Positions 1 through 64,000 of a DNA stretch of 64,000 nucleotides are shown one piece after another. Origin of the DNA: Bacteroidales bacterium (GTDB lineage: Bacteria > Bacteroidota > Bacteroidia > Bacteroidales > VadinHA17); assembly GCA_021738535.1 (NCBI GenBank), contig JAIPBU010000004.1:36573-100572 (forward strand), in the 5' to 3' direction. Within the stretch, counting starts at the first letter, position 1, and the number at the start of each line of letters is the position of its first letter. The translations under genes and the position numbers were made by a program. The notes beneath the pieces are model-generated. The model was not told the DNA's origin, did not search any database, and saw nothing but the letters and a program-made list of their open reading frames with translations.

Positions 1-2
1 AT

Positions 3-1784
3 CAGGACTTAAGTGCAGATACTATTGCTATAAGTGAACTATATGATGCACCGGATACCATACCTGATGTTAAATTTAATGCCCGGGAAGCCATCGACTA
101 TCTTACTTCATGGTACAGGAGCGATGCCTGGAATGATGATGATCATCCTCTGAGAAAGTCTATCAGCAGGCTCCTCTTCGAGGTTACTAATGATCCTTTT
201 TATGTGGCAGAGGATTATTTACGAAATTATGAATGGGAAACGATTAAAATACCTGCCAGGAGTTTTTACCTCTGGGATACTCTTCATATTCCCATTCCCA
301 GGGATGATGATAAGCAGCGCTATCAGGACAGTGATATACAGATCGATGACCCTCTGCTGGCCGATACACTGGCCGCTGTCAGTGGAAGGGACACTGTTTA
401 TGCAGATTCTGTGCTAAATGAAAGATATGGCAATGTGGATTACAGGGAGCTGAATAATATATATGTGAGGAATAATAACGGCAGGGACAGGGACAGGAGA
501 GTATCTCATGACAGTATTATACTTGTAATAAGTGATACCCTGGAAAAAGTAATCAGTTCAAACCCCGATTTTCCCTTTCTTTATTATGATCATCCCGGAA
601 CAGGCGATTCAATTCAAATGGCAATAAAGCGGGTGACTGAATATATTGCCGATAATGATTCAAGCAGGGTAATGTTTACGGGTTCTGATAACACAATACC
701 GGTGTGGATGAGTAATACCAGTTCACGGATGACAAGGCTCTGGCTCAGGAATGAATGGGATGAAGAAATATCGGTCTGGATAGGAAGCACATCAAGGGAT
801 TCTATAGATCTATTGGTGGAGAGAGGCGTTCATTTCAGGAGACCCGATAAAAGGACCAATATTGCCGATGCCAAAATAGAAATTAAGTCGGTTGATAAAT
901 CAAGCCTTGCGGAAGCAAGAAAAGCAGAAGTGAAGCCACAGTACTGGAAATTCCTTTCTGAGGCTTCGTTTGTTTTTAACCAGGCTATGATAAAGAACTG
1001 GGTGAAGGGGGGGGAGAGTAATGTGTCCACCCTGCTCGATATTACAGGTAATGCCAATTATACCAACAAGGACGCTAAGACCGTTTGGAATAACCAGGCC
1101 AGGCTTAAATTTGGTCTGATAACAGCATCAACACCACAAAGCATGCAGGTACGTAAGAATGTTGATGAGCTGGACCTTATATCAAAGTTCAACAGCAAAG
1201 CCTTCGGGAAATTTGATTTCAGTGCCACCATGCTTTTCAAGACTCAGCTTGCTTTTGGTTATAAATACCCTAACGATTCCGTGGTTGTTTCAAAGTTCTT
1301 TAACCCGGCTTCCCTCACACTTGGTCTTGGTCTGGATTATAAGCCAAATAAAAATACATCAATCAACTTTGCGCCCTTATCCTATAAGGCAACCTTTGTG
1401 CCTGACACAGCTATGATTGATCCCACAAACCATGGTCTTAAGGCTGACCAGAGATCAAGGCATGAACCCGGTATGAGTGCACAGATAAACCATGAAATGA
1501 CAGTTTTTAATGATATCAAGGTGGTTAATAAGCTGCGATTGTTTACTAACTATATTGATGATCCCCTGAATATTGATATCGACTGGGAAATGATTGCCAC
1601 AGCCAAGCTGAACTGGTTTACAGATATCAGGCTAAATACCCACCTTATCTACGATGATGATACGCTGATACCTGTAAAGGATGAAAATGACGAACAGGTA
1701 AACAATGCCGATGGCAGTCCCAAAAAAGTACCAATGGTGCAGTTCAAGGAAATGATCGGACTGTCCGTGATTTTCAGGTTTTAG
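3..1784 (+). CDS. 5'-truncated CDS; conserved hypothetical, putative outer-membrane beta-barrel protein (DUF3078-like)
   Basis: The ORF track starts this at GTG 204. I translated the same frame from nt 3 to 203 by hand and found no stop, so the frame is open to the window edge. The C-terminal half shows an alternating beta-strand pattern and ends in an aromatic residue (VIFRF), as OM barrels do. The NWVKGGESN...ANY region recalls DUF3078, from memory only. Confidence 0.5.
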   Translation, partial: QDLSADTIAISELYDAPDTIPDVKFNAREAIDYLTSWYRSDAWNDDDHPLRKSISRLLFEVTNDPFYVAEDYLRNYEWETIKIPARSFYLWDTLHIPIPRDDDKQRYQDSDIQIDDPLLADTLAAVSGRDTVYADSVLNERYGNVDYRELNNIYVRNNNGRDRDRRVSHDSIILVISDTLEKVISSNPDFPFLYYDHPGTGDSIQMAIKRVTEYIADNDSSRVMFTGSDNTIPVWMSNTSSRMTRLWLRNEWDEEISVWIGSTSRDSIDLLVERGVHFRRPDKRTNIADAKIEIKSVDKSSLAEARKAEVKPQYWKFLSEASFVFNQAMIKNWVKGGESNVSTLLDITGNANYTNKDAKTVWNNQARLKFGLITASTPQSMQVRKNVDELDLISKFNSKAFGKFDFSATMLFKTQLAFGYKYPNDSVVVSKFFNPASLTLGLGLDYKPNKNTSINFAPLSYKATFVPDTAMIDPTNHGLKADQRSRHEPGMSAQINHEMTVFNDIKVVNKLRLFTNYIDDPLNIDIDWEMIATAKLNWFTDIRLNTHLIYDDDTLIPVKDENDEQVNNADGSPKKVPMVQFKEMIGLSVIFRF

Positions 1785-1808
1785 GAAGACGAAATGTTTA
1801 GGCTGAGG

Positions 1809-2678
1809 CTATACAAAAAGATCAGCAATCGCCAGTGCACAGAATAGCAACCCTGCATAACTGTTCATTATTCCGAATGCTTTCAGGATGCTGGAATTAT
1901 CTCCCGGTTTAACAATTATATGCTCCCAGGTCAGTAACAGTGCAAAAATAGCTGTGCCTGTCCAGAAAAAGATTCCTGAACCTGATAATAAACCTGCAAT
2001 AACAACCAGCGCCACACTTGCCAGGTGAAAAAGAGCAGATAGTACGAGTGACATGACTGGTCCAAGTTTAACGGGGATTGACAGCAGTTGATTGCGGCGG
2101 TCAAACTCTGAATCCTGCAATGAGTAAATAATATCAAATCCTGCAACCCAGAACAATACCACGAAACTGTACATTATGGGTATTATGTCAAATTTGCCCG
2201 TTACGGAAATGTAGGCACCTGTAGGGGCAAGACTTAATGCAAGTCCCAGGAAGAGGTGACTGAGTGATGTGAATCGTTTAGTCAGGCTGTATCCAAGTAT
2301 AACAGCCAGGGCAACAGGAGAAAGTGCCAGGGTAAGCATGTTTATAAAGCCTGCGGCTGCAATAAAAAGAACAGAGTTTATTATTACGAAGAGCAGGGCA
2401 GCGCGGGAACTAATAACTCCTGCAGGTATCTCCCTGCCGGCAGTCCTGGGATTCATCCTGTCTGTCCGCTGATCGGCGTACCTGTTAAAGCCCATTGCTG
2501 CATTCCTGGCAAAGACCATGCAAAGTATTACCAGCAGTAATTGTCTCCAGCTGAATTCTCCCTCGCCTGTATTGATGGCAGTGAAGAAACCCAGCAAAGC
2601 AAAAGGCATGGCAAAAACGGTATGTGAGAATTTTACCAGGGACAGGTAGTTGTTGATGTTCCTGAAGATAGATTTCAT
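1809..2678 (-). CDS. UbiA-family aromatic prenyltransferase (4-hydroxybenzoate polyprenyltransferase-like; candidate menaquinone prenyltransferase of the futalosine route)
   Basis: 289 aa and polytopic. It has an Asp-rich motif NRYADQRTDRMNPRTAGREIPAG and a second motif (DIIYSLQDSEFD) typical of UbiA prenyltransferases. It lies 6 nt downstream of pheT on the same strand. Confidence 0.8.
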   Translation of the reverse strand: MKSIFRNINNYLSLVKFSHTVFAMPFALLGFFTAINTGEGEFSWRQLLLVILCMVFARNAAMGFNRYADQRTDRMNPRTAGREIPAGVISSRAALLFVIINSVLFIAAAGFINMLTLALSPVALAVILGYSLTKRFTSLSHLFLGLALSLAPTGAYISVTGKFDIIPIMYSFVVLFWVAGFDIIYSLQDSEFDRRNQLLSIPVKLGPVMSLVLSALFHLASVALVVIAGLLSGSGIFFWTGTAIFALLLTWEHIIVKPGDNSSILKAFGIMNSYAGLLFCALAIADLFV

Positions 2679-2684
2679 AAATTT

Positions 2685-5135
2685 TTACCTGATCTGTGCT
2701 CCCAGTTCGTCACGGTAAGCTTTCTGAAGTTTGTTCATTACCTTATCTATAATCTTTTCAGTAAGAGTCTTCTTGTCATCTCTCAGGATGAAACTGACTG
2801 CATAAGACTTTTTATTTTTGCCGAGAGATTCACTTTCGTATACATCGAAAAGCCCAACCTGGCGCAGGAGGTTCTTTTCACTCCTGAAAGCCAGCTGCCT
2901 GATTTGCTCAAACCTGGTATCTTTATCAACCAGTAAAGCAAGATCCCTTCTTACGCTGGGGTATTTAGGCAGTTCACTGTAAGTGATTTTATGCTTTTTC
3001 AGGCTTTTCAGCACAGTGTCAAATTCTATGTGCCCATAGAAAACATCCTGTTTAATATCATTTTTTTCAAGGAACCCGGCGTTGATTTTTCCAAAGTGAG
3101 CAATCTGCTTATTGTTTACACTCAGTTCCAGGCTCTCATCATAGTATTTATAGTGCATTTCACTGGTGGTGAAGGAGTCTTTGTTAAATCCCAGTTTTTC
3201 GAGCACCATCTCAACTGCCCATTTAATGGAATAGAAATCACTTGTTTCGCCGGGGTTGTCCCAGCTTTCAGGTCTTCTTGAACCGCTTAAAAACAGGTCG
3301 AGTGAGAGTTTTTCCGTGTAATTATTAACAGGATCTGCTTCCTTTTTATCTGAATTGAGAAAGTAACAGGTGCCAAATTCATAAAATGCAAGATCGGGAT
3401 TTTGCCTGTTTATATTTCTTGATATTGCACTTAATCCTCCAAATAAAAGGGACTGCCTCATGCAGTCAAGATCATTGCTTAAAGGGTTGGCAAGCATTAC
3501 GGTTTTATCGTTTTCAAAATCATGATTCTCTTCATACCATGATGAAGGATTAAGCGAATTAGACATGATCTCACTGAAGCCTGCTCCTGAGAGCATATCG
3601 GATATGGTGTTTATTACCCTTTCTTTTTCCGGTTTATCAAAGAAGCTGAGTGTTGAATTAACATGCTGGGGAACTTCAATGTTGTTGTAGCCGTAGATCC
3701 TGAGCACTTCCTCGATAATATCTGCCTCCCTGGTGACATCCACCCGGTATGCGGGAACTTCACAGCTAAAGGAATCATTGTCGTATGCCGTTACATCAAT
3801 ATCCAGCGAATCAAGGATCTTCATTATCTCTTCCTTCTTAATGGACTTGCCCGTAAGGCGTGTAATATTATCATAAGAGACCTCAACAATTGCTTTTTTC
3901 ACCTTGCTGGGATATACATCCACTACACGGGAGCTGATAGTGCCACCGGCCAGTTCTTTTATAAGAAGGGCAGCTCTTTTCAATGCCCAGAGAGTTATTT
4001 CCGGATCAGAACCGCGTTCAAACCTGAAAGACGCATCAGTCTGCAGGTCGTGGCGGCGCGATGTTTTACGTATTGATACAGGATTAAAACATGCACTCTC
4101 CAGGAATATGTTCTTTGTTTTTCCGATTACCCCTGATCCCAGTCCGCCGAAGACTCCTGCTATACACATTCCTTTTTCAGCATCGCATATCATGAGATCT
4201 TTGTCAGATAATTCCCTTTCTTCCTCATCGAGTGTTACAAATTTTGTTTTATCAGGGAGGTTTTTTACAATAACCTTCCCGCCGGCTATTTTGTCTGCAT
4301 CAAAGGCATGCAGCGGTTGACCTGATTCGTGAAGTACATAATTTGTAATATCCACAACATTATTGAGTGGGGCAAGCCCAATTGCTTTTAACCTGTTCTT
4401 AAGCCATTGCGGAGACTCCTTTACTTCGACCCCCGATATTGTAAGTCCTGAATACCTTATGCAGTCTTGCTCATTTTCAATAATAACCGGTATGTGCAAC
4501 GAATCACTTTCTTCCTTAAACTCTTTAACCGAAGGCAGTTTTGCCCTGTTGAACCTGAACAGGTTGAAATATGCCGCAAGGTCCCTTGCAGCTCCGAAAT
4601 GAGACCCTCCGTCTATCCTGTTGGGAGTAAGCCCGATTTCAAATACCGTGTCGTACTCCACATCGAAGTACCTGTTGGCAGGGATGCCCAAAGGTGTGTC
4701 TTCCGGCAGCACGATTATCCCTTCGTGTGATTCGCCCAGGCCGAGCTCATCCTCCGCACATATCATACCCTCGGATACTTCACCTCTTATCTTCGTCTTC
4801 TTAATTAAAAATTCTGCACCCCTGAAATCCAGGACTGCACCCGGAGTGGCAACCACTACTTTCTGACCTGCCTCAACATTAGGAGCACCGCAAACAATTT
4901 TATGGAGTTCCTTATCGCCTGTATCTACCGTTGTGACAAACAGCCTGTCTGCGTTTGGATGCCTCTCGCATGTTTTTACTTCACCCGTCAGCACTCCCTT
5001 CATTCCTCCCTTTACAGATACCCAGTCATCCATTCCCTCTACCTCAAGTCCAATATTGGTCAGTATGGTGCTCAGTTCTTCTGGTTTCTTGTCTGTGTCA
5101 AGGTATTGTAATAACCAGTTGTATGAAATCTTCAT
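2685..5135 (-). CDS. pheT: phenylalanine--tRNA ligase beta subunit
   Basis: 816 aa. The N-terminal tRNA-binding OB domain (KTCERHPNADRL) and the overall length and domain order match bacterial PheRS beta. Confidence 0.95.
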   Translation of the reverse strand: MKISYNWLLQYLDTDKKPEELSTILTNIGLEVEGMDDWVSVKGGMKGVLTGEVKTCERHPNADRLFVTTVDTGDKELHKIVCGAPNVEAGQKVVVATPGAVLDFRGAEFLIKKTKIRGEVSEGMICAEDELGLGESHEGIIVLPEDTPLGIPANRYFDVEYDTVFEIGLTPNRIDGGSHFGAARDLAAYFNLFRFNRAKLPSVKEFKEESDSLHIPVIIENEQDCIRYSGLTISGVEVKESPQWLKNRLKAIGLAPLNNVVDITNYVLHESGQPLHAFDADKIAGGKVIVKNLPDKTKFVTLDEEERELSDKDLMICDAEKGMCIAGVFGGLGSGVIGKTKNIFLESACFNPVSIRKTSRRHDLQTDASFRFERGSDPEITLWALKRAALLIKELAGGTISSRVVDVYPSKVKKAIVEVSYDNITRLTGKSIKKEEIMKILDSLDIDVTAYDNDSFSCEVPAYRVDVTREADIIEEVLRIYGYNNIEVPQHVNSTLSFFDKPEKERVINTISDMLSGAGFSEIMSNSLNPSSWYEENHDFENDKTVMLANPLSNDLDCMRQSLLFGGLSAISRNINRQNPDLAFYEFGTCYFLNSDKKEADPVNNYTEKLSLDLFLSGSRRPESWDNPGETSDFYSIKWAVEMVLEKLGFNKDSFTTSEMHYKYYDESLELSVNNKQIAHFGKINAGFLEKNDIKQDVFYGHIEFDTVLKSLKKHKITYSELPKYPSVRRDLALLVDKDTRFEQIRQLAFRSEKNLLRQVGLFDVYESESLGKNKKSYAVSFILRDDKKTLTEKIIDKVMNKLQKAYRDELGAQIR

Positions 5136-5198
5136 GCCGGAAAGTAATTTATTCTTAAAAAATTATACCACTGCAGAATTTTATATATGCAGGTTCCG

Positions 5199-5206
5199 CA
5201 AAAGTA
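5199..5206 (-). promoter_or_regulatory. candidate Bacteroidota -7 promoter box (TACTTTTG on minus strand) for pheT
   Basis: Plus-strand CAAAAGTA is the reverse complement of TAnnTTTG. It lies 64 nt upstream of the pheT start at 5135. Confidence 0.35.
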
Positions 5207-5266
5207 AGGATTTTTGGATTAAGTATGCAGCCGTAAAATTACTTTATTTAACTTGCCGTATTTATC

Positions 5267-5274
5267 TATCTTTG
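5267..5274 (+). promoter_or_regulatory. candidate -7 promoter box TATCTTTG for surE
   Basis: Exact match to TAnnTTTG, ending 49 nt before the surE ATG at 5323. Confidence 0.4.
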
Positions 5275-5322
5275 CATAATTGAACTGTGAAATGTAATAA
5301 TTATTAAAGGCAAGGCTGAATA

Positions 5323-6120
5323 ATGAAGGTTGAAAAGAATGACAGGCTGATACTATTAACAAATGACGATGGTTTATATGCAGAAGGTCTGCGTACATTG
5401 ACAGAAGTGATGCAGGAATTCGGTAAGGTAGTTGTTGTATCTACCATGGAGAGTCGTTCAGGGATGTCCCAGGCACTTACCGTTAAAATGCCTATCAGGG
5501 TCAAGCTGCTTGATGAAACAGAGACCAAGAGGGTTTATGCCTGCAGCGGTACCCCTACAGATGGTGTTAAGATAGCTATAAACCAGCTTCTTGAAAGAGA
5601 ACCTGATTGGGTTGTGTCCGGTATTAATCATGGTGCAAATGCTTCAGTCAGCATTATCTATTCCGGCACAATGGCGGCTGCAATTGAGGGCTGCCTTTAT
5701 GGGATAGATTCAGTGGGATTCTCTCTGAATAACTTCTCATCAGGAGCCGACTTTGCACCGGCAAAGAAATATGTCAGGGAGGTAATGGAAAATGTTGCGG
5801 CAAATAAATTGCCCAAAGGAGTATGTTTGAATGTTAACATACCTTCCTGTGAAAGTGAGCAGGTAAGGGGTGTGAGAATATGCAGGCAGGCCAGGGGGAA
5901 CTGGAGGGAAGAGTTTGAAAAGAGAAGGGATCCCATGGGTAAAACCTATTACTGGCTGACAGGAATTTTTCAGAACCATGAGCCCGAGGCCTCAGATACC
6001 GATGAATGGGCACTGGCAAATAATTATGTGTCAGTAGTGCCCGTATCCGTGGATATGACTTCGCATGACTATATAAATGTTCTGAAGAAACAGATGAATG
6101 GCGACAGGGCCGGTAGTTAG
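5323..6120 (+). CDS. surE: 5'/3'-nucleotidase SurE
   Basis: The N-terminal ILLTNDDGLYAEGL motif and the ~260 aa length are characteristic of SurE. Confidence 0.9.
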   Translation: MKVEKNDRLILLTNDDGLYAEGLRTLTEVMQEFGKVVVVSTMESRSGMSQALTVKMPIRVKLLDETETKRVYACSGTPTDGVKIAINQLLEREPDWVVSGINHGANASVSIIYSGTMAAAIEGCLYGIDSVGFSLNNFSSGADFAPAKKYVREVMENVAANKLPKGVCLNVNIPSCESEQVRGVRICRQARGNWREEFEKRRDPMGKTYYWLTGIFQNHEPEASDTDEWALANNYVSVVPVSVDMTSHDYINVLKKQMNGDRAGS

Positions 6121-6175
6121 TTTTGCTGTGATATCAATATATAAAGTGTATATTTTTACTTAAATAGCAGGGGAC

Positions 6176-7312
6176 TTGAAATATTTTATAATCGCAGGAG
6201 AAGCCAGTGGGGATTTGCATGGTGCAAACCTGGTAAAGGAGCTCAGGGCTGTTGATGACAATGCTGAAATTCAGTGCTGGGGCGGCGATAAAATGTCAAA
6301 GGCAGGTGCTTACCTGCTCAAAGATTACAGGGACCTGGCTATTATGGGCTTCTGGGAAGTGCTGTTAAAACTGAGAAGCATATTCACAAACCTCAGGATA
6401 TGTACTGAACAGGTTGTTAGTTTTAAACCGGATATCGTAATACTTATTGACTACCCGGGTTTTAACCTGAGAATTGCCAGAAGGCTGAAAAAATACAATA
6501 CCAGGATTTATTATTATATCAGTCCAAAAGTGTGGGCATGGAAAAGTTCAAGAATAAAGAAGATCAAAGAGTATATAGACCGTATGTATGTGATCTTTCC
6601 TTTCGAACCTGAATTCTTCTCCCGCTACGACTATAAGGTTCATTATTTCGGTAATCCCCTGGTTGAACATGTTGAGGGAGAACTCGAAAAGGCCCTGCCT
6701 TATAATAAGCTTATCTCTGCCGAATCGCTCGATAATAAACCTTTAATTGCACTGCTGGCAGGCAGTCGTACCCAGGAAGTAAAAAAGATACTGCCCGCGA
6801 TGGCCTCTTTGCAAAAGTATTATCCTGATTACATGTTTGCCGTGGCAGGTGTCAGGTCCGTGGACCCCGGTATTTATTCAGTCATACTGAAAGATACAGG
6901 TATTGAAGTTGTTTATGACAGGACTTATGATCTTCTGCGAAATTCTGAAGCAGCAATGGTGACTTCAGGAACGGCTACACTGGAAGCTGCAATAGCAGGT
7001 ATTCCCCAGGTTGTGTGCTACAGAACCAGCTGGCTGTCATACCGGCTGGCAAGGATGCTGGTAAAAATTCGTTTTATATCGCTTGTTAACCTTATAATGG
7101 ACAGGGAGATAGTGAAGGAGCTGATTCAACACGACCTTAATGAAAAGAGAATGGTTTCGGAACTGAACTCAATCCTGCCGGGAGGATGGAAGAGAGAAGT
7201 GATGCTTGAAAATTATGCAATACTTAAGGATAAACTCTCCGGCAAGGGAGCATCAGAAAGAATAGCAGTTGATATATACAACTCTCTTAAACTGGTGGAG
7301 AATGTCAACTAG
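6176..7312 (+). CDS. lpxB: lipid-A-disaccharide synthase
   Basis: TTG start. The N-terminus KYFIIAGEASGDLHGANL is the classic LpxB (GT19) start, and the length is 378 aa. Confidence 0.9.
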   Translation: MKYFIIAGEASGDLHGANLVKELRAVDDNAEIQCWGGDKMSKAGAYLLKDYRDLAIMGFWEVLLKLRSIFTNLRICTEQVVSFKPDIVILIDYPGFNLRIARRLKKYNTRIYYYISPKVWAWKSSRIKKIKEYIDRMYVIFPFEPEFFSRYDYKVHYFGNPLVEHVEGELEKALPYNKLISAESLDNKPLIALLAGSRTQEVKKILPAMASLQKYYPDYMFAVAGVRSVDPGIYSVILKDTGIEVVYDRTYDLLRNSEAAMVTSGTATLEAAIAGIPQVVCYRTSWLSYRLARMLVKIRFISLVNLIMDREIVKELIQHDLNEKRMVSELNSILPGGWKREVMLENYAILKDKLSGKGASERIAVDIYNSLKLVENVN

Positions 7313-8456
7313 CCGCAGGAGATACATCTTCCTTATCGTACTGTTAGTACTCTGCACTGTACTGGGCTACGGCAGGGATGTAAGAATTGGCCTCCTTAGT
7401 TACGAAGACCTGTTTTCTCTTACAATAAAGATACAGTCTGGCAGATATGAGCTCTCCGCCGGCGGAAAAATGCTTACTCTTACCCCGGGCGGGAATATAC
7501 TTGTAACTAAAGCAGGTGAGAGGCTGTTTGTCAGTGTTGCCGGGCAGGAGACCATAGTTGCTGACTCATTGATATTACGGCATTCAGAAGGTGCTGATGC
7601 TGTTTTCTCTTTACGGAATAATATTGTTCCCGGACCACCCGGGCAATACAATGATGACCTGGTTGTGAAGCCGGGGATAAGGTCATTGCTGGCTGTTAAT
7701 GTTGTTGATATTAACAGGTATCTCGCAGGAGTGGTTCAGTCAGAGGCAGGGTATAAGGGAAGTTTGGAGTATTTTAAGGCACAGGCTGTTATTGCAAGAA
7801 CCTACTTCTACATGCATTCAGACAGGCATATGCAGGATGGTTATAATATTTGCGACAGAACACATTGCCAGGTGTACAAGGGGATGTCGGTTACTGAAAT
7901 AATCAATAATGCAGTGCTTATTACCGGAGGAATGGTTCTGACAAATAAAGACAGTATTCTTGTTTTTGCACCTTTCCATGCTAACTGCGGAGGCCAAACG
8001 GAGGTGTCAGGTAATGTGTGGCTAAATAATGAGGGCCATCTGAAAAGTGTAACTGATCCTTATTGCGGATTTTCAGCAAGTGCTGCCTGGTCAAGGGAAA
8101 TCAGCCTGGAAAAATGGCTGGATTACCTGTCCGGACATGGCTACAGGCATAACAAATTATCTGACCTCGGGTTTGATCAGTTAAGCAGGAAAAAGTATTA
8201 CAGGGCAGGTGAGTTTGTTTTTCCCCTTTCAAAAATACGCCTTGACTGGGATCTCAGGTCTGCTTTTTTTGCTGTTGAAGTAAAAGACTCCAGCATATAC
8301 CTTGATGGTCGCGGATACGGACACGGAGTGGGCTTGTGCCAGGATGGAGCCAGGGTGATGGCCGACAGGGGGTTCAGGATGCGGGAGATATTGAATTTTT
8401 ATTTCAGTGGTCTTCTGGTAATGGATATAAAAGATGCAAAAGCAGACTTGATGTAA
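7302..8456 (+). CDS. SpoIID/LytB domain-containing protein
   Basis: The AQAVIARTYFY, CDRTHCQVYKG and HGVGLCQDGA motifs are typical of the SpoIID/LytB domain. I prefer ATG 7302 (MSTSRRRYIFLIVLLVL signal or anchor) over the track start at 7269. It overlaps the lpxB stop by 11 nt. Confidence 0.8.
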   Translation: MSTSRRRYIFLIVLLVLCTVLGYGRDVRIGLLSYEDLFSLTIKIQSGRYELSAGGKMLTLTPGGNILVTKAGERLFVSVAGQETIVADSLILRHSEGADAVFSLRNNIVPGPPGQYNDDLVVKPGIRSLLAVNVVDINRYLAGVVQSEAGYKGSLEYFKAQAVIARTYFYMHSDRHMQDGYNICDRTHCQVYKGMSVTEIINNAVLITGGMVLTNKDSILVFAPFHANCGGQTEVSGNVWLNNEGHLKSVTDPYCGFSASAAWSREISLEKWLDYLSGHGYRHNKLSDLGFDQLSRKKYYRAGEFVFPLSKIRLDWDLRSAFFAVEVKDSSIYLDGRGYGHGVGLCQDGARVMADRGFRMREILNFYFSGLLVMDIKDAKADLM

Positions 8457-8471
8457 CTACTGCAATTTAAG

Positions 8472-8479
8472 TACATTTG
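8472..8479 (+). promoter_or_regulatory. candidate -7 promoter box TACATTTG
   Basis: Exact TAnnTTTG match, 20 nt upstream of ATG 8499. Confidence 0.4.
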
Positions 8480-8498
8480 TAATTCAAACTCAGAGGAA

Positions 8499-10931
8499 AT
8501 GTTCGCAATATATAAAAGAGAAATAGGAAGCTTTTTTACCGGCCTGACCGGCTATATTGTAATACTGGTCTACCTTGTTATCAACAGCCTGCTTATGTGG
8601 ATACTGCCGGGCCAGTGGAATATTCTGGATACAGGCTATGCCAGTCTTGAACCTCTTTTTATTATTAGTCCATGGGTTTTTCTCTTCCTGGTACCGGCTG
8701 TTACAATGCGTATGGTGGCAGAAGAGAAGAGAAGCGGAACGCTTGAATTATTATTGTCGAGACCGGTATCTGAACGTCAAATAATATATGGTAAATACCT
8801 GGCTTCGCTGACGCTCGTGTTGCTTGCCCTGCTTCCCTGTGTTATATACTACGTTTCTGTCAGCTTACTGGGACAGTCTCCCGGGAATATTGACAGCGGC
8901 GGTACTATGGGAGCGGCCCTGGGCTTGTTCTTCCTCGCAGCTATCTATGCTGCTGCCGGGATTTTCTCCAGTACCTTGAGCTCAAACCAGGTGGCTTCTT
9001 TTATCATTTCTGTTATTACCGGTCTTATACTTTTTATCGGTTTTGATTCATTTGCCATGCTCCCTGGCCTGAAAAATATTGATGAACTGGTAATAAGACT
9101 GGGGATAAATGAACACTATAAATCAATTAGCCGGGGTGTGGTGGATTCAAGGGATATCCTGTACTACCTTGTTACTGTGCTTATATTCACTGAGCTTTCC
9201 GCCCTCTTGCTGCGCTCAGGCAAATGGAAGGGCTCCGGGTTAATTAAAACTGCCACTGCAAAAGGCAAAAAGAGTATTGCGGCTTTCTTTATAATGTTGC
9301 TTGCAGCAGTAGTGTTCTCGATTATTTCTTCACAATACTCATTCCGCTTTGACCTTACATCTGATAAAAGACATACTCTTTCTGATAAAACCAGGGAGGT
9401 ATTGTCAGGTCTCGATGATGAAGTTTATTTCCAGGTATACCTGGATGGGGAGATGCCGGTTGAATTTAAAAAATTACGACGCTCAGTTAAAGCGATGCTG
9501 GATGAGTTTCGTACCGGATCAGACCGAAAAGTGGATTACAGTTTTATTAACCCTGCTGAAGAAGAGGATGAGACCAAACGGAACAGGTACCAGTTATCAC
9601 TTATAAACAAAGGCCTTAAACCGGTAACTGTTTTTGATAATGATAATGAGGGTGGTAAGACTGAGAAGCGGATATTCCCCTCAATGATAATGAATTATAA
9701 TAATATCGAAATACCAGTAAACTTCCTGAAAAATAATCCCTCATTGCCAGCCGCAGTTAACCTGTCAAATTCAGTTGAAGGGCTTGAATATGAGCTTATT
9801 CAGCCAATATCAACCGCCCTTTCCGATACTATCCGTAAAGTAGCTTTTATAGAAGGCCATGGTGAGCTGGCAGAAGTGGAGGTAGCTGATATTACCCTTG
9901 AAATGGCCAGGTACTTTACAGTAGACCGGGGAACGATAAATGGCAGGGCAGGGGTACTGGATAATTATTCTGCCATTGTGGTGGCAGGCCCGCAAAAACG
10001 GTTCAGCGAAGAAGATAAACTGGTTATTGACCAGTACATAATGAATGGCGGGAAAGTATTATGGTTTATTGACGAGGTAATGGTAAGTAAAGACAGCCTG
10101 GCAGGAGGCGGGTCTGTGGCATTATACAGGCCTCTTAACCTGGAAGATCAGCTGTTTAAATACGGCGTAAGGATAGACCCCGTACTGGTGCAGGGAACAG
10201 ATTGTCTTATTATACCGGTACGGACAATGATAAGGGATTCAAGGCAGGTTATACCTGTGCCATGGATATATTATCCATTTCTGTATCCTAATTCAGATCA
10301 TCCCGTGACAAGGAATATTAACAGGGTCAAGTCTGAGTTTGTAAACCCTGTTGATACTGTAGGAGGAGATAACTCTGTAAAAAAGACAATACTGCTTGCC
10401 AGTCCTGCCGAAAGCAGAACGGTAAGCCCCCCCACGCTGATAAGCCTCGAGGATTATAAGAACCCGCCGCCGGCGGAGAGCTTTACAGGATCGTATATAC
10501 CGGTGGCAGCTCTCTTAGAGGGACGTTTTAATTCTCTGTATGCCAACAGGATGGTTTCATGGGAGGGAGGTGAGTTGAAAAAGAAAAGTAAGACAACAAA
10601 AATGATAGTGGTGGCTGATGGTGATATTATAAGGAATGAAGTTCGCCGGATCGGTAACAGGCTTGAACCTGAAAGACTTGGCCTGGACAAGTACTCGGGC
10701 CAGACTTTCGGGAATAAGGATTTTGTTATAAACTGCCTTAACTATCTTATTGATGACCGGGGATTGATTGATCTGCGTTCACGCGAATTAAAAGTCAGAT
10801 TGCTCGATAAAGAGAAAATCAGTGATAACAGGCTGCTGTGGCAATTAATCAATACCCTGGGACCTTTACTCCTGGTATTGCTGGCAGGAAGCATTTATGG
10901 ATTACTCAGAAAAAGAAAATATGCAGCGTAA
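8499..10931 (+). CDS. gldFG: fused gliding-motility ABC transporter components GldF (ABC-2 permease, ~aa 1-235) and GldG (auxiliary/periplasmic component, ~aa 255-810)
   Basis: The N-terminus MFAIYKREIGSFF...EEKRSGTLELLLSRP matches the GldF permease pattern. After a TM segment, RFDLTSDKRHTLSDKTREVLSGLDDEVYFQVYLDGEMP...MLDEFR matches the GldG N-terminus, and a C-terminal TM anchor is present. It is one uninterrupted 810-aa frame. Confidence 0.85.
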   Translation: MFAIYKREIGSFFTGLTGYIVILVYLVINSLLMWILPGQWNILDTGYASLEPLFIISPWVFLFLVPAVTMRMVAEEKRSGTLELLLSRPVSERQIIYGKYLASLTLVLLALLPCVIYYVSVSLLGQSPGNIDSGGTMGAALGLFFLAAIYAAAGIFSSTLSSNQVASFIISVITGLILFIGFDSFAMLPGLKNIDELVIRLGINEHYKSISRGVVDSRDILYYLVTVLIFTELSALLLRSGKWKGSGLIKTATAKGKKSIAAFFIMLLAAVVFSIISSQYSFRFDLTSDKRHTLSDKTREVLSGLDDEVYFQVYLDGEMPVEFKKLRRSVKAMLDEFRTGSDRKVDYSFINPAEEEDETKRNRYQLSLINKGLKPVTVFDNDNEGGKTEKRIFPSMIMNYNNIEIPVNFLKNNPSLPAAVNLSNSVEGLEYELIQPISTALSDTIRKVAFIEGHGELAEVEVADITLEMARYFTVDRGTINGRAGVLDNYSAIVVAGPQKRFSEEDKLVIDQYIMNGGKVLWFIDEVMVSKDSLAGGGSVALYRPLNLEDQLFKYGVRIDPVLVQGTDCLIIPVRTMIRDSRQVIPVPWIYYPFLYPNSDHPVTRNINRVKSEFVNPVDTVGGDNSVKKTILLASPAESRTVSPPTLISLEDYKNPPPAESFTGSYIPVAALLEGRFNSLYANRMVSWEGGELKKKSKTTKMIVVADGDIIRNEVRRIGNRLEPERLGLDKYSGQTFGNKDFVINCLNYLIDDRGLIDLRSRELKVRLLDKEKISDNRLLWQLINTLGPLLLVLLAGSIYGLLRKRKYAA

Positions 10932-11901
10932 TTATTATAAATGGATTGTGGGTACAGTGCTGATTGCACTTGCAGTTATTGCCCTTTATCTGATAAGCAG
11001 AAGAGAGCCCTTTGGTGCCCGCAACTCATTGCTGTACATAGAAAATGCTGAGCCTGTTACTAAAGTATTGATCAGTGATGGCAAGGGTGAGGTTGAACTG
11101 GAAAGACGTATGAAAAAATGGAAGGTGAACGGGAAGGAAGAAGCCAGGAAAAACGCGGTTATGATGCTGCTTGAGATAATGGAGGATATGCGCATAAAAT
11201 CACCGGTATCAGATGAACGCTATGAAGCCTTTGTGTCAGATCCCGGTACTGAACATACCAGGGTGAAGATATACGAGGGGAAGAGCATGCTCAGGTCCTT
11301 TAGTATTTTTGTTAATGACAGCCTGGACTTCCCGGGCATCATGAAGAAAACAAGGAGCAATAAGGCATTTACCATGCACCTTCCCGGCTATGACATGGAT
11401 CCCTGCTCTTACTTTATTGCAGAGGAGAAGTTCTGGTTGCCGTATAATATATTTTCACTGCACCCTGAACAGCTGGATGTCGTTAAACTGTCATATCCCG
11501 GTTTGCAGGACTCATCCTTTATCATAAGAAGGGAGGAGGATGGGACTGCATTTTACAATGAGCATTATAATGAAGCTGCTACTGACAGCCTTACTCTGAA
11601 CAGGTACCTTTCATATTTTTCTTATGTGCCTTTCAGTAAGTGGGTTAATGATGAGGAGGGCGAAATCGCAGACTCATTGATCCAAAATACATCTCCCTAT
11701 TTTGATCTTGAGATTATTACAGCCGGGAATGATACTATCAGGCTCTTTGCCTGGAAGAGGCAGTTGGAGCTGGATAATGGCAGCATGGAGGATACAGACA
11801 GATTATGGGGAAGCTTGAACGGGGGGCACGATATCTTCGTTATGCGATATTATGATATAGATCCTGTAATTAAATTTCCGTCTTATTTTATTTCAGACTG
11901 A
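10921..11901 (+). CDS. DUF4340-like protein (commonly follows gldG)
   Basis: N-terminal TM anchor (KWIVGTVLIALAVIALYLI). Its position directly after GldG and its ~330 aa size fit. I prefer ATG 10921, which overlaps the gldFG stop by 11 nt. The family call is from memory of synteny. Confidence 0.5.
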   Translation: MQRNYYKWIVGTVLIALAVIALYLISRREPFGARNSLLYIENAEPVTKVLISDGKGEVELERRMKKWKVNGKEEARKNAVMMLLEIMEDMRIKSPVSDERYEAFVSDPGTEHTRVKIYEGKSMLRSFSIFVNDSLDFPGIMKKTRSNKAFTMHLPGYDMDPCSYFIAEEKFWLPYNIFSLHPEQLDVVKLSYPGLQDSSFIIRREEDGTAFYNEHYNEAATDSLTLNRYLSYFSYVPFSKWVNDEEGEIADSLIQNTSPYFDLEIITAGNDTIRLFAWKRQLELDNGSMEDTDRLWGSLNGGHDIFVMRYYDIDPVIKFPSYFISD

Positions 11902-12033
11902 TTTTTATTTGAGGATATAAGTTTTTTTACTAATATTGATACACTGTATATTATTTAATTGCAGCATATAATTCAGGCAATTAATTGATTTTATAATTTA
12001 AAGGATAATAGATTAACATAAATAAAACAGAAC

Positions 12034-13164
12034 ATGAAATTCGTTGTATCAAGTACAGAACTCCTGGGGCATCTTCAGGGTATCAGTAAGGTGATAAGTA
12101 CAAAAAACACACTTCCAATATTAGATAATTTCCTTTTTAAACTGGAAGATAATAAACTGGAAATAACAGCTTCCGACCTTGAATCAACACTTATTACACA
12201 GATAAGCCTTGAAAACACGGAAGGTGACGGCAGTATTGCTATTCCGGCCAGGATATTACTTGACACACTCAAGGAGTTTTCAGAGCAGCCTCTTACCTTT
12301 GATATTAATCTTGAAACTATGGCCATTGTCATAAATTCAGAAAAGGGGCAGTTTAGCATTGTGGGACAAAACGGAGTGGATTTTCCTGTTTTACCATCTA
12401 TCAAAGAAGATAAGAAAGTAGCCTTTAACCTTGATGCCGGTATATTGCTTTCAGGGATCAGTAAAACTGTTTTTGCAACTGCTGATGACGAACTCAGGCC
12501 GGTAATGGGCGGCATCTTCGTGGAAGCCGGGCCGGATAAAATTACATTTGTTGCTTCTGATGCCCATAAACTGGTCAGATACCAGCGCAGCGATGCCAGG
12601 TCTGATGATGAAGCATCATTTATCCTGCCTAAAAAACCTGCTACCCTGATGAGAAATATCCTGCCTAAGGAAGATGGCCAGGTTGCCCTCGAATTTGATG
12701 ATAAAAATGCTTTCTTTACCCTTTCTGATTACAAAGTTGTTTGCAGGCTGGTTGAAGGTAATTATCCTAATTATAATTCAGTTATCCCATCCAATAACCC
12801 CAGGAAAGTAACAGTGGACAGGGTGGAACTTCTGAATACGATGAAAAGAGTTTCTGTTTTTTCAAACCAGGCCAGCAACCTGGTTAAACTGGAACTTACC
12901 GGAAACCAGATCAAAGTGTCTGCCCAGGATATTGATTTCTCGATTTCGGCCTATGAAAGGCTCAACTGTGAATATGAAGGAGATGAAATGGAGATAGGTT
13001 TTAAATCTGTATTCCTCCTTGAAATATTATCCAACATTGAGTCATCTGATGTAGTGCTTGAATTGGCTGATCCTACAAGAGCAGGCTTGTTCCTGCCTTC
13101 CGAAAATGATAATGATGATGAGGATGTGCTTATGCTTCTCATGCCCATGATGATCAATGCCTGA
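12034..13164 (+). CDS. dnaN: DNA polymerase III beta subunit (sliding clamp)
   Basis: 376 aa. The MKFVVSSTELL...LPILDNFLF start and the three-domain length are typical of DnaN. Confidence 0.95.
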   Translation: MKFVVSSTELLGHLQGISKVISTKNTLPILDNFLFKLEDNKLEITASDLESTLITQISLENTEGDGSIAIPARILLDTLKEFSEQPLTFDINLETMAIVINSEKGQFSIVGQNGVDFPVLPSIKEDKKVAFNLDAGILLSGISKTVFATADDELRPVMGGIFVEAGPDKITFVASDAHKLVRYQRSDARSDDEASFILPKKPATLMRNILPKEDGQVALEFDDKNAFFTLSDYKVVCRLVEGNYPNYNSVIPSNNPRKVTVDRVELLNTMKRVSVFSNQASNLVKLELTGNQIKVSAQDIDFSISAYERLNCEYEGDEMEIGFKSVFLLEILSNIESSDVVLELADPTRAGLFLPSENDNDDEDVLMLLMPMMINA

Positions 13165-13939
13165 TTTTTATATGGAACTTAATCTGAAACGACCACTTGC
13201 CTTTTTCGATCTTGAAACAACCGGTATAAATGTAGCCAGGGACCGTATCATTGAGATATCCGTAGTGAAGGTTCATCCTAATGGTAAAGAGGAGTGGTTT
13301 ACCGAGAGGATTAATCCCTGCATGCCTATCAGTCCGCAGGCAACCGCTGTTCATGGTATTACTGATGAAGATGTGAAAGACTGTCCTGCTTTTAAGGAAA
13401 TTGGAAAAAATCTTGCCCGTTTTCTTGAAGGCTGCGACCTGGCAGGTTACAATGCCATAAGGTTTGATATACCTCTGCTGGCTGAAGAGTTCCTGCGTGA
13501 AGGAATTGATTTCGATATACGGAAAAGAAAGTATGTGGATGTCCAGGTTATTTTCCATAAAAAGGAACAAAGAACCCTTAGTGCAGCCCTGAAATTTTAT
13601 TGTAATAAGGATCTTACTGATGCACACAGCGCCAGGGCCGATACACAGGCAACATATGAAATACTGAAAGCCCAGCTTGATATGTATGATGACCTGGATA
13701 ACGAGATTGATAAATTGTCCGAGTTCAGTCATCATAATAAGTCTGCTGACCTGGCTGGACGTATCGTATATAACGCTAAAGGACAGGAAGTCTTTAATTT
13801 CGGTAAGCATAAGGGCAGGCTTGTTGAGGAAGTACTGCAAAAGGAACCGAGCTATTTTGCATGGATGCTTGACGGCGATTTTCCTGAATATACAAAGAAG
13901 GTTCTTACGGAGATAAAACTGAGGTCATTTAACAAGTAA
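13157..13939 (+). CDS. DEDDh 3'-5' exonuclease (DnaQ/epsilon-like) with C-terminal KHKG-type small domain
   Basis: Exo I motif FFDLETTG and later H..ADT motif (HSARADT). Its ATG overlaps the dnaN TGA (ATGCCTGA, 8-nt overlap). Confidence 0.85.
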   Translation: MPDFYMELNLKRPLAFFDLETTGINVARDRIIEISVVKVHPNGKEEWFTERINPCMPISPQATAVHGITDEDVKDCPAFKEIGKNLARFLEGCDLAGYNAIRFDIPLLAEEFLREGIDFDIRKRKYVDVQVIFHKKEQRTLSAALKFYCNKDLTDAHSARADTQATYEILKAQLDMYDDLDNEIDKLSEFSHHNKSADLAGRIVYNAKGQEVFNFGKHKGRLVEEVLQKEPSYFAWMLDGDFPEYTKKVLTEIKLRSFNK

Positions 13940-13959
13940 GGATTAAAGCAAAACAGCCT

Positions 13960-14571
13960 ATGAAGATAATCTGCATTGGCCTGAATTATATTGATCATGC
14001 CCGTGAGATGAACAGGCCCCTGCCCAAAGAGCCTGTGGTTTTTCTGAAAGCCGATTCCGCCCTCGTGAAGAATAACAAACCTTTTTTTATACCTGCCTTC
14101 TCAGAAAATATACATTATGAGCTTGAAATAGTACTGCGTATATCTAGACTAGGTAAGGCAATAGCTGAGAAATATGCGCACAGGTATTTTGACAGTATAA
14201 CACTGGGACTGGATATGACTGCCCGGGATATGCAGTCAGCTTTATCATCAGCAGGAATGCCCTGGGATATCTCCAAGTCTTTTGACGGTTCTGCTCCCAT
14301 TGGTGAGTTTGTCCCCGTTGAGGAGGCAGGCGATTTAAATAATATTTCTTTCAGGCTTGAACGTAATGGAAGTACTGTGCAGGAGGGCAATACCTCGGGC
14401 CTGATTTTTGATTTTAACGCTGTTATAAGTTATGTTTCAAAATACTTTACACTTAAGACCGGGGATTTAATATTTACCGGTACGCCCGCAGGAGTGGGAC
14501 CAGTACAACGGAATGATCGTTTGACTGCTTATATGGGTACGAAAAAACTAATAGACCTGCTCGTAAAATAG
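13960..14571 (+). CDS. fumarylacetoacetate hydrolase (FAH) family protein
   Basis: MKIICIGLNYIDHA start, a C-terminal GDLIFTGTPAGVG motif and ~200 aa length fit a FAHD-type protein. Confidence 0.8.
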   Translation: MKIICIGLNYIDHAREMNRPLPKEPVVFLKADSALVKNNKPFFIPAFSENIHYELEIVLRISRLGKAIAEKYAHRYFDSITLGLDMTARDMQSALSSAGMPWDISKSFDGSAPIGEFVPVEEAGDLNNISFRLERNGSTVQEGNTSGLIFDFNAVISYVSKYFTLKTGDLIFTGTPAGVGPVQRNDRLTAYMGTKKLIDLLVK

Positions 14572-14576
14572 TATTG

Positions 14577-16391
14577 TTAGTCAATAGTAAAAACAGGTTC
14601 CTGGTCGCTGCATAGCTTCAGGTTACCGGGGTGGCTCATCAACCTTCCTGCAGGGTACAGCTTATTGTATTTTTCAATCTCGTACATAGGCGCTCTCTGG
14701 TACAGGAATCTCAATCGTGCCAGTGGATCATTGGCCAGTTCTTCATCATCTGCCATGGCAGTCTCTAATTCTTCCCGTAGCTCCTGGTTCTCTTCCAGCA
14801 TTTCCATCAGATGGCTTTCGAAGCCCCAGATAGAATAAAAATCATGCGCTTCCAGGATGGGATCAAAATAATTCCAGGCGAAGTAAGAATTAGGAGCATG
14901 AGGTTCCAGCATTTCAACTATATACCTGTTCGATTGCTGATTGGTTATGATAACAAAATCACCCTCGTAATATTGCATTTTTTGTTTAACCTTGCGCACA
15001 TCTGTATTCTGGTTCACATGATGTCCCTGTGTGGCCCTTTGTGCCGGCTCAGCATTTTCAATATAATAATTCTCAACTGTGAGTTCACTGTCTTTCTCCA
15101 GCCTGTAAACAACCACCTCGTTGTGCCTGAGTTTTTCAACTATGTCGCTCCATGCCTGTGGTATTATATATGCCCATGGCTTTTCTACAGTCAGAGAAGG
15201 GTCGTACTTTGTGTAGTAGGGTATACTGTCAGTCCATGGTTTATCATGATCATAGTAGCCCCTGTTCCATCTGCGACCTGAAGAGTTTTCAGGTCGTACA
15301 TGTTCATAACCCCTGAACAAAAGCTTCTCTGAATATGACATATCAATTTTCCAGTCGAGATGGTAAATATCCTGTTCCTTTACCTCTTCATCGGCTATGT
15401 CTTTAAGCTTTCTGATGGTATCAGAATTATCATATGTGTAGTAAGAGAGCTGTTTCAGAAAATCAATTACCGATCGTACCCTGTCAGGGAAATGTTTATA
15501 AACCAGATTCTCAGTCATAAATGAATAGCAGTTATACATTGATGTGTAACCGGTTGAATAGTAGGGGGCATCATTATAGGCCATAATACCATTTTTGATG
15601 TCACCATAGTAGTTCTTCATCTGTACATACGGTATCATACCGTAGTCAGAGTTTTCCTCCATCCTGCTGTAAAGGCCCGGCAGCATTTCTTCTTTAAAGA
15701 ATTTACCCATTGCTGTATCCAGCTTGCTGTAAAGGGTAGCAATTAATGTTATTGTGAACTGGTGATCTGAACCATTGGTAGTATGAGTATCCAGGAAAAC
15801 ATCAGGATTCAGAAAATGGAAAGTGCGTACGAAACTCCTGGCATTCTTTGTTTCCTGTTTGGCAAAATCCCTGTTCAAATCAAGGTTTCTCGCATTTCTT
15901 CTTCTGCCCACATAAACCGGTCCGTCCTGGTTTGTCCGGTAATACTTGCTGCGGTCCAGTGCTCCTCCAATATTGTAAACAGGAATAATTCCTATAACAA
16001 CCCTGTCAAGAAGCTCGTGCATTCCGTCAATATCTCTGAGTATATCCCACGAAAACTGAATGCTTGCATCAATCCCTTCAGGTTCGCCGGGGTGTATGCC
16101 GTTATTAATAAGTATTATACATTTTCCTTTCTCCCGCAGTGATGCGGGATTAAAATCATGATCACCTGAGATCATGAACAGGTGAAGGGGTTTACCTATA
16201 TCTGTCTTTCCCATCTCAACCAGCCTTGCTTCAGGGTAATAATCGGCCAGTTGCCTGTAGGCGTCAATCACTTCGTCATATTCAAGACTGAGGTTTTCCT
16301 CATACCTTAATATTATATCGGGTTCTTCTGCAACTTTACAGGCAGATAAAGAGATAGTTATAGCTGCAATTATGTATAATGCTTTTTTCAT
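14577..16391 (-). CDS. M14-family zinc carboxypeptidase, lipoprotein
   Basis: Lipobox ISLSAC. The zinc motif GIHPGEPEG (HxxE), NRDF and a later THTTNGSDH fit the M14 fold. Confidence 0.8.
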   Translation of the reverse strand: MKKALYIIAAITISLSACKVAEEPDIILRYEENLSLEYDEVIDAYRQLADYYPEARLVEMGKTDIGKPLHLFMISGDHDFNPASLREKGKCIILINNGIHPGEPEGIDASIQFSWDILRDIDGMHELLDRVVIGIIPVYNIGGALDRSKYYRTNQDGPVYVGRRRNARNLDLNRDFAKQETKNARSFVRTFHFLNPDVFLDTHTTNGSDHQFTITLIATLYSKLDTAMGKFFKEEMLPGLYSRMEENSDYGMIPYVQMKNYYGDIKNGIMAYNDAPYYSTGYTSMYNCYSFMTENLVYKHFPDRVRSVIDFLKQLSYYTYDNSDTIRKLKDIADEEVKEQDIYHLDWKIDMSYSEKLLFRGYEHVRPENSSGRRWNRGYYDHDKPWTDSIPYYTKYDPSLTVEKPWAYIIPQAWSDIVEKLRHNEVVVYRLEKDSELTVENYYIENAEPAQRATQGHHVNQNTDVRKVKQKMQYYEGDFVIITNQQSNRYIVEMLEPHAPNSYFAWNYFDPILEAHDFYSIWGFESHLMEMLEENQELREELETAMADDEELANDPLARLRFLYQRAPMYEIEKYNKLYPAGRLMSHPGNLKLCSDQEPVFTID

Positions 16392-16487
16392 TACCTGGAG
16401 ATAATTAATTCTCCGGAAAAGTAATAAAAAATATTAAATGAGATAAATGTACCGGGTACTTGTAAAACAGCTTATGCCGGATTTATC

Positions 16488-16736
16488 TTATCCGGCAGAA
16501 ATCATTTCCTCTGCTATTTCCAGTATGGTTGTATCGTCAAAAGTAACAAGTCCTCCATCCGGTCCCTGTTCAAGATGTATGCCTATGCTTTCTCCTTTAT
16601 CGTAATTCCACCCTCCAAAATAGTTTCTGACGGTCTCTTCATGCATATCCAGTTTACTTGCTATTGATTTTACGCTTCCTTCGGGAAGCTGATCTTTTAT
16701 CTCCCTTAACTTGTTAAATGTAATTGTTCTGCTCAT
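16488..16736 (-). CDS. small hypothetical protein, possible HTH DNA-binding
   Basis: 82 aa. The SVKSIASKLDMHEETVRNYF segment looks like a helix-turn-helix. A stem-loop (GCCGGAT...ATCCGGC, 16473-16493) overlaps the stop codon. I recognise no family. Confidence 0.4.
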   Translation of the reverse strand: MSRTITFNKLREIKDQLPEGSVKSIASKLDMHEETVRNYFGGWNYDKGESIGIHLEQGPDGGLVTFDDTTILEIAEEMISAG

Positions 16737-16843
16737 TATACTAAATTCGTTTAAAAAACCATCATTTTATAAAATTACATAAATTATCATTTCCATAAAA
16801 AAAAGGACCCTGATTTTAACAAAGTTTTAAGAATTTACAACTC

Positions 16844-17308
16844 TTATATTTTAGCGCTGGTTGTTTTATCAATGTCCCTTATAATAAAAACCCGGTAATC
16901 TCCCAGGTATTCAAATCCATATTTTTTGTAGAGCTCAATTGCCTTTATGTTAGTGCTGTGTACTTCAAGTTTTACCTGGAAGCCTTTGTCCCTGACATGC
17001 TCAAGCGATTCTTCGAGCAATGGTTTTGAGAGTCCTTTACCCTGGTATTCCGGTAAAAGGCCAAAATGATGCATATAAACCCGTCTGCCGTCAAAAGTCA
17101 TCCAGGAGCTGCCTGCGATTTTATTATTAAGCCTGTCTTCCAATAATAGAAGCCTTCCTCCAAGATCATTACACCGCTCAATAGTCTCGCGGTCATCTCC
17201 TCTCTCTGGTCTGCCCATACCTGTTAAACCCCATAGCTCAATAACTTCGTTATAATCCTCATCCCTGTAGTCGCGGATAATAAATTCTTTCATTTTAGGT
17301 TCATTCAT
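16844..17308 (-). CDS. GNAT-family N-acetyltransferase
   Basis: Acetyl-CoA motif YQGKGLSKPLLEESLEHVRDKG, at 154 aa. Its start overlaps the NfeD stop (ATGAATGA). Confidence 0.85.
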   Translation of the reverse strand: MNEPKMKEFIIRDYRDEDYNEVIELWGLTGMGRPERGDDRETIERCNDLGGRLLLLEDRLNNKIAGSSWMTFDGRRVYMHHFGLLPEYQGKGLSKPLLEESLEHVRDKGFQVKLEVHSTNIKAIELYKKYGFEYLGDYRVFIIRDIDKTTSAKI

Positions 17309-18731
17309 CTTTTAATACATACAACTGCCCGGTCTCATCCCTTATGACCCTGATATCTGCGTCTTTCTCAATAAATCCAATATCTGACCTGGCATCATAT
17401 ATCTCACCTTCGATAATCACCTTTCCTGATGGTCTCAGAACGGTATAGGCTTTGCCTTTAGCCCCAACCATTGATTTCTGCCTTTTTTCAAAACTGATAT
17501 AGCCCTCGTTTATATCCTGTATCTTCTGAAGTGCCAGTTTTCCAAAAAGCCTGTTTGGTGCAAATAGTTTCTTACTTAACCAGAGGGATAAAATAAACGA
17601 AGCAAACATTGATACAATCACTATGGCAAAAGAGGCCATGGCTTCTTTCATTCCCTGCCCGTCAGGTGAAGGTCCGAATTCAAAGGTGATTTTGTCTATC
17701 ATTGTAAAGGTGAGGCCGGTGACAATACCGGCAATACCTAGCACACCGGCTACGCCAAAACCGGGAATGGCAAACAACTCAACCAGTATAAGTATTATAC
17801 CGGCTATGAATACTGCTATCTGCCAGTTTGCCTCCAGGCCTTCCAGGTACAGAGGGGCAAAGTACAGAATTGCTGCCAGTATGGATGCAAGAATGGGAAA
17901 GCCAATTCCCGGCGATTGCAGTTCGAAGTACAAGCCGCCGATTATTAACATGATAAGGATCCCTGATACGGCAGGATTTATTAAAAACTGGATTATCTTT
18001 TCTGTTCCACCGGGCCTGAACTCTTCAATTGTATATTCTTCAATACCTGCCATGGCAAGAACTTCATCAATATTTGTGGCTTTGCCTTCACAGAATCCCA
18101 GGTTTATGGCCTCATCAGTTGTTAAGGTAAGGACATTTCCGGTATCACTTACACCTTCAACATAGACCTTGGGATCAACCATTGATTCTGCTATCCTGGG
18201 ATCGCGGTGCCAGACATATGTTGTATCCCCGTCCTTCACAACGGGTTTTTTGCCGTGTGCTTCTGATGTTGATCTCATCATCCCCCTCATAAATGACTGG
18301 TACTTATCCGGAACCTGCTCCCCGGTCTGGTTGACAACAGTGGCAGCTCCTATGCTACTACCGGGCCTCATATAAATGCTGTCGCAGGCAATTGATATAA
18401 GTGCACCTGCGCTGATAGCCTGGTTATCAATAAATACAAGCACAGGTTGCGGGAAATTCAAAAGGGCAGTGCGGATGGAGTCAGCCATATCTACCTGGCC
18501 GCCATAAGTGTTCATATGTATGAGTACAATATCTGCTTCCATTTCCCTGGCTGCAGCAAGACTCTTCTTTGTTGTCCTCCAAACGGGGGCGGCAATCATT
18601 TTCTTTATGTCGAATTTATAAACCAGTGTTTCCTCATCCCCTGCTATGCTGTCTGCAGTATTGTAGAAAGCTGACCCGCTTGCACCGGCAACCGACAAAA
18701 GACAAACCAATATTATTATATACCTCTTCAT
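17301..18731 (-). CDS. NfeD-family membrane-bound serine protease (ClpP-class N-domain, TM block, C-terminal OB domain)
   Basis: Signal peptide, a ClpP-like region (NTYGGQVDMADSI...AISAGALIS), about 5 TM helices and a C-terminal NfeD OB tail (GKVIIEGEIYDARS). Confidence 0.8.
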   Translation of the reverse strand: MKRYIIILVCLLSVAGASGSAFYNTADSIAGDEETLVYKFDIKKMIAAPVWRTTKKSLAAAREMEADIVLIHMNTYGGQVDMADSIRTALLNFPQPVLVFIDNQAISAGALISIACDSIYMRPGSSIGAATVVNQTGEQVPDKYQSFMRGMMRSTSEAHGKKPVVKDGDTTYVWHRDPRIAESMVDPKVYVEGVSDTGNVLTLTTDEAINLGFCEGKATNIDEVLAMAGIEEYTIEEFRPGGTEKIIQFLINPAVSGILIMLIIGGLYFELQSPGIGFPILASILAAILYFAPLYLEGLEANWQIAVFIAGIILILVELFAIPGFGVAGVLGIAGIVTGLTFTMIDKITFEFGPSPDGQGMKEAMASFAIVIVSMFASFILSLWLSKKLFAPNRLFGKLALQKIQDINEGYISFEKRQKSMVGAKGKAYTVLRPSGKVIIEGEIYDARSDIGFIEKDADIRVIRDETGQLYVLKDE

Positions 18732-18757
18732 TGTAATTTTTTTTGCAGCCGTTAATA

Positions 18758-19513
18758 TTAGAGATCTTCAAGATAACTAAAAAACATATTCATGGCCATC
18801 TTTTTTTTATCATCCAGGTAATAGTCAATGTTATTATTAAGGTAATCTTTTAAAACATCTGCAGGCATTGAGCCGGTTCCGGAATAATAGTCAACCACCC
18901 TGTCAATATTATTAACACCGTGAGCAAGGGCTTTGTTGAACCTGGAAATAAACAAATCTCCGGGATCCTTATTAGATACCCACGCAGCAAATACAAATGG
19001 GTAAGCTGTGAATTTATTCCATTCCACTGCAAGATCAGTACGGTAGTTAAAATCGTTCTCCATCTCATAACACTGGTCACCTATAAGAACAAGAGCTTCA
19101 TCATCAGCTATGTTTTTGAAATCAAATCCCGGGTATGTGTCGGCCCACTTACAATTACATTTCCAGAACCTGGCAGCCAGGACCTTTGTAAGCGCAACAG
19201 ATGTCTTTGACCTGTAATCAAGGTAAATAGTGCGCACTTCATACAGGGGACTGTTACTTAAAAGAAGAACCGTTCTTACCGGACCGTTGGTTCCTATACA
19301 ATAATCACTAACTATGTTTAAACTGGGCGACGAGTGTATGGTGGCAACCGGAATAAGTCCTATATCTGCTTCGTTACTCAGAATCTTCCTTGCACAATCT
19401 GCCGGGTGGTCTATCTCAATTGCTGCGTTAAGGTTCTCTCCTGATTCTAATAATCCGTATATGAGGGGATAGGTATTTGAATATTTTACCGCCGAAATCC
19501 TGACTTTTTGCAT
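18758..19513 (-). CDS. mqnA: chorismate dehydratase MqnA (futalosine pathway)
   Basis: The VRISAVKYSNTYPLIYGL start and 251 aa periplasmic-binding-like fold match the MqnA (DUF178) family as I recall it. Confidence 0.75.
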   Translation of the reverse strand: MQKVRISAVKYSNTYPLIYGLLESGENLNAAIEIDHPADCARKILSNEADIGLIPVATIHSSPSLNIVSDYCIGTNGPVRTVLLLSNSPLYEVRTIYLDYRSKTSVALTKVLAARFWKCNCKWADTYPGFDFKNIADDEALVLIGDQCYEMENDFNYRTDLAVEWNKFTAYPFVFAAWVSNKDPGDLFISRFNKALAHGVNNIDRVVDYYSGTGSMPADVLKDYLNNNIDYYLDDKKKMAMNMFFSYLEDL

Positions 19514-19629
19514 CTTATTTTCTCCTGCTTCGTGGCTTAAATGCCCGAATTTACAAAAAATCAGTTTTATTTCATGCCGTAAAGTAGTAAATTTACATTT
19601 TCAGTGAGTGATGAATTAATTGTTATACA

Positions 19630-20973
19630 ATGGATATCAATACATTAACAGCTATTTCGCCCATTGACGGGAGATACAGGAGCAAGGTAAGCGAACTGGC
19701 TGAATATTTTTCTGAATACGGATTGATAAAATACCGGTTGAAGTCGGAAGTGGAGTACTTTATAGCTTTGTGTGATGCAGGCCTGCCTCCATTGAAAAAG
19801 TTTGAAAGGTCTCAATATGAAGTGCTAAGGTCTTTGTACCGCGACTTCAAGGTTGGTGATGCCGGCAGGGTGAAAGAAATTGAGAGCGTTACAAATCACG
19901 ATGTAAAAGCAGTTGAATATTACCTCAAAGAAAAATTCCTGGAATTAAACCTGCAGGACTGGTCCGAATTTATTCATTTTGGTCTTACCTCCCAGGATGT
20001 AAATAATACAGCTACTCCTTTATCTATTAAAGAATACTATGAAAATGTGTTCTCTTCTGGCCTGGACGATTTGATAAAGGCCATTGAGAATGTGGCGGAA
20101 GAATGGAAGGATATACCGATGCTCGCAAGAACTCATGGTCAGCCGGCCTCACCCACAAGGCTGGGTAAAGAAATGATGGTTTTTGTAAAAAGGCTTAAGG
20201 TGCAGAAAGATCAGCTGGAAGATATACCCTGGTCGGCCAAATTTGGGGGTGCCAGTGGAAACCTGAATGCTCATTACGTGGCATATCCCGGTATCGACTG
20301 GAACGAATTTGCAGATAATTTTGTGAATAATATTCTCGGGCTTGACCGCTCATCGCCTACTACCCAGATCGAGCACTATGATAACCTGGCTGCCCTGTTT
20401 GATGCTCTTGCACGTATAAATACCATACTGATAGATTTTAGCAGGGATATATGGCTGTATATCTCTTTTGATTATTTCAAACAGAAAATTAAGAAAGGAG
20501 AAGTAGGTTCTTCAGCGATGCCACATAAAGTAAATCCAATTGATTTTGAAAATGCAGAAGGAAATCTTGGTATATCTAATTCGTTTTTGAGCCATCTGTC
20601 AGAGAAACTCCCGGTGTCAAGATTGCAGAGAGATCTTTCGGATTCAACTGTCCTGAGAAATGCAGGCATGCCCTTTGCATATTCCCAGGTCGCCATTTCT
20701 TCATTGAAAAAAGGAATCTCCAAACTTATTGTTAACAGGGATAAAATAGAAGCGGATCTTGATGCTAACTGGGCGGTTGTTGCTGAGGCTATACAGACTG
20801 TCCTCAGGAGGGAAGGCTATCCGAAACCTTACGAAGCACTCAAGGAACTGACCAGGACAAATGATAAGATTACAGCAAAGTCAATAAGCGATTTTATTGA
20901 TACACTTAACCTGGATAAAGCTATAAAAAAGGAATTGAAAGCTATTACTCCCTATAACTACACGGGAAAATAG
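19630..20973 (+). CDS. purB: adenylosuccinate lyase
   Basis: ISPIDGRY N-terminus and the fumarate-lyase signature GSSAMPHKVNP, at 447 aa. Confidence 0.95.
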   Translation: MDINTLTAISPIDGRYRSKVSELAEYFSEYGLIKYRLKSEVEYFIALCDAGLPPLKKFERSQYEVLRSLYRDFKVGDAGRVKEIESVTNHDVKAVEYYLKEKFLELNLQDWSEFIHFGLTSQDVNNTATPLSIKEYYENVFSSGLDDLIKAIENVAEEWKDIPMLARTHGQPASPTRLGKEMMVFVKRLKVQKDQLEDIPWSAKFGGASGNLNAHYVAYPGIDWNEFADNFVNNILGLDRSSPTTQIEHYDNLAALFDALARINTILIDFSRDIWLYISFDYFKQKIKKGEVGSSAMPHKVNPIDFENAEGNLGISNSFLSHLSEKLPVSRLQRDLSDSTVLRNAGMPFAYSQVAISSLKKGISKLIVNRDKIEADLDANWAVVAEAIQTVLRREGYPKPYEALKELTRTNDKITAKSISDFIDTLNLDKAIKKELKAITPYNYTGK

Positions 20974-20986
20974 GAGGTATCACGGC

Positions 20987-22807
20987 ATGAAAAAAATCAA
21001 GGTTCTCTTTTCATTTATTTTGCCCTATAAGTGGTTTGCCGGTCAGAATATATTATTCAATATCCTGGCTGCAATTTTTTCTCTCTTTACCTTTTATCTT
21101 ATACAACCATTTCTCAAAATACTCTTTTCTACAGTGGAACCTACCCGGCATCCCGGGGAATTTGAGGTAAGCAGGGAATGGTTCGGGGATATACTTAATT
21201 ATTACATGGGCTCCTATATAGATAAGTTTGGAGAGGTTAAAGCACTGGTCGGGGTATGCCTCCTTGTTATTGGTGCAAGCTTTCTGAGGAATATCTTCGT
21301 TTTTGCCGGTAATAATGCCCTGGCCTACCTCCGGGCGGGAACAGTAAAAGATATGCGGAAGAAATTGTATGATAAAGTGCTCAGACTACCGGTTTCCTAT
21401 TTTACAGAGTCAAGGAAAGGTGATGTAATGACCCGTATATCAAATGATGTGGAAGAGATACAGGTGTCTGTAATGGGCTCATTAACAATGCTGTTTCGAG
21501 ACCCTGTCACAATTATAATATTTCTTACTTTTCTCTTTATCAGCAGTTTTAAGCTTACTCTTTTTTCATTGATTTTAATGCCCCTCAGTGGATGGCTCAT
21601 CGGCAGGGTGGGGAGAAACCTAAGGTCAAAATCGTTCAGGGGACAAGAAAACCTGGGTAAACTTATTTCCGTGGTGGAAGAGACACTGGGTGGACTGAGA
21701 ATAATAAAGGCCTTCAATGCAGAGGGTAAGATGAAGGGGATCTTTGATAAAACAAATAACTTCTTTACAAAGCTTTACAGGAGGGTGCTCAGAAGAAGAT
21801 ATATGGCATCACCTTTAAGCGAGTTCCTTTCAACCACAGTGCTTATGGGAGTAATGTACTTTGGCAGTACAATTGTTCTTACTGAAACAGGTGAAATGAC
21901 CCCGGAGCAACTAATTGTGTTCCTTGCAGTTTTTTCACAACTGATACCTCCCGTGAAAAATATTACTACCATGTATTTCAATGTTCAGAAAGGCCTGGCA
22001 TCCCTTGAAAGGATAGAGTATATACTGAACGCAGAAGAAAGAATAGAAGAAAAGAAAAATGCAGTTCCTGTAAAATCATTTAATGAAGAGATCAGGTATG
22101 ATTCTGTAAGTTTTGCATATACAGATGATTATGTCCTTGAAGATATATCTCTCTCAATAAAAAAAGGCCAGACGGTTGCAATTGTTGGTAAATCGGGATC
22201 AGGTAAATCAACCATGGTGGATCTTTTGCCCAGGTTTATGGATGTTAATAAAGGTAGTATTACCATTGATGGAATTGATATCAGGGACATGAAGATAAGG
22301 GATCTGAGAAATATAATGGGCATAGTAAACCAGACACCAATTCTTTTTAATGACAGCTTCAGGAATAATATTGCTTTTGGGTCAGATCTTGTTTCGGATG
22401 AAGATATTGAAAGAGCCGCCAAAGTGGCAAATGCCCATGACTTTATAATGGAGTCGCCGGGTACATACGATTATATGGTAGGAGAAAGAGGAAACAAACT
22501 CAGCGGTGGTCAGCAGCAGCGGATTAGTATTGCAAGGGCCGTTTATGCCAATCCACCCATATTAATCCTTGATGAGGCAACTTCAGCCCTGGATACTGAG
22601 TCCGAAAGACTGGTGCAGGATGCAATAGAAAGATTGATGCAGAGCAGGACATCTATCGTTATTGCACACCGGCTGTCAACGGTTCAAAGGGCAGACCAGA
22701 TTGTTGTTATAGATGAAGGCCGGATAGTTGAGCATGGCTCGCATGAAGAACTGATGAGTAAGAAGAACGGACTGTATAAGAAGTTCTATAATATGCAAAT
22801 GACATAA
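20987..22807 (+). CDS. ABC transporter, fused permease/ATPase (MsbA-like exporter)
   Basis: Six-TM N-domain, Walker A GKSGSGKST, signature LSGGQQQRISIARA and Walker B ILILDEATSALD. Confidence 0.9.
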   Translation: MKKIKVLFSFILPYKWFAGQNILFNILAAIFSLFTFYLIQPFLKILFSTVEPTRHPGEFEVSREWFGDILNYYMGSYIDKFGEVKALVGVCLLVIGASFLRNIFVFAGNNALAYLRAGTVKDMRKKLYDKVLRLPVSYFTESRKGDVMTRISNDVEEIQVSVMGSLTMLFRDPVTIIIFLTFLFISSFKLTLFSLILMPLSGWLIGRVGRNLRSKSFRGQENLGKLISVVEETLGGLRIIKAFNAEGKMKGIFDKTNNFFTKLYRRVLRRRYMASPLSEFLSTTVLMGVMYFGSTIVLTETGEMTPEQLIVFLAVFSQLIPPVKNITTMYFNVQKGLASLERIEYILNAEERIEEKKNAVPVKSFNEEIRYDSVSFAYTDDYVLEDISLSIKKGQTVAIVGKSGSGKSTMVDLLPRFMDVNKGSITIDGIDIRDMKIRDLRNIMGIVNQTPILFNDSFRNNIAFGSDLVSDEDIERAAKVANAHDFIMESPGTYDYMVGERGNKLSGGQQQRISIARAVYANPPILILDEATSALDTESERLVQDAIERLMQSRTSIVIAHRLSTVQRADQIVVIDEGRIVEHGSHEELMSKKNGLYKKFYNMQMT

Positions 22808-22855
22808 TAATTTACTAACTTATGAACCATAAGCCAAGCGGTAAAAATTTTTATC

Positions 22856-23542
22856 ATGGATCCTAAAGTAGTTGAACAGTTTATATGCCTGTCTCTGAAT
22901 CCCGATTCAGGAAGGTATGCAGTGCTTGGTAATTACCTGACTTACGGGATAACCGGGGCTATGTTAATGGACCTTGCCCTGAATGAAAAGATTAAAATAA
23001 AGGATCGCTATATACTGGAAGGAGACGACAGGTCCAGACCGGGTATCAGTTCCTATGACAGAATGCTGGAGAAAATAACAGATTCAAACCGCACACGAAC
23101 AATTAAAAAATGGGTTCAGAAATCAGGACGCAGATCATCATGGTACAGGAAGGAATTACAAAAGCACCTTGTTGAAAAAGGTATCCTGAGGCAGGAAAGT
23201 AAAAGGTTTATCGGTATCCCTTATAAGCTTCATTATCCTGCAAAACCCGGATACCGAAAAACCCTTATCAAACGATATAAAGAAATAATTCTGTATGGGA
23301 AGGAGCCTGAAGAGCATGAGATCATGGTGCTGGGACTGATTTATGCCTGTAAAATGCATAAGTTATTATCAGGTATTGGTCCTGAAAGAAGGAAAATAAG
23401 GAAGAAGCTTGTGGAGCTTATTAAAGACAACGCTTTTGCTAAAGATATCAGTAAAACCATTATTGAAATGCAGGCTGCCATAACAGCCAGCATTGCAGCT
23501 ACCGCTGCAGTGTCAGCCGCCGCATCCTCAGCCTCACATTAG
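22856..23542 (+). CDS. GPP34/GOLPH3-family protein with Ala/Ser-rich C-terminal tail
   Basis: The N-terminal pattern LSLNPDSGRY...LTYGITGAMLMDLAL resembles the bacterial GPP34 family (from memory). The tail is AAITASIAATAAVSAAASSASH. Confidence 0.55.
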   Translation: MDPKVVEQFICLSLNPDSGRYAVLGNYLTYGITGAMLMDLALNEKIKIKDRYILEGDDRSRPGISSYDRMLEKITDSNRTRTIKKWVQKSGRRSSWYRKELQKHLVEKGILRQESKRFIGIPYKLHYPAKPGYRKTLIKRYKEIILYGKEPEEHEIMVLGLIYACKMHKLLSGIGPERRKIRKKLVELIKDNAFAKDISKTIIEMQAAITASIAATAAVSAAASSASH

Positions 23543-23551
23543 TGGCTTGCT

Positions 23552-23590
23552 TCCATTAATCCCTTAATCCAACAATCCATCAATCCATTT
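23552..23590. repeat. CCATTAAT-word low-complexity tract
   Basis: TTCCATTAATCCCTTAATCCAACAATCCATCAATCCATTT begins 10 nt after the GPP34 stop. The same words occur at 32458-32502 and 58210-58251. Confidence 0.8.
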
Positions 23591-23740
23591 CATATAAGTA
23601 TGGATATTTTACACTACTGTAAAATTATTTGACATTTATTGTTGTTTTAATTCCGGTTTGTATTTGTAATATTCATATATATAGCCTGTTGTGACTTTGG
23701 TACATGCTTTGAAAAAGCAAAAACAGAAAACAGATATAAA

Positions 23741-26095
23741 ATGAAAGGAATAATAAGAAACAGCTACAGATCTATTATTAACCAGCGGCCGTATTCCATA
23801 ATAAACATTATAGGGCTTACTGTAGGCCTTACTGCCGTTGTATTAATACTTCTTTGGATTAAGGCAGAGACAGGATACGACAGGTTTCATCCCGGTCATG
23901 AAAATATTTACAGGGTTAATCATCTTTTCCGTACACCAAACAGGGTAATGGATATGGGAGGAATCAATGCACCTGCCGGTCCGGAGTTTAAAGAGCGTTT
24001 CCCGGTTATTGAGGAGTATGTCAGGTGCAAAGCAGGCCAGTCGCATGTAAAATACGAAGATGATTTTTATGCCCTGGACATGATGTATGCAGATACAAAC
24101 TTTTTTTCGATGTTTAATTTTCCTTTGCTTTCCGGGAATAAAGCATCCTGCCTCTCGGCACCCGACAAGGTAGTTCTTACCCGGTCGGCAGCAACAAAAA
24201 TATTTGGCACCAAATACCCGGTAGGTGAAGTAATAAGTATTAACAATAATGACTTCGTTGTAAGTGCTGTTGCAAATGATCCTCCTTTGAACAGCTCCAT
24301 TAAGTTTGAGGCGGTTTGCCGGATGTCTGTTCTTGAGGCAAGGTCCTATGTAGGCTGGGACGGTGGATTGCGCTGCCAGACCTTTTTAAGGCTCACAGAA
24401 GGTACTGATACTGAAAAACTGCTTGAAGATATTAATGATTACCTTTTTGATGTAATTAATGAAAGGTATCTCAGGCATGGTTTTGAAACTGTGCCTTATC
24501 TTCAGCAGATGAAAGATATACATCTTGGTTCCGGTACAGATTTTGATTTTTCTGGACTGGGCAGCTGGAAAAGAATAATTTCTTTCACGTTTGTTGGCCT
24601 GCTGATCCTGATGACTGCCTGTTTTAATTTTGTTAATATCAGTACTGCCCTTTCAATGAAAAGGTCAAAAGAGGTTAGTGTAAGGAAGATTTATGGTTCG
24701 GGGCGAAAGCGACTGGTCTTGTACTTTATTTTTGAATCAGGATTGTCTATTCTCATATCTATAATACTTTCATTATTGCTGGTAAAAGCTACCCTGGGCT
24801 ATTTCAATATACTGGTTGGCTCAGAATTGTCTTTTTCCCTCTTATCCAGCCTTGAATGGGGGCTAATGCTTCTTTTATTGTGGCTATTCTGCGTTTTTCT
24901 TGCCAGTTTCTATTCAGCCTGGTACCTGTCATCAATACCACCGATGGCTATCCTCAGGAAAGAAAGAGGAGGCAGGCGCAGGCAGGTGTCAAGGAATATA
25001 CTTGTGACCTTCCAGTTTGCAATATCAATATGCCTGGTAATAAGTTGTCTCGTTATTTACTCCCAGATGAGGTTTGTAAGAAAAACCGATCCGGGATTTG
25101 ACCCGGAAAATGTAATGATGATAGTGCTCGAGAAAGAAGCTGCTGAACGGACTGATGTAATAAAAGACAGGCTGGCAAAAGTGTCAGGCATAAAATCAGT
25201 AACCTGCTCTGCCGGAGGGATACCAGGGCTTAATTTTACCAGCAACGGTTATACCGTCCAGGGAATGGAAAAACCTCTTCTTTCCAATGCAGTTTACGTG
25301 GATAAAGACTACCTGGAAACTACCGGTATCAGGCTTGAAAAAGGTCGCGACTTCAGGGATAACAAGGGTGATAAAGATAATGTGCTGGTGAATGAAACTT
25401 TCCTGGCATCAGCAGGATGGGAAGAAGGAATCGGAAAAAGCATAAGCAGGAACGGAACAGAATACAGGGTAATTGGCATTGTTGAAGACTTTTTTACCTC
25501 CTCACTGCATAACAAGATACAGCCCCTGTTTATCTCGTTAAACAATGAATGGGGTGCATACAATATAGTCCTGCTAAAGCTGGAGCACAAACCGGATGAG
25601 AATCTTAAATTCCGGATCGAGAAAATATTTACCGAGGAAGATCCCGGTAATCCATTAAATTACAACATGCTGGAGGATTCCCTTGGCGAACAGTATAAAG
25701 CGGAAAAAAACCTGAACCTGATCTTTTTTATCTTATCCCTGCTTGCTATATTGATTTCTGCCCTCGGGCTGTTCGGACTTGCCACTTTCTCCACACAGGT
25801 AAGAAAAAAGGAGATTGGCATAAGGAAAGTAAACGGGGCTATGATAAAAGATATAGTTCGTCGTTTCACGAGTGAATTACTGTTATGGATTTTTATTGCC
25901 TTTGTTATTGCTGCTCCGGTATCATATATTATTATGAAGGGATGGCTTACCAATTTTGAATATAAAGCAGGTATCAGTATCTGGATTGTGTTGGGAGGAG
26001 GACTGCTGGCGATGCTGGTAGGTCTTCTTTCAATCGGTTTTGCCACACTGAAGGAAGCAGGCCGGAATCCCGCAGAAACACTCAGGTTTGAATAG
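23741..26095 (+). CDS. MacB/FtsX-family ABC transporter permease (two FtsX domains with MacB-like periplasmic core), paralog 1
   Basis: 784 aa. It has an N-terminal TM, a large periplasmic domain, an FtsX 4-TM block, a second periplasmic domain and a second FtsX block (KEIGIRKVNGA). It is a paralog of 33504-35870. No adjacent ATPase gene. Confidence 0.85.
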   Translation: MKGIIRNSYRSIINQRPYSIINIIGLTVGLTAVVLILLWIKAETGYDRFHPGHENIYRVNHLFRTPNRVMDMGGINAPAGPEFKERFPVIEEYVRCKAGQSHVKYEDDFYALDMMYADTNFFSMFNFPLLSGNKASCLSAPDKVVLTRSAATKIFGTKYPVGEVISINNNDFVVSAVANDPPLNSSIKFEAVCRMSVLEARSYVGWDGGLRCQTFLRLTEGTDTEKLLEDINDYLFDVINERYLRHGFETVPYLQQMKDIHLGSGTDFDFSGLGSWKRIISFTFVGLLILMTACFNFVNISTALSMKRSKEVSVRKIYGSGRKRLVLYFIFESGLSILISIILSLLLVKATLGYFNILVGSELSFSLLSSLEWGLMLLLLWLFCVFLASFYSAWYLSSIPPMAILRKERGGRRRQVSRNILVTFQFAISICLVISCLVIYSQMRFVRKTDPGFDPENVMMIVLEKEAAERTDVIKDRLAKVSGIKSVTCSAGGIPGLNFTSNGYTVQGMEKPLLSNAVYVDKDYLETTGIRLEKGRDFRDNKGDKDNVLVNETFLASAGWEEGIGKSISRNGTEYRVIGIVEDFFTSSLHNKIQPLFISLNNEWGAYNIVLLKLEHKPDENLKFRIEKIFTEEDPGNPLNYNMLEDSLGEQYKAEKNLNLIFFILSLLAILISALGLFGLATFSTQVRKKEIGIRKVNGAMIKDIVRRFTSELLLWIFIAFVIAAPVSYIIMKGWLTNFEYKAGISIWIVLGGGLLAMLVGLLSIGFATLKEAGRNPAETLRFE

Positions 26096-26145
26096 GCTTC
26101 TGTATCAAATAGTGACTTTGTGCCTGAGTGGCTAAGTTGATGTAT

Positions 26146-26215
26146 AACAGGAAGAAACAAGATACAAGTACGGAAGATACAAGTGGGTTGTGCAGGGGGT
26201 TGATTATCTGCATAT
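26146..26215 (+). repeat. purine-rich ACAAG-word module of the intergenic repeat family (locus A)
   Basis: CAAGTACGGAAGATACAAGTGGGTTGTGCAGGGGGTTGATTATCTGCATATT aligns by hand with 35886-35937 at 46 of 52 positions. Confidence 0.85.
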
Positions 26216-26266
26216 TGGGAGATGCAAGGTGGTGCATCCACCGCATTGGCCAATCCCCGGGTGAGG

Positions 26267-26296
26267 GTGACGAAGTGACGAAGTGACGAAGCGACA
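26267..26296 (+). repeat. 8-mer tandem repeat GTGACGAA x3 (+GCGACA)
   Basis: Read directly: units at 26267, 26275 and 26283. Confidence 0.9.
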
Positions 26297-26311
26297 GGAC
26301 CGAGCGTTAAT

Positions 26312-26332
26312 AATTTGCCCGGTGGGCAAATT
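26312..26332. other. perfect 9-bp stem / 3-nt loop hairpin AATTTGCCC-GGT-GGGCAAATT
   Basis: Perfect inverted repeat read directly. No U-tract follows on either strand, so I do not call it a terminator. Confidence 0.7.
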
Positions 26333-26372
26333 TAGCGAGGGGCCAGGTAGCGGGGTGGCTTAGAGACGAAGA

Positions 26373-26409
26373 GACTAAGCGGCTAAGCGACTCAGCGACT
26401 AAGCGAAGC
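26373..26409 (+). repeat. 8-mer tandem repeat G(A/G)CT(A/C)AGC x4
   Basis: GACTAAGC GGCTAAGC GACTCAGC GACTAAGC GAAGC. The GGCTAAG word is complementary to the CTTAGCC word in the hexamer array at 26462-26509. Confidence 0.9.
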
Positions 26410-26420
26410 AACCTTTAGTC

Positions 26421-26462
26421 TTTTGTCTTTTGTCTTTTGCCTTTTGTCTTTTGTCTTTTGTC
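26421..26462 (+). repeat. 7-mer tandem repeat TTTTG(T/C)C x6
   Basis: Read directly: six consecutive units. Confidence 0.9.
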
Positions 26463-26509
26463 CTTAGCCTTAGCCTCAGCCTTCGCCTTAGCCTTAGCCT
26501 CAGCCTCAG
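26462..26509 (+). repeat. hexamer tandem array CCT(T/C)(A/C)G x8
   Basis: CCTTAG CCTTAG CCTCAG CCTTCG CCTTAG CCTTAG CCTCAG CCTCAG. The same array type occurs at 36095-36148. Confidence 0.9.
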
Positions 26510-26619
26510 CCTTTTCTCTTTCCTCCACCCCTGAACATATATACTTTTTGGACATAATGGCTATATTAGCCAAAATAATTAGCGGCCTTCATTGCCCTGA
26601 GGATATTTAAACCTGAATT

Positions 26620-27396
26620 ATGAAAATTGGATTTATTGGTACCGGAAAAATAAGCAGTGCTGTAACTGAAGCAATATGCAAAAGCAAACAGGGAGATAAC
26701 ATAATTAACCTTTCTCCCAGGAACAAAGAGAGATCAGAAACACTGGCTGCTAAATATCCTGAGGTTAACCGATGGCAGTCGAACCAGGAAGTTTTAAATA
26801 AATCAGATATCGTTTTCATTGCCCTTAAGCCGGATGTATATGACAAGGTAATTGATGAGCTTTCATTCAGTAACCATCATATAGTGGTATCTCTTGTTCC
26901 GTATACAAATAAAAGCATCGTTCAAGACCTGGTTAAGCCGGCAAAATCTGTTACACGGGCAATTCCCCTTCCGGCTGTGGTTAACCATAATTGCCCCATT
27001 CCTGTTTTCTCTCCTGTAGAAGAAGTGATGAACATTCTTTCCTCCATTGGTAAACCACTGGTAATTGATGATGAGGACCAGTTGCATGTGCTATGGACCC
27101 TTACTGGACTGATTACACCATTTTATGATCTGTTATCGTCTTTAAGCGACTGGTCTGTAAATAATGGAGTCAAAAAAGAAATTGCTGATAAGTACATTGC
27201 TGATATGTTTATGTCTCTTTCATTTGCGGCAGGTGTGAGCTCTGAAACAGACTTTGGAATATTGTCAGATCATGCTGCCACACCGGGAGGGATGAATGAG
27301 AATTCAGGTAAAGAAATAAATAATGCAGGTGCTCACAGGGCATATACTGAAGCTGCAGAAAAAATCCTGGGAAAATTTAAAGCTATAAAACCCTGA
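26620..27396 (+). CDS. pyrroline-5-carboxylate reductase-family NAD(P)-binding protein (ProC-like, divergent)
   Basis: Rossmann start MKIGFIGTGKISSAV, 258 aa, and a C-terminal TPGGMNE resembling the ProC dimerisation-domain motif. Confidence 0.5.
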   Translation: MKIGFIGTGKISSAVTEAICKSKQGDNIINLSPRNKERSETLAAKYPEVNRWQSNQEVLNKSDIVFIALKPDVYDKVIDELSFSNHHIVVSLVPYTNKSIVQDLVKPAKSVTRAIPLPAVVNHNCPIPVFSPVEEVMNILSSIGKPLVIDDEDQLHVLWTLTGLITPFYDLLSSLSDWSVNNGVKKEIADKYIADMFMSLSFAAGVSSETDFGILSDHAATPGGMNENSGKEINNAGAHRAYTEAAEKILGKFKAIKP

Positions 27397-27404
27397 TTAA
27401 TATC

Positions 27405-27428
27405 AATCAGGCATTCTGATTATTTTTG
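27405..27428 (+). terminator. candidate rho-independent terminator
   Basis: AATCAG-gcatt-CTGATT stem followed by ATTTTTG, 9 nt after the stop at 27396. The stem is short and AT-rich. The sequence TATTTTTG (27421-27428) also matches a -7 box, so the assignment is ambiguous. Confidence 0.35.
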
Positions 27429-27493
27429 AATATTTGACCAATAACTTATAAAACATACCTGTAACAAAGACTGAGTATATAACTTTGAATATT

Positions 27494-29503
27494 ATGAGAA
27501 ACCTATTATTAACATTAACCATGCTGTTCCTTATTGCAAGCTGCAATAAAGGACCGGAAACACGCAATGATCATTACATTACTAACCAGGCTCCCCTGGT
27601 GGCTCAGCCTTATACGTCACTGCCCCTGGGCAGCATAAAGCCAAACGGCTTCCTGCTGAAGATGCTTGAACTCCAGCGCGATGGCCTTACAGGTCATCTT
27701 GATTCAATATACGAGGTGGTATGCGGACCCAATAACGGATGGCTTGGAGGTACAGGTGATGGCTGGGAGAGAGGACCTTACTGGATAGATGGCCTTGTGC
27801 CTCTTGCTTATATCCTGGATGATGAGCAACTGAAAGCAAAGGCACAGGAGTGGATAGAATGGAGTATCGCCAACCAGAGAGAAGACGGGTATTTCGGACC
27901 GAAACCCCTTCCTGATGACTACGAAGTAATAGAAGGTACCCAGCAGGGTAATCGTGAGGACTGGTGGCCGAAGATGGTGATGCTGAAAGTTTTACAGCAG
28001 TATTATACAGCAACAAATGATGAACGGGTAATAGAGCTGATGACCCGTTATTTCAGGTATCAGCTTGATAATCTGGATGAATACCCCCTGGGTAACTGGA
28101 CTTACTGGGCTAACAGGAGGGGAGGAGACAACATGGCTGTTGTTTACTGGCTCTATAATATAACAGGTGATGAATTTCTCCTTGACCTGGCTGAAGTATT
28201 GTTTGAACAGACCTATAACTGGACAGAAGTTTATTCAGGAAATGACCTCAGAACCATTAGCCCGCTGCCACATCTGCATTGCGTTAATGTAGCGCAGGGA
28301 CTTAAACAACCGGTTGTCTATTACCAGCAGCACCCGGAAGAGAAGTACCTTGAAGCGGTAAAGAAAGGACTGAATTCTTTAAAAGAAATACATGGCTTTG
28401 TAAATGGAATGTATGGCGGCGATGAACGCCTGCATGGGAATGATCCCACACAGGGTTCTGAACTGTGCTCTGCTATTGAGATGATGTATTCTTTTGAGAA
28501 TATTTTACCGGTTACCGGGGATACTTATTATGCAGATTACCTTGAGAAAGTAGCGTATAACGTGCTTCCGGCTCAACATAATGACGATTATACGCGCAGA
28601 CAATATTTTCAGCAGGCTAACCAGGTTCTTGTAACAGATGTAAAACGGAATTTCTTTAATGATAGAAATGCAAGGATAGCTTATGGTGTCCTGACAGGAT
28701 ATCCATGTTGTACAGCTAACATGCACCAGGGATGGCCCAGGTTTATCCAGAACCTGTGGTATGCCACTGCCGATAACGGTATTGCTGCACTTGTTTACGG
28801 GCCGTCTGAAGTTAATGCTGTTGTGGCAGATGGTAAGGAGGTTAGGCTTGTTGAAGAAACAGATTATCCTTTCAGGGATAAGATAAATATTACATATAAA
28901 AGCAAGAAAAAGGTAACTTTCCCCCTGCACCTGAGAATCCCGGGTTGGTGTAATGAGCCTGTAGTAACTGTAAATGGAGAAGCTGTGGAAATATCAGATC
29001 AGGACAATATTGTTGTTATTGACAGGGAGTGGACTGAAGGAGACAGGGTTGAAATGACTTTCCCTATGGAGATAAGGGTTTCTGAATGGGCAGATGATTC
29101 AAGGGGAATAGAGAGAGGCCCCCTTGTATATGGTCTCAGGATAGAAGAAAATTGGGTGGAGAAAAAAACAGAGCAGTGGCCTCACAGCTTCTTTGAAGTA
29201 CTGCCTGAAAGCCCGTGGAATTATGCACTTTATGAGCCGAAGGGAAGCCTTGATGAAATTGCAGTGGAAGAGAGTAGTGATGTACCGGATATGCCCTGGA
29301 ACCTTGAGAATGCACCCATAACACTAAAAACAAAAGGAGGACGGCTGCCTTACTGGAACATGGATAAGAACTCAGCAGCTAGACTGCCTGTCCGTAATCT
29401 CTCAAGTGAACTGGGAAATATTGAGAAGGAAGATATAGAATTGATTCCTTATGGCTGCACAACACTGAGGATATCCGAGTTCCCGGTGATAAAAACAAGG
29501 TAG
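27494..29503 (+). CDS. GH127-like glycoside hydrolase (DUF1680 / beta-L-arabinofuranosidase family), lipoprotein
   Basis: Lipobox LFLIASC. The Cys-rich GYPCCTANMHQGWPRF motif resembles the Cys/Zn catalytic site of GH127, and the length is ~670 aa. I prefer ATG 27494 over the track's TTG 27485. Confidence 0.7.
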   Translation: MRNLLLTLTMLFLIASCNKGPETRNDHYITNQAPLVAQPYTSLPLGSIKPNGFLLKMLELQRDGLTGHLDSIYEVVCGPNNGWLGGTGDGWERGPYWIDGLVPLAYILDDEQLKAKAQEWIEWSIANQREDGYFGPKPLPDDYEVIEGTQQGNREDWWPKMVMLKVLQQYYTATNDERVIELMTRYFRYQLDNLDEYPLGNWTYWANRRGGDNMAVVYWLYNITGDEFLLDLAEVLFEQTYNWTEVYSGNDLRTISPLPHLHCVNVAQGLKQPVVYYQQHPEEKYLEAVKKGLNSLKEIHGFVNGMYGGDERLHGNDPTQGSELCSAIEMMYSFENILPVTGDTYYADYLEKVAYNVLPAQHNDDYTRRQYFQQANQVLVTDVKRNFFNDRNARIAYGVLTGYPCCTANMHQGWPRFIQNLWYATADNGIAALVYGPSEVNAVVADGKEVRLVEETDYPFRDKINITYKSKKKVTFPLHLRIPGWCNEPVVTVNGEAVEISDQDNIVVIDREWTEGDRVEMTFPMEIRVSEWADDSRGIERGPLVYGLRIEENWVEKKTEQWPHSFFEVLPESPWNYALYEPKGSLDEIAVEESSDVPDMPWNLENAPITLKTKGGRLPYWNMDKNSAARLPVRNLSSELGNIEKEDIELIPYGCTTLRISEFPVIKTR

Positions 29504-29579
29504 GGGTTTATAGTCTCAATTTATCGACGCCTTGAATTAATTTTTAGTATTTTCGAAAGAAAATATCTAATAGTTCAAT

Positions 29580-31070
29580 ATGTATTTACTCGGAATTGAT
29601 CTTGGCAGCTCTTCTGTCAAAACGAGTCTGATTGACAGCTCTAAGGGGAAAGTTATCGCATCTTCATCACATCCTGAGAGAGAAATGCAGATAATGTCAC
29701 CCGAACAGGGCTTTGCCGAACAGGATCCTGATACCTGGTACTATCATCTCAAAATGGCTCTCAGCTTACTGATGAGCAAGTCCGGGGTTGATAAGGATGA
29801 TATTATAGCTGCAGGGATTGCTTACCAGATGCATGGACTGGTATTGGTTGATAAAGACATGAAAGTACTGAGACCGTCTATTATCTGGTGCGACAGCCGG
29901 GCAGTGACTACAGGTAATAAGGCCTTTGAGGAAATTGGAAAAAAGAAGTGTCTCAAACAACTATATAACAGTCCGGGTAACTTTACCGCCTCCAAACTCA
30001 AATGGGTGAAAGATAATGAACCGGGTATATATGAGATGATACGCTATATAATGCTTCCGGGCGATTTCCTGGCGATGAGGCTTACCGGCAATATCAACAC
30101 AACAATTACCGGGCTCTCAGAAGCTGTATTATGGGATTTTGTTAATGGTAAACCTGCTGAATCCGTAATGGACTATTATGGGATACCGGAAGATATAATA
30201 CCGGGTATTGTACCTGTTTTCTCAAACCAGGGAAATATCTCGAAGGATGTGGCCGTGGACCTGGGGCTGAGTAAAAAAACAATTGTTGCTTACAGGGCAG
30301 GTGATCAGCCCAATAATGCTTTTTCACTTAATGTCTTAAACCCCGGACAGGCTGCTGCTACAGCCGGAACTTCAGGAGTTATATACGGGGTAAGTGAATC
30401 TGTAAAACCCGATGACCGGACACGGGTGAATACCTTTGCTCATGTTAATTACAGTATTGAAAACCCTGTGCTTGGTACTTTGCTATGTGTAAACGGAACA
30501 GGCATTCTTTATTCCTGGCTGAGATCTAATTATGGCGGGGATATAAGCTATGATGAAATGAATGTGCTTGCAGGGAAGATCGACCCTGGCAGCAATGGCC
30601 TGCAAATATATCCCTTCGGGAACGGGGCAGAGAGAATACTTGATAACAGGAATACCGGTGCCCGGATAACAAATCTTGATTTTAATATTCATAACAGGTC
30701 ACATATGTTCAGGGCCGCCCAGGAAGGCATCGTTTATGCTATGAATTACGGCTTACAGGTAATGAAAGATATGGGAATAGAAGCAAGTACAATAAATGCA
30801 GGGAATGCTAACCTCTTTTTAAGTCCTCTCTTCAGGTCCCTGCTTGCAGATGTTACCGGTTCAGAGATAAGGCTATATGACACTGATGGAGCAAAAGGCG
30901 CTGCTCTGGGTGCAGGCTATGGTGCAGGTATTTACAAGAATATTTCTGAGTTGCCTGCAGGTCTGAAGGTATTGGATAAAGCAGCACCGGATCCAGCTTC
31001 GGCAAAAATTTACAGGGAAAAATATGCAAAATGGCTGGAGGGCCTGAACATAATCCATGGTTCATTGTAA
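29580..31070 (+). CDS. xylB: FGGY-family carbohydrate kinase (xylulokinase-like)
   Basis: MYLLGIDLGSSSVK start and FGGY N- and C-domains, at 496 aa. Confidence 0.7.
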   Translation: MYLLGIDLGSSSVKTSLIDSSKGKVIASSSHPEREMQIMSPEQGFAEQDPDTWYYHLKMALSLLMSKSGVDKDDIIAAGIAYQMHGLVLVDKDMKVLRPSIIWCDSRAVTTGNKAFEEIGKKKCLKQLYNSPGNFTASKLKWVKDNEPGIYEMIRYIMLPGDFLAMRLTGNINTTITGLSEAVLWDFVNGKPAESVMDYYGIPEDIIPGIVPVFSNQGNISKDVAVDLGLSKKTIVAYRAGDQPNNAFSLNVLNPGQAAATAGTSGVIYGVSESVKPDDRTRVNTFAHVNYSIENPVLGTLLCVNGTGILYSWLRSNYGGDISYDEMNVLAGKIDPGSNGLQIYPFGNGAERILDNRNTGARITNLDFNIHNRSHMFRAAQEGIVYAMNYGLQVMKDMGIEASTINAGNANLFLSPLFRSLLADVTGSEIRLYDTDGAKGAALGAGYGAGIYKNISELPAGLKVLDKAAPDPASAKIYREKYAKWLEGLNIIHGSL

Positions 31071-31088
31071 ATTAAATAAAACATTATT

Positions 31089-32456
31089 ATGAAAACCCGT
31101 ACCGAAAAGGATGCCCTGGGTGAAATAAAAGTGCCTGCTGATGCAATGTATGGAGCCCAGACCCAGCGTGCTGTTGAGAATTTCAGGATAAGCGATCTGA
31201 AACTGCAGTTTCCTTTTATTGAAGCACTTGCCCTTATAAAAAAATATGCTGCCATTGTTAACGGTGAACTGGGCCTGATCAAAACTGAATTTTCAAAAGC
31301 AATATCAGAAGCAGCCGGTGAAATAATTGAAGGTAAGCATAACGATCAGTTTGTTGTTGATGTGTTCCAGACGGGTTCGGGTACATCAACAAATATGAAC
31401 ATTAATGAAGTAATAGCTACAGGGGCAAATCGTATAGCAGGCAGTAAAGAAGGATCATCAGAAAAAGTGCATCCCAACGACCATGTTAACCTGGGGCAAT
31501 CGAGTAATGATGTTATTCCCTCCGCCATTAATATTTCGGTGTTTAAGCTAATAGAGGACAAGCTTGAGCCCGCACTTAAAAAACTGTCAGGCAGCCTTTC
31601 TGTAAAGAGCAATGAATTTGCCGATGTTAAGAAACTTGGTCGTACTCACCTGCAGGATGCTGTTGAAATGACGCTGGGACAGGAATTTTCAGGCTATGCC
31701 GGGCAGGTAAACAAAGACCTTGAATTACTCTCTGATGTAAAAAAATATTTGCTTGAGTTGAGTCTCGGGGGAACGGCTATTGGAACAGGAATAAATACTC
31801 ACCCGGACTTTGCCTCTAAACTGACCGTTTTACTTTCCGAAGCTACAGGGATAAGTTTCAGGGAAACAGAAAATCACTTCTCATCACAATCGTCCCAGGA
31901 TGTTTCGGTAGCTGTAAGCGGGGTTTTAAATACAATAGCAGTAAGCCTGGCAAAGATCGCAAATGATATAAGATGGCTTGCATCAGGACCACGGGCCGGC
32001 CTGGGCGAGATCAACCTGCCTGTACTGCAGCCGGGATCATCAATAATGCCCGGGAAGGTAAACCCGGTGGTGCCCGAGGCTGTCCTGCAGGTAGCGGCAC
32101 ATGTTACCGGGAATGATGCTACTGTGACGGCCGCAGCAAAAGGAGGGAATTTTGAATTGAATACTATGCTCCCGGTAATTGCCTATAACCTTATACAGTC
32201 GGTGGAAATCCTTTCTAGTGTTTCCGTGGTATTTGCAGAAAAGTGCATTGACGGAATCACTGCCAACATTGAAAAATGCAACTATAATGTAGAGAACAGC
32301 CTCGATATGGCTGTGAAGCTTATCCCCTATATAGGCTATGACAGGGCCTCTGATGTTGCTGAAATGGCTTACAGGAAGGGTAAAACCATTATGCAGGTGG
32401 TTGAGGAAGAAGGCATTCTGGACAAACAGCAAATTGGAAAAGCTTTCGGGATTTAA
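31089..32456 (+). CDS. aspA: aspartate ammonia-lyase
   Basis: Fumarate-lyase signature GSSIMPGKVNPVVPEAV. The NPVVPE variant is AspA-like rather than the FumC NPTQ variant. The N-terminus is TRTEKDALGEIKVPADAMYGAQTQRAVENF. Confidence 0.75.
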   Translation: MKTRTEKDALGEIKVPADAMYGAQTQRAVENFRISDLKLQFPFIEALALIKKYAAIVNGELGLIKTEFSKAISEAAGEIIEGKHNDQFVVDVFQTGSGTSTNMNINEVIATGANRIAGSKEGSSEKVHPNDHVNLGQSSNDVIPSAINISVFKLIEDKLEPALKKLSGSLSVKSNEFADVKKLGRTHLQDAVEMTLGQEFSGYAGQVNKDLELLSDVKKYLLELSLGGTAIGTGINTHPDFASKLTVLLSEATGISFRETENHFSSQSSQDVSVAVSGVLNTIAVSLAKIANDIRWLASGPRAGLGEINLPVLQPGSSIMPGKVNPVVPEAVLQVAAHVTGNDATVTAAAKGGNFELNTMLPVIAYNLIQSVEILSSVSVVFAEKCIDGITANIEKCNYNVENSLDMAVKLIPYIGYDRASDVAEMAYRKGKTIMQVVEEEGILDKQQIGKAFGI

Positions 32457-32457
32457 G

Positions 32458-32502
32458 TATTCCATTAATCCATCAATCCATTATTCATTGTTCCAAATAC
32501 TA
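32458..32502. repeat. CCATTAAT-word low-complexity tract
   Basis: TATTCCATTAATCCATCAATCCATTATTCATTGTTCC begins directly after the aspA stop. Confidence 0.8.
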
Positions 32503-32503
32503 T

Positions 32504-32511
32504 TATCTTTG
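32504..32511 (+). promoter_or_regulatory. candidate -7 promoter box TATCTTTG
   Basis: Exact TAnnTTTG match, 27 nt upstream of ATG 32538. Confidence 0.4.
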
Positions 32512-32537
32512 AAACTTTGTAATCGTAACTAAGAAGA

Positions 32538-33437
32538 ATGGAAGCCAGCCTTTTTTCGCAGTATATTTTGCCCGTGACACTGGGTTTGATAATGATCAAC
32601 CTGGGTTTATCATTGCACTTTGAGGACTTCAGGCTCATATTCTCAGAGCCCAGAGCACTCATTACAGGCTTATGCTGCCAGATGATCTTGCTTCCGGGCA
32701 TTGCATTTACAATTGCTTACCTCAGTGATCTTCCCGCTGCCATCAAAATAGGTATTGTATTGATCTCAATTTGTCCTGGAGGAGCAACATCAAACCTGAT
32801 AACCTACCTGCTGAAGGGAAATGTTGCCCTTTCAATATCACTTACATCCATTAACAGCATACTTATTCTTTTTACCATACCCGGTTTCCTTATGCTGGCC
32901 ACAAACCTTTTTATGGATGAGCAGAGCTATGTTACTTTGCCTTTCCTGCCAACAATACTGAAAATATTTCTTATGATATTGATGCCTACGGCATTGGGTA
33001 TACTTATAAGATACAGGTTTCCCGGTAAGGCTAAGGTGGCAGAAAAATACATGAAGTACATTACGACATTTTTGCTTGCTGTAGTATTCCTTTTCGTGAT
33101 ATTCACAAGTCATAACGAAAGCGAACAACCTTTTAAGCTATACCTCAGGATAGCACCGCTGGTTTTCCTTCTAAATGTGCTGGGAATGGCTTCAGGCTAC
33201 CTTGCCGGACGGTGGCTGCGATTCAGGAAACCAAAAATCATCACTCTCTCAATAGAGGTAGGCATACAGAACAGTGCGCTTGCAATAACAATAGCCAGCT
33301 CTGCTGTCTTTCTCAACAACACCACCATGGCAATACCTGCCGTTATATACGGCATGTTTACCTTCTTCAATGCTGTTATTTTTGGATTGATCGTTAACAG
33401 GTGGCACAATATTACCGGTAAAATAAAATATGATTAA
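32538..33437 (+). CDS. bile acid:sodium symporter (BASS) family transporter
   Basis: Polytopic, 299 aa, with the ICPGGATSNL motif typical of BASS/SBF proteins. Confidence 0.8.
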   Translation: MEASLFSQYILPVTLGLIMINLGLSLHFEDFRLIFSEPRALITGLCCQMILLPGIAFTIAYLSDLPAAIKIGIVLISICPGGATSNLITYLLKGNVALSISLTSINSILILFTIPGFLMLATNLFMDEQSYVTLPFLPTILKIFLMILMPTALGILIRYRFPGKAKVAEKYMKYITTFLLAVVFLFVIFTSHNESEQPFKLYLRIAPLVFLLNVLGMASGYLAGRWLRFRKPKIITLSIEVGIQNSALAITIASSAVFLNNTTMAIPAVIYGMFTFFNAVIFGLIVNRWHNITGKIKYD

Positions 33438-33503
33438 ACAGGCAGCATTTTCTGATTACCTGAGTCTATTAAGCAAACGTGTCAGTTAAAAAACCAGTCT
33501 AAA

Positions 33504-35870
33504 ATGTTTGTCAGAAGAAGTTCTTTTCTACGAAACCTTAAAAGGTTTAATGGTATTGTATTGCTTAATATGGCCGGCCTGGCAATAGGGCTTGCCGGGG
33601 TCATTTTTATTGCCCTATGGGTAAACCATGAATTGAGTTACGATAGGTTCCATGAAAATTCAGACAGGATTTACAGGATGGAGTCTCTTCTTAACTGGAC
33701 TGGTGACCCCTTTGTCTGGCAGGTAACACCTGCTCCCCTTGCTCAGAATATTGTGAAGGATTATCCGGATGTTGAACTGGCAGTAAGGATGAAAAAGGGT
33801 TATTCTCCCCTGATAAAATCAGGAGAGGAAGTATTTAATGCAGAAAATTTCTATTTTGCTTCACCCGGATTATTTAAACTATTCTCTTTTAACCTTATCT
33901 ACGGGAATCCCGGGAGTGTCCTGGCAGAACCTTACTCAATATTGTTGTCTGAAAAAAAAGCACTTAAATTATTCGGAACAACAAACATCCTTGGTAAGGA
34001 GATAATATATGATAATGAGCATCTTATGACGGTGTCAGGGGTGTTTGAAGATATTCCTTCAAACAGTCATATTAAACTGGATTACATTGTTCCCTTTTCT
34101 TTTTTAGTTGAGGATAACAGGAAACTGGACAGTTGGACAAGATATAATTTTTATACCTATATATTGCTGAAAGAAGGTGTTGATGCCGGGGAATTTAATA
34201 AGAAAATCAAGACATACCTTTCAAGAAAAGCTGAAAAGGATGCCGGTGAACTTTTGCTTAACCCGCTACGGAGAATACACCTCTACAGGGATCCGGGTTT
34301 TGAATCACAAATATATCCTTCCGCCGGTAAAGGCCCTATTTCTACAGTTATCCTGTTTTCCATAATAGGTGTCGCCTTGCTGCTGATTGCATGCATCAAT
34401 TTTATAAATCTTTCAACTGCTGTTTCTGCAACAAGGGCAAAAGAAATTGGAGTGCGTAAAGTTGCCGGGGCAAGCCGTGAAAACCTTGTTTATAAATTAT
34501 TCGGAGAGTCTTTTACCCAGGCAATTATTTCCATGACAGTTGCATTGGTAATTGTCTTGCTGCTCTTTCCTGTATTTAATAATATAACAGGACTGGATAT
34601 GAGTGCAGGGGATATGATAAAACCTGTAAATATTCTTGCTGTTATTGCAATTACAACAATTACTGCCATACTATCCGGGATATATCCTGCCATTGTTCTG
34701 TCTTCTTTCAAACCGGTAAAAGTGCTTAAATCTAAACTGGATGGAAGGGCAAAAAATGGGGTGGGTCTGAGAAAAATACTCGTTCTATTCCAGTTTACAC
34801 TATCTGTGTTATTTATCTTCTGTGTGATCCTGATGAACAGGCAGACCAGTTTTATGCGTAACTATGATCCTGGCTTTGATAAAGAAAATACCATGGTCGT
34901 TTATCCCGGATCCGATTCTGATGATGCAGAGATTATTGCTGGTGAAATAAAAAAAATGCCGGGTGTGGCAAATGTAGCCATAGGTAATAATGTACCTGTT
35001 AATATGGGTGGCTGGCAGGTTCTTAGAGATTGGGATGGTAATGACGAAAATAAGGAACTGAAATTTCATTTGATCCAGGTTGACGATAATTACATTGACC
35101 TGCTTGGATTCAAAATGGCACAGGGGAGACAGTTTAATAAGGGACAGCAGAATAATGAAGTCATAATAAATGAGTCTGCTGTAAAGATGATGGGAATGAA
35201 TTCTCCCCTTGGTAAAAACATATACCTGGATGGACTTGAATATGAGATCATAGGTGTGTTAAAAGATTTTCATTTCAGAAAGCTGAAGGAAGAGGTGAAG
35301 CCTGTTTTTATCTATAAGCCTGATCGTTGGTGGGGAAGAAAGATCTTTGTTAAGTTGGCTCCGGGGAGTGGTCATGATATAGTTGACCGAATAGCAGGTG
35401 TGGTGGATGAGTTTAATCCTGATTACCCGGCAAACTTTATCTTTCTTGACGAGGAAATGGATAACTATTACCAGGACGAGAGCCGTCTCAATAAACTATT
35501 GAATATTGCCACCCTGATAAGTATTATCATCTCATCAATAGGGCTGTTCAGCCTGACCGCTTTCGCTACACGCAGCAAACAAAGAGAGATAGGTATCAGG
35601 AAAGTTCACGGGGCTTCACCCCCCGGTATAATATTTATGCTTCAAAAGCAATTCGGGTACCTTATAGTTATTTCATCCCTTATTGCATTTCCCCTTGCAT
35701 ATTATGTTATAAGCCGATGGCTCCAGACCTATGCTTACCATATAACTGTTAAGGTACAGTATTTTATCCTTACATTTATTCTTGTAAGCATGGTAGCTGC
35801 TCTGACTATCCTGTTTCATTCACTCCGCTCAGCTAACCTTAACCCGGCAGATACACTGAGGGAGGAGTGA
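33504..35870 (+). CDS. MacB/FtsX-family ABC transporter permease, paralog 2
   Basis: 788 aa with the same architecture as 23741-26095 (KEIGVRKVAGA and REIGIRKVHGA FtsX motifs). No adjacent ATPase gene. Confidence 0.85.
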   Translation: MFVRRSSFLRNLKRFNGIVLLNMAGLAIGLAGVIFIALWVNHELSYDRFHENSDRIYRMESLLNWTGDPFVWQVTPAPLAQNIVKDYPDVELAVRMKKGYSPLIKSGEEVFNAENFYFASPGLFKLFSFNLIYGNPGSVLAEPYSILLSEKKALKLFGTTNILGKEIIYDNEHLMTVSGVFEDIPSNSHIKLDYIVPFSFLVEDNRKLDSWTRYNFYTYILLKEGVDAGEFNKKIKTYLSRKAEKDAGELLLNPLRRIHLYRDPGFESQIYPSAGKGPISTVILFSIIGVALLLIACINFINLSTAVSATRAKEIGVRKVAGASRENLVYKLFGESFTQAIISMTVALVIVLLLFPVFNNITGLDMSAGDMIKPVNILAVIAITTITAILSGIYPAIVLSSFKPVKVLKSKLDGRAKNGVGLRKILVLFQFTLSVLFIFCVILMNRQTSFMRNYDPGFDKENTMVVYPGSDSDDAEIIAGEIKKMPGVANVAIGNNVPVNMGGWQVLRDWDGNDENKELKFHLIQVDDNYIDLLGFKMAQGRQFNKGQQNNEVIINESAVKMMGMNSPLGKNIYLDGLEYEIIGVLKDFHFRKLKEEVKPVFIYKPDRWWGRKIFVKLAPGSGHDIVDRIAGVVDEFNPDYPANFIFLDEEMDNYYQDESRLNKLLNIATLISIIISSIGLFSLTAFATRSKQREIGIRKVHGASPPGIIFMLQKQFGYLIVISSLIAFPLAYYVISRWLQTYAYHITVKVQYFILTFILVSMVAALTILFHSLRSANLNPADTLREE

Positions 35871-35937
35871 AGAAGATACAAGAAACAAGTACGGAAGAAA
35901 CAAGTGAGTTGTGCAGGGATGTAATTATCTGCATATT
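35871..35937 (+). repeat. purine-rich ACAAG-word module (locus B)
   Basis: Starts at the first nt after the stop codon. It is homologous to 26146-26215. Confidence 0.85.
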
Positions 35938-35944
35938 CAGACTT

Positions 35945-36040
35945 CCGCCGCACTGGCCTGATCCCCGGGTGGTACCCCCGCCCACTGGCCTGATCCCCGG
36001 GTGGTACCCCCGCCCACTGGCCTAATCCCCGGGTGGTACC
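35945..36040 (+). repeat. 32-nt tandem repeat x3
   Basis: The CACTGGCC word recurs at 35951, 35983 and 36015 (period 32). The unit is ~CACTGGCCTGATCCCCGGGTGGTACCCCCGCC. Single diverged units occur at 26239-26270 and 46768-46797. Confidence 0.9.
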
Positions 36041-36082
36041 GGGGCTATTTCTATTCACCCCCGGGGGTGTTAAGGTAATCCC
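36024..36082 (+). repeat. conserved core of the intergenic repeat family
   Basis: The 39 nt AATCCCCGGGTGGTACCGGGGCTATTTCTATTCACCCCC (36024-36062) are identical to 46782-46820. GGGGTGTTAAGGTAATCCC (36064-36082) is identical to 46873-46891. The core contains the hairpins CCCCGG/CCGGGG and CACCCCC/GGGGGTG. Confidence 0.9.
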
Positions 36083-36094
36083 TTCTATAACGAA

Positions 36095-36148
36095 CCTTCG
36101 CCTTAGCCTTAGCCTCAGCCTTCGCCTCAGCCTTCGCCTTAGCCTTCT
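36095..36148 (+). repeat. hexamer tandem array CCT(T/C)(A/C)G x9
   Basis: CCTTCG CCTTAG CCTTAG CCTCAG CCTTCG CCTCAG CCTTCG CCTTAG CCTTCT. Confidence 0.9.
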
Positions 36149-36224
36149 CCTTTGCGCCGCCTTTGGATAGTTTTTTCATTTTCAATAATCTGGCTCTCAC
36201 TGCTCACTGCTCATATCTTTTAAT

Positions 36225-36232
36225 TACCTTTG
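36225..36232 (+). promoter_or_regulatory. candidate -7 promoter box TACCTTTG
   Basis: Exact TAnnTTTG match inside the ORF-track N-terminus, 18 nt upstream of the in-frame GTG at 36250. Confidence 0.4.
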
Positions 36233-36249
36233 CAGATTATTCTGATGCC

Positions 36250-37590
36250 GTGAAGATAACTGAGAATTTATCATACCGTAAAATATTCCTTTTCTGGGGA
36301 CCGCTGGCTCTTACGTGGCTTATGATGGCCTTTGAGCAGCCTTTCCTGGTATCTGTTATTGCAAGGCTTCCGGATGCAAAATATAATCTTGCTGCCTTCG
36401 GGATAGCATTCTCTTTTGCACTGATAGTTGAAGCACCTGTTATTATGCTTATGAGCGCCTCAACAGCACTGGTAACTGACAGGAATTCCTACAGGAAGAT
36501 GAAGAGATTTACAGATATTCTCAATATATCGGTAGTTGTTGTTCAGGTCCTCGTTCTTATTCCTCCTGTTTTCAATTTTATCATCAATGATCTGATGGGT
36601 GTCCCTGATAACGTTGCAAAGCTTACTTATATTTCGCTGGTATTATTGATATTATGGCCTCCTGCCATAGGATACCGGAGGTTTTACCAGGGGATACTGA
36701 TCCGCAATAACCTGACACGGAGGGTTACCTATGGAACGGTAATCAGGCTGACCGTAATTGCTATTGCAGGATTCATACTCTACCTCGCTGGTCTTGAAGG
36801 TGCTTATGTTGGCGGTGCAACACTCTCCCTGGCTGTCACGGCAGAAGCAGTGGCCAGCTGGCTGATGGCCAGGAAAACGGTAAGGGCCATTGTGAGAGGT
36901 GGAGATCAACCGGAGCGGGATGAGAACGGGGAGCCAAATACTAAGCTGGGTTATAAATTTATTACACGGTTCTATACTCCCCTGGCACTAACATCATTAT
37001 TGTCGCTCGGCGTTCATCCCTTTGTGACATTTTTCCTGGGAAGGAGCCAGATGCCTGTTGAATCTCTTGCGGTATTGCCCGTGGTAAATTCACTGGTATT
37101 CATATTCAGAAGTATGGGCTTGTCGTACCAGGAAGTCCTTATTGCACTGGTTGGTGAGCGTAAGCAGAATTATAACTATTTACGCAATTTCGCAACAATC
37201 CTTGGCGCAGCAGTTACAGTACTGTTGGGTATAATTGCTTTTACTCCCCTGGCTGAAATATGGTTCGTTAAAGTATCAGGTCTCCAGGCTGACCTGGCAG
37301 ATCTTGCATACCTGCCCCTGCGCATTCTGATCGTTATGCCGGCATTGTCAGTGCTGCTTTCTTTCCAGCGCTCAACACTGGTGATCGCAGGTAATACAAA
37401 ACCTATATCGCTTGCTACAGGCATTGAACTTGTAACCATAATTACTGCATTGCTGATATGCATTGCTTATTTTAATATGGTTGGAGTTATTGCGGCTGCT
37501 ATTTCTTACATCATCGGTAAAGGAGCATCAAATCTTTATCTCAGTACAAAACAGCTCAGTACAGTAAGAATGTGGAAAAAGAAATACTGA
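36250..37590 (+). CDS. polytopic membrane protein, MATE/MOP-superfamily-like transporter (putative)
   Basis: About 12 or more predicted TM helices across ~446 aa, with MOP-like spacing. The family is not firmly recognised. The track start (TTG 36163) runs through the promoter box, so I prefer GTG 36250. The start remains uncertain. Confidence 0.4.
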   Translation: MKITENLSYRKIFLFWGPLALTWLMMAFEQPFLVSVIARLPDAKYNLAAFGIAFSFALIVEAPVIMLMSASTALVTDRNSYRKMKRFTDILNISVVVVQVLVLIPPVFNFIINDLMGVPDNVAKLTYISLVLLILWPPAIGYRRFYQGILIRNNLTRRVTYGTVIRLTVIAIAGFILYLAGLEGAYVGGATLSLAVTAEAVASWLMARKTVRAIVRGGDQPERDENGEPNTKLGYKFITRFYTPLALTSLLSLGVHPFVTFFLGRSQMPVESLAVLPVVNSLVFIFRSMGLSYQEVLIALVGERKQNYNYLRNFATILGAAVTVLLGIIAFTPLAEIWFVKVSGLQADLADLAYLPLRILIVMPALSVLLSFQRSTLVIAGNTKPISLATGIELVTIITALLICIAYFNMVGVIAAAISYIIGKGASNLYLSTKQLSTVRMWKKKY

Positions 37591-37699
37591 AATAACAAGG
37601 CTCTTTAACGTGACTATGTTATAAAGCTTAAGGCACTTTGTCATAGTTCGCCTGTTTTTATGTATATTATGGTGACAAAACCTTAAATATATTCAAAGG

Positions 37700-38998
37700 A
37701 TGGTAAGAATTACAGAAAAGATAATTATGTCTTTATTGATTACCATGTCGGTATTCCTGACACAGTGTAACCCTAAGGATAATGATAGTGAGAACCGGCT
37801 GACTCCTGATGAGGATAATGGCGGAATAAAGCTGCCAGGGGGATTTAAAGCCCTGGTTGTAGCTGATGATATTGGTCGTGGCCGTCATATAGATGTTAAT
37901 GATAACGGCGATATTTATATGGCCCTGAGAAGACTGGAAAACGGAAAAGGGATTGCAGCTCTTCGTGACACAACGGGAGATGGCCGGGCTGACATAGTCA
38001 GGTATTTTGGCGAGTACCCCGGTACAGGAATGGAAATCTATAATGGTTACCTCTATTTTGGGGGTGATACGATGGTACTCCGCTATAAGCTGAGCCCTGG
38101 ACAACTTGTTCCTGATAACGAACCGGAAATTGTTGTAAGTGGTTTTCCTGATCAGAATCAGCACCGTGATAAACCTTTTGCAATTGATAATGCAGGAAAC
38201 ATTTATGTTAATGTGGGAGCACCTTCCAATGCCTGTATGGAGCAGACCAGGACCATGGGATCACCGGGAATGTATCCCTGTCCCCAGTTGGAGAGACAGG
38301 CTGGTATCTGGAAGTTCAGTGTTGACAGCATAAATCAGACACAGGTGGATGATGGCTACAGGTATGCTTCCGGGATACGAAATTCAATAGCCCTTACATG
38401 GAGTGATGTGACTGATAACCTGTATGTTGTAATGCACGGAAGAGACCAGCTGAGCCAGTTTTATCCTGACCTGTATACTGAAGAGCAGAATGCCGAACTG
38501 CCTGCTGAAGAGTTTCTGCTTGTTAAAGAGGGTTCCGTATTCAGCTGGCCGTATTATTACTATGACCAGATCAAGGGAAAGATGGTGCTGGCACCTGAAT
38601 ACGGAGGTGATGGGGATAAGACAGAAGGCCCTGTGGAGGTTGAAGATCCTGTTATGGGTTTTCCCGGTCACCTTGCACCTAATGATATTATGTTTTATGA
38701 CGGAGTGCAGTTTCCGGAAAGATACAGGAACGGAGCCTTTATTTGTTTTCATGGCTCATGGAACAGGGCCCCGCTGGAGCAGGAAGGTTTTTTCGTTGCT
38801 TTTGTGCCATTTAGCGGTGAACTTCCCTCGGGCGAATGGGAAATATTTGCAGACGATTTTGCCGGCAAGGAAGTTGTCAGGAGTCCAAGCCAGGCTGAGC
38901 ACAGGCCTATGGGTATAGCCATGGGCACAGATGGTTCATTATATGTTTGTGATTCACAAAAAGGAAAAATATGGAGGATAATTTATGAAGATAAGTAA
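37700..38998 (+). CDS. PQQ-dependent sugar (glucose/sorbosone) dehydrogenase-family beta-propeller, lipoprotein
   Basis: The lipobox VFLTQC means the start may instead be ATG 37727. Repeated propeller-blade patterns and HG..RP..IA..DGSLYV motifs are typical of the soluble GSDH family. It overlaps the cytochrome c gene by 14 nt. Confidence 0.6.
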   Translation: MVRITEKIIMSLLITMSVFLTQCNPKDNDSENRLTPDEDNGGIKLPGGFKALVVADDIGRGRHIDVNDNGDIYMALRRLENGKGIAALRDTTGDGRADIVRYFGEYPGTGMEIYNGYLYFGGDTMVLRYKLSPGQLVPDNEPEIVVSGFPDQNQHRDKPFAIDNAGNIYVNVGAPSNACMEQTRTMGSPGMYPCPQLERQAGIWKFSVDSINQTQVDDGYRYASGIRNSIALTWSDVTDNLYVVMHGRDQLSQFYPDLYTEEQNAELPAEEFLLVKEGSVFSWPYYYYDQIKGKMVLAPEYGGDGDKTEGPVEVEDPVMGFPGHLAPNDIMFYDGVQFPERYRNGAFICFHGSWNRAPLEQEGFFVAFVPFSGELPSGEWEIFADDFAGKEVVRSPSQAEHRPMGIAMGTDGSLYVCDSQKGKIWRIIYEDK

Positions 38999-39464
38999 GA
39001 TTATAATTTTCAGCATGCTTGCTGTTTTAATTGCCTCGTGTAATAATACAGGTAATAGTAACAAAGATAAAACCGAGGAAGAAAAGAAGGAGACTGCAGT
39101 AGCTGAAAGTTTGCAGCAGTCGGCGTCCACTGATGAACCGGACTTTATGGAAGCCGGCAAAAAAGTATATAACAGGGTTTGCCTGGTTTGCCACCAGGAA
39201 GACGGGTCAGGGGTGCCCAATATGTATCCACCGGTAATTGAATCAGATTATATCTCTGGTAATACTGACAGCCTGATATATATCATACTGGAAGGAATGA
39301 AAGGACCTGTAGTTGTAAAAGGGGTGGAATATAACAGTATTATGCCACCCCAGAAAGGTGTTCTGGACGACCATGAGGTTGCTGATCTTCTTAATTACCT
39401 GCGTAATTCATTTGGCAACTCGGGTGAATTTGTGAAGCCGGAAGATGTGGCGGAAATGCGGTAG
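38985..39464 (+). CDS. class I c-type cytochrome, lipoprotein
   Basis: Lipobox VLIASC, haem motif CLVCHQ, and a distal Met region (NSIMPPQ). Confidence 0.85.
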   Translation: MKISKIIIFSMLAVLIASCNNTGNSNKDKTEEEKKETAVAESLQQSASTDEPDFMEAGKKVYNRVCLVCHQEDGSGVPNMYPPVIESDYISGNTDSLIYIILEGMKGPVVVKGVEYNSIMPPQKGVLDDHEVADLLNYLRNSFGNSGEFVKPEDVAEMR

Positions 39465-39608
39465 GCTACCATTCTGAACAGCTTGCCCTGGGCAACAGTC
39501 AATCATCCCAATACAGCATTGGATTATTCGCTCTCCCTCCTGCGCTGAAAGCTTAGGAGGGCAGAGCTCATGATCCCATAAGGGAGAAGCTTCAGAGCAA
39601 AATAAAAG

Positions 39609-39636
39609 CAATGCCTGACGGCATTGATTTTGTTTT
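39609..39636 (+). terminator. rho-independent terminator
   Basis: CAATGCC-tgac-GGCATTG (7-bp stem) followed by ATTTTGTTTT, 145 nt downstream of the cytochrome c stop. Confidence 0.6.
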
Positions 39637-39680
39637 CAGGCATTTACTCGCTCGAGCAAGCTCGGCTCGTAAAGCCATAA

Positions 39681-39719
39681 AACAAAAAACCATTCGCTTG
39701 TGCGAATGGCTTTTATTTT
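39681..39719. terminator. bidirectional rho-independent terminator
   Basis: CCATTCGC-ttgt-GCGAATGG is flanked by an A-run (AACAAAAAA) on one side and a T-run (CTTTTATTTT) on the other. On the minus strand it lies just after the 3' end of tRNA-Ser. Confidence 0.7.
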
Positions 39720-39723
39720 GCTC

Positions 39724-39811
39724 TGGCGGAGAAAGAGGGATTCGAACCCCCGGTACCTTACGGTACAACGGTTTTCAAGACCGCCGCATTCGACCACTCT
39801 GCCATTTCTCC
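39724..39811 (-). tRNA. tRNA-Ser (anticodon UGA), class II with long variable arm, CCA encoded
   Basis: The reverse complement reads GGAGAAATGGCAGAGTGGTCGAATGCGGCGGTCTTGAAAACCGTTGTACCGTAAGGTACCGGGGGTTCGAATCCCTCTTTCTCCGCCA. It has a 7-bp acceptor stem, anticodon loop CTTGAAA, variable-arm stem GTACC/GGTAC and a TTCGAAT T-loop. Confidence 0.95.
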
Positions 39812-39975
39812 ATACGGACCGCAAAGATAGTAATTTTTTTATTTAACAAAATCTTATCACAAATTCCATTATGGATAAATGAAAATTTTAAGGAATTTTA
39901 CTAATAATTAATATAATAATTTGCTCTGTTCGTGGAAAAATGGGGCTGAAGGTTTGCTATTCGTCGAAAAAAAAA

Positions 39976-39983
39976 TATATTTG
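39976..39983 (+). promoter_or_regulatory. candidate -7 promoter box TATATTTG for HU gene
   Basis: Exact TAnnTTTG match, 43 nt upstream of ATG 40026. Confidence 0.45.
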
Positions 39984-40025
39984 TATTTATTAAAGAGATT
40001 TCACTAACCATAAAAACTATTTACC

Positions 40026-40295
40026 ATGACAAAAAAGGAATTAGTAAATGCTATCGCTGAGAAGACAGGATTATCAATGAAGGATGCTAATAACGCTCTT
40101 AACTCTTTCGTAGATGCTTTTGGCGATGCAATGAAAAAGGGTGAAAGGATCCAGCTACCAGGTATGGGTACATTTAAGGTTGACACAAGAAGTGCAAGGG
40201 TTGTAAGAAATCCACAAACAGGCGCGAAACTCAACGTTCCTGCCAAGAAGGTAGTTAAATTCAAAGCTGCACCCGCACTCAGCGAAAAGCTCTAA
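40026..40295 (+). CDS. hup: HU-family DNA-binding protein
   Basis: 89 aa. MTKKELVNAIAEKTGLS...RNPQTGA...KFKA is a canonical HU/IHF sequence. Confidence 0.95.
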   Translation: MTKKELVNAIAEKTGLSMKDANNALNSFVDAFGDAMKKGERIQLPGMGTFKVDTRSARVVRNPQTGAKLNVPAKKVVKFKAAPALSEKL

Positions 40296-40321
40296 AAAAA
40301 CTTTTTTCTATGATTGCTTAA

Positions 40322-40345
40322 GGGGGTGTGCACACCCCCTTTTTT
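40322..40345 (+). terminator. rho-independent terminator of HU gene
   Basis: GGGGGTG-tgca-CACCCCC followed by TTTTTT, 27 nt after the stop. Confidence 0.85.
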
Positions 40346-40346
40346 A

Positions 40347-41033
40347 ATGGCCATGAATGATAAACAGTTAATCGAATACCTGAAGCAGTTTGTTTCACCG
40401 AAACGACTGGCTGCATTTGAGAGTGTCCTGGAATACAGGACAAAGTACCTGACTGTATTGCTTGAAGATATCTATCAGCCACATAATGCAAGTGCAGTGC
40501 TGAGAACATGCGACTGCTACGGGATCCAGGATGTGCATATTGTTGAAAACAGGAATCAATACCAGGTCAACCCTGATGTTGCTCTCGGGTCTGATAAATG
40601 GTTAAACATGACAAAATACGAAGGACAGGGGAATAATACTAAGAAAGCCTGTGACAAGCTTAGAAAAAATGGTTACAGGATAGTCGCTACCTCACTTCAT
40701 AAAGGAAATGAAACAGCTTTGCATGATTTTAAGCTTGAAAAAGGAAAAGTAGCAATTGTACTGGGAACTGAAATGCACGGACTCAGCGATATCGCATTTG
40801 AGGAAGCAGACGAATACCTGAAAATTCCTCTCTATGGATTTACAGAAAGCTTCAATATATCTGTTTCGGCAGCTATTATAATGCATGAATTCGTTTCCCG
40901 TCTTCACCGGTCTGAAATTAACTGGCAACTAACAGAAAATGAAAAGGAAAGTGTTTATCTGAACTGGCTCAGGAAGACAATAAAAAAATCTGAACTCCTG
41001 GAAAAGCAATTCAGAGAGATGAAAAACAGGTAA
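40347..41033 (+). CDS. trmH: SpoU/TrmH-family tRNA/rRNA 2'-O-methyltransferase
   Basis: SpoU motifs are present (NASAVLRTCDCYGIQDVHIV, VLGTEMHGLS, ESFNISVSAAI). The track start at 40314 includes the HU terminator, so I prefer ATG 40347. Confidence 0.8.
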   Translation: MAMNDKQLIEYLKQFVSPKRLAAFESVLEYRTKYLTVLLEDIYQPHNASAVLRTCDCYGIQDVHIVENRNQYQVNPDVALGSDKWLNMTKYEGQGNNTKKACDKLRKNGYRIVATSLHKGNETALHDFKLEKGKVAIVLGTEMHGLSDIAFEEADEYLKIPLYGFTESFNISVSAAIIMHEFVSRLHRSEINWQLTENEKESVYLNWLRKTIKKSELLEKQFREMKNR

Positions 41034-41099
41034 AAATAAAACTTTCGGTATTTTTTTATAATTTTGGGTTCTAACTCAGACTGCTTGAAACTATAACCT

Positions 41100-41807
41100 A
41101 TGAACTGCATTATCGTAGATGATGATCAATTATCAAGAAAGGTTCTGTCAGAACATATCAGGAAGTCTTCCTTCCTTAATCTTTCCGGAGCCTATGATAA
41201 TGCAATTGAGGCAAGGAATATACTTACAGGCAAAAAGGATATTGATCTGGTTCTTCTTGACATCCAGATGCCGGATATGGACGGCTTTGAGCTTCTCAGC
41301 AGCCTGGAAAGGCCACCTGCAATAATTATGGTTACCACGAATGAGGAAATGGCAGTAAAAGCCTATGACCTTGATGTTATAGACTATCTTATCAAACCTG
41401 TCAGCTATTCAAGATTTTGTAAGGCTGTTGATAAAGTAATACGGTACCAGAATAAAAACATCAGGGAAAATGTGGGACAACAGGAGGTTTTTATCAAAAA
41501 AGGATCAACACTCGTAAAGTTAAAGCTGATCGATATAGTAGCTGTTGAAGCCCTCGAGAATTATGTGGTTGTGCACACGGATAAGGAAAAATATACTATC
41601 CACTTTACCATGAAGGCCATAGAGCAACAGCTGCCTTCACTTATCTTTGTCAGGGTGCACCGTTCATACATTGTGAACAAGAGCAGGATAGAGATGATAA
41701 GAGATAACTCGGTGGAATTAAGCGGCGAACCTGAAATCAGCAATATACCCATTGGAAAATCATACCGTGACAGCCTGTTGAAAGAAATTAATGTTATGTT
41801 AAGATAA
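41100..41807 (+). CDS. LytTR-family two-component response regulator
   Basis: Receiver domain (DLVLLDIQMPDMDG, K at IKP) plus a C-terminal LytTR domain (FVRVHRSYIVN). Confidence 0.9.
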   Translation: MNCIIVDDDQLSRKVLSEHIRKSSFLNLSGAYDNAIEARNILTGKKDIDLVLLDIQMPDMDGFELLSSLERPPAIIMVTTNEEMAVKAYDLDVIDYLIKPVSYSRFCKAVDKVIRYQNKNIRENVGQQEVFIKKGSTLVKLKLIDIVAVEALENYVVVHTDKEKYTIHFTMKAIEQQLPSLIFVRVHRSYIVNKSRIEMIRDNSVELSGEPEISNIPIGKSYRDSLLKEINVMLR

Positions 41808-41821
41808 AACCACAGGTTATT

Positions 41822-43009
41822 ATGATCTCCAGTCGAAATTTATTCCTCTCACATGTCGGGCAAACTTCCACTGAACCTTTGCTGATTGAAATAGAAAAAG
41901 CAAAAGGTATCTGGTTGTACTCACCTGATGGTAAAAAATACCTTGACCTGGTCTCCGGTGTGTCTGTCAGTAATGCAGGTCACTGCAATGAGCATATAAT
42001 AACTGCCGTTAACAATCAAATGGATAAATATGCCCACCTGATGGTATATGGCGAACTGGTGCAGTCGCCGCAGGTAAATTATGCCAGAAGGCTCACAGAG
42101 CTGATGCATGATCACTTTGAAACAGTATATTTTGTGAACAGTGGATCAGAAGCGGTTGAAGGTGCAATCAAAACAGCAAGAAGATATACAGGCAGATCAA
42201 GGATAGTTTCATTCAGAAATGCTTACCATGGTTCAACAATGGGGGCTATGAGCCTCTTCGGTGATCAAGATTTCAGATCACAGTTTATGCCACTTATACC
42301 CGGCATAGTGCAGGCTGAATTCAATAATGAAAAATCACTGTCCGTAATTGATGATAGTGTTGCTGCAGTCATTGTTGAACCAATACAGGCAGAAGCAGGG
42401 ATAATAAATCCTGAAAATGATTTTCTTAAAACATTAAGAGAAAAGTGTAATAAAAGCGGGACCCTTTTGATCTTTGATGAGATACAGACCGGGTTCGGCA
42501 GGACAGGAACCCTTTTTGCCTACGAAAGATATGATGTGGTTCCTGATATTATCTGCCTTGCAAAATCACTGGGAGGAGGACTTCCCCTGGGCGCATTTGT
42601 CTCCTCCAATAAGATCATTTCAACGCTTTCTTCCAATCCTGCACTTGGTCATATAACCACATTTGGCGGTCACCCTGTGTCATGTGCGGCTGGCCTGGCA
42701 GGCCTTGAGTATATAACAGAAAATGAGCTGCATCTTAAATCTGTGGATAAAGGAAAGAGGTTCAGGAAAAAACTAAAGCATAAAGAGATAGCAGGGATAA
42801 GGGGAGAAGGATTGTTCATGGCAGTTAAACTGTCCTCGGCAGAGCTCGCTTCCAGGTTTATTGAACAGGGAACAAAGAATGGCCTGATACTTGATCAGTT
42901 CCTTTTTTGTAACGACTCGTTCAGGATATCACCACCCCTGGTAATAAAAAATGAAGAGATAGATTATGCAGTTGATGTCATTAAACAAACTATTGATGAA
43001 GTACGGTAA
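41822..43009 (+). CDS. class III aminotransferase (acetylornithine aminotransferase-like)
   Basis: The SGSEAVEGAIK and LIFDEIQTGFGRTG motifs and a PLP-lysine region (LAKSLGGG), at 395 aa. Confidence 0.8.
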   Translation: MISSRNLFLSHVGQTSTEPLLIEIEKAKGIWLYSPDGKKYLDLVSGVSVSNAGHCNEHIITAVNNQMDKYAHLMVYGELVQSPQVNYARRLTELMHDHFETVYFVNSGSEAVEGAIKTARRYTGRSRIVSFRNAYHGSTMGAMSLFGDQDFRSQFMPLIPGIVQAEFNNEKSLSVIDDSVAAVIVEPIQAEAGIINPENDFLKTLREKCNKSGTLLIFDEIQTGFGRTGTLFAYERYDVVPDIICLAKSLGGGLPLGAFVSSNKIISTLSSNPALGHITTFGGHPVSCAAGLAGLEYITENELHLKSVDKGKRFRKKLKHKEIAGIRGEGLFMAVKLSSAELASRFIEQGTKNGLILDQFLFCNDSFRISPPLVIKNEEIDYAVDVIKQTIDEVR

Positions 43010-43820
43010 AACTCTTGCTGTTTTATTATTATTGATTTCTTCACTTACCTCCCGCTCCCAATCATTCGACCAGGTAAGGGACTATCTTAATCGTATTTCG
43101 CTTTCCGGGGTGGACGAAGCTAAAATATCACTTAATGATTCAATCACGTATGTGCTTACAAAATACCTGGAAAATGATACAGTGAATAATCCCTGGGATT
43201 ATCCTGATATCCCTTATCTTGGAGAACTTACATCCCAAGACAGCATGGTAAAGGTCTTTTCATGGAATATCCCACTTCAGAATGGCACTAATATTTATAA
43301 TTGTATTATCTATGACCGTGTACGTGATAAGGTTATTCCCCTTAAAAATGATGAGGGATTACTTGACCTGGAAAAGGATGAAGTGATTGGTGCCGGCGAT
43401 TGGTATGGTACTCTTTACTACGAAATTATTAAGATCAATGAAGGCGACAGCCTCAGCTATGTACTGCTTGGTTATTGCCCGGCAAATAAGTTAAATTCCA
43501 AAGTAATTGAAGTTCTTGGTTTTGACCAGGACGGCAATGTGTTCTTTGGAAAGGATGTATTTGCTGATAGTCCTGACGATAAGAAAAGGATGATCTTTAA
43601 ATATAGTCCTCTCGCTACAATGATGCTTAAATACCAGGAAGAAAGCCACCGTATTGTTTATGATCATCTTTCTCCTCCTTCTCCTGAATTTACGGGGCAA
43701 TTAAGATATTATGGTCCTGACTTTTCATATGATGCCCTGGAAATAAGGTCCGGCAGGCTTTTCCCGGTGGAAGATATTGACTTCAGGGCAAAACAAGATA
43801 CCACTGTTATTGATAATTGA
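42996..43820 (+). CDS. hypothetical secreted protein
   Basis: Signal peptide MKYGKTLAVLLLLISSLTSRSQ from ATG 42996, which overlaps the upstream stop by 14 nt. No recognisable family. Confidence 0.5.
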   Translation: MKYGKTLAVLLLLISSLTSRSQSFDQVRDYLNRISLSGVDEAKISLNDSITYVLTKYLENDTVNNPWDYPDIPYLGELTSQDSMVKVFSWNIPLQNGTNIYNCIIYDRVRDKVIPLKNDEGLLDLEKDEVIGAGDWYGTLYYEIIKINEGDSLSYVLLGYCPANKLNSKVIEVLGFDQDGNVFFGKDVFADSPDDKKRMIFKYSPLATMMLKYQEESHRIVYDHLSPPSPEFTGQLRYYGPDFSYDALEIRSGRLFPVEDIDFRAKQDTTVIDN

Positions 43821-43893
43821 TGATTGATTATTTGTTTATTTATTGATCAATTGCTGCATACCTCAATTGACAATTGACAATAATCAATTAATC
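43820..43893. repeat. AT-rich imperfect inverted repeat built from (C)AATTGA / TGATT words; probable terminator
   Basis: The left arm GATTGATTATTTGTTTATTTATTGATCAATTG is partly complementary to the right arm CAATTGACAATTGACAATAATCAATTAATC. T-rich sequence follows. Confidence 0.55.
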
Positions 43894-44013
43894 TCCTGCT
43901 TTTATTCTGCACTTTTTTCATTCTTATGTGACTATTTGTCATAGATACATAATTGGCATGAGCTTTGAAATTGAGCACGTGTAAATTATGTTTAACATAT
44001 AAATTAATAAAAA

Positions 44014-46059
44014 ATGCAGAAAGGTAAGATTGGAGTTACTACAGAGAACATTTTTCCTATTATAAAGAAATTTCTCTATTCTGATCACGAAATATTCATA
44101 CGTGAGCTTATCTCTAACGCGGTTGATGCAACCCAGAAACTTAAAACACTTGCATCGGTTGGCGATTACAAGGAGGAACTTGGTGATACAACTGTAAGAG
44201 TATCTGTTGACAAGAAGAAAAAAACAGTAAGCGTATCGGATTATGGTATTGGAATGACAGCTGAGGAAGTTCAGAAGTACCTCAATGAAATAGCATTCTC
44301 GAGTGCAAACGAATTCCTCGACAAGTATAAGGAACAATCAAATGCCATAATTGGTCATTTTGGACTTGGTTTCTATTCATCTTTCATGGTATCCGATAAG
44401 GTTGAAGTTATCAGTAAATCATGGAAGAAAGATGAAAAGGCCGTTAAGTGGACATGCGACGGCAGCCCGGAATATACAATTGAAGATGCTGACAGAGACA
44501 GGGTAGGTACTGATGTGATTCTTCACCTTGATAAGGACTCAAAAGATTTCCTTGAAGAATCAAATATTGAAGAACTGCTGAAAAAATATTGCCGCTTCCT
44601 TCCGGTTGAAATAGCATTTGGTAAGGAGAAGGAGTGGAAGGATGATAAGTATGTTGATACGGATAAAGACAAGATAATCAATAATACAAAGCCGGCATGG
44701 ACTATCTCACCTGCAGAGCTGAAGGAAGAAGATTATAATGCTTTCTACCGTGAACTGTACCCGATGGGTGATGAACCGCTTTTTAATATTCATCTTAATG
44801 TTGATTATCCATTCAACCTGACAGGGATACTATATTTCCCGAGAATCAAAAACAATATTGAGATACAGAAAAATAAAATACAGCTTTATTGCAACCAGGT
44901 ATTTGTAACAGACAGTGTAGAGGGTATAGTGCCTGAATTCCTGACCCTCCTTCATGGTGTCATTGATTCTCCCGATATACCTCTTAACGTATCCCGCAGC
45001 TACCTGCAGAGTGATTCTAACGTTAAAAAGATTTCAAGTCACATTAATAAGAAAGTGGCAGACAGGCTCAATGAGATATTCAACGAGAACAGGGAAGACT
45101 TTGAAAAGAAGTGGGACGACCTGAAGCTGTTTATACAGTATGGAATGATCACGGAGGAAAAATTCTATGACAGGGCTGCTAAGTTTGCTCTCTTCAAGAA
45201 TACGGAAGGTAAATATTTTACCTATGATGAGTATGAAAAGATCATTAAGGATAACCAGACAGATAAGAATAAGACCCTGATTTATCTTTATGCCACAGAT
45301 AAAGAATCACAGTACAGTTATATAGATAAAGCCAGGGCAAAGGGCTATGATGTTCTCCTTATGGATGGTGAACTTGAGACACACCTGATAAATCACCTCG
45401 AAAGCAAGTTTAAAGACAGTCGTTTTGTTAGGGTGGATTCAGATGTTGTTGAGAAGCTGATCGAAAAAGATGAAAAGATTGAATCCGAGCTGGACCAGGA
45501 ACAGCAGGATATCATCAAGCTGATTTTTGAGAGCCAGCTTAAAGGACGTGATTCATTTATACCCGTAACTGAAGCAATGCAGAAGTCAGATTCTCCTGTA
45601 ATAATTACTCAGTCTGAGTTTATGAGGAGAATGAAAGATATGTCGAAACTGGGCGGTGGTATGAATTTCTACGGTGAGATGCCGGATTCATTCAACCTGA
45701 GTATTAATACGAACCATGAAATAATTGAAGACCTGGCAAAAGATGCCCAGAAAGAAATAGGTGAAGAGTTCAAGAAGCAAAATGAAACAATCTCTTCATT
45801 CGAAAAGGAGATAGGCGAGACAGAAAAGGCGCAGGAAGGGAAGAAAGATGAAGAAGTCAGCCAGGCTGAGAAAGATAAACTTGAAGCCCTGAGAAAGAAA
45901 AAAGACAATGCTGAGGCTAAGAAGAAAGAGATAGTAGGTAAATATGCCGACAAGAAGCCAGTTGTTCAACAGCTTATTGATCTTGCATTACTTGCAAACA
46001 ATATGCTCAAAGGTGAAAAACTAAGTACTTTCGTCAAGCGAAGCATTGAACTTCTCTAA
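44014..46059 (+). CDS. htpG: molecular chaperone HtpG (Hsp90)
   Basis: The FLRELISNAVDA and GxxGxG (HFGLGFYS) motifs of the GHKL ATPase domain, at 681 aa, with a charged C-terminal insertion. Confidence 0.95.
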   Translation: MQKGKIGVTTENIFPIIKKFLYSDHEIFIRELISNAVDATQKLKTLASVGDYKEELGDTTVRVSVDKKKKTVSVSDYGIGMTAEEVQKYLNEIAFSSANEFLDKYKEQSNAIIGHFGLGFYSSFMVSDKVEVISKSWKKDEKAVKWTCDGSPEYTIEDADRDRVGTDVILHLDKDSKDFLEESNIEELLKKYCRFLPVEIAFGKEKEWKDDKYVDTDKDKIINNTKPAWTISPAELKEEDYNAFYRELYPMGDEPLFNIHLNVDYPFNLTGILYFPRIKNNIEIQKNKIQLYCNQVFVTDSVEGIVPEFLTLLHGVIDSPDIPLNVSRSYLQSDSNVKKISSHINKKVADRLNEIFNENREDFEKKWDDLKLFIQYGMITEEKFYDRAAKFALFKNTEGKYFTYDEYEKIIKDNQTDKNKTLIYLYATDKESQYSYIDKARAKGYDVLLMDGELETHLINHLESKFKDSRFVRVDSDVVEKLIEKDEKIESELDQEQQDIIKLIFESQLKGRDSFIPVTEAMQKSDSPVIITQSEFMRRMKDMSKLGGGMNFYGEMPDSFNLSINTNHEIIEDLAKDAQKEIGEEFKKQNETISSFEKEIGETEKAQEGKKDEEVSQAEKDKLEALRKKKDNAEAKKKEIVGKYADKKPVVQQLIDLALLANNMLKGEKLSTFVKRSIELL

Positions 46060-46074
46060 ACAATATTCTATAAA

Positions 46075-46108
46075 GTTGAGAATGAGTGCCAATAAACTCA
46101 TTCTCAAC
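46075..46108. terminator. perfect 13-bp stem-loop between convergent genes (probable bidirectional terminator)
   Basis: GTTGAGAATGAGT-gccaataa-ACTCATTCTCAAC, verified base by base, 16 nt after the htpG stop. Confidence 0.7.
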
Positions 46109-46156
46109 TCATTCAAACTCATTCAAACTCATTCAAACTCATTCAAACTCATTCTG
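46096..46156 (+). repeat. 10-mer tandem repeat ACTCATTCAA (4 perfect units plus diverged flanking units)
   Basis: Perfect units start at 46107, 46117, 46127 and 46137. Diverged units lie at 46096 and 46147. The first unit doubles as the right arm of the hairpin. Confidence 0.9.
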
Positions 46157-46157
46157 A

Positions 46158-46688
46158 TCAGATCATCCTTGAAATTTCCTTCTTAAGAAATTCCAGGGCT
46201 ATTTTTGCAGGTTCCTCATCCATATCCATCACTGCTTCCAGGAGATTCTTTGAAAAATCTGCTCCGGTTGCAGTGGGGGGGATCTTTTCAGCTATTGTGT
46301 TTATCAGTTTTATTGTATTAGACCTTGCTATTTTTATTACCTCCCATGCCTGGGGCGATACATAAATCTGTTGTGCCAGGTTGTGGTCGTACTCAGATCG
46401 TATGGTAGATAACAATGCCGAATGAAGTGTCCTGGCATCCATTCCCTTCTTGTTTGTTCTCATGATCAGGGACTCAATGGATATTCGTTCCAGGAAAAGA
46501 GTTAAGCGTTCATATGCCTGGAGACGGACCGGGGTTATGGTTTTAGAACTCTCAAGTATTACCTCATGGCGTCTTTTTTCACGATCATTCTCAATGGTTT
46601 TTCTTATAAGGAGGTAAGCTGTTAATAATACCAGAAGAGCCGGGATGGTTACAAATAATATTTCTTTTACTATTTCCATTACACTCAT
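46158..46688 (-). CDS. hypothetical membrane-anchored protein
   Basis: 176 aa: one N-terminal TM (ILFVTIPALLVLLTAYLLI) followed by a helical soluble domain. Family not recognised. Confidence 0.5.
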   Translation of the reverse strand: MSVMEIVKEILFVTIPALLVLLTAYLLIRKTIENDREKRRHEVILESSKTITPVRLQAYERLTLFLERISIESLIMRTNKKGMDARTLHSALLSTIRSEYDHNLAQQIYVSPQAWEVIKIARSNTIKLINTIAEKIPPTATGADFSKNLLEAVMDMDEEPAKIALEFLKKEISRMI

Positions 46689-46707
46689 GGTTATAAAGTT
46701 ATTTATG

Positions 46708-46715
46708 CAAACCTA
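46708..46715 (-). promoter_or_regulatory. candidate -7 promoter box (TAGGTTTG on minus strand)
   Basis: Plus-strand CAAACCTA, 20 nt upstream of the start at 46688. Confidence 0.35.
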
Positions 46716-46754
46716 ATTAATTTTCAGGAAAAAAGTCTTATGCAATACATGATT

Positions 46755-46915
46755 TAGCCTTTGCCTTCCACCGCGTGGTCCAATCCCCGGGTGGTACCGG
46801 GGCTATTTCTATTCACCCCCTTCCGACTTCGCCCTGCGGGCTTCGTCGGACAAAGCCGGGGGTGTCAAGGTAGGGGTGTTAAGGTAATCCCATATATAAT
46901 GAACCTTAGCCCTTT
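46755..46915 (+). repeat. third copy (locus C) of the intergenic repeat family
   Basis: It contains one 32-nt-type unit, the identical 39-nt core (46782-46820) and the identical 19-mer (46873-46891). A 51-nt net insertion sits between CACCCCC and GGGGGTG. Only a vestigial hexamer is present (CCTTAGCC). Confidence 0.9.
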
Positions 46916-46982
46916 CCTGAAACATGCCCTGCAACATTGAGATTCTTCGCTTCGCACAGAATGACAATAGGCAAAAATTAAT

Positions 46983-46990
46983 TACATTTG
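46983..46990 (+). promoter_or_regulatory. candidate -7 promoter box TACATTTG
   Basis: Exact TAnnTTTG match, 27 nt upstream of ATG 47017 and inside the ORF-track N-terminal extension. Confidence 0.45.
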
Positions 46991-47016
46991 ATTTTTCACA
47001 AAAACAATCAACACCA

Positions 47017-48210
47017 ATGGAATACTTATCGGACAGGATTAAATCCTTATCAGTTTCCCAGACACTGGCTATGGCTCAAAAGAGCCGTGATATGAAGGAA
47101 AGCGGAATAGATGTTATTAATCTCAGCATAGGGGAACCTGATTTTAATACACCTGATGAAATAAAGGAAGCGGCAAAAAGAGCCATTGATGATAACTATA
47201 CCCACTATCCCCCGGTACCCGGATACCCGGATCTGCGTAAAGCCATATCAGAGAAGTTTAAAAGAGAGAACGGGCTTGATTATTCTCCTGAACAGGTTGT
47301 GGTTTCTGCAGGTGGTAAACATTCCATTATTAATGTTGTGCTGAGCCTTGTAAACCCAGGTGATGAGGTTATAATTATAGCTCCTTACTGGGTAAGTTAT
47401 TATGACCAGATAATCCTGGCAGGGGGTAAGCCTGTGGTTCTTAAAACCGGTATTGAAAATGATTTCAAACTTACAGCTCCTGAACTGGAAGAAGCAATAA
47501 CGGATCGTTCACGATTAATTATCTTTAATTCTCCTTCCAATCCTACAGGAATGGTTTATTCACGTTCTGAGATGGAAGCACTTGCAAGGGTAGTGGAGAA
47601 GAAAAAAGACCTCTTTTTGATTTCCGATGAGATATATGAACATATAACCTTTGAAGGCAAGCATGAAAGCATGGCTTCTTTTGATTTTATTTCTGACCGT
47701 GTCATTACACTTAATGGTGTATCGAAGGGATATGCGATGACAGGCTGGCGCATAGGGTATATAGGTGCTCCAATATGGCTTGCCAAAGCAGTGACTAAAT
47801 TGCAGGGACAATTTACTTCAGGTGTATCATCAATTTCACAGAGGGCAGCACTGGCAGCAATCCAGTCTGATGACGGTCCCAGGAAGGAGATGAGAGATGC
47901 GTTTTTAAAGCGCAGGGATCTTATTTGTGGCCTGCTGATGGAGATTGAAGGAATGAAGATAAGGGTTCCGCAGGGTGCATTTTATGTTTTTCCTGATGTC
48001 AGCAGCTTCTTTGGTAAGAGCGATGGAAGCAGAACCATTAATGATTCTACTGACCTGGCAATGTATATACTGGAAGAAGCCCACGTAGCTGTTGTAGGTG
48101 GTGCAGGTTTTGGTGCCCCGGATTGTTTAAGGCTGTCATATGCAACATCGGAGAATGAACTGATTGAGGCCTGCCAAAGGATAAAAGAAGCACTAGCCAG
48201 ACTAAAATAA
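47017..48210 (+). CDS. class I/II pyridoxal-phosphate aminotransferase (aspartate aminotransferase-like)
   Basis: The PLP-lysine motif NGVSKGYAMTGWRIGY and the NSPSNPTG motif. I prefer the start at MEYLSDRIKSL (47017), because the track start at 46924 reads through repeat sequence and the promoter box. Confidence 0.85.
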   Translation: MEYLSDRIKSLSVSQTLAMAQKSRDMKESGIDVINLSIGEPDFNTPDEIKEAAKRAIDDNYTHYPPVPGYPDLRKAISEKFKRENGLDYSPEQVVVSAGGKHSIINVVLSLVNPGDEVIIIAPYWVSYYDQIILAGGKPVVLKTGIENDFKLTAPELEEAITDRSRLIIFNSPSNPTGMVYSRSEMEALARVVEKKKDLFLISDEIYEHITFEGKHESMASFDFISDRVITLNGVSKGYAMTGWRIGYIGAPIWLAKAVTKLQGQFTSGVSSISQRAALAAIQSDDGPRKEMRDAFLKRRDLICGLLMEIEGMKIRVPQGAFYVFPDVSSFFGKSDGSRTINDSTDLAMYILEEAHVAVVGGAGFGAPDCLRLSYATSENELIEACQRIKEALARLK

Positions 48211-48219
48211 AATTTCAAA

Positions 48220-50037
48220 ATGAAAAAACTACTCTTTCTAATCACAGGCATTTTATTATGTAACATAGCTTTTTCTCAGAGCTGGGAACCTGCCGGTGAT
48301 AAGATCAAAACAAGATGGGCTGATGAAGTTAATCCTTCCAGCCCGTTGCCCGAATATCCCCGTCCACAGATGGTAAGAGGGGACTGGCTTAATCTCAACG
48401 GGCTGTGGGATTATGCAATTATTGACAGAGGAGCTAAAAAACCAGAACAGTACGATGGTAAAATCCTGGTGCCATTTGCTGTTGAATCAAGTCTCTCAGG
48501 TGTGCAAAAAACCGTTGGAGAAAAAAAGGAAGTATGGTATGAAAGATCATTCAGTATCCCACGGTCATGGAAGAACAGAAAGATAATTTTGAATTTTGGC
48601 GGAGTCGACTGGCTGACTGATGTATGGATCAATGGTGTGAAAGCAGTAAGTCATAAGGGAGGATATGATCCCTTCTCTTTTGATATCAGTCCTTTTATAA
48701 AGGAAGATGGTGAGCAACAATTGGTTGTAAGGGTATGGGACCCCACTGACAGAAGTTATCAGCCACGAGGTAAACAGGTTTCTAATCCGGGAGGTATCTG
48801 GTATACAGCAGTTACCGGTATATGGCAAACAGTCTGGATTGAGCCTGTAAACGAAAAGCATATTGAGAATATCCATAGCGTTCCGGATATTGATAATAAT
48901 AAAATCTCTGTAAAAGTAATTTCCGGTAAAGCTTCTGATAAAGACTATTTTGAGATAATAGCCAGTGAGGGAAACAGGAATATTGCCATAGCCAGGGCCA
49001 GGGCAGGTGAGATTGCTGAATTGCCCATTGAGAATGCCAGGCTTTGGAGCCCTGAATCTCCATTTCTCTATGATATGAAGGTTAAATTGATAAGTGATAA
49101 TGATGTTGTGGATGAAGTGGAAAGTTACTTTGCCATGAGGAGAATATCAACTTCAAGAGATGAGAACGGTATTATCAGAATGCAATTGAATAACAGGGAC
49201 TATTTTCAGTTTGGAACACTTGACCAGGGCTGGTGGCCTGATGGGCTGTACACTGCCCCCACCGACGAGGCACTTAAGTATGATATACTCAAAACAAAAG
49301 AGCTGGGCTTTAATATGATAAGAAAACATGTTAAGGTTGAACCGGCTCGCTGGTATACTCATTGCGACAGGATTGGTATCCTGGTATGGCAGGATATGCC
49401 TAATGGAGACCGCTCACCTGGCTGGCAGAGAGGAAGGTATTATTCCGGTGAAGAGCCTGACAGAAGTACTGAGTCAGCCAACAATTTCAGGAATGAATGG
49501 AAGAATATCATGAGTTTCCTTTACTCACATCCTTCAATTATCTGCTGGGTGCCCTTTAATGAATCGTGGGGACAGTTCAGAACAGCTGAGATAGCCGGGT
49601 GGACAAAATCATTCGATCCATCTCGTCTTGTTAACCCTGCCAGTGGTGGCAATTTCTTCCCGGTAGGGGATATCCTTGATGTGCATAATTACCCGGAGCC
49701 AAAATTATATCTCTTTGATGCAATGAGAGCAAATGTGCTGGGTGAATACGGAGGTATTGGTCTGGCCATTGACGGTCACCTCTGGAAACCTGACAGGAAC
49801 TGGGGATATGTGCAGTTTAAGAACTCCGGAGAAGTAACTGACCAGTACGTGGAGTATGCTGAGCAATTATTGAAACTAATCAAAGCCGGTTACTCGGGTG
49901 CCATTTATACCCAGACAACAGATGTTGAGATTGAGGTGAATGGACTAATGACTTATGATCGTGAAATAGTAAAGATGGAAGCGGATAGAGTACGGGAGAT
50001 TAACCTCAGGATTTGTAAGTCGCTGAGTGAAAAGTAA
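48220..50037 (+). CDS. glycoside hydrolase family 2 protein, secreted
   Basis: Signal peptide. The GH2 sugar-binding-domain pattern is present (WYERSFSIP...[18 protein letters not shown]) along with TIM-barrel motifs ([26 protein letters not shown]). Confidence 0.8.
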
Positions 50038-50153
50038 ACAGTTTGAAAGAGTGAGAGAGTTTGAACAGGCATTCGCTTACTTCGACACTTCAGCTTCGCT
50101 CAGCACAGGCAAGCTCAACACAAGTCGCTCAGGATGACAGAGCAGGATGAAAG

Positions 50154-50708
50154 TCAGTATTTATTAAACGAAATAACTTCTCCCGGATCCTTACGCTTCT
50201 TCGCTCTGTGCGGTTTGGCAGGATAGCCGAGGGTAATTACCAGTTCCGCCCTTTTATTATCCGGTATTGCCAGGACTTTCTTGACTCTTTTTTCATCAAA
50301 CCAACCCAGCATACAGGTCCCCAGTCCTTCTGCAGCAGCCTGTAAACAGATATTCTCAGATGCAATACCAATATCTATTACCGAGTAATCTTTATTCTTT
50401 ATCGATCCGCCAACCTGGCTGATTACCTTGGGCTTTTCCCTCACAATCACAATGAACACCGGTACCTGGGAGGTGAATTTGTTAAAGCCCAGCTCTTTGG
50501 CTGATGAGGCTTTGGATATTTCTTCCCTGAGTGCAGGATCATTAACTACTATGAATTTCCAGGGCTGAGAGTTACATGCCGAAGGGGCCAGCCTCCCTGC
50601 CTCAAGTATCCTGTTTAGTTTTTCTTCTTCAACCTCCTTGTCGAGGTAAGCCCTGTCGCTCTGTCTTCTGCCTATTAGTGTCAGCATTTCCTTTCCTGAT
50701 ATCTCCAT
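50154..50708 (-). CDS. nitroreductase-family protein
   Basis: RRQSDRAY...APSACNSQPW motif, at 184 aa. Confidence 0.85.
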   Translation of the reverse strand: MEISGKEMLTLIGRRQSDRAYLDKEVEEEKLNRILEAGRLAPSACNSQPWKFIVVNDPALREEISKASSAKELGFNKFTSQVPVFIVIVREKPKVISQVGGSIKNKDYSVIDIGIASENICLQAAAEGLGTCMLGWFDEKRVKKVLAIPDNKRAELVITLGYPAKPHRAKKRKDPGEVISFNKY

Positions 50709-50963
50709 AGTCTTTGATGATTACTGAATGATAAAGATTTTATCTTTTTTATGAAACTCTGTTATACAATTATAACAATTCAAACCATGAAAAGTAATTT
50801 TTGACTACCAATTTGCACTTAAAATTGATTCTTTATATTCTTTTTGATTAAGTTGCATGATTAAAATGGGATTTATAATCGTGAAGAAAAAACAGCTCAG
50901 TCATGACGGGGAGATTGAGGCTGGTAAAATGAAAATCGGATAAATCATTCAAATAATATCAAT

Positions 50964-53777
50964 ATGAACAGATTAATCATTCCTGCACTCTTAATTATTA
51001 TTCTTTCTGCATGTACCAGGAGTACTGACCAACATGAATTATCCAGCCTTAGTACCATATCGGAGAATTTTATTAACCCTCCTGATGAAGCCCGACCGGG
51101 TGCTTTCTGGTGCTGGCTGAATGGAAATATGAGTAAGGAGTCTATTACCAGGGATCTCAGGGAAATGAGTGAAAAAGGACTGCGAAGGGCAGAAATATGG
51201 GATGTGGCCGCAGTTAATAACCCGGATAACTATATACCTGCCGGACCGTCCTTTTTAAGTGATGAATCTGTTGAACTCATAAAACATGCTCTGGATGAAG
51301 GAGAAAAATACGGTATCAGGATTGGTATGGTGGGGTCAAGTGGTTGGAATGCCGGTGGGGAGTGGGTTGAGCCTGACTGGGCATCCAAAGCCCTGTATCA
51401 TTCAGTATTAAAAGTCCGTGGACCCCACAGTGGTGTTATTGAACTGCCTGTTCCGGATGTACCGGAGCATGCACCCAGGGATAACTCCGGGAATCCTTTA
51501 TTTATGAAAGAGGTAGCAGTACTTGCAATTCCTTCCACTACGGACAGAAGGCTGGAATCAGTTGAATCTGCCCTGGATCTTTCTGACAGTCTTGTTGACG
51601 GAGTTCTTAATTGTGAACTACCTGACGGAGAGTGGGATATACTTCGGTTTGTCTGTTCCAATTCCGGGCAGAGACTAATAGTTCCCAGTCCCAATTCCTC
51701 AGGTTTGTTTATCGATTTTCTTGACCCGGATGCAACACGCAGGCATCTGAAACATATTATGGACAGGCTTGGATTTACTAAAAGTGACACTGCAGGAAAC
51801 AGTCTGGCCTATATTGAGTTTGACAGTATGGAGCTGGATGAAGGTACTGTATGGACAGACTCAATGCCTGGTATTTTCAGGGAGTTAAGAGGGTATGATA
51901 TTATCAAGTACCTGCCTGTTTTTGCAGGATGGAGTATAGGCGATGACACAGAAAGGTTACTTTATGACTGGAAGCTTACAGTTAGTGATCAACTTATTCA
52001 CAGTCATTATGAAAGCGGTCGCCGCTTCCTTGAATCATATGGTATTGATCTTGTTGCTGAAGCAGGAGGGCCCGGTCCTCCTATATGGAATACATGCCCT
52101 GTGGATGCACTTAAAGCCCTTGGGAATGTTACGATACCAAGGGGGGAATTCTGGATAAGACACAGGAATATGTTCCTGGTCAAAGAGGTTGCCAGTGCTT
52201 CTCATATTTACGGAAAGAAATTTGTTGATGCCGAATCATTCACAACCTGGAGAAGATGGAAAGATTCGCCATATGCCCTGAAGAAAGTAGTCGACAGGGC
52301 TTTTTGTGAAGGTCTTAACTATGTAACCATTCATACCTTCGCCAGTACAAACCCTGAAGACGGACTTCCCGGAAGAACATACCATGCAGGGGTAGATATC
52401 AATCCCGGGACAACATGGTGGGAAAAGTCGCCTCCTTTTATGGATTATCTCTCAAGATGCAGCTATGTGCTTCAGCAGGGATTATTTGTAGCAGACGTCT
52501 GTTATTTCTATGGCGATCAGGCCCCTAACTTTTTTCCACCGTATCATGATGTCCCTGTCAAACCCACTTTACCCTGTCTTGATAAGGGATATGATTTTGA
52601 TGTGGTTAATACGGATGTAATATTAAACAGGATGTCTGTAAAGGATGGCAGGATAACTCTTCCTGATGGAATGAGCTACCATGTTATGGTTTTACCCGAC
52701 CAGGTTCATATGCCTCTGGCTGTCCTTCAAAAGCTGGAAAAGATGGTGCGTGAGGGTGCCACGGTAATAGGTAAGAAACCGGAGTTTACGCCGGGGCTTT
52801 ATAATAATCCGGATGATACAGAAGAACTAAAGAGCCTGGCAGACGCCTTGTGGAATGGTCTTGATGGTGAAAACAATAAAGTTAATAATTATGGAAAAGG
52901 CAGGGTGATATATGGTTTAACTGCAACCCGGCTGCTTGAGAATGATGATATTCCCGGGGATTTCACTTATAGAGCTAATCCTGACCTGGATTTTATTCAC
53001 AGGCAATTAGCTGACGGTCATGCCTACTTCGTTAGGAATGGCTCTGATATTCACTATTCGGGCGAATGTATTTTCAGGCAAAACGATATGTTCCCTCAGA
53101 TATGGGATCCGTCTGATGGTGAACAGGTAAGTATTGAAAACTTCTCGGAGGAGGGTGGAAGGATAAGTATCCCAATAGACCTGGCTCCGGGAGGCTCCCT
53201 TTTCGTGATTTTCACCGAAAACAGGAGACCGGATATCAGAACAAGTAAATCACTGTCGGTAGTAAGACAGGAAGAAATATCAGGACCATGGAGCATATAT
53301 TTCCCTGAGGGATGGGGGGCTCCCGGGGAAGTATTATTTAACAATCTTATCTCATGGACTGACTCTGAGATAGACGGGGTTAAGTACTTCTCGGGAACAG
53401 CCTGCTATTCTAAAACACTTAATATCAATCCTGATCAGCTTAAAGAAGACAGGAGGATATTCATTGATCTTGGTAAAGTAAGAGATCTTGCTGAGGTGTT
53501 TATTGATGGTCAGAGTGCAGGAATACTCTGGAAAGAGCCATATAAGCTTGATATAACAGATTATATTGCCGGCGGTGAGAATGACCTTGATATTGAGATA
53601 ACCAATATGTGGGTTAACAGGCTGACAGGTGATATGCTTTCAGAGACAGGTGAAACATACTGCAGGACTAATCATCCTTATGTCAGAAATGACAATTGGG
53701 CCGGTGGTGGCGATGAGACCTACAGGATACAAGACTCTGGTTTGATGGGGCCGGTTAAAATAATCTATAAAGAATAA
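50964..53777 (+). CDS. large glycoside hydrolase, GH106-like (alpha-L-rhamnosidase family), lipoprotein
   Basis: Lipobox ILSAC. The N-terminal FINPPDEARPGAFWCWLNGNMSKESITRDLREM pattern and the C-terminal jelly-roll (GKVRDLAEVFIDGQSAG...NMWVNRL) match what I recall of PF17132/GH106 proteins. Confidence 0.55.
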   Translation: MNRLIIPALLIIILSACTRSTDQHELSSLSTISENFINPPDEARPGAFWCWLNGNMSKESITRDLREMSEKGLRRAEIWDVAAVNNPDNYIPAGPSFLSDESVELIKHALDEGEKYGIRIGMVGSSGWNAGGEWVEPDWASKALYHSVLKVRGPHSGVIELPVPDVPEHAPRDNSGNPLFMKEVAVLAIPSTTDRRLESVESALDLSDSLVDGVLNCELPDGEWDILRFVCSNSGQRLIVPSPNSSGLFIDFLDPDATRRHLKHIMDRLGFTKSDTAGNSLAYIEFDSMELDEGTVWTDSMPGIFRELRGYDIIKYLPVFAGWSIGDDTERLLYDWKLTVSDQLIHSHYESGRRFLESYGIDLVAEAGGPGPPIWNTCPVDALKALGNVTIPRGEFWIRHRNMFLVKEVASASHIYGKKFVDAESFTTWRRWKDSPYALKKVVDRAFCEGLNYVTIHTFASTNPEDGLPGRTYHAGVDINPGTTWWEKSPPFMDYLSRCSYVLQQGLFVADVCYFYGDQAPNFFPPYHDVPVKPTLPCLDKGYDFDVVNTDVILNRMSVKDGRITLPDGMSYHVMVLPDQVHMPLAVLQKLEKMVREGATVIGKKPEFTPGLYNNPDDTEELKSLADALWNGLDGENNKVNNYGKGRVIYGLTATRLLENDDIPGDFTYRANPDLDFIHRQLADGHAYFVRNGSDIHYSGECIFRQNDMFPQIWDPSDGEQVSIENFSEEGGRISIPIDLAPGGSLFVIFTENRRPDIRTSKSLSVVRQEEISGPWSIYFPEGWGAPGEVLFNNLISWTDSEIDGVKYFSGTACYSKTLNINPDQLKEDRRIFIDLGKVRDLAEVFIDGQSAGILWKEPYKLDITDYIAGGENDLDIEITNMWVNRLTGDMLSETGETYCRTNHPYVRNDNWAGGGDETYRIQDSGLMGPVKIIYKE

Positions 53778-53783
53778 GGTAAA

Positions 53784-55064
53784 CTATTCGGTTTCCTGTC
53801 TGTGCAGTTCCTTATTTATTCCCAGTACAAGTCTGAACAGGTTTTCATAGGCATAAAGGGGTAATTTGTCTGCAGTATCAAAGATGTTATGACCGCCACC
53901 GGCTCTTCCTGTTGTCAGGAAGAATATTGCAGGCACATTCTTCAGATGAAATGGCCAGTGATCACTGTTAGCTGAACCGTTTCTTTGTATTATCTCTTTC
54001 ATATAGCCCTTTTGTTCATTGATCTTTTGAACAATTGCTGCTTCAAGCGGTCTTTGAGGACCGTTGAACAGCAACACGCCATTTTGTCCGGTTCCGACCA
54101 TATCAAGGTTTACCACCAGTTTAATATTTTCCAGTGGAAATAATGGATTTTCCGCATAGTGCCTGGAGCCCATAAGGCCTGCCTCCTCACCGGAGAACAG
54201 CATAAATACATATGAATAATATGGTTTGTCAATTAATGAGAGATGCCTTGCCAGATCCAGCACCATACAAGTTCCGCTGGCATTATCTGATGCACCCGGG
54301 AAATAGTTGCCTTCACCGAATGATCCCATGCCATCGTAATGTGCAGTGTAAACTATGGTCTTATTTGTCTGACCGGGTATAAATCCTATTACATTCCTTG
54401 TAGTGTAGTGATCGTAGTATTTATTTTCTATATTCAGTTCAATGCTTTTTAAGGTTGAAGGAAGAGCCTTCCTGTTTAGCTGAACGTATGGCCAGGGCAT
54501 CTCATCTCTCCCAACCCTGCAGCCGGGGGTCTTTGAATATACTTCGATAAGTCCTGCGATATCGTGCTGGTCTGATAGGAGCAGGGCTTTAAGGAAGCTG
54601 AAAAGATCCCTGTTATTAAGGCCTGCGGAATCAATTACTACTAAGTTGTCCGGTCCCTTTTCCCTGAGCATCCCCAGTAAACTATCCGGCTTTCTCATTA
54701 AACCGGCATCTATGATCAGTGGTTTAAAAAGCCCACTGGATGAACCGCTTGTGGCATTCATCATGTAATCATCTCCAAAAACAAGGTCTTCGCCATTAAT
54801 TTTGAATGACACCTCTTCCAGGCTGTTTACATTGAATGAATATTCCTGGAAATAATCAGGGCCAAACTTCTGCAGTCCGGCCTTTTTGAATTCTCCCGCA
54901 AGATGTTCTGCTGCGATCCTGTCGCCATTTTTGTAGTACCCCCGACCATGAAATTCTGGTCCGCAAAGTATACCAAGCTGTTTGCGAACATATTTAATAT
55001 CCTGTGAATTTGCTCCGGAGATGAGACCAAGCAGGAAAACCAGGCCTATAACAATTCGTCGCAT
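53784..55064 (-). CDS. M28-family peptidase
   Basis: Metal and active-site region (HYDGMG, DNASG, FSGEEAGLMGS). I prefer the start at MRRIVIGLVFLLGLISGANSQ (55064), which removes the overlap with plsY. Confidence 0.8.
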   Translation of the reverse strand: MRRIVIGLVFLLGLISGANSQDIKYVRKQLGILCGPEFHGRGYYKNGDRIAAEHLAGEFKKAGLQKFGPDYFQEYSFNVNSLEEVSFKINGEDLVFGDDYMMNATSGSSSGLFKPLIIDAGLMRKPDSLLGMLREKGPDNLVVIDSAGLNNRDLFSFLKALLLSDQHDIAGLIEVYSKTPGCRVGRDEMPWPYVQLNRKALPSTLKSIELNIENKYYDHYTTRNVIGFIPGQTNKTIVYTAHYDGMGSFGEGNYFPGASDNASGTCMVLDLARHLSLIDKPYYSYVFMLFSGEEAGLMGSRHYAENPLFPLENIKLVVNLDMVGTGQNGVLLFNGPQRPLEAAIVQKINEQKGYMKEIIQRNGSANSDHWPFHLKNVPAIFFLTTGRAGGGHNIFDTADKLPLYAYENLFRLVLGINKELHRQETE

Positions 55065-55071
55065 GAAGAAT

Positions 55072-55716
55072 CTATTTATTATTTCTTTTTTTCCAGAGGA
55101 ATCTGTTCTCTTCTCCATTTAATAATCTTTTAATATTCTTATTATGAGTTAATACCAGGGCCAGGGATATCAGCACTGAGAAAATCTTGAAAATAATGGA
55201 AGGTGTGTCAAAGAAAACCAGCAGAAATATTGGAAATGCAATACCGGCAGACATTGAGCTCAAAGAAACATAGCCTGTTACAAGCAGCACAATAAGAAAT
55301 ACACCCATACATGATACTGTAACAAGAGGATGAAGGGCAAGCAGTACACCAAAAGTACTTGCCACACCTTTCCCTCCTTTAAAACCGGCAAAGATGGGAA
55401 ATACGTGACCAACAATAGCAATCATACCGGTTGCTATTTGCATATTTATCAGTTCGGCTGATCCGGGTTCAGCCAGGTTCATCAAGGATGGCAATGCTGC
55501 AGCAAGCCAGCCTTTCCCTATATCGATCAGCAAAACGGGTATGCCTGTGCTCCAGCCCAGTACCCTTATGGTATTTGTGGCACCTGCATTACCGCTCCCA
55601 TGCTGCCGGATATCCATACCATGAAATAATTTTCCTGTCCATACAGCAGTGGCAATTGAACCCAGCCCGTATGCCAGGAGGCATGCAAGAATGAATAATT
55701 TATAACTGGGGTCCAT
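55072..55716 (-). CDS. plsY: glycerol-3-phosphate acyltransferase PlsY
   Basis: GSGNAGATN motif, polytopic, 214 aa. Its start overlaps the pckA stop by 17 nt. Confidence 0.9.
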
Positions 55717-57319
55717 ATTTTATCAGTTCGGTAAGATCATCATTAACTGCAAATTTCTTAAAATTATTTATGAACTTGTCTGCAAGTACCCGGGCCTGCT
55801 TATTCCAGTCCTCTTCGTTTTTCCAGGTATTGCCGGGTACCAGGAGCTTTGAGTCAACTCCCTTTATGCTATCAGGTACTGCCAGCTTAAAAACCGGGAT
55901 CTCGTTAAAGCCACTCTTATTTATAGATCCGTCAAGTATTGCATTAATAATACGCCTTGTTGAAGGAAGGTCTATTCTTTCACCTGTACCATACGGACCA
56001 CCTATCCATCCTGTATTAACCAGCCATGCATCGGCTCCGCTCATTTGCATTTTTCTCACCAGTTCATTGGCATAAATTATTGGATCAAGGAGCAGGAATG
56101 CTGCACCGAAACAGGCTGAGAATGATGGTTGCGGTTCCTTGATGCCCCTTTCTGTCCCGGCTACCTTGGCGGTGTAGCCGCTAATAAAATAATACCTGGT
56201 TTGTCCGGCAGTAAGCTTTGCTACCGGAGGCAGTACTCCGAATGCATCGGCAGTCAGGAAGATAACTTTAGTTGCATGTCCTGCCTTGGATACCGGCTTA
56301 ACGATATTGTTAATGTGGTAAATAGGGTAGGATACCCTTGTGTTCTCAGTTTTACTGTCATCATCGAAATCAATACTGCCGTCTTTATTGACCACTACGT
56401 TTTCAAGTAATGCATTCCTGCGTATAGCATTATAAATATCAGGTTCTTTTTCTTTGCTCAGATGGATGGTTTTTGCATAACATCCTCCTTCAAAGTTAAA
56501 TATACCGTCATCATCCCATCCATGTTCATCATCCCCGATAAGAGCCCTGTCCGGATCTGTTGAAAGTGTTGTTTTACCGGTACCAGATAGCCCGAAAAAG
56601 ATTGCTACATCATTATCTTTTCCAACATTGGCTGAGCAATGCATTGCCGCAATCTTTTGCAGGGGCAGATAATAGTTCATTACCGAAAATATTCCTTTTT
56701 TCAGTTCACCACCATACCAGGTTCCTCCCAGGACAGCCATTCCTTCGGTTAGGTTAAATAACACGAAAGTATCAGAGTGAAGCCCCTGTTCCTTCCATTT
56801 TTTATTGCTTGTTTTTGAGGCCACCAGGAAGACAAAGTCAGGGTCGAAAGATTCAAGCTCCTCTTCTGTGGGCCTGATGAACATATTTTTTACGAAATGT
56901 GCCTGCCAGGCTACTTCCATAATGAACCTGATCTTCATCCTGGTGCTTTCATTGGCACCTGCATAGCAATCAACCACGTACAGCTTCTGACCTGAAAGCT
57001 GATCAGAGGCCAGCTTTTTGCAATGGTTCCATACTTCATTATTTATGGGTTTATTATCAGAAACCTGTGCTTTCTCAGACTTCCACCAGACGGTGTCCTT
57101 CGTTTTATCGTCATAAACGATGTACTTGTCTTTTGGTGATCTGCCTGTATAAATGCCTGTATCTACAGCAACAGCTCCGGTTTCTGTCACAATACCTTTT
57201 TCATAGCCTTCCAGTGAGGGATCTGTCTCAGCTTCGAAAAGGTGATCATATCCGGGGTTGTAAATTATCTCTGCGGGTTCTTTGATATTATAGGTTAGGA
57301 GATCTTTTTTTATGACCAT
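55700..57319 (-). CDS. pckA: phosphoenolpyruvate carboxykinase (ATP)
   Basis: Kinase-1a motif [11 protein letters not shown] and the PckA-specific region IGDDEHGW. I prefer the start at MVIKKDLL (57319), because a -7 box lies inside the longer ORF. Confidence 0.9.
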
Positions 57320-57345
57320 TACTACATATTTTGATTTATAAAGCT

Positions 57346-57353
57346 CAAAGTTA
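57346..57353 (-). promoter_or_regulatory. candidate -7 promoter box (TAACTTTG on minus strand) for pckA
   Basis: Plus-strand CAAAGTTA, 27 nt upstream of ATG 57319. Confidence 0.4.
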
Positions 57354-57539
57354 AAAAATATTATCTGTGGTTTATTATTATTGGTATATGTTATTTGATA
57401 CAAATAACCCTGCCAGCCGATGGATTGATGGCCCCGGGCAAACAGTTTAAAGCACTGGTATGTATGGCATAATAAGCTGGAATAAAACCTTTTGATCTTT
57501 CGATTGTCTTATAGAAAGAAATCAATAAATATTAAAAAA

Positions 57540-58124
57540 ATGAAAAAGGTAAGTTATTTTATTATTGCGATACTCGTTTTTGCACCATTTTATTCAGCCG
57601 GTGCTCAGAGTTTAAAGGGTGATACCGAGAGATCCACTATACTTTGGCATGGTGAAAAAATAGGAGGTGCACATGATGGTACAATTGATCTTAAATCTGC
57701 CTGGGTTAAGATTGAAGACAAGATGCCTGTTTCCGGTTCGGTTGTGATTGATATGACAACAATTGTTGATACAGACATCAAGAATGACGGAATGCGTAAG
57801 AAGCTTGAGGAACACCTGAGGTCAGACGACTTCTTTGGAGTCGCTGATCATCCTGAAGCTGTTTTCAGTATAAGCTCTTCTGAAAAGACTGTTGATGGCC
57901 TAATGGTAAAAGGTGATCTGACAATTAAAGGTAAAACACAGCCATATGAATTCCTAACTCAGATGGAGGAAGAAGACGGTGGTTTTATTTTTAGAGGTTC
58001 AATGGATATTGACCGTACACTCTTCGATGTAAGGTATGGTTCAAAAAAGTTCTTTGCCAGGATAGGCGACAAGGCAATTGATGATATTTTTACCCTGAAA
58101 TATGAACTTTACCTGGTAAAGTAG
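57540..58124 (+). CDS. YceI-family periplasmic protein
   Basis: Signal peptide MKKVSYFIIAILVFAPFYSAGA. A YceI-like beta-barrel pattern is present (HDGTIDLKSAWV, GDLTIKGKTQPYEF). The track start at 57492 is probably too early. Confidence 0.75.
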   Translation: MKKVSYFIIAILVFAPFYSAGAQSLKGDTERSTILWHGEKIGGAHDGTIDLKSAWVKIEDKMPVSGSVVIDMTTIVDTDIKNDGMRKKLEEHLRSDDFFGVADHPEAVFSISSSEKTVDGLMVKGDLTIKGKTQPYEFLTQMEEEDGGFIFRGSMDIDRTLFDVRYGSKKFFARIGDKAIDDIFTLKYELYLVK

Positions 58125-58130
58125 GAAATG

Positions 58131-58256
58131 TTAATGGACTGGATTGTTGGAATAATGGATTGTTGAATTGTTGGAATGTTGGTTAACAAGCAGTAAGCTG
58201 CAAATATTTCCATTATTCCATTAATCCATTAATCCATTAATCCATTAATCCAGTTT
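58131..58256. repeat. long imperfect inverted repeat built from CCATTAAT / ATTAATGG words; probable bidirectional terminator
   Basis: The right arm has five tandem 8-mers: CCATTATT once, then CCATTAAT four times (58210-58251). The left arm CTGGATTGTTGGAATAATGGATT (58138-58160) matches the reverse complement of the right arm at about 19 of 23 positions by hand. It lies between the convergent yceI-like gene and ppdK. Confidence 0.7.
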
Positions 58257-58264
58257 AAACCTAC

Positions 58265-60973
58265 CTACCTCACATTAGCCTGTGCAGCTGCAAGCCTTGC
58301 TATTGGCACCCTGAAAGGTGAACAGCTTACGTAATCCATACCAACGGAGTCGCAGAATTCTACTGATGAAGGTTCTCCTCCATGTTCTCCACAGATACCA
58401 ACTTTGAGTTTATTGTTTGTTGAACGGCCTCTTTCGGTACCTGTTCTGACAAGCTGACCAACACCTTCCTGGTCAAGAACCTGGAAGGGATCGTTCTTAA
58501 GGATTCCTTTTTCGAGGTACACGGGCAGGAATTTGCCGGCATCGTCTCTTGAATATCCGAAAGTCATCTGGGTCAGATCGTTTGTGCCAAATGAGAAGAA
58601 GTCAGCTGTCTCAGCCACCTTATCAGCTGTAAGCGCTGCTCTTGGAATCTCAATCATAGTACCCACAAGATAGTCAACCCTGGTGCCTTTTTCCTCAAAT
58701 ACTCTTTCAGCAACAGTGTTGATAATATCTGCCTGCAGTTTTAGTTCTTCAACAGTACCGATAAGGGGAACCATGATCTCAGGTCTTGCATCAACACCTT
58801 TTTCCTTGAGGTTGCATGCAGCTTCAATGATGGCTCTGGCCTGCATTTCAGTAATTTCCGGGTAAGTATTACCCAGGCGGCAACCCCTGTGTCCCAGCAT
58901 CGGGTTAAATTCGTGAAGAGCTTCAACTTTCTCTTTAACTTCCTCGGCACTTATACCCAGTTCCTTTGCCATTTCTGCCTGGTTTGCTTCCTCATGAGGA
59001 ACAAACTCGTGGAGTGGCGGATCAAGAAGTCTGATTGTTACACCATATCCATTCATTGCTTCAAGGATACCTTCAAAGTCCTCTCTCTGGTAGGGAAGCA
59101 GTTTTTCAAGAGCCTTGCGCCTCTTAGTTTCATTCTCAGCCAGGATCATTTCTCTCATTGCCATGATCCTTTCACCTTCAAAGAACATATGCTCGGTACG
59201 GCAAAGACCAATACCTTTGGCTCCGAAATCCCTTGCTGTTTGTGCATCAGCAGGTGTATCAGCATTTGTTCGTACACTCATCCTGGTGTATTTCTCGGCC
59301 AGGTTCATTATCTCACCAAAATCACCACCCATCTGTGGATCTATGGTTGCAATCTTGGACTCATATACCTCACCTGTTGTTCCGTTAAGAGAGATCCAGT
59401 CGCCTTCCTTGAATGTTTTATCCCCGGCCTTAAGTGTACGTGACTTGTAATTTATTAAAATATTTCCGGCTCCTGAGACGCAGCATTTACCCATACCCCT
59501 GGCAACTACTGCTGCGTGAGAGGTCATGCCTCCGCGTGCAGTAAGTATACCACTGGCAATATTCATTCCTTCAAGATCTTCAGGTGATGTTTCAATACGT
59601 GCGAGTATTGTCTCCGGGTACTTGTTGGCTTCATCTGCAAAGAATACCAGTTGGCCTGTAGCAGCTCCGGGCGAAGCGGGCAGGCCTTTACCTATAACAA
59701 CAGCATCTTTCAGAGCTTTTTTATCAAATACCGGGTGTAAGAGTTCATCCAGTTTATTCGGCTCCAAGCGGAGAAGGGCTGTCTTTTCATCTATCTTTCC
59801 TTCTTTAAGAAGGTCAATGGCAATTTTTACCATTGCAGCCCCGGTACGCTTACCATTCCTTGTCTGCAGTAACCATAGTTTACCTTCCTGTATTGTAAAC
59901 TCAAGGTCCTGCATATCACCGTAATGATCTTCAAGTTTTTTCTGTGTATCAAAAAGCTCCTGGTAAACTTCCGGCATCTTTTCTTCAAGTGAAGGAAATT
60001 TACCTGCTCTTGTTTCTTCATCAACACCGGCCAGCTTAGCCCAGCGCAGTGATCCTTCATGTGTGATCTGCTGAGGTGTTCTTACACCTGCAACAACATC
60101 TTCACCCTGTGCATTAATCAGGTATTCCCCGTTAAAAATATTTTCTCCTGTTGCTGCATCACGTGTAAATGCTACTCCTGTTCCGGATGTTTCTCCCATA
60201 TTACCGAATACCATGGCCTGGACGTTAACCGCAGTACCCCATTCACCAGGTATTTTGTTTATCTGGCGGTAGTACTTGGCCCTCTGGTTCATCCAGCTGT
60301 CAAAAACAGCACTAATGGAACCCCATAACTGCTCCCACGGATCAGTAGGGAAATCCTGGCCTGTTTTCTCTTTAATAGCTTTTTTAAATTTTGAAACCAG
60401 CAGCTTAAGGTCGTCTACTGTTAGATCAGTGTCGTTTTCAATGCCCTTTTCTTCCTTGAGCCCCTCGATAATTTCTTCAAACGGATCAACATCTTCCTTG
60501 GAGGCAGGCTTAAGATCCATTACAACATCTCCGTACATCTGAACAAACCTGCGGTATGAATCCCATGCAAATCTTTCGTTACCGGTTTTATTGGTAAGAC
60601 CTACAACTGCATCATCGTTCATACCCAGATTAAGAACAGTGTCCATCATCCCGGGCATGGAAACCCTGGCACCTGAACGAACAGAGAGAAGACAGGGATT
60701 TTCCCTTGATCCGAATTCTGTTCCCATTATTTTTTCAACGTTCTTAATGGATGCCTCAACTTCACTCTTTATTAATTCAACAGTTTCTTCCCTGCCTATC
60801 TTATTATACTCCGTGCACACATCTGTTGTTATGGTGAACCCGGGAGGTACCGGTACCCCTGTAAGATTCATTTCAGCCAGGTTGGCACCCTTGCCACCCA
60901 GCAAATTTTTCATACCTGCATTACCCTCAGCCTTCTTGTCGCCGAAAGTGTAAACTCTTTTTACCTTAGCCAT
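58265..60973 (-). CDS. ppdK: pyruvate, phosphate dikinase
   Basis: 902 aa. It has the phosphohistidine motif GGMTSHAAVVARGMG, an N-terminal ATP-grasp domain and a C-terminal PEP-utilising TIM domain (GICGE). Confidence 0.95.
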   Translation of the reverse strand: MAKVKRVYTFGDKKAEGNAGMKNLLGGKGANLAEMNLTGVPVPPGFTITTDVCTEYNKIGREETVELIKSEVEASIKNVEKIMGTEFGSRENPCLLSVRSGARVSMPGMMDTVLNLGMNDDAVVGLTNKTGNERFAWDSYRRFVQMYGDVVMDLKPASKEDVDPFEEIIEGLKEEKGIENDTDLTVDDLKLLVSKFKKAIKEKTGQDFPTDPWEQLWGSISAVFDSWMNQRAKYYRQINKIPGEWGTAVNVQAMVFGNMGETSGTGVAFTRDAATGENIFNGEYLINAQGEDVVAGVRTPQQITHEGSLRWAKLAGVDEETRAGKFPSLEEKMPEVYQELFDTQKKLEDHYGDMQDLEFTIQEGKLWLLQTRNGKRTGAAMVKIAIDLLKEGKIDEKTALLRLEPNKLDELLHPVFDKKALKDAVVIGKGLPASPGAATGQLVFFADEANKYPETILARIETSPEDLEGMNIASGILTARGGMTSHAAVVARGMGKCCVSGAGNILINYKSRTLKAGDKTFKEGDWISLNGTTGEVYESKIATIDPQMGGDFGEIMNLAEKYTRMSVRTNADTPADAQTARDFGAKGIGLCRTEHMFFEGERIMAMREMILAENETKRRKALEKLLPYQREDFEGILEAMNGYGVTIRLLDPPLHEFVPHEEANQAEMAKELGISAEEVKEKVEALHEFNPMLGHRGCRLGNTYPEITEMQARAIIEAACNLKEKGVDARPEIMVPLIGTVEELKLQADIINTVAERVFEEKGTRVDYLVGTMIEIPRAALTADKVAETADFFSFGTNDLTQMTFGYSRDDAGKFLPVYLEKGILKNDPFQVLDQEGVGQLVRTGTERGRSTNNKLKVGICGEHGGEPSSVEFCDSVGMDYVSCSPFRVPIARLAAAQANVR

Positions 60974-61022
60974 AAATTCTATTTTTTAGATATTAACTGT
61001 TTTTCAAAAAATTTTTAAGTCG

Positions 61023-61030
61023 CAAATATA
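61023..61030 (-). promoter_or_regulatory. candidate -7 promoter box (TATATTTG on minus strand) for ppdK
   Basis: Plus-strand CAAATATA, 50 nt upstream of ATG 60973. Confidence 0.4.
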
Positions 61031-61219
61031 CAAAAAAAATATGAAGATAAAGCATTTTTGGTATACATATAAAGTGTTGAATATCAAGAAGTGTGTAATT
61101 AAATATGTTTAATATCAAGTTTAGGTTTTCTTTTTACAATTTAAGCTGTCTATATAGATATTATATGTTATTTTGGTTTGATAAATCATATTTGAAAAGT
61201 TGACCTGAAAAGACCTTTT

Positions 61220-63643
61220 ATGAAAACCTCACTGAATTGTTTTTTATTTCTGTTCTTAAGTTTTTCCACGCTGTGCCAGGAAAGACAATTTGATCCCTAC
61301 CTTACGCTTTGGTATGAGAGTCCTGCCGAAGAATGGGAGCAGGCATTACCCGTGGGAAACGGCAGGCTGGGGGCTATGATTTTTGGTGGCATTGCCGAGG
61401 AGCGGGTGCAGATAAACGAAGAAACACACTGGACCGGAGGCCCGTATTCAACTACTGTTGAAGGAGGATACATGTATTTGCCTGAGATACAAAAAAATAT
61501 ATTTGAAGGTAAGCCCCTGGTAGCTCACAAGATTTTTGGAAGGCACCTGATGGGTTATCCCGTGGAGCAGCAGAAATACCAGTCTACAGCCAACCTTCAT
61601 CTTTTTTTCCCGGAGAATAAAGAAACCTCAGGCTACAGGAGGTGGCTTGACATGGGTACCGGTATAGTACACGTAGAATATGAGTCGGGAGGAGTGAGAT
61701 ATCACAGGGAAGTGTTTGTATCTGAGCCTGACCAGGTAATTATTATCAGGTTGAGCAGTGACAGTGAAAATGCTCTTAGCTTCCGGGCTCAGCTCCGGGG
61801 AGTGCGTAATATGGCTCATTCAAATTATGCCACTGATTATTTCAGGATGGATGGTATTGGTGATGACGGGCTGGTGGTATACGGAAAATCAGCTGATTAC
61901 CTGGGTGTTGAGGGGCAACTGAGGTATAGAGCCCGCTTAAAGGCTGTTAATAAGGGAGGTACCATCAGGGTTGAAGGAACAGAGCTGATTGTAGAGGATG
62001 CCGATGCAGTTACTTTATGTATAGTGGCAGCCACAAATTTTGTAAACTACAGGGATGTGAGTGCAGATCCCGAATTGCGGATACAGAATTACCTGGACAA
62101 TATTAAAGGCAAAAGCTTTGACCGGCTGAAAATTTCAGCTGTTGAAGATTATAAAGGCCTTTTTGACAGGGTGTGCCTGGAATTACCTGTTACCGATAAT
62201 TCATACCTGCCAACCGGTGAGAGGATGAAAGCCCTTACTGATAGCCCTGACCCGGCCCTGGCAGCACTGGCATATAATTTCGGGCGTTATGTGCTTATTT
62301 CTTCCTCCCGTCAGGGCACTCAGCCTGCAAACCTGCAGGGTATATGGAACGAGGACATGAACCCTTCGTGGGATTCAAAATATACCACGAATATCAATAC
62401 CGAAATGAACTACTGGCCGGTCGAATCAGGTAACCTGTCAGAATGCGCTGAACCACTGATCAAAATGGTAAGAGAATTAAGCGACCAGGGTTCTGATGTG
62501 GCCCGCGAACATTATGGCGCCGGAGGCTGGGTATTCCATCAGAACACTGACTTATGGAGAGTTGCTGCACCAATGGATGGACCAACCTGGGGTACGTTTA
62601 CAACCGGCGGTGCCTGGTTAACAACTCACCTGTGGGAACATTTTTTGTATACGAGTGATATTAAATACCTTGAAGATGTTTATGAGATAATAAAGGGATC
62701 TGTTCAGTTCTTTATGGATTTTCTTGTTGAGCACCCTAATGGAGAGTGGCTTGTAACAAACCCCTCAAATTCACCCGAAAATCCACCTGAAGGGCCCGGT
62801 TACAAGTATTTTTATGATGAAGTAACGGGAATGTATTATTTTACAACTATCTGCTATGGCTCTACAATTGATATGCAGATACTGCACGACCTGTTTGGCT
62901 ATTTCATTGAGGCTGCTGATCTGCTGGACAGGGATAAGGAGTTTGCCCGGTTAGTAAAAAAGGCCCGCAAAAGGCTTGTGCCGCCGCAAATAGGCTCTGA
63001 TGGTGCTCTGCAGGAATGGACTGAGGATTATGGACAGATGGAGGAAAAGCACAGGCATTTTTCTCATCTCTACGGGCTCTATCCCGGGAATGTTATTTCG
63101 GCTGAAAGAACTCCCGGGCTTGTGGATGCCTGCAAGGCTGTGCTTGAGCAGCGGGGAGATGGCGGTACCGGTTTTTCGAGGGGATGGAAAATGGCGTTGT
63201 GGGCACGGTTGTATGATGGTAACAGGGCAAACAGTATCTTTAAAGGTTATATTAAGGAACAGGCTTATCCCCAGTTGTTTGCAAAATGCTTTACTCCATT
63301 ACAGGTAGATGGCACCCTTGGCGTTACAGCCGGTATTACAGAAATGCTACTGCAGTCGCATGAAGGGCTTATTGATATACTGCCTTCTTTACCTGATGAA
63401 TGGCCGGCAGGCCAATTCAGCGGAGTACGTGCAAGGGGTGGCTTTGAACTGGATATGGAATGGATTGATGGAAGATTAACAGGGCTGAAAATTGTTTCTG
63501 AAGCAGGCAATATTTGCAGAGTGAAGGCAGGTCCCGTATCCGGTGTTTTCTGCAATGGCAGGCCATTAGTAACAAAACAATATAATGATGGATCAATAGA
63601 GTTTGAAACAGAAAAAGGCAATGAGTATACTTTCCAGTTTTAA
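61220..63643 (+). CDS. glycoside hydrolase family 95 (alpha-L-fucosidase/alpha-L-galactosidase type), secreted
   Basis: Signal peptide. The GH95 hallmark motifs are present: LPVGNGRLGAM, NLQGIWN, YTTNINTEMNYWP and DGTLG. Confidence 0.85.
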   Translation: MKTSLNCFLFLFLSFSTLCQERQFDPYLTLWYESPAEEWEQALPVGNGRLGAMIFGGIAEERVQINEETHWTGGPYSTTVEGGYMYLPEIQKNIFEGKPLVAHKIFGRHLMGYPVEQQKYQSTANLHLFFPENKETSGYRRWLDMGTGIVHVEYESGGVRYHREVFVSEPDQVIIIRLSSDSENALSFRAQLRGVRNMAHSNYATDYFRMDGIGDDGLVVYGKSADYLGVEGQLRYRARLKAVNKGGTIRVEGTELIVEDADAVTLCIVAATNFVNYRDVSADPELRIQNYLDNIKGKSFDRLKISAVEDYKGLFDRVCLELPVTDNSYLPTGERMKALTDSPDPALAALAYNFGRYVLISSSRQGTQPANLQGIWNEDMNPSWDSKYTTNINTEMNYWPVESGNLSECAEPLIKMVRELSDQGSDVAREHYGAGGWVFHQNTDLWRVAAPMDGPTWGTFTTGGAWLTTHLWEHFLYTSDIKYLEDVYEIIKGSVQFFMDFLVEHPNGEWLVTNPSNSPENPPEGPGYKYFYDEVTGMYYFTTICYGSTIDMQILHDLFGYFIEAADLLDRDKEFARLVKKARKRLVPPQIGSDGALQEWTEDYGQMEEKHRHFSHLYGLYPGNVISAERTPGLVDACKAVLEQRGDGGTGFSRGWKMALWARLYDGNRANSIFKGYIKEQAYPQLFAKCFTPLQVDGTLGVTAGITEMLLQSHEGLIDILPSLPDEWPAGQFSGVRARGGFELDMEWIDGRLTGLKIVSEAGNICRVKAGPVSGVFCNGRPLVTKQYNDGSIEFETEKGNEYTFQF

Positions 63644-63680
63644 AAAATAATTTAGTGTTAAACTTAAACAATATTACCGG

Positions 63681-64000
63681 ATGAAGAAATTACAATTCAG
63701 AGCATATTTGCTCCTGGCTTTTACAATCTTCCTGACTTATGCATCATATTCACAGGGTCATGATCAATTAATGCTTGAAGACATTTATAAAAACAGGGTT
63801 TACACCCAGGACCGTTTTGGTCCTGTTAGGTGGATGAAAGACTCAGAGGGTTATTCAACACTCGAGTATAACAGTGAAACCGGTGCACCCGACATAGTGA
63901 GGTATGATGCAGCTACAGGACAAAGAAAAGTGCTGATATCAAGTCAGCAGCTGATCCCCGCAGGAGAAGATCATCCTCTCAGGATTGCTGATTACACATG
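63681..64000 (+). CDS. 3'-truncated CDS; S9-family dipeptidyl-peptidase IV-like protein (N-terminal part)
   Basis: Not in the ORF track because no stop falls in the window. My hand translation gives MKKLQFRAYLLLAFTIFLTYASYSQGHDQLMLEDIYKNRVYTQDRFGPVRWMKDSEGYSTLEY..., with no stop to nt 64000. A signal peptide plus an LEDIY...F..VRWM pattern is typical of DPP-IV N-termini. Confidence 0.6.
   Translation, partial: MKKLQFRAYLLLAFTIFLTYASYSQGHDQLMLEDIYKNRVYTQDRFGPVRWMKDSEGYSTLEYNSETGAPDIVRYDAATGQRKVLISSQQLIPAGEDHPLRIADYT

Follow-up and report, generated by a model that had tools for sequence, protein, structure and literature searches.

What occupies the spacer between a permease gene and a MatE gene in a 64,000-nucleotide stretch of Bacteroidales DNA (the window), and does it belong to a kind of element that is already known? 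The spacer, 35871-36249, runs from the stop codon of a MacB_PCD/FtsX permease gene (33504..35870) to a MatE gene whose start we place at the GTG at 36250. The original prediction, made from the letters alone, took it for the fullest copy of a dispersed, modular, GC-rich intergenic repeat with relatives near 26 and 46.8 kb. That family is real and multi-copy. The explanation we favor, at a probability of about one half, is that the spacer is a REP/BIME-like mosaic of small extragenic modules gathered round a double stem-loop of the Acido-Lenti-1 type, turning over as DNA and acting in plus-strand transcripts. The element is a new version of extragenic repeats of familiar kinds and does not represent a kind of its own.

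At 35950-36049 the GC content climbs to 0.71, while the flanks stay at 0.35-0.45, in keeping with the GC-richness over flanking genes first noticed, and the five modules that had been read in the spacer (purine module, 32-nt units, 39-nt core, 19-mer and hexamer array) are all there at their positions. The features of this copy and of the other two in the window are as follows.

35872..35937, plus strand: purine module, AAGATAC-type 7-nt words and then a hairpin at about 35905-35937
35945..36040, plus strand: three 32-nt units, head-to-tail (TRF: period 32, 3.0 copies, 96% matches)
36027..36044, plus strand: hairpin HP1, CCCCGG-GTGGTA-CCGGGG, a 6-bp all-GC stem with a 6-nt loop
36045..36055, plus strand: U-rich linker CTATTTCTATT, which joins HP1 and HP2 and is conserved across units
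36056..36069, plus strand: hairpin HP2, CACCCCC/GGGGGTG, a 100% palindrome, loopless
36064..36109, plus strand: 3' flank module GGGGTGTTAAGGTAATCCC...GAACCTT, 85% identical to 46873-46918
36095..36152, plus strand: CCT(T/C)(A/C)G hexamer array (TRF: 8.7-9.7 copies)
36196..36231, plus strand: CTCACTG array, 2.6 copies (TRF), immediately upstream of a TAnnTTTG box, TACCTTTG (36224-36231)
26151..26263, plus strand: 26-kb copy, first part, with purine module, one 32-nt-type unit and a truncated HP1 5' arm (CCAATCCCCGGGTG)
26267..26513, plus strand: 26-kb copy, rest, with GTGACGAA (3.6 copies), hairpin AATTTGCCC/GGGCAAATT, GACTAAGC (5.2 copies), CTTTTGT (7.1 copies) and CCTTAG (8.7 copies)
46758..46918, plus strand: 46.8-kb copy, with unit remnant, HP1, linker, split HP2, duplicated 14-mer and 3' flank module

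The purine module shares 88% identity with 26151-26216, has a hairpin with a folding z-score of -3.06, and recurs in L107, L112, L113 and L115 (L numbers denote sequences outside the window). The proteins of the two permease genes upstream of the spacer are 31% identical against that 88%, and we rejected the idea that the repeat is a remnant of a permease-gene duplication. An obligatory link to FtsX-type genes was likewise rejected: L107 has the element without the gene, and the neighbors differ in L112, L113 and L115. The predicted tandem triplet of 32-nt units is as described; each unit carries CCCCGCCCACTGGCCTG as well as the loop and 5' arm of HP1, and their number is 2 in L107, 3 in the window and 5.3 in L115. 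Downstream, the 19-mer said to be identical at 36064 and 46873 is so, and the similarity runs on to 46 nt at 85%; this 3' flank module is also found in L108 and L113. The hexamer array matches 26462-26513, again as proposed, and arrays of its motif occur in L107, L108, L112 and L113. The CTCACTG array and the TAnnTTTG box, which on general knowledge of Bacteroidetes promoters we take to be the MatE promoter, are neighboring sequence outside the repeat family proper. That array region is nearly invariant between the window and L107, and L122 has ACCAGTA repeats there. Folded as single large structures, neither 35871-36246 (on both strands) nor 26096-26619 does better than its shuffles (z ~0), and we rejected one large structure for the whole spacer.

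The other two window copies are less complete. At 26 kb the purine module is present, as is the hexamer array that had been reported, and the complete core is absent, the unit stopping inside the HP1 5' arm. Its GACTAAGC array recurs at L115 20419-20473, its CTTTTGT array at L115 10329-10360 and its hairpin AATTTGCCC/GGGCAAATT at L119 8701-8731. The 46.8-kb copy has HP1 at 46785-46802, the linker at 46803-46813 and the duplicated 14-mer at 46859-46886, and its HP2 arms (46814-46820 and 46858-46864) are separated by a 37-nt nested hairpin (46821-46857) that is also found in L112. In the predicted fold of this copy the nested hairpin and the closing stem of HP2 are both retained.

At the heart of the element lies the core: HP1 (CCCCGG-GUGGUA-CCGGGG), then CUA and the rest of the U-rich linker, then the variable hairpin HP2. 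The 39 nt at 36024-36062 are identical to 46782-46820, as had been claimed (two occurrences against 0 expected in 100 shuffles), and both of the hairpins proposed in them are present, CCCCGG/CCGGGG at 36027-36044 and CACCCCC/GGGGGTG at 36056-36069. Across the family HP2 takes 8 different core stem sequences of 6-7 bp, and the same stem positions hold CG, GC, AT and TA pairs in different units. Counted with the loop as anchor and the register corrected, HP2 pairing is 93.9% against 69.4 +/- 3.5% in shuffles, and 0 of 5000 shuffles were as high; MAFFT and cmalign alignments of HP2 under-count pairing because loop-length variation shifts the 3' arm out of register. HP1 is unchanged in most of the 21 units that have it, its loop differing in three, although most of the extra copies were fetched by an exact HP1 21-mer, so that its conservation is partly a product of the search. 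Even so, a compensated stem variant, CCACAG/CTGTGG, occurs in two L109 units, giving HP1 two pairs with both sides changed (2 of 20 units), with the other positions invariant. The covariation that had been put forward as a check on the hairpins is thus found in both of them, and the ability to form hairpins is preserved through compensatory changes. The plus strand gives the better fold in 17 of 20 distinct units. In the window 36-kb copy, the two-hairpin fold is not the minimum-energy structure; HP2 has a GTCC loop in L107, the orthologue of this copy, and the window HP2 has lost its loop.

How far does the family extend? A covariance model finds 23 core units in 122 kb, made up of the window and of metagenome and MAG contigs of Bacteroidales at 39-56% GC; in some 63 kb from three syntenic relatives it finds no core. 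A metagenome scan returned 8 contigs with the element, several of them having 3 tandem units, and a scan of a genome collection with the 16-mer ATCCCCGGGTGGTACC gave 105 matches, mostly chance, L090 alone being relevant. The viral contigs scanned held no match, and a literature search found no paper containing the hairpin sequence. Copy number for the source genome is an extrapolation from the 64-kb window. L109 and L111 each have 3 tandem units at a spacing of 66-76 nt; L109 packs 9 core units into 3.2 kb, with opposite orientations only between separate clusters at the contig ends. CRISPR arrays were considered and rejected, since the 32-nt units are contiguous and the 66-76-nt units have related, not unique, intervening sequence.

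The modules were said to keep the same order and orientation at every locus, which is true within the window and fails outside it. L112 runs from core to insert, purine module, AAACTCATTC array and CCTTAG array; at L115 8445-8610 core and purine module point in opposite directions; and in L113 the purine module is broken up by another hairpin. Core copies are truncated or interrupted at 26 kb, at 46.8 kb, in L112 and at L115 8567-8610. Each type of module, whether purine module, 32-nt unit or 6-10-nt tandem array, assorts independently of the others, and the array words are common to the window, L107, L108, L112, L113, L115 and L117. L115 and the window have no genes in common, and we do not claim horizontal transfer from the L115 copy. 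L107, 87% identical to the window 36-kb copy, differs from it in hexamer count and HP2 loop, and its synteny breaks precisely at the element's left boundary. Relatives that are syntenic, at 68-78% nucleotide identity, have these spacers empty or filled with different modules. The SBF/FtsX-MatE spacer is empty in L116 (102 nt, 26% GC) and has other modules in L122, and the DUF7935-AspC-type aminotransferase spacer, home of the 46.8-kb copy, is empty in L116 and holds a different GC-rich insert in L117. The modules, then, are multi-copy, reordered by recombination, changing in number, and gained, lost or replaced at orthologous spacers.

It is because of this mosaic structure, the changes in copy number, the gain and loss at spacers and the break in synteny at the element's edge that we call the family REP/BIME-like. 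REP/BIME clusters are known from enterobacteria and Pseudomonas, with GTAG-tagged palindromes (Di Nocera et al. 2013, PMC3733652). Both they and our elements are short, high-copy extragenic palindromes, clustered into mosaics with other conserved motifs, reiterated in tandem along with flanking DNA, lineage-specific and found mainly between same-direction or convergent genes. Every copy here lies in a spacer, save for array edges that abut gene ends. On the strand opposite HP1, (G/A/T)TAG precedes the stem: GTAG-CCCCGG in L090 and L114, ATAG or TTAG in the window, L107-L113 and L115. The second hairpin differs from the REP/BIME pattern in being of a different, variable sequence, and the head-to-tail units differ from the inverted pairs typical of REPINs. 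These units, and a GTAG tag confined to L090 and L114, count against a REP/BIME-like reading, as do the whole-spacer folds that are no better than shuffles, the loopless HP2 of the window, and a search that showed no transposase or other dispersal agent. For transposases the prediction had said as much: none is among the 20 window proteins scanned, and no RAYT (Y1) transposase was found among these or among the genes called in L115-L122.

Two other comparisons are useful. Cyanobacteria carry long simple-sequence repeats, the STRR, in tandem arrays. TAACTGA heptamer repeats are described from Beggiatoaceae, Cyanobacteria and Bacteroidetes (MacGregor 2015, PMC4679880). Our TRF arrays resemble both in their tandem 6-10-nt words, drawn from a small vocabulary and found at many intergenic sites in several organisms, often abutting start or stop codons or promoters; 5-11-nt units recurring between genes across loci are what such repeats consist of. 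They differ in their words (CCTTAG, CTTTTGT, GACTAAGC, GTGACGAA, TCCATTAA and AAACTCATTC) and in being physically linked to GC-rich hairpin modules. The GC clusters of yeast mitochondria are likewise GC-rich palindromic modules in AT-rich spacers, with nested insertions and strain differences, and their mechanism too is unsettled. With an organelle as host and unrelated sequences, they are an analogy only.

How might such a mosaic work? The accessory modules round the core are the purine module with its own hairpin, the 32-nt half-hairpin units, other hairpins and the 6-10-nt arrays, all probably spreading and turning over as DNA. Dispersal could be due to a hairpin-recognizing agent acting in trans, or to recombination or gene conversion between copies, and local expansion to slippage during replication or to unequal exchange. 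If the host is affected, this would happen in transcripts reading the plus strand, where HP1 with its U-rich tail, and HP2, probably serve as a terminator or a barrier to 3' exonucleases, by analogy with REP/BIME. If the hairpins do terminate or stabilize transcripts, their fast turnover would generate differences in regulation among closely related gut or environmental Bacteroidales. A bolder idea is that some Bacteroidales share a module vocabulary around an Acido-Lenti-1-type double hairpin, and that some machinery actively carries these modules from spacer to spacer and perhaps across lineages whose GC content ranges over 39-56%, which would make Acido-Lenti-1 the visible part of a widespread class of mobile DNA elements with double hairpins; we regard this as speculative and rather doubtful.

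Acido-Lenti-1 brings us to the first alternative, that the core is selected for a function of its own as a structured RNA, forming within the Bacteroidales a branch of the Acido-Lenti-1 sRNA or cis-regulatory RNA, with the arrays incidental. Acido-Lenti-1 (Rfam RF01687) was called an RNA motif by Weinberg et al. 2010 (PMC2864571). The resemblance is considerable. Both have two co-oriented GC-rich hairpins and, between them, some 12 nt of U-rich linker opening with CUA, and the K. versatilis linker GGGCUAUUUCAUUCC, set against GGGCUAUUUCUAUUC in the window, matches the window linker CTATTTCTATT. Both show compensatory variation in both stems, and both occur in many copies per genome, in tandem, with a period of 74-115 nt in the published alignment and 66-76 nt here. 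The differences are equally plain. HP1 of Acido-Lenti-1 has 8 bp and a 4-nt loop (here 6 bp and 6 nt), its HP2 5 bp and a 3-nt loop (here 6-7 bp and 3-5 nt), its hosts are Acidobacteria and Lentisphaerae rather than Bacteroidales, and our core sits inside a mosaic of half-hairpin units and simple-repeat arrays. The units align to the full RF01687 model (positions 1-46) on the plus strand, the minus strand scoring -0.3 bits. The best relative under the Rfam model is L114 at 23.6 bits; a model rebuilt from 39 of the sequences in the published alignment gives 14.3 bits for the window, 27.7 for L114, 20.5 for L111, 19.2 for L109 and 18.8 for L090. With scores of 14-28 bits, no copy comes up to the gathering threshold of 37, and the window has no RF01687 match at the gathering score and none at E<=10 in 35800-36300. 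The view that the element belongs to no described family goes too far: an Rfam search returned no family at its threshold, while the core has RF01687 architecture and a partial linker match, the hairpin clusters are REP/BIME-like and the arrays are of a known class.

Beyond architecture, linker and compensatory substitutions, the RNA reading can point to a plus strand made stabler by G-U pairs in the 17 of 20 units, to a core whose 39 nt agree in full (39/39) between the window loci and with the 87%-identity orthologue even as the flanks diverge, and to an Acido-Lenti-1 annotation reported for Tannerella forsythia genomes. The plus-strand bias and the RNA call of Weinberg and colleagues fit a dedicated RNA function equally well. 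Against it stand the subthreshold scores of every copy, the many tandem copies per short contig in both orientations (L109), the truncated and interrupted copies listed above, the lack of the core in syntenic relatives and of an identified promoter on the units, and the clear L114 copy, which is antisense to both neighboring genes. We judge it unlikely. Acido-Lenti-1 has been without a proposed function since 2010, and a Bacteroidales relative with REP/BIME-like behavior offers a testable alternative to its "sRNA" label.

A plainer alternative, which we think somewhat less likely still, is that these are ordinary intrinsic terminators accompanied by local simple-sequence repeats, with hairpins that arose by convergence and no dispersed family or mobility at all. 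HP1 with its tail CTATTTCTAT passes a terminator scan, the sole terminator-like site in the spacer, though its U tract is weak. Tandem genes are the only contexts that inform an intrinsic-terminator test, and there the core follows the upstream gene and shares its orientation at three independent loci (the remnant at 26 kb in the window, the 36-kb locus together with its orthologue L107, and L115b), with 1 copy antisense; between convergent genes, in L110 and L113, it is co-oriented with one neighbor. Convergence fails as an account because 39-nt identical cores and 46-66-nt flanking modules are shared across unrelated loci and organisms. The original prediction had argued that a simple terminator role does not explain the family, and the copies between divergent genes (window 46.8 kb, L112, L115a) and the antisense L114 copy agree with it. 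In L113 the element comes after a canonical terminator that is already present, and the triple tandem units of L109 and L111 are also at odds with this account.

It is very unlikely that the whole composite, some 300 nt long, moves as a single unit in the manner of a MITE-like non-autonomous transposon. Three full copies (window 36-kb, L107 and L115 9963-10366) do share one module order, several loci have a sharp left boundary beginning at GAAGATACAAG, and orthologous sites are empty in relatives. L107, however, is the orthologue of the window copy and no independent insertion, the modules also occur singly and in other orders, and the element ends have no terminal inverted repeats, as first noted, nor is a target-site duplication resolvable against the empty site; on these last two counts we rejected a MITE.

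Over the hexamer arrays lie open minus-strand frames, which the first reading missed and which we judge spurious. That they encode small lysine/alanine-rich proteins (e.g. 36180->36055, MKKLSKGGAKEKAKAKAEAK...DYLNTPGGE*) is hardly credible and was rejected: ATG-started frames are open at all three window loci, two of the three share ...DYLNTP...GGE*, and one stays open through the insert of the 46.8-kb copy (37 nt and the duplicated 14-mer), but period-6 arrays are open in some frame by construction, an indel in L107 shortens the frame to 15 codons, each of the three differences between the two window copies in this frame changes an amino acid (R to H, R to I, R to W), and the one ORF predicted over such an element (P0001, L115) is in another frame. 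A protein-word search set a five-frame translation of the element against 5.8 billion proteins, a search that does not enumerate the family. Repeats of this sort matter for assembly and annotation: gene callers yield spurious ORFs in them, and the sole public contig of the source species runs into these repeats at both ends.

The spacer at 35871-36249 separates a MacB_PCD/FtsX permease gene (33504..35870) from a MatE gene, whose start we place at GTG 36250. It reaches a GC maximum of 0.71 against 0.35-0.45 in its flanks; most other spacers of the window are 19-31% GC. The modules claimed for it in the original prediction were all found where they had been placed. The element is real and, at the level of sequence, had been described correctly.

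Modules of the 36-kb spacer
35872-35937, plus strand: purine module, 88% match to 26151-26216
35945-36040, plus strand: three 32-nt units, by tandem repeat detection
36024, plus strand: 39-nt core, identical at 46782 (two matches, 0 expected)
Common to 46873, plus strand: 19-mer, part of a longer flank module of 46 nt, by window self-comparison
36095-36152, plus strand: hexamer array, also at 26462-26513

The copy proposed at 26 kb does hold related modules, without a complete core: a single 32-nt-type unit stops within the 5' arm of HP1, the first of the core's two hairpins, and other arrays follow. Each 32-nt unit comprises the HP1 5' arm, the loop and a segment able to pair weakly with the arm in several registers, and copies at different loci have 1, 2, 3 or 5.3 of them. 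Our best-supported reading, to which we give a probability of about 0.5, is that the element is a REP/BIME-like mosaic built around a double-hairpin core of the Acido-Lenti-1 type (Rfam RF01687).

Most of the additional copies came from retrieval with an exact word. The HP1 21-mer matched eight metagenome contigs (L107-L114), the first of which is a relative's orthologous locus, with 87% identity across 2.98 kb; in the other seven, similarity to the window is limited to the element. Searching with translations of the element's frames added one further locus, L115, where a complete copy has the window's module order and 5.3 of the 32-nt units. The same HP1 lies amid heptamer arrays in a Bacteroidales MAG (L090), a chance match to an over-short genome-scan pattern. 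For the species of the window there is a single public contig (Logan, 9.5 kb), which has repeats at both ends; the closest protein homologues that carry a name come from MAGs of Bacteroidales or Bacteroidota.

In the 5'-to-3' direction of the plus strand, the core consists of HP1 (CCCCGG-GTGGTA-CCGGGG), a linker of CTA and a U-rich stretch (e.g. CTATTTCTATT), and a second hairpin, HP2, of variable sequence. A covariance model with 16 units as input found 23 cores in the window and the element-bearing contigs, and none in ~63 kb of three syntenic relatives. HP2 has at least eight different core stem sequences of 6-7 bp (CACCCCC, CACCCAC, GACCGCC, ATGCGCC, GATCCCC, AACCCC, GACCCC and CAGCCCC), and 16 distinct stems in the full listing, with CG, GC, AT and TA pairs all found at the same stem positions. 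Because loops of 3-5 nt shift the 3' arm out of register, the pair count made by the tool itself was blurred; anchored on the loop, the count gave 93.9% of stem positions paired across 14 distinct units, against 69.4 +/- 3.5% when 3' arms were shuffled among units, the observed value being reached in 0/5000. In HP1, the tool counted two fully compensated pairs in the variant CCACAG/CTGTGG; that the rest is invariant partly reflects the way in which copies were retrieved. The plus strand folds more stably than the minus strand in 17/20 distinct units (mean difference -1.6 kcal/mol, Wilcoxon p = 0.002), a bias that is only suggestive, given the non-independence of the units. Folds of whole spacers do not surpass those of shuffled sequence, so the structure is local. 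That the core is a dedicated structured RNA, as its compensated pairing and strand bias might suggest, we consider rather unlikely.

No Rfam family reaches threshold; the core of L114 scores 23.6 bits against RF01687, for which the gathering score is 37. By Rfam's criterion the units fall outside Acido-Lenti-1. The published alignment has an 8-bp hairpin, CUA plus a 12-nt U-rich linker and a 5-bp hairpin, with many copies per genome at tandem spacings of 74-115 nt (PMC2864571). The K. versatilis linker, GGGCUAUUUCAUUCC, resembles that of the window, GGGCUAUUUCUAUUC. We rebuilt a model from 39 sequences in the published alignment; against it L114 scored 27.7 bits, L111 20.5, L109 19.2, L090 18.8, L110 15.1 and the window 14.3. 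The units span the full model on the plus strand only, and the core architecture is therefore the same. The original description of Acido-Lenti-1 says no more than that it is found in Acidobacteria and Lentisphaerae, sometimes near group II introns (PMC2864571), and a 2026 preprint reports its annotation in Tannerella forsythia, one of the Bacteroidales. The opposite strand of HP1, (G/A/T)TAG then stem, recalls the GTAG-tagged REPs (PMC3733652); unlike these, the window's family carries an ATAG or TTAG tag (GTAG itself stands there in L090 and L114), and unlike REP-type palindromes its units run head-to-tail. No Y1 transposase was seen among the 20 window proteins scanned. Heptamer-class words in dispersed arrays are known in several phyla, Bacteroidetes among them (PMC4679880). 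The original prediction did not recognise it as a described REP, BIME or MITE family. By threshold the element is no known family; its kinds are known ones in a new form: an Acido-Lenti-1-like double hairpin, clustering like that of REP/BIME elements and arrays of long simple-sequence repeats. It is of value chiefly as a lead to the nature of Acido-Lenti-1-type elements.

At 26 and 36 kb in the window, in L110, in L113 and at one L115 site (L115b), the core lies downstream of a gene whose orientation it shares. It is antisense to both neighbours in L114, faces the 3' end of the sole visible neighbour in L111 and L090 (the other side being off the contig), and sits between divergent genes at 46.8 kb, in L112 and at the second L115 site (L115a). 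The tandem-gene contexts, the sole ones informative on orientation, comprise three independent co-oriented loci and one antisense. In the 36-kb spacer no site other than HP1 with CTATTTCTAT is terminator-like, and in L113 the element comes after a canonical terminator; plain terminators with locally generated repeats seem to us improbable, a little more so than a dedicated RNA.

The modules had been said to keep one order and orientation, a rule that is true inside the window and fails outside it. L112 runs core, 37-nt insert (the same as in the 46.8-kb copy), purine module, AAACTCATTC repeats (a motif that the window has at 46094-46154) and CCTTAG repeats; L115 has a partial core immediately 3' of a stop codon, with a nearby purine module in opposite orientation; in L113 another hairpin splits the purine module; and L109 has clusters in both orientations. 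L109 and L111 each carry three tandem core units, 66-76 nt apart, with differing HP2 stems. The 6-10-nt arrays draw on few words (CCTTAG, CTTTTGT, GACTAAGC, GTGACGAA, TCCATTAA, AAACTCATTC), which recur at different loci and in different organisms. The modules beside the core are independent pieces, and a unitary MITE is very unlikely. Minus-strand genes for small lysine/alanine-rich proteins are scarcely credible, since the orthologue L107 keeps only 15 codons of the frame and the two window copies differ from each other solely by non-synonymous changes.

Syntenic loci reached through MatE homologues (L116, L117, L119, L120 and L122; 68-78% nucleotide identity) recorded the turnover of these spacers. 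Upstream of MatE, L116 has 102 nt at 26% GC with neither permease gene nor element; in L117 the permease is a decayed pseudogene and these modules are absent; L122 has an intact permease and a 216-nt GC-rich spacer of other modules (GCCGGGA x3, a CCCTGAC/GTCAGGG hairpin and ACCAGTA repeats). The spacer from DUF7935 to the AspC-type aminotransferase is empty in L116, and in L117 it holds a GC-rich insert of unrelated sequence that includes TGGAATAA repeats. L107 keeps the element with one 32-nt unit fewer, a 4-nt HP2 loop and a shorter hexamer array, and its synteny with the window stops exactly at the element's left edge. The element is multi-copy, mosaic and variable in copy number; orthologous spacers have gained and lost it, and its hairpin potential is conserved. 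It also marks fast spacer turnover in these Bacteroidales. Under the mosaic reading it would spread as DNA, through an agent acting in trans or recombination, and expand locally via slippage; the transcribed plus strand may act as a terminator or protect 3' ends.

Gene content varies at the very spacers that hold repeats: the second MacB/FtsX permease (33504-35870), intact in the window and L122 and decayed in L117, is absent from L116, L119 and L120. The window's two upstream permeases are only 31% identical, and we therefore rejected the common purine module as a remnant of gene duplication.

Other repeats were seen nearby. A CTCACTG x2.6 array (36196-36231), nearly invariant in L107, directly precedes the putative MatE -7 box; L122 has ACCAGTA repeats there (3905-3945), the position kept and the word different. 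TCCATTA(A/T) 8-mer arrays occur at 23552-23589, 32461-32481 and L117 2790-2826. One lies upstream of an SBF transporter gene, immediately before a TAnnTTTG box, and L117 keeps it in the orthologous place (genes ~71% identical) despite a different upstream neighbour. After htpG (46060-46157), a hairpin GAGAATGAGT/ACTCATTCTC is followed by AAACTCATTC x6, a 10-mer array also contained in the L112 mosaic. The convergent-gene spacer 58125-58264 consists of a pair of 8-nt arrays in opposed directions, first one of TGGATTGT/TGGAATAA type and then TCCATTAA x5.5, which are mutually complementary and therefore jointly form a long tandem-repeat hairpin. Another convergent-gene spacer (50038-50153, 48% GC), with TTCGC/CTCAGC-type words (TTCGCTTACTTCGACACTTCAGCTTCGCTCAGC...) and a similar-looking stretch at L117 2735-2790, may be a further module family. 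A 38-nt unit x2.2 at L115 16324-16408 (GCAGGGAGCCCGCCTCCGGCAAGCCTACGGCGGACAAA) is probably one more hairpin module; it ends in ...CGGACAAAGC, as does the 37-nt HP2-nested hairpin (window 46821-46857; L112 565-600). Beside the minus-strand tRNA-Ser(TGA) at 39724-39811, in the region 39465-39811, a 20-nt inverted repeat (39593-39612/39706-39725, 95% complementary) encloses 93 nt, among them additional GC-rich palindromes. A 284-aa ORF at 42966-43820 (plus strand) has no Pfam match, and the genes called at its position in L116 and L117 likewise have none.
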